A stretch of 34,296 bases of DNA from Coleofasciculus sp. B1-GNL1-01 (GCA_040220235.1 JAVJTO010000104.1), one strand, 5' to 3'. Shown: positions 1-34,296, counted from the stretch's first letter. Numbers and translations: made by a program. The notes: generated from the letters alone by a model not told the origin.

Positions 1-1
1 T

Positions 2-46
2 TCCTCTTCTTCTGCCAGTTCTAGCTCTGACTCGGCAGCGTTTTAA
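2..46 (+). CDS. 3' end of an upstream Ser-rich small protein, paralog of the GG-leader peptide at 122..352 (partial)
   Basis: Frame 2 reads SSSSASSSSDSAAF-stop, closely matching the C-terminus SSSSSSRSSSDSTGF of the next ORF. Not in the ORF track because the window truncates it. Confidence 0.8.
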   Translation, partial: SSSSASSSSDSAAF

Positions 47-121
47 TTTCAGCTTCTCTTCCAGAAGCTTGACTTGAAAAAGTTCAAAAATGTTTGTTCT
101 GAATTGACACAGGGAGTTCCC

Positions 122-352
122 ATGATTATTGCTGATTTAGACTATTTGGCAGACGTTTGTGAAGCCAACAGTATTGAAGGTGGACAAGCTTTCGCTGAAT
201 CGGATGCTTTTGCTTCGGCATCAGCCTTCGGTCAGTTCTTCTCCGCTACCGACACCTTCACGTCTACTTCGACCTTTGCTGGACGCTCTTTCTTTGGCAG
301 CTTTTCATCATCTTCTTCGTCTCGTTCTAGCTCGGACTCTACAGGGTTTTAG
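122..352 (+). CDS. Double-glycine-leader secreted small protein/precursor peptide, 76 aa
   Basis: GGAG RBS before ATG 122. Leader MIIADLDYLADVCEANSIEGG is followed by an Ala/Ser/Phe/Thr-rich core. Confidence 0.8.
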   Translation: MIIADLDYLADVCEANSIEGGQAFAESDAFASASAFGQFFSATDTFTSTSTFAGRSFFGSFSSSSSSRSSSDSTGF

Positions 353-468
353 CGTGAGCCATTTTTCAAGGAAGTAGTTAACTAGAGAAATCGCTGAAGC
401 TTAAAACACATATAAATGTAAATTAAATGTTAAAAAGCTCTCAGCGGTTTCTTGAAAAGGAGAGATGT

Positions 469-771
469 ATGAGTCAACTAAGAATTGTCGATCTAAATTT
501 CTGTGAGAGTCAATGTTCTGATCATCGTCAAGAACAAGTCCAAGGAGGTTTAAGTACCTTTTTAAGAGGTTCTTCCTCTTATAGTAGCTATGCTGCTAGC
601 GCTGCAACTGACTACAACGCCGATTATTTTGTCAACTATTCCTTTGACAGAAGCGGTTATTCGGTTGCCATCGGAACAGAATACTCCACAGCCGCAGCAG
701 GTGGAGGAGCTGGTGCTATTTCAGATGGTTTCACTTTGGTATCCGTATTTACCAATGCCAATGCTTTCTAA
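469..771 (+). CDS. Double-glycine-leader secreted small protein/precursor peptide, 100 aa
   Basis: AGGAGAG RBS before ATG 469. Leader MSQLRIVDLNFCE...EQVQGG shares the I-x-DL-[DN]-[YF]...GG pattern with 122..352. Core is Ser/Ala/Tyr/Gly-rich and ends in F. Confidence 0.8.
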   Translation: MSQLRIVDLNFCESQCSDHRQEQVQGGLSTFLRGSSSYSSYAASAATDYNADYFVNYSFDRSGYSVAIGTEYSTAAAGGGAGAISDGFTLVSVFTNANAF

Positions 772-797
772 AGCCATGGGACATTGACATTAACACT

Positions 798-837
798 GTA
801 GGCTATTGATTGGCAACTTTTCCAATCAATAGCTTAC
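798..837 (+). terminator. Stem-loop after the peptide genes (partial terminator or mRNA stabiliser)
   Basis: GTAGGCTATTGATTGG / CCAATCAATAGCTTAC 16-bp inverted repeat with one G-U pair. Confidence 0.55.
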
Positions 838-883
838 TGGAAAATAATTGTTGACCTTCTCCTACCGAGAATTGTGGCTAAAC

Positions 884-1624
884 ATGAATAATCGTCCAAG
901 TGCATCTGTTGAACTCGATGAAATTCTTAATTTCTTAAAGAAAAATACACAATTAAAGGAAGTTTATCAGAACATCTTATATCAAAGTATTATCAATCAA
1001 ACCGCTGAAGAAAAGGGAATAACAATTGCAGCAGAAGAAATCCAAGCAGAGGCAGATCGCTATCGGCAAGCTAAGCACTTGCAAAAGGCTTCAGACGCCG
1101 TAGCTTGGCTCGCTGATCAGAAGATAACACCAGATGACTGGGAAGCTGGAATTCGCGATCGGCTATTGGCGAAGAAATTAGCGGATTGTCTGTTTTCTCA
1201 GGAGGTAGAAACGTTTTTTAGCCAAAATCGCCTGGAATTTGACCAGGTATTGCTTTATCAAATTATTTTAGCGGATGAGAAGTTGGCAGAAGAACTCGTC
1301 TATGAAATTGAAGAACAGGAAATCAGCTTCTATCAAGCCGCTCACATCTATGACATTGATGAGAGGCGTAGACATCAATGTGGATATGAAGGTAAGCTTT
1401 ACCGTTGGAACTTAAAGCCGGATATAGCCGCACTGGTTTTTGGGACTCCAGCCGGAAAGGTGATCGGTCCCATCCAGATCGACCAAGGTTACTCGATTTT
1501 TCAGGTTGAAGAGTTTATCCCGGCTAAATTAACGCCACAGAGATGTCAAGAAATTCTGGATAAAATGTTTCAGGAGTGGTTAGCGAGGGAGTTAACCTAT
1601 AGACTTCATAGTCAAATGGTTTAA
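884..1624 (+). CDS. PpiC/SurA-like peptidyl-prolyl isomerase (foldase) of the kind found in cyanobacterial peptide-export clusters
   Basis: SurA-like helical N-terminus (EEIQAEADRYR...WL...DDWEAGIR) and parvulin-like segment (YQIIL..EKLAEEL...ISFYQAA..Y......CGYEG...IAALVF...GKVIGPI). Confidence 0.8.
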   Translation: MNNRPSASVELDEILNFLKKNTQLKEVYQNILYQSIINQTAEEKGITIAAEEIQAEADRYRQAKHLQKASDAVAWLADQKITPDDWEAGIRDRLLAKKLADCLFSQEVETFFSQNRLEFDQVLLYQIILADEKLAEELVYEIEEQEISFYQAAHIYDIDERRRHQCGYEGKLYRWNLKPDIAALVFGTPAGKVIGPIQIDQGYSIFQVEEFIPAKLTPQRCQEILDKMFQEWLARELTYRLHSQMV

Positions 1625-1656
1625 TGAGTTCCTTTTATCTGATAGGGAGAATCTGA

Positions 1657-1854
1657 ATGGTGATCGACTGGAGAATTATTAGACAAAAGATAACCTCATC
1701 GGACGGTAAAAGAACGGCGATCGCTCAGAGCATGACTAGTGCAGCCGGGGATGGCGAGATAAAAATTAATCACGACGTCACCGTTAAAATTGATTCTGGA
1801 AATAGTTATAGCAGTAGTTCTTCAGCAAGTTCCTCTGCATCTAGTTTTCATTGA
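1657..1854 (+). CDS. Small hypothetical protein with beta-strand character and poly-Ser tail
   Basis: GGGAGA RBS before ATG. 65 aa ending SSSSSASSSASSFH, the same kind of tail as the peptides upstream. Confidence 0.7.
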   Translation: MVIDWRIIRQKITSSDGKRTAIAQSMTSAAGDGEIKINHDVTVKIDSGNSYSSSSSASSSASSFH

Positions 1855-1910
1855 GCGGGTAAGGTTCGAGAGTCGCCTCTCTCCCCTATACGCATCTTTT
1901 CTAACAATCC

Positions 1911-1937
1911 TGAAAACCTTGTTTAACAAGGCTTTCA
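1911..1937. repeat. Palindromic intergenic element between convergent genes
   Basis: TGAAAACCTTGTT-T-AACAAGGCTTTCA near-perfect inverted repeat. Confidence 0.5.
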
Positions 1938-2050
1938 AATTCAAGCGCTGCCACGATGCTTAACAAATTACCACAAAGCTTTCTTGATATAAACCCAATT
2001 TTATTGAGAATGTGGGTGGGATAGCGCGAGAATGATCGCTCTGGCAAATA

Positions 2051-2887
2051 TTAAGAAAGTTTGTTTTTGATTCCCCATCCAACTCCGATCAGGCAGAAAA
2101 CTAGTAAAGCTAATAACGTGGATGATTCAGATACTGTTTTAACCATTACCCGATTGGTTTTAGCTTCTACTAAAGTCAGGTAAGTTAAGCTGTTGAATGT
2201 CCGAGATAACTCTCCTTTAACGGAGGCTTCAGCCATTTCTTGGTTTCCGGTAAAGGCTGTCTCAAACGTAGTATGTCTGGGGAAATAAGTTAAGCCAGTA
2301 CTCTTGTCATCACTAAGAAAATCCCCATTCCCTGCAGTGGTTAACTGTCCAGCGATAATCAGGAAATCTAAAAGTTGCCAATTATCTGCATCTGTAGTGT
2401 CGTAAAGGTTCAACGCTATTTCAGCTTTTGCATTTGACCGTTCAAATTCTGGATCGTCTATTGAACTTTTTAGTCCTAAAAATGCATTAAAATCGAAGAA
2501 AAATGTTTCATCTTCTTCGACCATGAAATTGTAGCCAATGACAGCAGCATTACTTTCGGCTAGTGCAAAGTAGCTATTACCTTCACCCTGGGCTGTACTC
2601 AATGAATTGTTGTTCGCTTTGGTCATTGTACCCAAGGGATCAGTGACAAAATTTGCATCAGCATTAGCATTAGCTACTGCCTGACTATTCCTGGCAATTG
2701 CCAGAGTTTGGGTATCAGTTAGAGTAAAAATATCTACAGGAGCGTGACTGAAGTTATCCAAATTGACCCAGGCTTCAGATGTAGCTAGAGTTGCAGCTAA
2801 CGTTGGTGTCGTAGTCACACAACAGCTTGTTACTACCGGAGTAACGATGAGGGAAAATCGTTGAGCAAGAACTTGACTAAATTTCAT
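2051..2887 (-). CDS. Secreted PEP-CTERM-like surface protein with degenerate sorting motif
   Basis: Signal peptide ending ...PTLA-A. C-terminal TVSESSTLLALLVFCLIGVGWGIKNKLS is a VPEPS-like motif plus TM helix and basic tail. AGGA RBS precedes ATG 2887. Confidence 0.7.
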   Translation of the reverse strand: MKFSQVLAQRFSLIVTPVVTSCCVTTTPTLAATLATSEAWVNLDNFSHAPVDIFTLTDTQTLAIARNSQAVANANADANFVTDPLGTMTKANNNSLSTAQGEGNSYFALAESNAAVIGYNFMVEEDETFFFDFNAFLGLKSSIDDPEFERSNAKAEIALNLYDTTDADNWQLLDFLIIAGQLTTAGNGDFLSDDKSTGLTYFPRHTTFETAFTGNQEMAEASVKGELSRTFNSLTYLTLVEAKTNRVMVKTVSESSTLLALLVFCLIGVGWGIKNKLS

Positions 2888-3095
2888 CACATTTATCTTT
2901 CCTGTGCGATCGAGTTTCAAGAAATCGCAAATTGCTGACTCAGGGCAACAAAGTCACGAAAAAATTGCGAATCCTAATGAATCGGCAATAAAACCAATAC
3001 AAATCAATCATTTGTATTATTACACTAAACTGAAACTGTGTGTAGTGCAGGTCGGGTGTGAGATGTGGGGAAAATATCAGCACCACTACAGCAAA

Positions 3096-3192
3096 GTAGG
3101 TTGGGTTGGACGATAGCGAAACACAACAGGCTCTCCCTGGGTTGGGTTACTCAAAAAGAATGCTCCGCCTACGTTCCAAGAACCCAGCCTAC
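3096..3192. repeat. GTAG-type REP-like element (GTAGGTTGGGTT...AACCCAGCCTAC)
   Basis: Terminal inverted arms; a related half element GGTTGGGTT...AACCCAACCTAC lies at about 26851-26881. Confidence 0.6.
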
Positions 3193-3470
3193 AAAGGTAA
3201 CATGCTCCCGATGTAAACGTCTGGGACGAATTCTTAACAATGAGATTACCTGGTTTTAAATCAGTACGGATAAAATTTATATCTAGAGAATAGTCATCTG
3301 AAATCTCCTGTGAGATGCCAGTTTGAGCGATAAGTGCATTTGCTTATTCCGTTAGGGATACATTTGCATCAAACGGAGTCAACTCCTTCTAACGCGGAAG
3401 CAAGCTGTTCATCCTTCAAATGACTGATTCAGATTCGCCGTCAAGACCTAGGTGCAAAGTCTTTGTAATT

Positions 3471-4052
3471 ATGTACATCAACTCATTCAGACAATCATGG
3501 CAACCCGAAGTGGTAAGAGTCGCTTTGACAGAGTGGATTGGCAAAGGTTTGACTCGCTATTTTTTGATAGGGGTGGCGGCGGCGTTCTTTTGCTTTGTTG
3601 GTGATAGTTATCGACCCGTACAGGCAGAGGCGGAAAGCATCGTTGTTGATATGTCGGTGTATGGTCAAGTTGAGTATGGAGACTTTTTCCAGCGGGCAGA
3701 GGCGATTGCCAGCGACGAAATTCGTCGTCAATTTAGTCAAAACCCCGATCTTTCAGACATTCAGGTTGTGGTTGTCGGCGATCGCAACGGCGAAATTGTG
3801 CCCATTCTCACGACTACTGTGTCTCGTACTCAGTGGCAAGAAACTCCCCGCGTGAGTGTCTGGACTAAGCACTATCATGCCTCATACATTCTACTCCAGC
3901 CTCATCAAGGGCAGCCGACAGCAACCGTGGCAAAAACTCCTGTTCGGGCGACTATCGGGACTCAACGTCCGAGTTCCCAAATTGATCAAGCCTTAGATGA
4001 AGGTCGTCTGACTGGGGCAGAGGCACAGGACTATTTAGATGAATTGAATTAG
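3471..4052 (+). CDS. Hypothetical membrane-anchored/exported protein
   Basis: Long open frame with a hydrophobic segment (YFLIGVAAAFFCFVG) then VQA-E signal-like site. Start codon uncertain. Confidence 0.6.
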   Translation: MYINSFRQSWQPEVVRVALTEWIGKGLTRYFLIGVAAAFFCFVGDSYRPVQAEAESIVVDMSVYGQVEYGDFFQRAEAIASDEIRRQFSQNPDLSDIQVVVVGDRNGEIVPILTTTVSRTQWQETPRVSVWTKHYHASYILLQPHQGQPTATVAKTPVRATIGTQRPSSQIDQALDEGRLTGAEAQDYLDELN

Positions 4053-4258
4053 TGATTGTGATGTTTGGCAAGTTAGGTGTGACCGTTCACTGACACCAGA
4101 ACATATTAATGTTTCCCGATTGACAAATGTAGCGTCTTGGGAGGGAAACCCTTCCAGTTTGAAACTGGGCTGACTTGACGTGGCTGAGTTCGAGTATAGA
4201 GCAGTTTTCAGTTCACACAATTACCGACAACAGCGTCAATATTAACAGGAGAGTGCAA

Positions 4259-6154
4259 TTGATTCACGACAACAGAAGCAGCAATACGTCAGGCAATCGT
4301 CCGTTTCAGGACATACTCCAAGCCAGAATGTCTCGGCGAAACGTACTCGCTCGTAGTGCAACGCTGTCAGCCACTGGCTTCTTAGCCGCACTGGCTGGCG
4401 ATCGCTGGTTAGATCGAGGTGCGGCGGCGGCGATGACTGAAGGGTCTAGAACCGCTGCAACCCAAGGAGTTGGTAATGCGATCGCTCAAGCTCCAGGCAG
4501 CCGTTTGATTAACTTCACGCCTGTTCCTGTTGTTGACGGTACAGGACCCGTACCCACCGTTTCAGCGGATTACCAGTATGACGTGCTGATTCCCTGGGGA
4601 ACCTCGATTCAGCCCGGTGGTCCAGAATACAACGGTGACCCGAGTACCCGCCCGACGGCTGCCGAGCAAGCCCAACAAGTTGGAATTGGTCACGATGGTA
4701 TGTGGCTGTTCCCGATTGGAAATAGTAATGACCGGGGCATGTTGGCGATTAACCACGAGTTTGGTCGTAATCAACACGTACTCGGCAAGCGGACACCGGA
4801 GAGTCTTGAAGATGTGCGCCTCTCTCAGCATGCTCACGGCGTATCCGTCGTTGAGATTCAAAAGACCAATGGCAAGTGGCAAAGGGTTGGCAGCTCGAAT
4901 GCTCGTCGTATTCATGTCAATACACCCGTAACGTTCAGCGGACCTGTTGCTGGTCATCCACTGTTGCAAACACCAGCAGGCAATTCTCCAAAAGGTACAG
5001 TGAACAACTGCGCCAATGGTCACACTCCTTGGGGGACTTACCTGACTTGTGAGGAGAACTTCAACGGTTACTTCGGCGCTACAGGTAGCTGGACACCCAC
5101 GGAAGCACAAGAGCGTTATGGCTTCCTTCCCGGAGGGTTTGGCTATGGCTGGCACAACTTTGACCCGCGCTTTGACCTCTCAAATCCCAGTTACACCAAC
5201 GAAGAGCATCGCTTTGGCTGGGTGGTCGAGATTGATCCCATGGACGCTTCTCAGACGCCCGTAAAACGGACGGCATTGGGTCGGTTTAAGCACGAAAATG
5301 CCGAGCTTGTCGTCGGACGAGGCGGTCGTGCTGTGGTATACATGGGCGATGACGAACGCTTTGACTATATCTATAAGTTTGTTTCAGAAAGCAACTGGCG
5401 ATCAATGCGGGCACGGCGTATCAGCCCCTTAGACCGAGGAAAGCTCTATGTCGCCAAGTTTAATGATAATGGCACGGGCGAGTGGCTGGAACTCACGATT
5501 AAGAATCCAGCTCTGGCGGCTCAGTTTGCCGACCAAGCTGAGGTGTTAACCTTTGCCCGTCTAGCTGCTGACACCTTAGGTGCCACGCCGATGGATCGTC
5601 CGGAGTGGATTGCTGCTGCTGCCAATGGTGATATCTATTGCAACCTCACGAATAATACCCGTCGTCAAGTTCCTGATGCCGCTAACCCCCTGGCACCTAA
5701 TCCCTTTGGTCACATCATCAAGTGGCGAGACAGCGACAACCACGTCGGCACTACGTTCACCTGGGACATCTTTGTTCTCGCTGTCGATACCCACGATACC
5801 GAGAAAAGCGCCTTTGGTAGTCCGGATGGTCTCTGGTCTGATCCCGATGGCAGGCTGTTTATTGAGACTGATGGTACTCAGCCTGAAATCAATGGCGTGA
5901 GACCGAATGACCAACTGCTGGTTGCTGACACAAACACGGGTGAGATTTGTCGCCTCTTCACTGGGGTAACGGGTTGTGAAGTGACGGGTCTTGCGAGAAC
6001 CCCTGATCGCCGGACGCTGTTTGTCAACCTTCAGCATCCAGGTAATGGCAATCCAAGTCAGACCAACTTCCCAGCATCCCAAGGTAGCGGCAAAATCCCC
6101 CGTGATGCAACGGTTGTGATTACTCGCAAAAATGGCGGCATCGTTGGTTCCTAA
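4259..6154 (+). CDS. phoX: PhoX-family alkaline phosphatase, Tat-exported
   Basis: Tat motif SRRNVL. PhoX motifs GHDGM, NHE, NNCANG.TPWGTYLTCEEN, GRFKHE, MDRPEW, SPDGL, ETDG, EVTG, VNLQHPG. AGGAGA RBS before TTG 4259 (GTG 4253 is an alternative). Confidence 0.93.
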   Translation: MIHDNRSSNTSGNRPFQDILQARMSRRNVLARSATLSATGFLAALAGDRWLDRGAAAAMTEGSRTAATQGVGNAIAQAPGSRLINFTPVPVVDGTGPVPTVSADYQYDVLIPWGTSIQPGGPEYNGDPSTRPTAAEQAQQVGIGHDGMWLFPIGNSNDRGMLAINHEFGRNQHVLGKRTPESLEDVRLSQHAHGVSVVEIQKTNGKWQRVGSSNARRIHVNTPVTFSGPVAGHPLLQTPAGNSPKGTVNNCANGHTPWGTYLTCEENFNGYFGATGSWTPTEAQERYGFLPGGFGYGWHNFDPRFDLSNPSYTNEEHRFGWVVEIDPMDASQTPVKRTALGRFKHENAELVVGRGGRAVVYMGDDERFDYIYKFVSESNWRSMRARRISPLDRGKLYVAKFNDNGTGEWLELTIKNPALAAQFADQAEVLTFARLAADTLGATPMDRPEWIAAAANGDIYCNLTNNTRRQVPDAANPLAPNPFGHIIKWRDSDNHVGTTFTWDIFVLAVDTHDTEKSAFGSPDGLWSDPDGRLFIETDGTQPEINGVRPNDQLLVADTNTGEICRLFTGVTGCEVTGLARTPDRRTLFVNLQHPGNGNPSQTNFPASQGSGKIPRDATVVITRKNGGIVGS

Positions 6155-6343
6155 GTTGGCACGCTCAAATGAGGCTGGTGGGCAGTGCCACACCCTACGG
6201 TAAAAGGTTGTGGCGCTCCCCCTAATGACTGGAGCGTGCCATTCGTCCTCAGTTGGTCTAAGGTTGGAAGTTTGTCAACTCCTGCTTGGCTTGGGGCGAT
6301 CGCAAACAAACGTTGTTCAACAGTATTTACATTAGGTGATTTT

Positions 6344-6934
6344 ATGAAACGCTTAGCTCTTGCTGCAACAGTGGCGTTAGGTTGGGCTGCACTTGCTGCA
6401 CCTGCTCATGCTGCACTCTTTAGCTGGGATATTGAATATACCGGTTGGTGGGAAGAGGATGGCGGCGGCTCCATTTCGGGTACTATCTTCGCCGATGAAG
6501 GCGATGCGGCGGATGGTATTGTATCGGCTGATGAGTTGAAGGCTTGGGAATGGAACTGGAGTGGCGATGATGCCGTATCCGCATTTTCCATTGCTTCTGA
6601 CGAGGAGGGTGCGACAACGGATTTTGAGCCGAGCTTCTATGTGAATGATACTCTCAATCAACCCATAGGAATAGATTTCGTTGATCCAGACAATCTCGAC
6701 CAAGGCTCCTTTATTTCCGGTTCTGGCAATGAACTTCTAGATTTGCAGGCTTTACTGGTTATTTCGTTTATGGATGGCGTTGAGTCAGTCTCCGTAGGAA
6801 ATCCGACTGCAACAATTGGAACTGTGACTGTTTCAGAATCTACTGCCGTTCCCGAACCCGCTACCATTCTAGGTTTACTGGCTTTAGCAGGGGCTAGTAC
6901 GGCAACCCTTAAACGTCACAAGCAGGATACCTAA
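6344..6934 (+). CDS. PEP-CTERM sorting domain protein, acidic
   Basis: Signal peptide MKRLALAATVALGWAALAAPAHA; C-terminal VPEPATILGLLALAGASTATLKRHK. Confidence 0.88.
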   Translation: MKRLALAATVALGWAALAAPAHAALFSWDIEYTGWWEEDGGGSISGTIFADEGDAADGIVSADELKAWEWNWSGDDAVSAFSIASDEEGATTDFEPSFYVNDTLNQPIGIDFVDPDNLDQGSFISGSGNELLDLQALLVISFMDGVESVSVGNPTATIGTVTVSESTAVPEPATILGLLALAGASTATLKRHKQDT

Positions 6935-6998
6935 GTCTGCTACTTCTTACCTGCTGCAAGGTGTTCTGTCGCCCAACACTGAAGCGAAAATAAAGAAA

Positions 6999-7032
6999 AA
7001 AACTCCTCCCAGAACTATGCTGAGAGGGGTTT
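6999..7032 (+). terminator. Probable intrinsic terminator
   Basis: AAACTCCTC-CCAG...CTG-AGAGGGGTTT imperfect hairpin followed by a T-rich run. Confidence 0.45.
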
Positions 7033-7203
7033 CATTTCAACATGACAAATTAGGGTCTGCTGTAGGGAGTCTTGTGGTGGGGAGAGACAATAGGGAATAG
7101 GCTTTGTAGAACAGAGCTGTCTAATTGTTACTGTACTATACAGTGTTAGAAAGTGCTGTAAGATAAGTTCTTAATCATTTTCTCCTCTAACGCACACTCA
7201 TTC

Positions 7204-8097
7204 ATGTCCACTAAAAAAATGCACGCTAACGAGGTAAGTACCGACGTATCTCTCGTGCGCCGCCTACTTACTTCACAGTTTCCTCAGTGGGCTAATCTAG
7301 CGATTAAACCTGTTCCCTCTGCTGGCACAGATAACGCCATATTTCGATTAGGTCATGATCTGTCAGTACGACTTCCTCGAATTGATTGGGCGGAAGCTCA
7401 GGTTGATAAAGAACACGAGTGGATGCCCCGCCTTGCCCCCCATCTGCCCCTTGCCATCCCTTTACCACTTGCTCAGGGCAAACCTGATGAAAAATATCCC
7501 TATCGTTGGTCTGTCTATAGATGGCTTAACGGTAAAAATGCCTCAATTGACCAGCTTGTAGACCCATGCCAAACGGCAACTGAATTAGCACAATTTATAA
7601 CGGCTCTGCAACAGATTGATACAACTGGCGGACCCGTTGCAGAAGAACATAACTTACGTGGTGTACCTCTAAAAACTAGAGATAAACTGACTCGTGAATC
7701 TATTGCTACCTTGAAAGGTACGATCGATACAAATGCAGCATTGGCTGTCTGGGACGAAGCACTTCAAGCACTTGAATGGAATAATAAACCGGTTTGGTTT
7801 CACGGAGACTTGTTAATTGGGAATGTACTATTCGAGCAAGGTCGCTTGAGTGCGGTTATCGACTTTGGAGGATTAGGTGTGGGAGATCCGGCTTGTGACT
7901 TAATGATTGCATGGAGTCTTTTCTCTGGTGAGAGTCGAAAGGTATTCCGTGAGACGTTAAATGTTGATGATCACACTTGGGCAAGAGGTCGCGGTCAAGC
8001 TCTATCCCAAGCTGTCATCTTCATCCCCTATTATTTGAATACTAATCCTCTAGGCGTAGGGTATGCGCGACAGATGATTCAGGAAATTCTTGCTTAA
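7204..8097 (+). CDS. Aminoglycoside phosphotransferase (APH/choline kinase) family protein; substrate unknown
   Basis: GTDN.IFRLG, VRLPR, Brenner motif WFHGDL..GN, VIDFG, GDPACDL. Confidence 0.88.
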   Translation: MSTKKMHANEVSTDVSLVRRLLTSQFPQWANLAIKPVPSAGTDNAIFRLGHDLSVRLPRIDWAEAQVDKEHEWMPRLAPHLPLAIPLPLAQGKPDEKYPYRWSVYRWLNGKNASIDQLVDPCQTATELAQFITALQQIDTTGGPVAEEHNLRGVPLKTRDKLTRESIATLKGTIDTNAALAVWDEALQALEWNNKPVWFHGDLLIGNVLFEQGRLSAVIDFGGLGVGDPACDLMIAWSLFSGESRKVFRETLNVDDHTWARGRGQALSQAVIFIPYYLNTNPLGVGYARQMIQEILA

Positions 8098-8124
8098 TCA
8101 CCGGAAATAACGGGTCTCGTCGCC

Positions 8125-8245
8125 CCATCCTTCTAGGACATCGGTCAAGAAACCGGGTTATGAAAGGTGAAAGGTTGATATTGCCTTGTCATCCTCACTC
8201 CTTTCCCCGGTTTCTAGGAATACTTGACCGACGCTCTAGGACGGC
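8125..8245. repeat. Long composite hairpin (REP/MITE-like) between convergent genes
   Basis: Nested inverted arms TCGGTCAAG/CTTGACCGA and AGAAACCGGG/CCCGGTTTCT. Confidence 0.6.
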
Positions 8246-8277
8246 TTTTTATCAGGATAAACAAAATCTGAGCCGAA

Positions 8278-10023
8278 CTAAGACAACGCCATCATGCGAT
8301 CGGATTCGCCTTCGCCTCTTCTACCCTGAACTAAAGGTGGACTGAAGGGCGGATAACTTTCTTTTGCCGGAGGCAGATTACCGAAAAAAGTGCCGTAAGC
8401 GGGAATTTTCAAAATATTGCCCTGTCGCTGTGCCGTCATATCTAGACCTCGAATTGTCTGACACTCAGCATAGGGCGATAAATCGTACTCCGTTGACATT
8501 TCACTCAAATTGAACAAACAAATTAACCGCTGCTCCTCCGTTTCTCGAATCAAACCGAAAATCGGTTCCTCTGTTTTGAGCATCTGACAATCCCCTCTCA
8601 TCAGAGCCGGTTGCTGTTTGCGCCAATGCAGAAAACGACGCCAGGTATTGAGCAAAGAATTGGGTTCATTGTCTTGCAGATTAACTGCCCGTTCTCGATG
8701 GGATTGGGGGACAGGTAACCAAGGCTTAGAGGCAGTCGTAAAGCCCCCATGTAGGGAATCAGCTATCCAGGGTATCGGTGTGCGCGAGCCATCTCGTCCA
8801 GGGAGAATCGGGTAAAGGGCTTTGCCAAAGGGGTCTTTGATTTCTTCTACGGGAATATCTTCGGGTATTCTGGCGACAGGCAACCCTAATTCGTCTCCTT
8901 GGTAGAGACAAAATGCTCCTGGTAAGGATAATAGCAGCCCAACCATCATCTGATAGAATCCCTCTGGGTAAGGTTTACCCGAAGCCTCCTTACCCGTCCA
9001 GCACGATCGCAAACGACCATAATCATGATTCCCGACGCACCAACAATTTCCGCCATCGGGGAAGTGAGTGAGAACTTTCTCCAATGTTTGATACAGGCGG
9101 GTAGCGCTGATGGATTCGTCAAATAAGAGGGCGCTATTGTACGCTAAATGCAAGCACTGATCACCGACGTACTCACTCGATAGGGCAATTGAATCCTCAG
9201 CCAGGGTAACTTCACCTAGAGTAATCACACCTGGATACGCCTGGACGAACTCGCGGATGTGTTTGAGGACTTCTATTGTTTCCGGGCGACAGAAGTTGTA
9301 CTTAAACAGTTGATGGGCAAAGGGATTTTTGGGAGATATGCCATCTGGTAAAGAAGCATCAGCAGGGCGCACGGGATTGTCTCGTAATTCTTGATCGTGG
9401 AAGTAAAAATTAACCGCATCCAAACGGAACCCATCGACCCCCAGTTCCAGCCAAAACCTCGCCTCTGCCAAAACTGCTTCAATCACAGCGGGATTATGCC
9501 AGTTGAGATCCGGCTGACTCTTGAGAAAGTTATGGAAATAGTATTGTCCGCGTTCGGGACTCCACGTCCAACCACTGTCACCTAGAAAAGCGGATCGCCA
9601 ATTATTGGGTGGCGAACCATCTGGTTTCGGATCAGCCCAAACATACCAGTCCGCTTTAGGATTGTCTCGACTGCTGCGGCTTTCTTGAAACCAGGGATGC
9701 CGATCTGACGTGTGACTCCAAATTTGGTCAACAATCACTTTCAATCCCCGTGCATGGGCAAGGGCAAGTAATCGCTGGAAATCCTCCAAGCTGCCATACA
9801 TGGGATCGATAGAACGCAAATCTGTGGGATCATATCCCAAATCTTCCCGTGGCGATTCATAAATCGGACACAACCAAATGGCATCTACGCCTAGGGCAGC
9901 GATGTAATCTAACTTGGCGATAATGCCATTAAGATCCCCTTCACCATCACCACTCGTATCGAGGAAACTGCGAGGAACTATATGATAAATTACAGCATTT
10001 TGCCACCATTTTACCGTTTGCAT
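8278..10023 (-). CDS. GH13 alpha-glucosidase (oligo-1,6-glucosidase/maltase type)
   Basis: WWQNAVIYHI.PRSF.D..GDG.GDL.G, QPDLNW, GVDGFRLDAVN (catalytic Asp), GE, GNHD, YQGDELG, RDGSRTP. Confidence 0.92.
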   Translation of the reverse strand: MQTVKWWQNAVIYHIVPRSFLDTSGDGEGDLNGIIAKLDYIAALGVDAIWLCPIYESPREDLGYDPTDLRSIDPMYGSLEDFQRLLALAHARGLKVIVDQIWSHTSDRHPWFQESRSSRDNPKADWYVWADPKPDGSPPNNWRSAFLGDSGWTWSPERGQYYFHNFLKSQPDLNWHNPAVIEAVLAEARFWLELGVDGFRLDAVNFYFHDQELRDNPVRPADASLPDGISPKNPFAHQLFKYNFCRPETIEVLKHIREFVQAYPGVITLGEVTLAEDSIALSSEYVGDQCLHLAYNSALLFDESISATRLYQTLEKVLTHFPDGGNCWCVGNHDYGRLRSCWTGKEASGKPYPEGFYQMMVGLLLSLPGAFCLYQGDELGLPVARIPEDIPVEEIKDPFGKALYPILPGRDGSRTPIPWIADSLHGGFTTASKPWLPVPQSHRERAVNLQDNEPNSLLNTWRRFLHWRKQQPALMRGDCQMLKTEEPIFGLIRETEEQRLICLFNLSEMSTEYDLSPYAECQTIRGLDMTAQRQGNILKIPAYGTFFGNLPPAKESYPPFSPPLVQGRRGEGESDRMMALS

Positions 10024-10274
10024 GGGATCACCTCTCACATCTGAGGATGAGTTTGATGACTGAGTAACGGGAGAATAAACAACAACTTACCCGCTCAATC
10101 AATGGATTATGACCAGGATTTCTCTAAAAAACAATTAGCATTTCCCCGCGTCAGAGTAGGGAAAGCCGATCTTGGTTTAATCTGGAGTTTAGACTCAATC
10201 CAAACGAAACCCGATATAGGCTCACTTTCCCTGTTTAATTTTGATGATCATTCTCATAAGTGGGTGGACACAAG

Positions 10275-10308
10275 TAAAGTTAACGGTTGAGATTAGGGAA
10301 CTCTTAAC
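10275..10308 (-). promoter_or_regulatory. 34-bp element upstream of the alpha-glucosidase, repeated at 18591..18624
   Basis: TAAAGTTAACGGTTGAGATTAGGGAACTCTTAAC, 33/34 identical to the copy upstream of the ClC gene. Confidence 0.55.
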
Positions 10309-10925
10309 GGGGAACAGAGACAATCAGAATGAACCCAAATCTATCACTGATTGTGAGGCGATTATTTCGTTCTCTGTGTCAATCTGTGTCCCCCACGATT
10401 CAGGGTTCTGTCTGCGCCCTCCTCGTCTGTGTGATCTGTGTTTTTGTCAATACTTAGTTATGATTTTTATCGAAACTTTAAAAAAATACATGCGTCGAAG
10501 GGGACATTGGCAATGAGACTAAAACCGGAAATTATACAAAGTTTTACGAATATTCAAGGAGTTTAGCTGTGTCGGGATGATTAAAACCCATAAAAAACCC
10601 ACCATAGATAGTATACCTGAAAACCGCACAAGTTGCTCACAATCGCCGTAACCCTTGAAATTTCGTAGATTATTTCGGACAAGGGGTAAAAAACGAGCAA
10701 TTATGACGTTTTGTTGAGACCTGTACCTGATTGGAAAATTCAAACTGTTCTGGGGGAAAGAATAGTTTAAATTATTAGAGCTTGACAAGTTGAGCCGAAA
10801 TGACATTGAGTCGAGGGAAGGATATGTCAGTAGCGAAGGAGAAAGAAACAGCCAAGTGGTGTGTCGTGAATCGTTGTTATCACACCTGAGTGCGATCGCC
10901 CAGGGATGATCGGCTCTGATTAGTC

Positions 10926-11032
10926 TAAGCTGTTCGGCATTTAAAACCTTAATGTCAATAATGGCGAAATCCTTGCCGTAGTGCGAGCATCTTGCTCGCT
11001 ACCCATTCCCAATTTAAATGCATGACGGCTTA
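10926..11032. mobile_element. MITE-like element with TA-bounded terminal inverted repeats and an internal GTAG REP hairpin
   Basis: TAAGCTGTTCGGCATTTAAA / TTTAAATGCATGACGGCTTA imperfect TIRs; internal GTAGTGCGAGC-ATCTT-GCTCGCTAC at 10978-11002. Confidence 0.6.
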
Positions 11033-11085
11033 AAGTCTGACTACTTAGTTTTTTGGACTTCAACTTGAAATGCGGAGTCTGGCTT

Positions 11086-11607
11086 TTAAAACGAGTACTG
11101 TTCCTCTGGAAATTCTCGATGTTCAGTTGAGTCAGCCTTGCCGTTAGCCGTGGCAGAATTAGCCAAATTCCCACGACTTAAATGTCGGAACATCCAAGCC
11201 CGAACCAACAACAATCCAGCCAGAACAGTCAAAAACACACAAACTCCTAGAAGGCGGTCAATGGGAATATCGAGTACTCCCTTTAAAATGACTTCCCGCA
11301 GTGCAGAAACCAGAGAAACTTCCACGGCGGCTCCTACCGATATTCGCTGCTCTTGTAGATAGATAATTAAGAGCCGGAATAGCTCGACCAGTATCAGAAT
11401 GAATAAGATATCAGAGGTGATGACCTGAAAATTTAGAGGCTTGAGGAGGGAGACATACATCTCTCCTAATCGAATTAACATCACACAAAATAAGCCAACA
11501 CAGAGGGAAATGATAATGAAGTTCTGGAAAACCTCCAAATTACGAACGATGGTATTTCGTGAGAACCAAGACTTCCGTAGCATCTTCAGGAAAGATTCAC
11601 TTCTCAT
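11086..11607 (-). CDS. Phosphate-starvation-inducible PsiE-family membrane protein
   Basis: Four TM helices; ILFILILVELFRLLIIYL...VEVSLVSALREVIL pattern. Confidence 0.8.
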   Translation of the reverse strand: MRSESFLKMLRKSWFSRNTIVRNLEVFQNFIIISLCVGLFCVMLIRLGEMYVSLLKPLNFQVITSDILFILILVELFRLLIIYLQEQRISVGAAVEVSLVSALREVILKGVLDIPIDRLLGVCVFLTVLAGLLLVRAWMFRHLSRGNLANSATANGKADSTEHREFPEEQYSF

Positions 11608-11742
11608 AGCTACAGTCGGGTGATCAAGTCAAAGATTCTAACTTAACGGGCGACGAGTTTCTCTATCCACAACAAAACGCCTAAGCCGAGGCTCTAGACT
11701 ATGCCTGTTATGAAGGGAAAATACTTACTGTTAACGGGGTAG

Positions 11743-12036
11743 TTAGTCCGAATCTGATTCATTTTGCTTTAACCCCGCTAGATACTCTTGTCCTTTAGTT
11801 GTAATTTTGCCTCGAACAAAATGAATGGGTTGAGGTAAAATGGCGAAGGCAGCATAGGCTCCGGGAGTAAATTCACCCTCAATGAAACCTTTTTCTTTTA
11901 GATAGTCGAGGTGAAAGACAAGGTCGTACTCGTCATTATTGAACAAATGAGCAATGTCTTTCTCTTCAAAGCCTGTTTCTCCTTGTTCCGCCGCAATTTC
12001 TAAGACTTGCTGTAGGATTTGTTTGTATAGTTTCAT
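11743..12036 (-). CDS. Small winged-helix-like protein (YjcQ/DUF2513-like)
   Basis: Strong AAGGAGG RBS; HLDYL.EKGFIEG...ITTKGQEYL pattern. Confidence 0.6.
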   Translation of the reverse strand: MKLYKQILQQVLEIAAEQGETGFEEKDIAHLFNNDEYDLVFHLDYLKEKGFIEGEFTPGAYAAFAILPQPIHFVRGKITTKGQEYLAGLKQNESDSD

Positions 12037-12093
12037 CCTTTCCTCCTTTAATTGTGTTGCGATTGTTGTAGAAATAACGGTGAAATTCTTAAA

Positions 12094-13515
12094 TTAATTG
12101 GAGGCTTCAAACAGCTTGTATCGCTTGCGAACAGGAGTGTGATAGGACTCCACCCAGTCTCCAGCAAGAACGTCCATTTCGGTGGTAATCTGTTGCCACT
12201 GAGCAGGCGTACACCAAGATGGCTCTACCCAGTCAATTTCAAACTCCCCACCCAACTCTCGCCCTAACGCCCAAAGGTTAACGTTCTTGGGAACATCCCA
12301 GACGACTAGAGAGATTTCACTCCAGAAATTCCACGGCGACTCTGGGTGAACTAAATCGCCAATAACTCCTACTCCTCCTACTTGATAGTCCTGCTGTAAT
12401 TTACGAGCTACCTCTAGAGCCACCGATCGCGCTTTTTGCCGTCGTTCCTGATCCGTTGAATAACGTTGCTCCAGTTCAACGAGCGCAGTTATCCAGTCTT
12501 GGGACGGAAACAGCTTCACGGTTTCGACTAAACCTAGACTCATCAACAGCATTCCCAGGGCATTTCGAGTTCCCATTGTCCCGCCGACGAGGGGATAGCG
12601 TCCCCCATAACCCTCGAATTTAGCTTCCGGACACCAAGAAACAAATTGCTCGAATTGGATAGAGACGGGTTCTAGTTCAACTTGAGGGACAAAAGGCAAC
12701 GTTCCCCAAACTAACTCTTCGCCTTCTACCTCACGCATAACCCAGTCGCCTTTTTGATACGGCGCTTGAAAAATGGGCAACTTTTGGTCATAAGGCAGCC
12801 ACAAATGATTCGGCGTAAAGGTCAACCCTTCAATCCCCCGATAACAGCCATCGGGGTCTAATTTCTGCGGTTGATAGCCCCAGTCAGTCAGGCGAAACAA
12901 CTCAACCTGCTGCTGCACTGGGTCGATAGTCCAATAGTGGCTAACGCCACCTGCTTCATAGCGACGAAATCGCTCTTGTTTGTCGAATTCACTATGTTCT
13001 GGCAGGAGTACCTCAATAACTAAGTCCGCTGGACCTTCAAAAAACCAGTGGTGATAGCCTTGCAAACGGCTGACTGGCATAAACATCAGGTCTGGGGTAA
13101 AAGCGTCTTCTCCCAGGCGCATCACAAAGTCGCCACCGATGCACTTGCCCAGACTGGCAATACCGACAGCCGTGAACAAATCTTGGGTTAGCAGGGTGCG
13201 GACGTGCCAATGTTTGCCAAGATGCCGTGATCCTAACGGAGGAATGGATGGGGCTTGATCGGGGTAATTCCTTGCCCATTCTGATAAATCCGATTCCGAT
13301 GGGGCGTCAAAGGCAACCCGCAGCGCTTCGTACCATAGCTTCACAGGTGCAAATGCTAGGGCGCTTTCTTTCCCCCAGCCCTGAATGATTTCTCGCAGTA
13401 ACCACCGACTACCCGCAAGGCTTCCACCGATGACGAACTGCCCATCAACCAACTCAAAGCGCATTTCTGGGCTAGTCGCTTCAAATTCCTCGATCGCATC
13501 CGTTGGATGAGTCAT
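12094..13515 (-). CDS. Uma2 (DUF820) restriction-endonuclease-fold protein fused to a degenerate minimal nucleotidyltransferase-like domain
   Basis: Uma2 motifs FTPDLMF, GPADLVIEVL, YEAGGVSHYWTIDP. C-terminal VARKLQQDY...VGVIGDL...FWSEISLVVW resembles MNT (FGS...SDIDL). GGAGG RBS before ATG 13515. Confidence 0.78.
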   Translation of the reverse strand: MTHPTDAIEEFEATSPEMRFELVDGQFVIGGSLAGSRWLLREIIQGWGKESALAFAPVKLWYEALRVAFDAPSESDLSEWARNYPDQAPSIPPLGSRHLGKHWHVRTLLTQDLFTAVGIASLGKCIGGDFVMRLGEDAFTPDLMFMPVSRLQGYHHWFFEGPADLVIEVLLPEHSEFDKQERFRRYEAGGVSHYWTIDPVQQQVELFRLTDWGYQPQKLDPDGCYRGIEGLTFTPNHLWLPYDQKLPIFQAPYQKGDWVMREVEGEELVWGTLPFVPQVELEPVSIQFEQFVSWCPEAKFEGYGGRYPLVGGTMGTRNALGMLLMSLGLVETVKLFPSQDWITALVELEQRYSTDQERRQKARSVALEVARKLQQDYQVGGVGVIGDLVHPESPWNFWSEISLVVWDVPKNVNLWALGRELGGEFEIDWVEPSWCTPAQWQQITTEMDVLAGDWVESYHTPVRKRYKLFEASN

Positions 13516-13639
13516 GGTTGTTTCGCCTCCTCTGTTTTTACCTTGTGAAAGAGCGATCGGGTTTCTCATGGCTTTTGGGGATCGCTGGCATCAGAAACCC
13601 GATGTGAGAGTGATTAATGTCCGTCAGAATTGAGAAATA

Positions 13640-13668
13640 ATTTAGGGAGAGGCTCTAACCTCCCTAAA
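13640..13668 (-). terminator. Stem-loop downstream of the PRC-barrel gene
   Basis: TTTAGGGAG-AGGCTCTAAC-CTCCCTAAA inverted repeat. Confidence 0.55.
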
Positions 13669-13674
13669 CCCTAC

Positions 13675-14433
13675 TTACTTTTTACGAGCGATTTGTGTCC
13701 AAGCAGAATCTAGAACTAATTTCACCCGTGCTTTAGCACGGCTGGCGCTATGCTGTAAGCTTTCCCATTTGTCCTGCAAGAACTCTCTCGCCTCAGCCAG
13801 AGCATTTTTGTTGTGCTGACCCGAAGCTTCCAATTCGTCACTGACCTGTTTAATTTTGACGCGGACGACGTCCGGTTTATCCCCAGGAGAAATTAAAGAG
13901 CGCAACCGCGAATTCATCGCATTCACCAAAGTCTTAACCTGCTGCGACTTCTCGCTCAAAAATCCCTTGAGTCCCTCTGATTCACTTTTGAGTCGCTCGG
14001 ACGCCCCGTCTTGCAAGATAATGACTTCAGAGTTGATTGCTGCTACGTCTTCCGGGAACAATACCGCCCGTTCTCCAAAAGGAGTCGCAATGTCACCTCC
14101 CAAGATATAGGCGGCAATTTCTCTAGTTTCCCAATCAAAGAGAAAATCCTCTACCCAACCCGAGGAATCTGTGTTGGGAGAGCGAACTGCCAAGCGGTGC
14201 AAGGGACGAAGATTTGCAGGCGGCTCAACCACCGTCCGGCTATACGTTAAAACAGCATCAGGCTCAATGACTTCCACCTGCTCTAATGGTGTATATCCTT
14301 GAGTTCCGGCTAAGTAAGCCGCTCGTCCCGTATCATCAACCCAGACCTCTTCAATTGTATTGAAGTTGGTAGCAGTGGTGCGGTCAACTGCCCTCAAACC
14401 TATCATCTGACTGCGACGCACAACATTAAGCAT
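13675..14433 (-). CDS. Tandem PRC-barrel domain protein with helical C-terminus
   Basis: Two PRC-like units (IEEVWVD..GR..YL; GWVEDFLFDWETREIAAYIL); GAGGAGG RBS. Confidence 0.75.
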   Translation of the reverse strand: MLNVVRRSQMIGLRAVDRTTATNFNTIEEVWVDDTGRAAYLAGTQGYTPLEQVEVIEPDAVLTYSRTVVEPPANLRPLHRLAVRSPNTDSSGWVEDFLFDWETREIAAYILGGDIATPFGERAVLFPEDVAAINSEVIILQDGASERLKSESEGLKGFLSEKSQQVKTLVNAMNSRLRSLISPGDKPDVVRVKIKQVSDELEASGQHNKNALAEAREFLQDKWESLQHSASRAKARVKLVLDSAWTQIARKK

Positions 14434-14614
14434 AGTGTTTCACCTCCTCAAACTGTTGATGAATGTGTACGGATGCACTATCAGGTTAAAAGCAAGGAAA
14501 ATAAACCACACAGGGCAATGCCATCAAACACACCCGCCCCGAACAGAAGTAGGGTGACGGGAAGATATATCATTGCTTTGGCAGCGTACCCATCCAGTTG
14601 ATTGGCGGCTAATC

Positions 14615-14660
14615 ACTACTTCGGTGGCGCTGGTTTCCACCTCATTGCCACCGAAGCAGT
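14615..14660 (-). terminator. Stem-loop downstream of hsp20 copy 1
   Basis: ACTACTTCGGTGGC / GCCACCGAAGCAGT, 13/14 inverted repeat. Confidence 0.55.
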
Positions 14661-14668
14661 ATCGAGGA

Positions 14669-15115
14669 TTAGCCAATATTGACCTTAATCGGCTTTTCCT
14701 TCTCGTCTTCCACTTTCGGCAGCGTCAGATTCAATATACCCTCCTGGTATTCGGCTTGAGCTTGGGTGTTCTCCACTCGCGCAGGTAGGGGAATGACCCG
14801 TTCAAATTTGCCATAGCGGAACTCTGTGCGACTCCAGCCTCCATTTTCACTCTGAGATTCCCATCGGCGTTCACCGCTAATTGCCACGGATTCCGCTGTG
14901 ACTCGCACGTCTAAGTCTTTCGCTTCCATTCCGGGAATCTCTAGCCGCAGGTGGATAGAATCATCCGTTTCTTCCATTTCGACGGGAGGGACAAAGGTAA
15001 TCCCCGCAATGTCTCCACCGCCATCCGTTGTCGCCGTGAGTTCGTCAAATAGGCGGTTCATGCGTTGTTGTAGAGTATCAAGTTCTGGGAAAGGTTGCCA
15101 ACGAACTAAAGCCAT
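14669..15115 (-). CDS. hspA: Hsp20/alpha-crystallin small heat-shock protein, copy 1
   Basis: MALVRWQPF, EIPG, ISGERR, EFRYGKFERVIPLP, AEYQEGILNLTLPK; AAGGAGG RBS. Confidence 0.93.
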   Translation of the reverse strand: MALVRWQPFPELDTLQQRMNRLFDELTATTDGGGDIAGITFVPPVEMEETDDSIHLRLEIPGMEAKDLDVRVTAESVAISGERRWESQSENGGWSRTEFRYGKFERVIPLPARVENTQAQAEYQEGILNLTLPKVEDEKEKPIKVNIG

Positions 15116-15157
15116 AATCGTTACCTCCTTGTTCTGTCAAGTTGTAGAGATGACTGT

Positions 15158-15266
15158 AAAGAGGTTTGAGAGGTTGGTTTGTACACCTCTTTCGATAATC
15201 TAAAGTACAATAACTGGCAGTCAAGCTAAGTTCGGTTTGCTACCCAACAAAAAATTGGGATTACCC
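15158..15266 (-). promoter_or_regulatory. hsp20 copy 1 promoter/5'UTR: 5' hairpin, candidate -10 TAGATT, upstream GTTCGG and GGGATT boxes
   Basis: Same motifs at the same spacing as upstream of copy 2 (22072..22180). Confidence 0.65.
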
Positions 15267-15295
15267 TAAACTCAGAAGTGTGGAACGATAGCTTA

Positions 15296-15330
15296 CGCCC
15301 CCACTTGACAGGCTGTCGGGTAAATGTGTT
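15296..15330 (+). repeat. Direct repeat, left copy, flanking a two-gene cassette
   Basis: CGCCCCCACTTGACAGGCTGTCGGGTAAATGTGTT; near-identical copy at 16447..16480. Confidence 0.85.
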
Positions 15331-15377
15331 ATTCCTGCTTACGATTTTGCTTTGACAGTTACTCCAAAGGTCTCACA

Positions 15378-15806
15378 ATGTCCAACAATGAAATGAGGTT
15401 CAGTAATAGTCTTCGCCAAAAGCTGATTAAAGACTGCACCCCTCAGGAATTGGTAGCGGCTTTGATGCTTCAGGCAAAATGCGATGCCTTTAACCCAGAG
15501 CAGGTATTAGCGGATTTATATAGATATCCTCAGTTATGGCAAAGTTTTTGGATGGGAACGATGCTACCGCTTAACTCCCAGCCGCCGCTTCCCCTGTCAC
15601 TGATTATGCTCAGAGATCTTCAAGAATTTTGGCATACTGATACACTTTATGTATTAGCTCAAAACCCAATGAGCATTACTCCACTTCAAGAGCTTGGGGA
15701 ACAGTGGAACTGCGATACAGTGCAGGTTATTGATGGAGAAAAAGCTCAAGCCTTGTTAGGACTGTATCACGATACACCCCCTATTGCTGTATTTTGGTGG
15801 GATTGA
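15378..15806 (+). CDS. Hypothetical protein ending in a WWD motif
   Basis: Open frame ending AVFWWD-stop; start chosen at ATG 15378 after AAGG. Confidence 0.65.
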   Translation: MSNNEMRFSNSLRQKLIKDCTPQELVAALMLQAKCDAFNPEQVLADLYRYPQLWQSFWMGTMLPLNSQPPLPLSLIMLRDLQEFWHTDTLYVLAQNPMSITPLQELGEQWNCDTVQVIDGEKAQALLGLYHDTPPIAVFWWD

Positions 15807-15810
15807 AGTT

Positions 15811-16428
15811 ATGGGGTATAGTATTCACTACCAATTTAATGCTGGTAATCGCCCTAGCGACGAAATTCGTTCTGTTTTACATTCATTACATCACCATGCA
15901 CAAGCACTTCCATTTAGTTGGGTAGATGCTAACGTTACTGAGTTGCAAGGAAAAGACTGTGTTTTCAGCCCTGAAAACGGAACCTCTTTGCTCCTTACTC
16001 TCCAAGCCATTCAACATAACTTTGCCACAGGTGAATCTATATATCCTACTCATTTAATTGGATTTGAGACGCTTCCTAGACCTGGATGCGAAGGTTTAGT
16101 TATTTTTCTAGGACAGTATTCTCATCATGAAAACTGGATGGCAACAGGACATTGCAAAACACAATTTGCATCTCAACCCGAATATGGGGGGATCGCTAAT
16201 TTTGTTCTGGCTCATACTCTAGTTGTTGAAATGTTAGAGCAGACTCAAAATCTAGGAATTTTAGATAATGTTTTTGATGAAACTGGATATTGGCAACAGC
16301 GGGACTTACGCTGTTTAGTTGAGAGGGATTCAGTGCCAGGAGTTCGTCAGGCGATTATCCAAATACTACCAAATTCATCATCTGAATTTTTGCAAAAACT
16401 ACAGCGACAGCTCGATGAACTGTCCTGA
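15811..16428 (+). CDS. Hypothetical protein
   Basis: Starts 4 nt after the upstream stop. Motif-like segments MGYSIHY, PGCE, CKTQFAS..YGG..NF..AH, DETGYW..RD. Confidence 0.7.
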   Translation: MGYSIHYQFNAGNRPSDEIRSVLHSLHHHAQALPFSWVDANVTELQGKDCVFSPENGTSLLLTLQAIQHNFATGESIYPTHLIGFETLPRPGCEGLVIFLGQYSHHENWMATGHCKTQFASQPEYGGIANFVLAHTLVVEMLEQTQNLGILDNVFDETGYWQQRDLRCLVERDSVPGVRQAIIQILPNSSSEFLQKLQRQLDELS

Positions 16429-16446
16429 ACTACCCTATTCAACTAC

Positions 16447-16480
16447 CGCCCTCACTTGACAGGCTGCGGGTAAATGTGTT
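16447..16480 (+). repeat. Direct repeat, right copy
   Basis: CGCCCTCACTTGACAGGCTGCGGGTAAATGTGTT; one substitution and one indel versus the left copy. Confidence 0.85.
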
Positions 16481-16624
16481 CAATTCTCCTCAAGCACCAG
16501 GCTTGAAGTAATCCAAAATGCGATCGCCTGGTTGCCACTCTTGTTCGGCTTGCACCATCCGCATTTAAATTGCATAACTTTGCCTTGTCTCTACCGATAA
16601 GTATTCCACCGGACATGATATAAC

Positions 16625-18493
16625 TTAGGACTTCTGACTCTTAGGTAAATAAGGTTCAAGGACTTCTTTGGTCGTCACCAAATCGCCAACCAAACCAATT
16701 TTACTTCGTTCAATCACACCCAAAACGTTTCGCGGATTATTTCTCGCGACCACAGGTAAGAGAAAAAGCCCCCTTGCTCCCATTCGTTTTAAAGCATCTC
16801 TCACCGATTCATCGGGATAAGCATAGAGAACTTCCTGCGTACAAATATCCCTAACTTTTGGCTGAACTTCTAACGTTTCGGACGCTTGAGATTTGATTTC
16901 GTTGATAATCCGCTTGATATCCGCTAGAGTAATAATTCCGATTAGTTGATCCGCTTCATCAAACACCAAAGCAGTATGACATTTGTCCTGAATCATGATC
17001 CAACCTGCGTGTAGCAAGGACAGGGAAGCTGGTAGTCCCACATAGGATCGCTGCATAATTGTATCAACTGGGACTTGCTGCAACACCTCCAACTCATCCT
17101 GTTTTTCCAGGTTCATACCCATTTGCTGGAGATTTAACCGCTTACCAGATGGGTAGGATTGCACTTGCTCGACGACCCAAACGGTTACACTCACCGCTGC
17201 CATTAGGGGGAGAATAATTAAATAGTTTCGCGTCAACTCAAACAGTAAGAGAATTGCCGTCAGTGGCGCTCTTACACTACCAGCAAGCACGGCTGCCATT
17301 CCCACCATGGCATAAGCCGGGGGTGGGGCAGTTTCTGATAAGCTAGGAGGTAAAATAGTCATTAAACTATTGCCATAAATAGCTCCCAAACAGGCTCCGA
17401 TAAACAGGGATGGAGCAAAAATACCTCCGACTAAGCCGCTACCTAAACTAATAGCGGTAATTATTATTTTTCCGCTTAATAATAAACCTAAAAAAACGAT
17501 TGAAAATTGTTCTCCCTTGAGAATATCTTCTAGCGTTCCATAGCCGACACCGAGAATTTGCGGCAATGGTAAAGCCATCAAACCGACACAGGCTCCTCCG
17601 AGAGCAGGTTGCATGGCTGGGGGGAGTTTTTGTAGCCAAGTCAAGCCCATAACCTCGCCTCGAAAACAAGCCTGAGCGAATTTAATTGCTTGGGTATAGG
17701 TAATCGATATTAAGCTAGCCAGTAAACCTAATCCTAAATAAAATATCCATTCCCAATTATTCAAAACTTGGTAAGTCGGTAAATCAAAAGCGGGATGAAC
17801 GCCCAAAAAGAGGCGAGCAATGATAGCAGAAATGACGGCAGCGAGAAGGATGAGACTTACGGCTGGAGTGCTAAATGCTGTGCCTAGGACAACTTCTATC
17901 GCGAAGAAGACGCCAGCAATTGGAGCATTAAATCCAGCCGCAAAACTAGCTGCTGCCCCAGCGCCTAGCAGTAAGCGATATCGCTCCTTAGACACTTGAA
18001 AAAATTGACCCAGCAGAATCCCCACATTAGAGCCAATTTCCACGCTCGGACTTTCAGGTCCCAAGGATGCCCCTGTTCCCAAAGAAATCGCCGCTGCCAA
18101 CATTTTAATAATGGGTCGCATCGGTGAGATTCTCTGCACCCTTTCATTACTTAAAAGTGCCGAAAATCCCTGACCTAAAATATGGGGATAATGCCAACGC
18201 ATGACCCCAACCACTAAGCCGCCTAAGGTGGGAATACAAACTAATGTCCACGTTCCCCAAACCGAGAGAAGTCCAAATAATTTTCCGAAGGCTAGGATTT
18301 GGCACAGATCGATTAAATGGTGAAAGGACACCATCGCTAAGCCGGCTCCACCACTAATTAAGATTGCCGAAATTAAAACTAGGGCTTCAGGTGACGGTTG
18401 TAAGCGGTTGAGCAGCGTGGTTAAACGATCTGAGAGGGATGTAAATTTCGGCTGGGGCGGTAGAAGCACCTTGGAGTTAGGAAGAGTCGTCAT
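16625..18493 (-). CDS. ClC (EriC) chloride channel family protein with C-terminal CBS pair
   Basis: SLGTGASLGPESPSVEIG, AAGFNAPIAG, GGIFAPSLFIGA, APLTAILLLFELT; two CBS domains. Confidence 0.92.
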   Translation of the reverse strand: MTTLPNSKVLLPPQPKFTSLSDRLTTLLNRLQPSPEALVLISAILISGGAGLAMVSFHHLIDLCQILAFGKLFGLLSVWGTWTLVCIPTLGGLVVGVMRWHYPHILGQGFSALLSNERVQRISPMRPIIKMLAAAISLGTGASLGPESPSVEIGSNVGILLGQFFQVSKERYRLLLGAGAAASFAAGFNAPIAGVFFAIEVVLGTAFSTPAVSLILLAAVISAIIARLFLGVHPAFDLPTYQVLNNWEWIFYLGLGLLASLISITYTQAIKFAQACFRGEVMGLTWLQKLPPAMQPALGGACVGLMALPLPQILGVGYGTLEDILKGEQFSIVFLGLLLSGKIIITAISLGSGLVGGIFAPSLFIGACLGAIYGNSLMTILPPSLSETAPPPAYAMVGMAAVLAGSVRAPLTAILLLFELTRNYLIILPLMAAVSVTVWVVEQVQSYPSGKRLNLQQMGMNLEKQDELEVLQQVPVDTIMQRSYVGLPASLSLLHAGWIMIQDKCHTALVFDEADQLIGIITLADIKRIINEIKSQASETLEVQPKVRDICTQEVLYAYPDESVRDALKRMGARGLFLLPVVARNNPRNVLGVIERSKIGLVGDLVTTKEVLEPYLPKSQKS

Positions 18494-18590
18494 CGGAGAT
18501 AAAAATCATAGCCTTGAGGGAGAACATAACCAAAAACAAGAGTTTTAGGCGTTGTTATTCAGGGTGTTTTATAAGTAGGTTGGCTTTCAT

Positions 18591-18624
18591 TAAAGTTAAC
18601 GTTTGAGATTAGGGAACTCTTAAC
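18591..18624 (-). promoter_or_regulatory. 34-bp element upstream of the ClC gene, repeated at 10275..10308
   Basis: TAAAGTTAACGTTTGAGATTAGGGAACTCTTAAC. Confidence 0.55.
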
Positions 18625-18651
18625 AGTAAAAAATCTCCTCACCTGCCAAGG

Positions 18652-18756
18652 TATAGCGCTTCGCACTGGTCTAGTTACACTTTGTTTGTACGAACATCTT
18701 ATCTGAAATCAGCGTCAGAGAAGGGAGTTGTAAATACACCAGCGCGACCTGCTATA
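18652..18756. mobile_element. MITE-like element with TATAGC termini
   Basis: TATAGCGCTTCGCACTGGT / ACCAGCGCGACCTGCTATA imperfect TIRs, about 105 bp, non-coding. Confidence 0.5.
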
Positions 18757-18789
18757 GCTGCTATATCGGACAGGGTGAAATGTATCATT

Positions 18790-18828
18790 CTGAGCAAAGC
18801 AAAGAATCGGGAGATATGCTTTGCTCAG
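18790..18828. terminator. Stem-loop downstream of ftsH
   Basis: CTGAGCAAAGCA / TGCTTTGCTCAG perfect 12-bp arms. Confidence 0.55.
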
Positions 18829-18902
18829 TAAAAAAAGGGGGTATTGAATAGGGAATGGTTACTGTCTTTGAAGACGTTCAGTCGATGACTGAACGAGTAG
18901 TT

Positions 18903-20840
18903 CTAAGCGGCGGGTTGTAACTGGGGTAATTCCTGTGGTAGTTTACCCGTTTGCAACCAATCTTGCAGTGACGCAGGCGCGATCGCGCTTTTGAGTTGCT
19001 CTTGGAGTTCTGCACCTTCGAGGATTTCCTGGTGCAAGAGAATTTCGGCGATTTGTTCAAGTAGAGTTTGATTGGTTTGCAAGATCAGCCGTGCCATCTG
19101 GTGAGCGCTGTCTACCATGTCCTTAACCTCTCGGTCAATCTCCTCAGCCACCTTGGGACTAACGGAACGGCGAGGATTTTGCCACCCCTCCAAGAATTGG
19201 GGTTGACTCTTCTCAAACGCGATCGCTCCTAAATTTTTGCTCATACCATAGAGCGTAACTGAACGCTCCGCCAAATCCGTGGCTTTTTGAATGTCATCGC
19301 CAGCACCCGTCGATACCTTACCAAAGATTAACTCTTCTGCCGAACGCCCCCCTAACAGTGTGGCAATTCGTCCCCGAATTTCATCTTCCATCATTAAGAA
19401 GCGGTCATCTTCCGGCAACTGTACGGTGTAGCCGAGAGCGCCGACACCACGGGGAACGACTGAGATTTTCTCAACGGTTCCAGCACCGGGCATTAAAGAA
19501 CCCACCAAGGCGTGACCCACTTCATGATAGGCAACGGTTTTTTTCTCAATATCGCTGAGGACACGGGATTTTTTCTCCAGTCCGGCAATCACGCGATCAA
19601 TCGCTTCATTAAAATCAGCCATAGTCACCGCCGGATGATGCTGGCGTGCAGCTAGCAAAGCCGCCTCATTTACCAGATTCGCCAAATCAGCCCCAGCAAA
19701 CCCTGGGGTTCGCGCCGCAATTTTCGCCAAATCCACCTCCTCAGCCAACTTCACATGCTGAGCATGAACCTGGAGAATCGCTTCCCGCCCGATTTTATCC
19801 GGTCGGTCTACCACAATTTGGCGATCGAAACGCCCTGGACGGCGCAAGGCTGGGTCAAGCACATCCGGACGGTTAGTTGCGGCTAGAATAATCACACCAC
19901 TATTGCCATCGAAGCCATCCATTTCTGTGAGCAACTGGTTCAGCGTCTGTTCTCGCTCATCATTGCCACCAATGAAGGGACTATTGCCACCGCGAGACTT
20001 GCCCAACGCATCTAATTCATCGATGAAAACAATACAGGGCGCCTGTTGTTTGGCTTGTTCAAATAGATCTCGCACCCGTGCAGCACCCACACCGACAAAC
20101 AATTCAATAAACTCCGAACCCGATATGCTAAAGAAGGGAACCCCTGCTTCCCCGGCTACAGCTTTTGCCAGTAAGGTTTTACCCGTTCCCGGTGGTCCCA
20201 CCAGCAGCACACCTTTGGGAATTTTCGCACCCATCTGGGTATAGCGACTTGAGTCTCTAAGAAACTCAACCACTTCTTGGAGTTCGGCTTTAGCTTCATC
20301 CACCCCAGCCACATCGTCAAATTTGATCCCTGTACTTCCTTCAGAGTAGATTCGAGCCTTACTCTGACCCACCGTCAACGCCGCAGGACCTCCCCCCTGA
20401 TTCCGACTCAACAGCCACCCCCAGATGCCAAAAAAGATCAAAGGTGGCACAATCCAACCCAGTACCGTTGAGAGCCAACCCAAGTTGTCCGGTGGCGGAG
20501 CGGCAAACTCCACATCATTTTCTCTTAATATCTTCGGTAAATCCAGATCAATCGCTACGGGTGTGGTGACGAAGACACGGGGAGGTTCAGAAGGGCTGTT
20601 AGGTTCGGGTTTGAGGGTGTACTGAATTCGCTCAGGTCCGACAATGGCACGCTTGACTTTACCCGCTTCGACTTGCTCAATAAAGTCACTATAGGGTACG
20701 TCTCGATAATGAGAACCTAAGCTGGGAATAATCGCTAAATTCAATAGGAGTAGGATGGTGATGAAGGTAAGCAGGCTACCACCAATTTCTTTGAGTTTTG
20801 GGGGTTTTGGGAATGGTTTATTATTCGTTTCAACTGCCAT
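18903..20840 (-). CDS. ftsH: ATP-dependent zinc metalloprotease FtsH (FtsH4-like)
   Basis: Two TMs, Walker A GPPGTGKT, Walker [34 protein letters not shown] zinc motif. Confidence 0.96.
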
Positions 20841-20886
20841 TTTATTTAGCTCCTTGACGATGAACGTTATTATTCGGAACTGTCAG

Positions 20887-21264
20887 TTATGGCGAGGGGT
20901 TTAACCCATCCGTGGACTCACCAACCGCCTCAGAGGATGTCAAATTTGGCAGGGGTGTGTTTTCCGGAAGCGGATCAGACGATGGTGGAGAACTAGGTTG
21001 ATTAGTCGGTGTTTGCAGCGCTCGGCTGAGAATTTCGTTAAGCTGTTTTAGCTGTCCGGTAATGACGGCATTGGAGAAATTTTCGCGAATACTGACTTCT
21101 AACGTTTGCAGTTGATCTCGTAGGGCTTCGAGTTGGTTGAGTGAAACTTGTGGCACTTGCTGACTCAATTCCACAGTTCGCTTGCTCAGTTCCTTGGCTT
21201 GCTGATTCAGTGAGTTAATTAAAGTTTTGAGCTGTTCAAATTGTTGAATGCTGACTTGATACTT
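20887..21264 (-). pseudogene. Coiled-coil ORF, possibly a 5'-truncated remnant
   Basis: Frame stays open 30 codons upstream of GTG 21174 (KYQVSIQQFEQLKTLINSLNQQAKELSKRT) with heptad character but no ATG before the stop at 21265-21267. Confidence 0.45.
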
Positions 21265-21429
21265 TTATGGTAACGACTACACAACTTGATCTGACTTGAA
21301 AAAATGGTCAGATAAAACCATTGAATTTCTGATCGCTTTCAGCCAGCTTTTACATCAGAAACCCAATGGTCTTAATGGGGAAGGATGAAATGGCAGAGAG
21401 TAGCCACACATCCTTGTTTCTTTACCCTT

Positions 21430-21550
21430 TATACCAAATCCGGGTTAGCTACCCTCGTTATCACCCAGTCCGCGTAGGCGGACGAAAGTTTGTGTAGCAG
21501 CGATTTCAATCGCCATAGCAAAAAAGGGTTTTCAAAGCGAATTTGGTATT
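21430..21550. mobile_element. MITE with ATACCAAATCCG terminal inverted repeats carrying REP-like hairpins
   Basis: TATACCAAATCCG ... CGAATTTGGTAT; internal GTCCGCGTAGGCGGAC and GCGATTTCAATCGC hairpins. Confidence 0.7.
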
Positions 21551-21597
21551 ACCCCTTCTAGCCAAAGATGCTGTGAAACTCCAGCAGTAAGAGACGA

Positions 21598-22035
21598 TTA
21601 GCCGATGTTCACTTTAACGACTTTATTCTTCTCTTCTTCGGCTTTCGGAAGTGTGAGGTGCAAAATACCATTTTTGTATTCAGCGTGAACCTCAGTATTC
21701 TGCACTCGTGCGGGTAAATAAATCACCCGGCGGAAGCTACCATAGCGGAATTCGCTGCGCTTGGTGCCATTATCTTCCGTTTGAGTTTCTTGTTTGCGTT
21801 CCCCGCTAATCGAGACGGTTTCAGCGGAGACTTGCAAGTCGATATCGTTAGGTTCTAGCCCCGGAACTTCCAGTTTCAGATGGATAGCATCAGGGGTTTC
21901 CTGCATCTCAGCCGCTGGGGTAAACGTAGTTGCCCACCCATCTCCGTCTGTCGTCATTAAATTGTCAAACAGACGGTTCATTTGCCGTTGTAAGCTGTCA
22001 ATTTCTTGAAACGGTTGCCAACGAACTAAAGCCAT
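21598..22035 (-). CDS. hspA: Hsp20/alpha-crystallin small heat-shock protein, copy 2
   Basis: MALVRWQPF, EVPG, EFRYGSFRRVIYLP, AEYKNGILHLTLPK; AAGGAGG RBS before ATG 22035. Confidence 0.93.
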   Translation of the reverse strand: MALVRWQPFQEIDSLQRQMNRLFDNLMTTDGDGWATTFTPAAEMQETPDAIHLKLEVPGLEPNDIDLQVSAETVSISGERKQETQTEDNGTKRSEFRYGSFRRVIYLPARVQNTEVHAEYKNGILHLTLPKAEEEKNKVVKVNIG

Positions 22036-22071
22036 AATTGTTACCTCCTTACAATTTGCAGTAATGACCAC

Positions 22072-22180
22072 AAAGAGCGTTGAGAAGGTTGATTTGCCTT
22101 GCTCTTTCGATAATCTAAGGTACAAGAACGCTCAGAATGATTGGGTTCGGTTTGCCACCCCTAGGAAAGTGGGGATTCCC
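22072..22180 (-). promoter_or_regulatory. hsp20 copy 2 promoter/5'UTR
   Basis: Same hairpin, TAGATT, GTTCGGTTTGC.ACCC and GGGATT motifs as copy 1. Confidence 0.65.
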
Positions 22181-22514
22181 TCAATATTTAGTTGGCGTGG
22201 GTAAGTTTACGGCTGTACTAGAGGATGACTTGTACTGGAGGATGACTTTTTTACCCAACTCAGTTACTTGCCAAAGCTGGATTGATCAGAAAATCCGATA
22301 GGAGAGGTAGTCTTCCGCTTTTTCCCTTTTCGATAAGTCTAGAGTCATAAGCCCGAACTCCAACAGGCGCACTAGGGCAAAGTTTGCCAATCATTAAGTT
22401 TTGTCACAAAAGGCAGAATAGCTGGAGATATTCCCAGAGTAATAACGAAGGCAAAACATTGAAGATGACGACGGTGGGAAAAGGAGAGGGTTAAGTTTTG
22501 AGTATTGAATAACT

Positions 22515-23426
22515 ATGGATGAACAACTGACGCCGTTGATTCTCAAGGTTCAGCAGTACAAATGCTCCCCAGAACAACGGCGCAATGCTGTAACCGAACT
22601 GGTTGATGAAATTCTGCGATCGCGTAAAATTTGTCGCCCCCTGAATCGTCAACCCCTGACAGGGATTTACTGGACAATCTATCAGCAGGTACGAGAGCAA
22701 CTTAGGCAGACTCTGGAACAGGATATTAATCAGTACAATTTGTCAAGTCCTGGGGTGAGAGACTGGATCAGTATCCGACGCGATCGCGCTTTTAGAACTG
22801 TTCTCACTGATGAGTCTCTCAAACAGTTCGCCCTAGACGCCCAACAGCATCCCCCCGGTAGCGAAGCCCGAAATCACGCTTTGCGGGAATTGGTGCAAGC
22901 CATTGGGCTATCGGGAAAACTGAGTCGCCCGCATCTGGGACAATTTCAACCCGAATTTTATGCCCTCATTTATGATGAGGCAGTGAATCAAACCTTGATG
23001 TATATTTGCCAACACATTGACTACTATGACCCCAATCGAGGCAAACGTCAACAATTTATGACCTGGGTAAATTTTCGCTTGAATAAGCAAATCCTCGATT
23101 CCTATCGAGACTGCCGAAATTATTCATTCCAGACGGTTTCCTCCCTGGCGGATTTAGAGAATATACCCCAACCCGAAGCCGCGATTCCGGTGTCCGATCA
23201 GATAGCCGATTGGATTCGTGACGATGCGGACAATCAATTTAAACGGCACTATATTCGCAATCGCCCTGATGCTAATTTTCAAGCTATTGCCTTAGCCACC
23301 TTAGCCGAAAAGAGTTGGGAACAGATTGCGGCTGAGTTTGGTATCAGTGCGTCAACATTGAGTAGTTTTTTCTATCGCTGTTGTCATAAATTTGCGCCCA
23401 AATTTCAGCAATATTTGTCTAACTAA
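22515..23426 (+). CDS. Sigma-70-family (ECF-like) factor with duplicated N-terminal module
   Basis: Region-2-like YDEAVNQTLMYICQHIDYYDPNRG...FMTWVNFRL; region-4-like HTH KSWEQIAAEFGISASTLSSFFYRC. Confidence 0.72.
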   Translation: MDEQLTPLILKVQQYKCSPEQRRNAVTELVDEILRSRKICRPLNRQPLTGIYWTIYQQVREQLRQTLEQDINQYNLSSPGVRDWISIRRDRAFRTVLTDESLKQFALDAQQHPPGSEARNHALRELVQAIGLSGKLSRPHLGQFQPEFYALIYDEAVNQTLMYICQHIDYYDPNRGKRQQFMTWVNFRLNKQILDSYRDCRNYSFQTVSSLADLENIPQPEAAIPVSDQIADWIRDDADNQFKRHYIRNRPDANFQAIALATLAEKSWEQIAAEFGISASTLSSFFYRCCHKFAPKFQQYLSN

Positions 23427-23442
23427 CGTTCAGGATTAAGAG

Positions 23443-24411
23443 ATGCCAACCATGACAATTAACACCATTCATCCGTTTACATTTACTGTACCACTTGGCT
23501 GGAAAGCCCATGCCGCAGCCGAACAACAACGGCGTAGTCAAAGGAATCCGGAAAAAGCCAAACAGGTTTATCTGAATACCTTAGCCGTTTATGCGGTACA
23601 TATTTATTTGCAATGCCAAGGATTTAACACCGACTGGCAGAAACGAGACAGTGCTAATCCAGTAATGCAGACACTGCTGGATAGTGCTGATTTACCGGTG
23701 AAACATTGTGGAACTTTAGAGTGTAGACCTGTATTACCCGATGCTGAAACGGTTTATATTCCCGCCGAGGTTTTTCAGGAACGAATTGCCTATGTCGCTG
23801 TGCAGTTCAATGACTCCTTACGGGAAGCGACGCTATTGGGATTTGCGGAAACGGTGACGACTCAAACATTACTTTTGGAAAAATTACAACCTCTAGAGAA
23901 TTTGACCGTTTATCTGAATCAAATTCGCCAAGCTAATTCCCCCAAACTGCCTGTTAATTTGCGTCAATGGTTAGAGAATAGCTTTGAGAAAGGATGGCAG
24001 ACGGTAGAATCTCTGTTAGGTGCAGAAGTGGGAAATGTCGCCTTTGCCTTTCGGGATGCATCTCAGTTGCAATTGAGACATCAGCCAATTGTCAAGCGGG
24101 CAAAGATCATTGATTTAGGCATGGCACTAGCCGATCGATCTGTAGCCTTACTGGTTGCGATTATACCTCTCAAGGAGCAGAAAATCAGTATACTGATACA
24201 AGTGCATCCAGGGTCTGGTGAACGGTACTTATCCCCAAATCTTCAACTCACGTTGTTATCGGAAGCTGGAGAAACCCTTCAGGAGGTTTCATCCCGGAGT
24301 TTAGATAATTTTATCCAACTCCCCCGCTTTCGTTGTAATTCAGGAGAACGGTTTACGATACAAGTATCGCTTCAGGGTGTCAGCGTTAGCGAGGAGTTTT
24401 TTGTCGGATAG
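23443..24411 (+). CDS. DUF1822 family protein
   Basis: AKQVYLNTLAVYAV..YL, G.LECRPV, ERIAYVAVQ, ATLLGF, VNLRQWL..F..GWQ, C-terminal beta domain (ILIQVHP..GE.YL.PNL.L.LLSE.GE.LQEV.SR..DNFIQL). Confidence 0.82.
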   Translation: MPTMTINTIHPFTFTVPLGWKAHAAAEQQRRSQRNPEKAKQVYLNTLAVYAVHIYLQCQGFNTDWQKRDSANPVMQTLLDSADLPVKHCGTLECRPVLPDAETVYIPAEVFQERIAYVAVQFNDSLREATLLGFAETVTTQTLLLEKLQPLENLTVYLNQIRQANSPKLPVNLRQWLENSFEKGWQTVESLLGAEVGNVAFAFRDASQLQLRHQPIVKRAKIIDLGMALADRSVALLVAIIPLKEQKISILIQVHPGSGERYLSPNLQLTLLSEAGETLQEVSSRSLDNFIQLPRFRCNSGERFTIQVSLQGVSVSEEFFVG

Positions 24412-24422
24412 TTGTCTAAGTC

Positions 24423-24484
24423 GGGGCGGGTTTAGTTGCATCAGGGTGAGGTAAAAAACGATAATAGTGAAACCCGCCCCTACA
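24423..24484. repeat. REP-like hairpin GGGGCGGGTTT...AAACCCGCCCCTAC
   Basis: Inverted arms; same family in opposite orientation at 32378..32438. Confidence 0.75.
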
Positions 24485-24486
24485 AA

Positions 24487-24514
24487 ACCAATCACCAATC
24501 ACCAATCGCCAATT
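24487..24514 (+). repeat. Short tandem heptamer repeat (STRR-like)
   Basis: ACCAATC x3 plus GCCAATT. Confidence 0.7.
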
Positions 24515-24520
24515 AATCCT

Positions 24521-26809
24521 GTGAGTAAACGTGTCAAATTAAACCTAATCCCAGGCGATTTACACGACGGTTTTACCGCCGTCACTGTGCAGTTATCCAC
24601 AGATGATGACTACCAATCTATGCAAGTTACAGGCAGTTTACCCCCAGCGCCGGAAATTGAACAGCTTTACCGACGCTGGCAATTACTCTATCAGGCACTT
24701 TCGCAACGGTTGTCTCGGTCAAGGCGGATTGAATTTGAAACCCAAACCCATGATGTGATTCAGGTGTCTGAGGTGGAATTCCAGCAATTGTGTCAGCAAT
24801 TGCAAACCTTACTAAATACGTGGTTGAATTCCCAGGAATTCCGTCCCATTGACCAAAAATTGCGCCGGGAATTAAATCCTAGGGATGAAATTCAGGTGAT
24901 TGTGGAAACCAATGATGATGTATTGCGGCGTCTTCCTTGGCATTTATGGGAGTTTTTTGAGGATTATCCTGGTGCAGAATTAGCCGTGAGTGCGTTAGAC
25001 TATGCGCCGATTAAACCTACCCCCCGTACTCGCTGGGGAATCGTGAGAATTTTAGCGGTTTTGGGTCATAGTGCGGGTATTGATATTCAGACCGATCGCC
25101 GGGTTTTAGAGAGGTTACCGGGTGTCGAGTTGGTGTTTTTACAAGAACCCAGACGCCGACAGTTAGATGAGTATCTTTGGGATAAAAAAGGTTGGGATAT
25201 TCTCTTTTTTGCGGGTCATAGTCAAACTGAGGGAGAAACAGGACGAATTTCGATTAATCCCCAAGACAGTTTAACCATTCCCCAATTAAAACACGCCCTG
25301 AGACATGCGATCGCGGCTGGGTTGCAGTTGGCGATTTTTAATTCCTGTGATGGGTTGGGATTGGCGCGACAGTTGGCGGATTTGCAGATTCCTTATATTA
25401 CGGTGATGCGGGAACCTGTACCCGATGGGGTGGCGCAGGCGTTTTTGCAGCATTTTTTAGCCAGTTTTGCTAGGGAACCGATATCCCTGCATTTAGCGGT
25501 ACGACAGGCGCGAGAACGGTTAGAATGTCTGGAGGATGAATGTCCTTGTGCTTGCTGGCTACCTGTAATTGGTCAAAATCCGGCGGCTAAACCGTTAACG
25601 TGGCAACAGTTACGGGGAAGAGAACGGCGGCGATTCCACGTCCCCTTGATGGCGAGTGCGATCGCAACAGTATTCGTGATTGGGATGCGATCGCTAGGAT
25701 GGCTGCAAATCATAGAATTACAGGCGTTGGATCAGCTAATCCGGCTGCGATCGGATGAAGGGATAGACTCACGGCTGTTGGTGGTGGAAGGAACGGAGGA
25801 GGATGTAAATCGCTATGGCTATCCCCTACCGGATGGAATTTTAGCCGACGTGATTGAAAAGTTAGAGGAGAATCAACCGCGAGTTTTAGGGTTAGATATT
25901 TTTCGCGATCGCCCCGTAAAAACAGGTCATGCGGCGTTGATGCGCCAGTTTCAGCAGAATCACCGTTTAATTGGATTGTGCAGTGTCAGGGAAGCGAATA
26001 ATCCCAACAAACCCACGATCGCACCGCCACCGGGATTGTCCCCGGATCGCCTGGGGTATAGTGATTTGGTGGTAGATCCCGATGGGATAATTCGCCGTCA
26101 TTTGATGTTCATGCAACCCAGTCTTAATGATGCTTGCGCCACGAACTATTCCCTGAGTGTACGGTTAGCATTGCGGTATTTAGCGGTGGAGGGGATTGAA
26201 CCACGAAACCTGGATCGAGAACGGGTGCAAGTAGGAAACGTGGTATTTAAGGATTTTCAGGGTAATATTGGCGCTTACCATCGCCTAGATACGCGGGGAT
26301 TCCAGGTATTGCTGAATTATCGGGATGCTAAAGATGTCGCCCATCGGGTTAGTGTTACCCAGGTGTTACAGGGTCAAGTGAATCCGGATTGGGCGAAGGA
26401 TAAGGTTATTTTAATTGGTATGAGTGCGCCAACGGCGTCTGATGAATTCTTTACTCCTTATAGCGCCAGTGAATTACCCTATCGGAAAATGCCAGGGGTG
26501 GTTGTGCAAGCGCAGATGGTGAGTCAAATTCTCAGCGCGGTACTCGATGAACGTCCTTTATTATGGGTGTTACCCACTTGGGGGGAATGGATGTGGATTT
26601 GGGTGGGGTCAGGGGTAGCGGGGATAATGGTATGGCGCTGGCGTCACAGCGTTTATGGGAGACTGGTTACTGTGGGTGCGATCGCGGTTTTATATGTTGC
26701 CTGTTTCGGGGTATTGATAGTAGGGGGATGGATGCCTTTGATGCCATCGGCGTTAGCATTGATATTCACTGGAAGTCTGATCATTGCCTATAGTCAACTA
26801 CATGGATAA
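24521..26809 (+). CDS. CHAT (caspase-like) domain plus CHASE2 extracellular sensor membrane protein
   Basis: LRRLPWHLW, FFAGHS (His), IFNSCDG (Cys), MREPVPD, WLPV. TM followed by CHASE2 (DSRLLVV, PRVLGLDIFRD, D.DGIIRR, KVILIG, MPGVVVQAQMVSQIL) and three C-terminal TMs. GTG start chosen. Confidence 0.9.
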   Translation: MSKRVKLNLIPGDLHDGFTAVTVQLSTDDDYQSMQVTGSLPPAPEIEQLYRRWQLLYQALSQRLSRSRRIEFETQTHDVIQVSEVEFQQLCQQLQTLLNTWLNSQEFRPIDQKLRRELNPRDEIQVIVETNDDVLRRLPWHLWEFFEDYPGAELAVSALDYAPIKPTPRTRWGIVRILAVLGHSAGIDIQTDRRVLERLPGVELVFLQEPRRRQLDEYLWDKKGWDILFFAGHSQTEGETGRISINPQDSLTIPQLKHALRHAIAAGLQLAIFNSCDGLGLARQLADLQIPYITVMREPVPDGVAQAFLQHFLASFAREPISLHLAVRQARERLECLEDECPCACWLPVIGQNPAAKPLTWQQLRGRERRRFHVPLMASAIATVFVIGMRSLGWLQIIELQALDQLIRLRSDEGIDSRLLVVEGTEEDVNRYGYPLPDGILADVIEKLEENQPRVLGLDIFRDRPVKTGHAALMRQFQQNHRLIGLCSVREANNPNKPTIAPPPGLSPDRLGYSDLVVDPDGIIRRHLMFMQPSLNDACATNYSLSVRLALRYLAVEGIEPRNLDRERVQVGNVVFKDFQGNIGAYHRLDTRGFQVLLNYRDAKDVAHRVSVTQVLQGQVNPDWAKDKVILIGMSAPTASDEFFTPYSASELPYRKMPGVVVQAQMVSQILSAVLDERPLLWVLPTWGEWMWIWVGSGVAGIMVWRWRHSVYGRLVTVGAIAVLYVACFGVLIVGGWMPLMPSALALIFTGSLIIAYSQLHG

Positions 26810-27204
26810 GCCAGTAGGGTTTGTAGTCAGGGAACTTTAGCCCTATATTCGGTTGGGTTTTCTGGCGCCAACCCAACCTACAACCTATTCCACCATTTTA
26901 GCTGTGCCACGCCATTAGATTGTGAATTATCGAATCCTTGCAGATCGGTTATTTGAGTCCTTTAATTGGCAAACCAAGCCAGCAAAACCGGATTAAATGG
27001 ACGCCAAGGAATCAGTGTATCTGGAAATCAATTTATTGCCCTTGTAGCATAAATAAATGCCCTATACTAACCTTTGGACGAAATGCTAACGTCAGTGGCA
27101 ACTGACAAAGGTTAACAGGTGATTATTTCCACTCAATGGGTAATAACTTGGAGATAAGCACCTGAGTTCACAATGAGATGCTTCACTTGAACCAGGACAA
27201 CTCT

Positions 27205-27969
27205 ATGAAACCGTGGCAAACTCAGCCTATTCTGCTAACGTGCGCTTTGAATTTAGCCCTATTTAGTCTTAGCAGCCGTACTCTAGCACAGACCAGTTTT
27301 CGTGCAGATAAGTTCCCTCCATCCCAAGAGATATTAGAATTTGAACCGCCTCCCGATGGCGCACCCGGCGATCGCCAAAATTCCGGTAGTCGTCCAGGTT
27401 GTCCTCACGTTCAAAAGCCGTTTATGGCGTTGGTTCCAGCGACGAATTTGGGTATTACTGTTGCTGAATATCCTACCTTTTGGCTATATGTTCCCTATCC
27501 GTCGGGTTGTATGGAGTTGGTGTTGGAAGATGAAATAACCAAACGAACCGTTTATAAAACTCAGTTTCAAATAACTAAGGCTTCAGGAATTATCAGTTTC
27601 CGTATTCCTCAAACTGCACCAGGATTAGAGATTAACAAAAAGTACCGTTGGCGGTTCTTTTTTTTCGGCAATTCGGCTAGTCATGCCGACTTCATGGCGG
27701 TGAATGGCGTGGTTAAGCGACGTTTAATCGATAAAACGCTACAACGTCAATTAAAACGATTATCTCCCTTACAGCGAGTTAAGCTTTACGCCAAGAATGG
27801 AATTTGGCACGAGGCTTTAACTGAACTCGCTAAATTGCGCTTAATCTATCCCCAAGCCAATGAAATTATTACCGCTTGGACAGATTTATTACAGCATCCA
27901 TTGGTACGTCTGGATGAGTTAATTTTAGAACCGTTCGCCTTTTGTACATCAGCGCGATCGCGTGCTTAG
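27205..27969 (+). CDS. DUF928 domain exported protein
   Basis: Signal peptide; F.PPP.G.PG.R..SGSR..C, ALVP, T..EYPTFWLYVPY, GIISF, YRW, YA.NGIWHEAL, W..LL. Confidence 0.88.
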   Translation: MKPWQTQPILLTCALNLALFSLSSRTLAQTSFRADKFPPSQEILEFEPPPDGAPGDRQNSGSRPGCPHVQKPFMALVPATNLGITVAEYPTFWLYVPYPSGCMELVLEDEITKRTVYKTQFQITKASGIISFRIPQTAPGLEINKKYRWRFFFFGNSASHADFMAVNGVVKRRLIDKTLQRQLKRLSPLQRVKLYAKNGIWHEALTELAKLRLIYPQANEIITAWTDLLQHPLVRLDELILEPFAFCTSARSRA

Positions 27970-27983
27970 TTAGGTACACAGAC

Positions 27984-28016
27984 AGATCCCCGACTTCTTC
28001 AAGAAGTCAGGGATCT
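27984..28016. repeat. Palindromic cyanobacterial intergenic repeat
   Basis: AGATCCCCGACTTCTT-C-AAGAAGTCAGGGATCT. Confidence 0.75.
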
Positions 28017-28053
28017 TAGACGCCAAATCCTACAACTGAACCAATCCAGACTT

Positions 28054-31000
28054 ATGACTCAAAAGCCAAGTCAATTATTGTCACAACCGACAAGTACAGA
28101 AGCGAGTAAGTCTCAGATAATCGGACTACTCGAAATTGTTATTATTCCGCCATGGGTGAAGCGTTTTGTCGCCTATCTTTTCTCTCGGATTTTCAGGTTT
28201 TGTTTAAACCGATTTAGAACCCCACGAAAATCGGCAAACTATCCCCCTAAAAACCCTGTCTCCAAGAAACATACGTTTGCCTATTCTTCTCTGGGACAAT
28301 ATCAGCCAGCTATTGAATTTTATCAGCTATCCCTAGCGACGGTACGAAAAATTAGTGCCTACTCAGAGAAATGTTTTTCCTTAAATACGAAAGGACAGAA
28401 AGACGTTTTCTGGGAGCAATATCAGCAATCTTCGACAAGTTTACGAAAAATCACTCATCGCTATCAAGAGGCTATCTGTCTATCTAATCAAGGTAAGACT
28501 TATTTTTCTCTAGAACAATACCCGCAGGCAATTAAATCTTGCCAAGCCGCCTTAGATATATTTCGAGAAATTAGCGATCGCGCTCAAATAGCGGCATCCT
28601 TATCCAGTCTGGGCAAGGCGTATTTGGCTTTGAAACAATACCCCCAGGCAATTGACTGTTTTCAGCAATCCTTAGAACTGTTTCAGAAACTCGAATCTTG
28701 TTGGGATCAAGCGGTGTCTCTATACAATCTAGGAAAGGCTTATAGTTCTTTAGATGATTATCAGTCAGCCATTCAGTCTTTCCAAGACGCTTTAAAATCT
28801 TTCCAAGACATTAATCATGATTCTGGGGAAGCGGCTTGTCGATATAATCTGGGTAAGATTTACCTTTCGGGGGAACAATACCAACCAGCGATTGAGTCGT
28901 TTCAGCAATCCTTAGCAATTTTCCAAAACATTGGTCATCGTAAAGTCGCGTCTTGTTTGTACTACCTAGGTAAAGCTTATCTTTGTTGTGAACAGTACCA
29001 GCCAGCGATTCGGTTTTTTCAACAATCCTTAGTAATTTTCCGAAAAATTAGAAATCACTCAAGACTCGCCTATTGTTTATATTACATGGGCAAAGCTTAT
29101 CTAGAGTTGGATCACTACCAACAAGCCATTGACTCTCTGCAAAAATCCTTGGTCATTTCCCGCAAAATTGGCAATAACTATGGAGAAGCCGCTGCTTTGA
29201 GTAGTCTGGGCAAGGTTTATCTTGCTTTGGATCAATACCCAAAAGCAATTGAGGCGTTTCAACAATCACTAATGATTTCTCGGAAACTCAGTCACCCCTC
29301 AAAAACTGCCTCTGCTTTATCTAACTTGGGCAATGTTTACAGTTTCCTCGGACAAGCCCAGCTAGGAATTCAACGTTATCAAGAATCGTTGAGCATTTGC
29401 CGGGAAACGAATGATCAAGCGGGGGAAGCGAATGCTTTAGGGAATCTAGGTAATGCCTACTTTTTACTTCAACAATACCAGCAGGCAATTGAGTTCTATC
29501 AGCAGTCTTTAGCCATCGCCAAAAAGATAGAATTTCGTTCAGGAATAGCCAATTCCTTCTATAATTTAGGGAATGCCTATTTTTGCCAACAACGCTACAA
29601 GCAAGCGATTGAGTTTTACCAGCAATCGTTGACAATTGCACGAGAGATTGGGACTCGTTCTGGAGAAGCCCGTTCCTTGAATAGTTTGGGCAATAGTTAT
29701 GACGCGATCGCGCAGTATAATCTGGCAATTGAGTGTCATCAGCAATCCTTAGCCATTATCCAGAAAATTGGTCTTCGTTGCCAAGAAGCTATGTTTTTAA
29801 ACAATTTGGGTGTTACCCTATTTAAAGCGGGTAATCTTACCTCTGCTCAAACTCATCTTGTCTCATCACTAGAAATTTACGAATCCTTGCGTGTGGGATT
29901 AAATCATCCAGATAAAGTATCAATGGTTGAAACTCAGCGAAGTCCCTACCAGACATTACAACGGGTTCTGATCGCGCAGAATAAACCCCATGAAGCCTTG
30001 GAAATTGCTGAACGGGGACGGGCAAGGGTATTTGTAGAATTATTAGCAACTCGTTTATCTACTCAGTCAAATGTTCACCCTTCGATTACACCACCTACCA
30101 GCCAAAATATTCAACAGATTGCCAAAGCGCAAAATGCTACAGTGGTTGAATATTCGCTAATTCGATTTAAGCATGATGATCAATCTAGACTCTATATTTG
30201 GGTCATTCAACCCACGGGTAAAATCGCCTTTCGCCAAGTTGATATTACATCCTTGGATACGCCTCTAAAACACTTGATTCCCCATACTCGTCAATCCATC
30301 GGTGTCAGATGTTGCGGTCAAACCCAAACCTTTATTCCGGGTGATTGGGTCAGATTAAACAGTGATGCGGCGGATTATCAACCCTGGGAAGTCATCGCCG
30401 TGAATTCCCAAAGCAAGACTCTGATTATCCGTCAACCGTCTTGGGAAGAGGGTATTATCATTGAACGTCCCATCAGCGATGTTGTGGATAAAGCCGCCGA
30501 TAATCGTGCCTACTATTCTCACTTACAACAACTTCATAAATTACTGATTGAACCCATTGCCAACCTTCTGCCCACAAATCCCGAATCTCGCGTTATTTTT
30601 ATCCCCCATCAAGAACTATTTCTGGTTCCTTTTCCCGCCCTACAAGATGCTTCGGGGAAATACTTAATCGAAACACATACTATCCTTACCGCCCCAGCGA
30701 TTCAAGTTCTTGATTTAACCCATAAACAACGCCAACGAGTTGGGAAGGGAAATGTATTAGTTGTGGGTAATCCTACCATGCCAGAGATGCCCTTGATACC
30801 TGGCGATCACCCTTTACCCTTAGCCTCTCTTCCCCACGCCCAACGGGAAGCCGAAGCCATCGCCCAACTGTTCAATACCCAAGCCCTCACTGGAAACCAA
30901 GCCAGTAAAATTACCGTGGTTGAGAATATGGCAAACGCCCGGATTATTCACCTAGCCACCCATGGCATACTCGATGAAATCTGGGGATTAGGGAGTGCGA

Positions 31001-31362
31001 TCGCATTAGCCCCTTCTACTAACGATAACGGCTTACTTACGGCAGATGAAATTCTCACCATGAACCTCAACGCCGAATTGGTTGTCCTCAGCGCCTGCAA
31101 TACGGGTCAAGGTCGAATTACCGGGGATGGGGTCATCGGTTTATCCCGCTCCCTGATTTCAGCAGGTGTACCCAGTGTGATTGTATCCCTGTGGACAGTG
31201 CCAGATGCCCCCACAGCCTCCCTGATGCAGGAATTTTATCAAAATCTACAAAACAATCCTGACAAAGCCCAAGCGCTGCGACAAGCCATGCTGACGACAA
31301 TAGAAAAACATCCTCATCCCAGAGACTGGGCAGCTTTTACACTGATTGGAGAAGCCGAATAA
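28054..31362 (+). CDS. TPR-repeat plus CHAT (caspase HetF-associated) protease
   Basis: About a dozen 40-aa TPR units (LGNAY..L.QY.QAIEFYQQSL.I). ALEIAERGRAR, IPHQEL..VPF.AL, HLATHG (His), LVVLSACNTG (Cys), SLW.V.D, DWAAF.LIG. Confidence 0.93.
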   Translation: MTQKPSQLLSQPTSTEASKSQIIGLLEIVIIPPWVKRFVAYLFSRIFRFCLNRFRTPRKSANYPPKNPVSKKHTFAYSSLGQYQPAIEFYQLSLATVRKISAYSEKCFSLNTKGQKDVFWEQYQQSSTSLRKITHRYQEAICLSNQGKTYFSLEQYPQAIKSCQAALDIFREISDRAQIAASLSSLGKAYLALKQYPQAIDCFQQSLELFQKLESCWDQAVSLYNLGKAYSSLDDYQSAIQSFQDALKSFQDINHDSGEAACRYNLGKIYLSGEQYQPAIESFQQSLAIFQNIGHRKVASCLYYLGKAYLCCEQYQPAIRFFQQSLVIFRKIRNHSRLAYCLYYMGKAYLELDHYQQAIDSLQKSLVISRKIGNNYGEAAALSSLGKVYLALDQYPKAIEAFQQSLMISRKLSHPSKTASALSNLGNVYSFLGQAQLGIQRYQESLSICRETNDQAGEANALGNLGNAYFLLQQYQQAIEFYQQSLAIAKKIEFRSGIANSFYNLGNAYFCQQRYKQAIEFYQQSLTIAREIGTRSGEARSLNSLGNSYDAIAQYNLAIECHQQSLAIIQKIGLRCQEAMFLNNLGVTLFKAGNLTSAQTHLVSSLEIYESLRVGLNHPDKVSMVETQRSPYQTLQRVLIAQNKPHEALEIAERGRARVFVELLATRLSTQSNVHPSITPPTSQNIQQIAKAQNATVVEYSLIRFKHDDQSRLYIWVIQPTGKIAFRQVDITSLDTPLKHLIPHTRQSIGVRCCGQTQTFIPGDWVRLNSDAADYQPWEVIAVNSQSKTLIIRQPSWEEGIIIERPISDVVDKAADNRAYYSHLQQLHKLLIEPIANLLPTNPESRVIFIPHQELFLVPFPALQDASGKYLIETHTILTAPAIQVLDLTHKQRQRVGKGNVLVVGNPTMPEMPLIPGDHPLPLASLPHAQREAEAIAQLFNTQALTGNQASKITVVENMANARIIHLATHGILDEIWGLGSAIALAPSTNDNGLLTADEILTMNLNAELVVLSACNTGQGRITGDGVIGLSRSLISAGVPSVIVSLWTVPDAPTASLMQEFYQNLQNNPDKAQALRQAMLTTIEKHPHPRDWAAFTLIGEAE

Positions 31363-31434
31363 TGAGTTCACAGATATTTTTCCTCAAAAACTAAAACAAA
31401 AATACTAAAAAACAATGAAGTTTACCTAGAACTT

Positions 31435-32355
31435 TCAGGCTCCGGATAATGCTTTTTTCAATTGATTACAAGCGGCTTCAATCTTATCGATACTGCCGGG
31501 ATTGACTAACCCATAATAATCGAAAACATAAACGCGATCGCGTTGGGTGGCTTTAAGCTGATTCCAGAAGGGTTCAGATTTAAATTGTTCCACAATTCCT
31601 TGTCCTGTATCAACCACTAAAAGCACCTCTGGATTTGCCTCTAACACTTTTTCTGCCGAGAGGGTGACATAACCACCTACTGGACTTTTCCCTTGTAAGT
31701 CCGCCACGATATTTTTTGCCCCAAATTTCGTTAGCAAGTCACCCGCCCAACTATCTTTATTAGGAGCTAAAATCGGTTGACGACTGACGAGAACTAAGGT
31801 TGAGGGAGAGTCAGATACGGGTTCGCCTAAAAAGGTTTGATAACGGGTTAAGAGAGGGGCGGGATCTGCACCAATTGCTTCAGCCAAGGTGTTCGTAATT
31901 GTTTCTAAATCCTGCCATTTTTCAATTTGGGTTGTCAGCGTGGTAATTCCCAATTCTTGGAATTTAGGTAAGAGTTGGGCATGAAACTCGGCGTTGGCGA
32001 TCACTAAGTCGGGTTTAAGGGCGACAATTTTCTCTAAATTCGGTAAGGTTTGACCCTGACTCACTTTGGGAATCTCTTCAAATCGGGGATCTTGATTGAG
32101 TAATCGGCTACTTGTAGTGCCAACAAGTTTGGTTTGATCCAGTTGGTAAATAATATCGGAAGACAAAGAAGTGAGAGACACAACTCGTTCGGCTGTGTTT
32201 TGATTCGTATCTGCTGTAGGCGTTTGTTCTGTCGGGGTAGAGGTGCAAGCGACTAAGACTAAACTCAACAAAATACTAACAATAATGATTAGCAAATTTT
32301 GCAAGAAAACGAGTGCTGATTTTTGCGTTTTATTAGCGTGAACAAGAAGAGTCAT
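31435..32355 (-). CDS. Iron-siderophore/cobalamin-type ABC transporter substrate-binding lipoprotein
   Basis: Lipobox LVAC; RVVSLT, NLEKIVALKPDLVI, LSAEKVLEANPEV, W.QLKA....RVY. Confidence 0.88.
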   Translation of the reverse strand: MTLLVHANKTQKSALVFLQNLLIIIVSILLSLVLVACTSTPTEQTPTADTNQNTAERVVSLTSLSSDIIYQLDQTKLVGTTSSRLLNQDPRFEEIPKVSQGQTLPNLEKIVALKPDLVIANAEFHAQLLPKFQELGITTLTTQIEKWQDLETITNTLAEAIGADPAPLLTRYQTFLGEPVSDSPSTLVLVSRQPILAPNKDSWAGDLLTKFGAKNIVADLQGKSPVGGYVTLSAEKVLEANPEVLLVVDTGQGIVEQFKSEPFWNQLKATQRDRVYVFDYYGLVNPGSIDKIEAACNQLKKALSGA

Positions 32356-32377
32356 AATCCGTTTTTAGTTTTGAATG

Positions 32378-32438
32378 TGTAGGGGCGGGTTTCACGACTA
32401 TCGTTTACGAAAGCATCCAAATGTAACTAAACCCGCCC
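32378..32438. repeat. REP-like hairpin, same family as 24423..24484
   Basis: TGTAGGGGCGGGTTTCAC...CTAAACCCGCCC. Confidence 0.75.
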
Positions 32439-32482
32439 TGTCTGAATGCCAGAACTAAACCATTTGGCAAATGACAAAAAAC

Positions 32483-33265
32483 TCAAGTGACACAGGGCGC
32501 AACCGGACAAATTTGCAAACCCACAGGCGTCTGAATCACAATCACCTCCACATCAAAAACTTGGGCGAGATTGTCCGGAGTAATCACATCTACTGGGGTG
32601 CCAATATGCCAAAGACGCCCTTGTTTAAGCATGGCGATGCGATCGCTATACCGCGTGGCTAGATTCACCTCATGCAGTACCGTCACAATTGATAACCCTT
32701 GCTGCTGATTCAGATATTTGAGCAGTTCTAGTAATTGTAGCTGATAGTGAATATCCAGATAAGTCGTTGGTTCATCCAACAATAGCACCTGGGGATCTTG
32801 TGCCAGCGCCAACGCCAAAAAAGCCCGTTGGCGTTCCCCACCAGAGAGGAGTTCCACTGGGCGATCGCGAAAGGCTTCAATCCCCGTCTCGGCAATCGCG
32901 GCGTCTACCTTTTGCCCATCTTCGCGATCCAGTTCCCATTGCCACCAAGGTTGATGAGGTGTGCGCCCCAAACTGACTAATTGCTGTACCGTTAATCCAG
33001 CCGGAATGGCTTGTTGTTGGGGCAAAATTGCCAGTTTTTGGGCAACAATCTGAGGCGGTTGCGTGTGAATGTCCTTCCCATCGAGGATAACGGTTCCCCT
33101 TTGCGGTTGTAAGATACGACAAAGGAGTTTAAGTAACGTAGATTTACCCGAACCATTGGCACCAATTAAACTCAGCCACTCACCCGTTTTTACAGCGAAA
33201 TTAATATCCTGAATAATCGCTGTACTTCCATAACCACCCGCCAATTTTTTTGCTTCAATAGGCAT
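32483..33265 (-). CDS. Iron-complex ABC transporter ATP-binding protein (FecE/FhuC-like)
   Basis: GANGSGKST, LSGGERQRA, LLLDEPTTYLD..YQ, VLHEVNLA.RYSD. Confidence 0.93.
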   Translation of the reverse strand: MPIEAKKLAGGYGSTAIIQDINFAVKTGEWLSLIGANGSGKSTLLKLLCRILQPQRGTVILDGKDIHTQPPQIVAQKLAILPQQQAIPAGLTVQQLVSLGRTPHQPWWQWELDREDGQKVDAAIAETGIEAFRDRPVELLSGGERQRAFLALALAQDPQVLLLDEPTTYLDIHYQLQLLELLKYLNQQQGLSIVTVLHEVNLATRYSDRIAMLKQGRLWHIGTPVDVITPDNLAQVFDVEVIVIQTPVGLQICPVAPCVT

Positions 33266-33303
33266 TTTGAAACGTTTTGAGTTTTAAAATGACAAATAAC
33301 TGA

Positions 33304-34137
33304 TCAACGTCTAGATAGTGTAGAGCCACGAGAAAGCAACCAAACAAACAAAGGCGAACCTAACAACGCCGTAACTGACCCCACAGGTAATTCTATCGCC
33401 CCTAAACGGGAAAGCAGATCCGCCAACGTTAACACAAAAGCCCCACCAATGGCGGAAAGGGGGAGAACCCAACGATAATCATTACCCACCAATAACCGTA
33501 CACCATGGGGGACAATCAAACCGACAAATCCAATCAAACCGCCCACACTCACTGCCCCCGCAGCGAGTAAGGTAGCGACGCCACCAATCAAAAGACGCGA
33601 TCGCATCAAGGAAACCCCTAAGCCTACAGCGAGATCATCACCCAAATTGAGGATATTGAGCGATCGCGCCAGCAGACAACCCCCCAACAACGCCACGCCT
33701 ATGTAGGGACCCGCCACCGTGACTTCCGCCCATCCTCGCCCATTGAGACTACCAATCAGCCAGTTTAGGGCGGCTTGTATCCGACCATCATCAGCTAACA
33801 ACAATAGCGTGGATTGAATCGCACCAAACAACGCACTCACCGCCACACCGCCTAAAATTAACCGTTCCACTGAAACAGTTTTATTCGTGCGGGCAATAAA
33901 ATAGACAATAAAGGTTGTGAGAATCGCCCCCACCCACGCCGCCAACGGTAACCAAGCTTGAAACAATCCCAACGTCACCAAACCCACCGCCACCAAACCC
34001 GCCCCCGCCGAAATCCCCAGTAAAAAGGGATCAGCTAATCCATTGCGTAACATACCTTGGAGTAAAGCCCCCGACATCCCCAACGCTGAACCAACAATTA
34101 ACCCCGCCAGGGTTCGAGGTAAGCGGATATCCCATAA
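33304..34137 (-). pseudogene. FecCD/BtuC-family permease, 5'-truncated
   Basis: Frame runs back to LWDIRLPRTLAGLIVGSALGMSGALLQG..RN.LADP, then meets a TAA and tnpB sequence. The N-terminal TM helix and start codon are missing. Confidence 0.8.
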
Positions 34138-34296
34138 TTATCTATCTTCTGATTACGGCAACGGGTTAAACGACGAATTCTCTGGGAACTTTGACGATTG
34201 CTTTTTAAGAGAGATTGTAACTTAGCTCGACGCTGGTTATAAAATTGATTTAGGCTTTTTAAGGGTCTGCCATTAATCAACAAAGGAGTAAACTCC
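34138..34296 (-). mobile_element. tnpB: IS605/IS1341-family tnpB internal fragment, 3'-truncated; continues beyond the window
   Basis: PLLINGRPLKSLNQFYNQRRAKLQS......SQRIRRLTRCRNQKIDNY is a typical TnpB segment just after RuvC-I; the expected LH... continuation is replaced by permease DNA. Confidence 0.85.

Follow-up and report, generated by a model that had tools for sequence, protein, structure and literature searches.

How a signal might pass from the membrane to genes without a kinase is the question raised by five co-oriented open reading frames (ORFs) of Coleofasciculus sp. B1-GNL1-01 (JAVJTO010000104.1, 22515-31362, plus strand), which lie within an analysed stretch of 34,296 nucleotides, hereafter the window. 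The answer favored here, with reasonable but far from full confidence, is that a CHASE2 sensor gates a CHAT protease, which likely cuts the DUF1822 protein at Arg204 and frees a sigma-like factor. Such an arrangement would be an EACC2-type switch that runs from membrane to genes with no kinase involved. The gene set itself was already catalogued computationally in 2021 as an EACC2 system (Kaur, Iyer, Burroughs, and Aravind, PMC8195603), and the present locus is one more copy. The first-pass annotation, which knew of no worked-out mechanism, missed this publication and an analogue consisting of HetF, PatU3, and the sigma factor HetZ that has been worked out in cyanobacteria. A literature search retrieved no bench study of the gene set, and the available text of three further reports (PMC9679502, PMC5587647, and PMC2853523) mentions the domains and offers no mechanism.

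Gene content of the locus

All five ORFs were found, co-oriented, where the first-pass annotation had placed them (Table 1). The sigma-like and DUF1822 genes are indeed only 16 nt apart (23426 to 23443), and the following intervals measure 55, 368, and 84 nt. Pfam models match DUF1822 with 216 bits, the CHAT and CHASE2 domains of gene 3 with 39 and 226 bits, DUF928 with 177 bits, and the TPR plus CHAT regions of gene 5 with 253 bits. Both catalytic dyads, previously read as AGHS/NSCD in gene 3 and THG/SACN in gene 5, are intact.

Table 1. Features of the sigma-DUF1822-CHAT-CHASE2-DUF928 locus and the adjoining TPR-CHAT gene
Feature	Position	Strand	Remarks
Weak candidate promoter, gene 1	22246..22276	+	degenerate two-part motif
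Gene 1, sigma-like	22515..23426	+	303 aa; divergent ECF-like; duplicated N-terminal helical unit
Gene 2, DUF1822	23443..24411	+	Pfam; predicted cleavable anti-sigma
Arg204 codon in DUF1822	24052..24054	+	predicted cleavage site (P1)
Gene 3, CHAT-CHASE2 receptor-protease	24467..26809	+	780 aa; probable start GTG 24521; order: EACC2-like N-region, CHAT, membrane helix, CHASE2, C-terminal membrane helices
Gene 3 dyad codons	H251 = 25217; C294 = 25346	+	
Gene 4, DUF928	27178..27969	+	likely exported, judged from sequence; probable start ATG 27205
DUF928 R72 codon	27391	+	within small-small-S/T-Arg motif
Gene 5, TPR-CHAT protease	28054..31362	+	1102 aa; dyad H970/C1015 intact

The label "sigma factor" earlier given to gene 1 holds in the sense of sigma-like and fails for a named sigma factor. 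Residues 154-289 match TIGR02937 at E 2.4e-7 with 30.5 bits, under the sigma70-ECF cut-off of 42.9, and no match was obtained in the Pfam scan, in the PDB search with the sigma profile (no solved relative), or with the HetZ model. A paralogue in the same genome barely clears the TIGR02937 cut-off (43.1 bits), and 278 homologues are found at E<=1e-15. The protein contains an internal repeat, with residues 2-75 aligning to approximately 99-172 at 34% identity (E 7e-9).

Related sigma genes are preceded by a two-part motif, a TTTGTAA-like box followed after about 15 nt by a TTGCnnAA-like box; in 9 of 30 upstream regions its score exceeds the 99th percentile. The copy preceding gene 1 has a degenerate upstream box and a leave-one-out score of 13.5, against a 99th percentile of 13.9 for the upstream regions of the genome, and is a weak candidate for the promoter of gene 1 itself; the sites on C102 and C135 are stronger. 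Of the top 185 genes behind the motif in this genome, 3 have PEP-CTERM-like tails and 17 have crude signal peptides, neither of which is an enrichment; DUF928 (2/28) and CHAT genes (2/61) are not enriched there either. Scans for sigma-70 promoters and terminators remained at chance level, and the main text of the ECF classification (PMC7826278) names no CHAT, DUF1822, caspase, or CHASE2.

The receptor-protease and its EACC2-like architecture

In gene 3, the Pfam CHAT domain spans residues 220-352; H251 and C294 occur in all 44 receptors compared, and D320 in 42 of them. The C-terminus carries no output domain, leaving CHAT as the receptor's only cytoplasmic output, which fits the earlier proposal of a kinase-free pathway through the cytoplasmic CHAT. 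All 44 proteins have about 170 conserved residues ahead of CHAT, a region for which the name "EACC2" rests on position. The architecture matches the EACC2+CASPASE+CHASE2+TM rows in the supplement of Kaur 2021, and the locus combines a near-N-terminal caspase-like domain with its dyad, a variable C-terminal sensor, and adjoining sigma-like and DUF1822 genes. The genome's paralogues of gene 3 differ at the C-terminus, which is CHASE2, PBP_like_2, Peripla_BP_6, or TPR. HetF clusters with the EACC2-CHATs, separately from C-terminal CHATs (FastTree support 0.96), and shares 25% identity with them over 256 columns (E 4e-11).

Conservation across related loci

The survey covered 40 related loci from 23 other genomes, which are kin, and the loci are non-independent. 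DUF1822 accompanies the receptor in 34 of these loci, a sigma-like gene in 33, and DUF928 in 34 by a strict rule or 37 by listing, a linkage far above chance that bears out the expected conservation in other genomes. In six of the 40 receptor loci an upstream DUF1822 gene is missing, which counts against the switch. DUF1822 is present in 102 of 201 genomes searched, with eight copies in this one.

The sigma type follows the type of the DUF1822 N-domain (25/26 for type A, 8/8 for type B, zero crossings). Trees built from the C-domain and from the protease put type B loci, with moderate support, at three places among type A. Since the C-domain stays with the protease while the sigma-like protein and N-domain change together, the C-domain may be the part that docks the sigma-DUF1822 pair on the protease. 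Co-variation of adjoining genes is also expected from shared descent.

DUF1822: linker, fold, and predicted sigma complex

The AlphaFold2 model of DUF1822 (pLDDT 87.6; a single-sequence fold at pLDDT 43 was set aside) predicts an N-domain at approximately residues 11-165, a W-rich motif, a loose linker, and an Ig-like C-domain at 217-320. In the linker, where pLDDT falls to 54-60, the columns around residue 204 vary, yet Arg204 is shared by 80 of 81 aligned homologues, and the same column holds Arg in 41 of 44 DUF1822 proteins from the loci. By analogy with HetF and PatU3, CHAT would make an Arg-specific cut in DUF1822, upon which sigma would be freed and its genes turned on. Two of the three locus proteins that lack this Arg (L020 and L074) adjoin an EACC2-CHAT, which counts against the switch. 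The lack of this Arg in the three also lends weight to the autoproteolysis proposed in Kaur 2021, whereby a signal would make the EACC2-caspase cut itself and an uncut DUF1822 would serve as adaptor or scaffold relaying to sigma; an Arg-rich stretch ahead of the first membrane helix in this gene 3 fits the same idea. However, the linker between CHAT and the membrane has no conserved Arg (at most 13/44, residues 383-389), in contrast to Arg204 of DUF1822, and HetF, which is related, cleaves another protein (PMC9457339). Self-cleavage is accordingly considered unlikely.

The fold of the predicted N-domain is PD-(D/E)XK nuclease-like. All five best matches in the fold search are PD-(D/E)XK nucleases, led by I-Ssp6803I (Z 9.9, rmsd 3.0, 115 aligned residues), with Hje/Hjc at Z 7.2-8.6, and the C-domain resembles Ig-like sandwiches (Z 6-7). 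Against viral models, two uncharacterized proteins head the Foldseek list at E<=0.001, followed at rank 3 by a restriction endonuclease. The identification of DUF1822 as a TPR protein is rejected on the model and the fold search. A nuclease-like fold raises the alternative of a defense effector, in which cleavage would free an active nuclease domain that the sigma-like protein restrains or co-regulates; the grouping of these genes among counter-invader systems in Kaur 2021 and the conservation of D83 (81/81) and E93 (80/81) agree with it. Yet the Lys position of the motif is occupied by Arg (R95, 77/81), these three residues being assigned by motif. In Hjc-type enzymes the helix-1 position is acidic, whereas here it is Val49 (placed by eye). 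Moreover, the D and E are missing from type B N-domains, and a common fold proves no function. An effector role is hence rated as distinctly improbable.

The model of the sigma-DUF1822 complex scores 0.84, compared with 0.01 for the best of three controls, in line with the earlier suggestion that DUF1822 binds sigma. In calibration, 116 of 157 solved complexes attained the mark, as against 2 of 215 mismatched pairs; these counts apply only roughly here, where our own alignments served as input. Runs share at least 93% of contacts, and partner pLDDT is at least 82. A pass through a memorized similar complex is less likely because searches with the sigma profile and with DUF1822 (Foldseek against PDB, E<=0.001) gave no solved relative. 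The predicted interface involves only DUF1822 residues 12-162, that is, the N-domain alone, which in the model covers the sigma-2-like helix (sigma residues 150-166) and the sigma-4 helix-turn-helix; binding of RNA polymerase and of the promoter would be blocked in this way.

Because the interface lies wholly N-terminal of Arg204, a cut there alone would leave it intact. This survival, together with an N-domain fold of the DNA-binding type, is what a tether-and-release scheme would call for, with DUF1822 merely holding sigma at the receptor and the N-fragment persisting as a non-inhibitory chaperone or specificity factor. That scheme seems scarcely probable, as the predicted interface masks the sigma-2-like helix and sigma-4, and the bound N-fragments of CalpT and Csx30 are, or may be, cleared by further breakdown. 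Under the cleavable anti-sigma reading, the N-fragment of DUF1822 would probably be degraded after the cut in a comparable manner.

DUF928 and the TPR-CHAT protease

The signal peptide formerly ascribed to DUF928 is retained in a qualified form, as a feature judged by eye and with a crude hydropathy window counted from Met10, where the Atlas record likewise begins. Near the putative mature N-terminus, R72 is kept in 57 of 62 proteins and Cys75 in 60 of 62, the former within a conserved small-small-S/T-Arg motif, GG(S/T)R, that is repeated nine times in one DUF928 of this genome. In the present protein R72 is followed by Pro (4 of the 57), and this Pro may block a cut there. Of the 24 CHASE2 genes in this genome, irrespective of output type, 16 have a DUF928 gene within 4 kb (chance about 4%), and 13 of 17 TPR-CHATs of about 900 aa likewise have one no more than 4 kb away. 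The 368-nt gap separating DUF928 from gene 3 counts against the switch. A PDB sequence search gave no match for DUF928, and the Atlas structure search returned DUF928 itself only. In the proposed switch, exported DUF928 could be the CHASE2 ligand or its precursor, which is the weakest step.

Gene 5 is under purifying selection (pN/pS 0.23 against L016, with 0.12 for the CHAT part) and, unlike its nearest paralogues, has no evident signal peptide. It looks optional because a downstream CHAT gene occurs in 22 of the 40 loci and is co-oriented in only five. An obligate five-gene module is rejected on this survey and on two other sigma-DUF1822-CHAT-CHASE2-DUF928 loci of this genome that have no adjoining TPR-CHAT; the first-pass picture of one conserved module thus gives way to a set in which gene 5 is optional and stands outside the DUF928-linked exported clade. 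Its intact dyad, constrained CHAT part, orientation, and lack of an evident signal peptide, along with the TPRs+CASPASE endings of Fischerella loci in Kaur 2021, could mark it as the core protease cutting DUF1822, as Csx29 cuts Csx30, but this is very improbable, given its absence beside the two other loci and the five co-oriented counterparts, which look exported, with a single neighbor (L069) falling in the clade of gene 5. Gene 5 is probably accessory and not the DUF1822-cutting protease.

Wider reading and significance

A more far-reaching possibility, regarded as rather doubtful, is a two-protease envelope relay. An exported TPR-CHAT would cut DUF928 at GG(S/T)R to yield a peptide ligand for CHASE2, and the cytoplasmic CHAT would then cut DUF1822, an anti-sigma derived from a retired restriction-nuclease fold, to free a hidden sigma family; HetF-PatU3-HetZ, the heterocyst switch, would be a developmental offshoot of that family. 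This reading is drawn from the nine-fold DUF928 motif, the proximity of TPR-CHATs to DUF928, the placement of HetF in the clade, and PatU as the nearest Atlas neighbor. If the favored switch is right, DUF1822 would gain a function, a sigma family missed by standard profiles would be exposed, a receptor with a caspase-like protease as its sole output would be recognized, and the heterocyst switch would acquire an evolutionary source. For CHASE2 sensors, DUF928 would offer a candidate ligand. Many cyanobacteria carry the gene set, and the hypothesis has been narrowed to a predicted anti-sigma interface, a predicted cut site, and a catalytic Cys, one of each.

Comparison with known systems

The EACC2-caspase systems described in Kaur 2021 resemble the locus in their constant N-region and caspase, their variable C-terminus (here CHASE2 and membrane helices), and the adjoining ECF sigma and DUF1822 genes, and the supplement gives the same gene order in Fischerella. 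In the available text of that study, DUF1822 is called a TPR protein, whereas the present model contains no TPR, and neither an anti-sigma role nor a cut site nor a connection with HetF-PatU3 is put forward.

MtxA of magnetotactic bacteria, a small Ig-like plus TPR protein, is encoded beside a CHASE2 adenylate cyclase (PMC4439547), as DUF928 is beside CHASE2. Kinship of the two proteins is a weak Atlas lead (0.80, with the family on 15% of members).

Several proteases linked to ECF sigma release offer partial parallels. In the CalpL-CalpT-CalpS system, the anti-sigma has two domains, a nuclease-fold (MazF-like) N-part and a small C-domain; the protease cuts between them, and the N-fragment must be degraded further to release the ECF sigma (bioRxiv 10.1101/2024.05.08.593097). 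Unlike gene 3, CalpL is Lon-type and soluble, has other folds, and is activated by cyclic oligoadenylate from type III CRISPR. A CHAT-family protein is connected with ECF sigma release in both Csx29-Csx30-CASP-sigma (PMC10028731) and DdvA-DdvS (PMC11506125). However, Csx29 is activated by RNA-bound Cas7-11, and DdvA is the anti-sigma, whose own periplasmic part is a TPR-CHAT that lacks a complete active site. A Pfam scan of 16 of the 38 ORFs in the window, both flanking genes included, detected no Cas family.

The type III-E pair Csx29/Csx30 named earlier as the analogue is surpassed in closeness by HetF-PatU3-HetZ. HetF cuts PatU3 after R117 (PMC9457339), and PatU3 inhibits HetZ, an ECF sigma factor (PMC13342950); the Arg matching R117 is kept in 24 of 25 PatU proteins. 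There are differences between the two sets. Gene 3 is not HetF (15.3 bits with NF045509 against a cut-off of 1200; the best match of the genome, 941 bits, lies elsewhere, on C74), and gene 1 is not HetZ, as hetZ-patU sits on C154. HetF lacks such linkage and carries a TPR region on the periplasmic side, where gene 3 has CHASE2. The hhalign probability for DUF1822 with PatU3 is 3.9%, similar to the 3.0% of an unrelated control; comparison of the HetZ and sigma profiles gave no better result than controls, with a link at the helix-turn-helix only. The failure of the HetF and HetZ models lowers the case for identity with HetF and leaves that for working like HetF unaffected. With DUF1822 clusters excluded, the Atlas clusters nearest the linker and C-domain are PatU (0.78 and 0.77), values under 0.9 that serve as a lead only. 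In both PatU3 and DUF1822, a variable loop comes after the Arg, and the C-terminal part is beta-rich by prediction or judgment. PatU3 is a soluble inhibitor with an Arg-specific cut, encoded directly 3' of an unusual ECF sigma gene, to which DUF1822, with its predicted cut, is likened, and gene 3 shares its clade with HetF of Anabaena PCC 7120, both being CHAT proteases that are anchored in the membrane and face the cytoplasm.

Conserved core of the locus

The five open reading frames at window positions 22515-31362 lie on the plus strand, as the first-pass annotation had it, and Pfam searches corroborate the DUF1822, CHAT plus CHASE2, DUF928, and TPR plus CHAT domains of genes 2-5, with His/Cys dyads present in both CHAT proteins (genes 3 and 5). 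Gene 1, designated a sigma factor, is better described as sigma-like: its match to the sigma70-ECF model, at 30.5 bits, falls below the cut-off of 42.9, and the Pfam search returned no match. Gene 1 has 278 homologs at E<=1e-15, several carrying the JGI label "sigma24 family", and its N-terminal unit is duplicated. The nearest record is L016, a locus of an uncultured Coleofasciculus sp. with 98% identity in gene 3 and pN/pS <=0.25 for every gene that differs from the window. The flanking genes are ordinary: HSP20 and FtsH at one end, and at the other an ABC transporter of the iron type.

A survey with gene 3, the CHAT-CHASE2 receptor-protease, as query covered 121 genomes of the class (E<=1e-110, at most eight candidates scored per genome) and yielded matches in 24, the own genome included. 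Forty of the 41 full-length matches listed outside the own genome, from 23 genomes, were compared, with six partial matches excluded. In these loci, which stem from related, non-independent genomes, the receptor gene has DUF1822 upstream in 34/40 cases, a sigma-like gene upstream in 33/40, and DUF928 downstream in 34/40 under a strict 1.3-kb rule or 37/40 by listing, one locus stopping at a contig edge. The proposed linkage is thus found in other genomes, and the conserved core is four genes: sigma-like, DUF1822, CHAT-CHASE2, and DUF928.

This core joins an output module (sigma, DUF1822, and N-terminal CHAT), which in the own genome also occurs with PBP, Peripla_BP_6, or TPR sensors, to an input module (CHASE2, DUF928, and exported TPR-CHAT). 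A DUF928 gene occurs within 4 kb of 16/24 CHASE2 genes in that genome and of 13/17 exported-type TPR-CHAT proteases, each against a chance of ~4%.

Receptor-protease and proposed mechanism

The gene 3 dyad (H251 and C294) is kept in 44/44 aligned receptors and D320 in 42/44. Since these receptors have at most a short tail after the last membrane helix, CHAT is the sole cytoplasmic output in the topology predicted from hydropathy and the usual membrane layout of CHASE2 receptors. The own genome's best HetF match, on contig C74 (941 bits, below the cut-off of 1200), groups with the proteases bearing an EACC2-like region, conserved before the CHAT domain (CHAT tree support 0.96), and shares 25% identity with gene 3 proteases over 256 aligned columns.

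In the proposed mechanism, CHASE2, probably together with DUF928, would gate the CHAT protease, which likely cleaves DUF1822 after Arg204; the N-fragment would then probably be broken down, freeing sigma. Arg204 is present in 80/81 DUF1822 homologs, surrounded by variable columns, and in 41/44 locus proteins. The weights given here to steps and rivals are judgements: cleavage at Arg204 by gene 3 is considered reasonably likely, and the chain as a whole slightly less so. Self-cleavage of the EACC2-caspase, the mechanism put forward in the accessible part of Kaur et al. 2021 (PMC8195603), is unlikely beside a cut at this near-invariant DUF1822 residue.

DUF1822 and its predicted complex with sigma

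The DUF1822 model, built from an 81-row alignment (pLDDT 87.6), begins with an alpha/beta domain and ends in a beta-sandwich; the linker between these N- and C-domains is modelled with low confidence (pLDDT 54-60 at 191-210). No TPR is present, and assignment as a TPR protein was rejected. The N-domain resembles PD-(D/E)XK nucleases, with I-Ssp6803I the best match (Z 9.9, rmsd 3.0, 115 aligned) and four further such enzymes ranking next; the C-domain matches Ig-like sandwiches (Z 6-7), perhaps merely a common arrangement. D83 and E93 are conserved; because Arg occupies the motif Lys position and type B N-domains lack both acidic residues, the N-domain is probably an inactive nuclease fold. Release of a DUF1822 nuclease by cleavage, which the fold brings to mind, is rather improbable given these substitutions.

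Sigma and N-domain types, assigned by resemblance to the proteins of the window, match without crossing (type A 25/26, type B 8/8). In trees of the protease and of the last 150 residues of DUF1822 (moderate support), type B loci fall at three positions among type A. The pattern suggests exchange of sigma with the N-domain as a unit upon a constant C-domain and protease.

For the anti-sigma role proposed for DUF1822, the complex model supports the binding part: DUF1822 10-322 with sigma 94-303 scores 0.84 against 0.01 for the best control. The score mark is reached by 116/157 solved complexes and 2/215 mismatched pairs, counts that are rough given the alignments used. Runs share at least 93% of contacts (partner pLDDT at least 82), and the predicted binding is considered highly likely. 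The modelled interface involves only residues 12-162 of DUF1822 and, on sigma, 114-128, 150-166, 196-230, and 259-301; by motif likeness, we take 150-166 to be region 2.2 and 259-301 to be sigma-4. A search of the structure database with the sigma profile found no solved relative. Tethering of sigma by DUF1822 without inhibition would fit the binding as such, and the contacts fall on the presumed region 2 and sigma-4, the domains that ECF sigmas dock on RNA polymerase according to the available portion of PMC13342950; this alternative is considered improbable.

Several further DUF1822-related sequences were observed. At L075 (genome G210), both DUF1822 and the EACC2 region are interrupted, each spanning two ORFs, which would reflect either a disrupted gene copy or misassembly. 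The small genomes of family f26 (1.7-2.2 Mb; e.g., G009 and G158) show one weak DUF1822 match in 35/82 (E ~1e-8 to 1e-12), which may represent a free-standing relative of a single domain. One Atlas cluster, in which 94% of members carry zf-HC2 (a zinc finger of anti-sigma type), has a portion that resembles the C-terminal region of DUF1822 (structure row 4; query TM 0.63, below the naming bar).

Gene 5 as a probable accessory

A further CHAT gene lies <=7.5 kb downstream in 22/40 loci, some of them incomplete, and on the receptor's strand in only 5/40. Most of these neighbors have 860-990 aa and, by eye and hydropathy, signal-peptide-like N-termini or starts like those of secreted filament proteins. 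In a 90-row CHAT tree including 10 randomly drawn locus EACC2 rows, gene 5 falls outside the exported CHAT clade, and L069 is the only neighbor that groups with gene 5; the nearest paralogs of gene 5 have signal peptides, and none was seen in its own sequence. Because the own genome's two other sigma-like/DUF1822/CHAT-CHASE2/DUF928 loci have no adjoining TPR-CHAT and gene 5 is outside that clade, the core has four genes, and the claim of five as one conserved module is not upheld. Gene 5 is probably an accessory; that it is the core protease, its dyad notwithstanding, is very improbable.

Promoter motif and DUF928

In 30 upstream regions, a Gibbs search returned a two-part motif (information 13.3-14.4 versus 11.8-12.4 in four shuffles); leave-one-out scores exceed the 99th percentile of the own genome's upstream regions in 9/30 and the 95th in 13/30. 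The motif fits self-regulation of sigma genes. Neither exported proteins nor DUF928 or CHAT genes were found enriched behind it in the own genome.

In DUF928, the conserved R72 (57/62) and C75 (60/62) belong to a small-residue motif close to the mature N-terminus; Pro follows the motif Arg in the window's protein. A paralogue with nine tandem motif copies fits, at sequence level, a peptide precursor. DUF928 as a ligand or ligand precursor of CHASE2 is put at slightly under even chances.

Coordinates of sites and related genes (G000, own genome; C, its contigs; L, fetched loci)
Feature	Location	Strand	Remark
Candidate promoter site	window 22246-22276		Weak motif copy
17-nt tandem repeat	window 22214-22247		Two copies, one mismatch; between hsp20 and sigma gene; ends where candidate promoter starts
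Motif-sigma fusion	G000:C119:17490-19079	+	Motif copy and first ~28 codons of nearby sigma gene C119:28747, in frame with unrelated pentapeptide-repeat ORF
PEP-CTERM-like tail gene	L004 (G000:C28:21981-22676)		Divergent from another sigma-DUF1822 operon; motif score 17.3, among genome's best; possible local target
586-aa protein	L008:4378-6138 (G000:C82)		Domain related to gene 1 sigma family after unrelated N-region
DUF928 paralogue, 449 aa	G000:C71:101029-102378	-	Nine tandem copies of conserved N-terminal motif
DUF928 array	G000:C50:21698-25765		Four tandem genes
hetZ-patU, two more HetZ-like genes, one HetF-like gene	L013 (G000:C154), L014, L015, L093 (G000:C74)		All in own genome

Relation to known systems

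In its accessible parts, Kaur et al. 2021 (PMC8195603) defines EACC2-caspase genes with CHASE2, ECF sigma, and DUF1822, and its supplement gives an identical gene order in Fischerella. The literature search, which largely excluded subscription journals, found no bench study of DUF1822, DUF928, or EACC2 systems. New here are the binding prediction with controls, the predicted cut site, the corrected DUF1822 fold, and the demotion of gene 5. According to the portions available, HetF cleaves PatU3 after R117 (PMC9457339), and PatU3 inhibits HetZ, an ECF sigma (PMC13342950); the matching Arg is kept in 24/25 aligned PatU proteins. Profile comparison of DUF1822 with PatU3 (hhalign) gives 3.9%, similar to the control, and an Atlas feature search with DUF1822 190-322 ranks PatU clusters as its top two (0.78 and 0.77), a lead only. 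The gene set probably works like HetF-PatU3-HetZ, yet it is a separate system; CalpT and Csx30 are analogues in logic.
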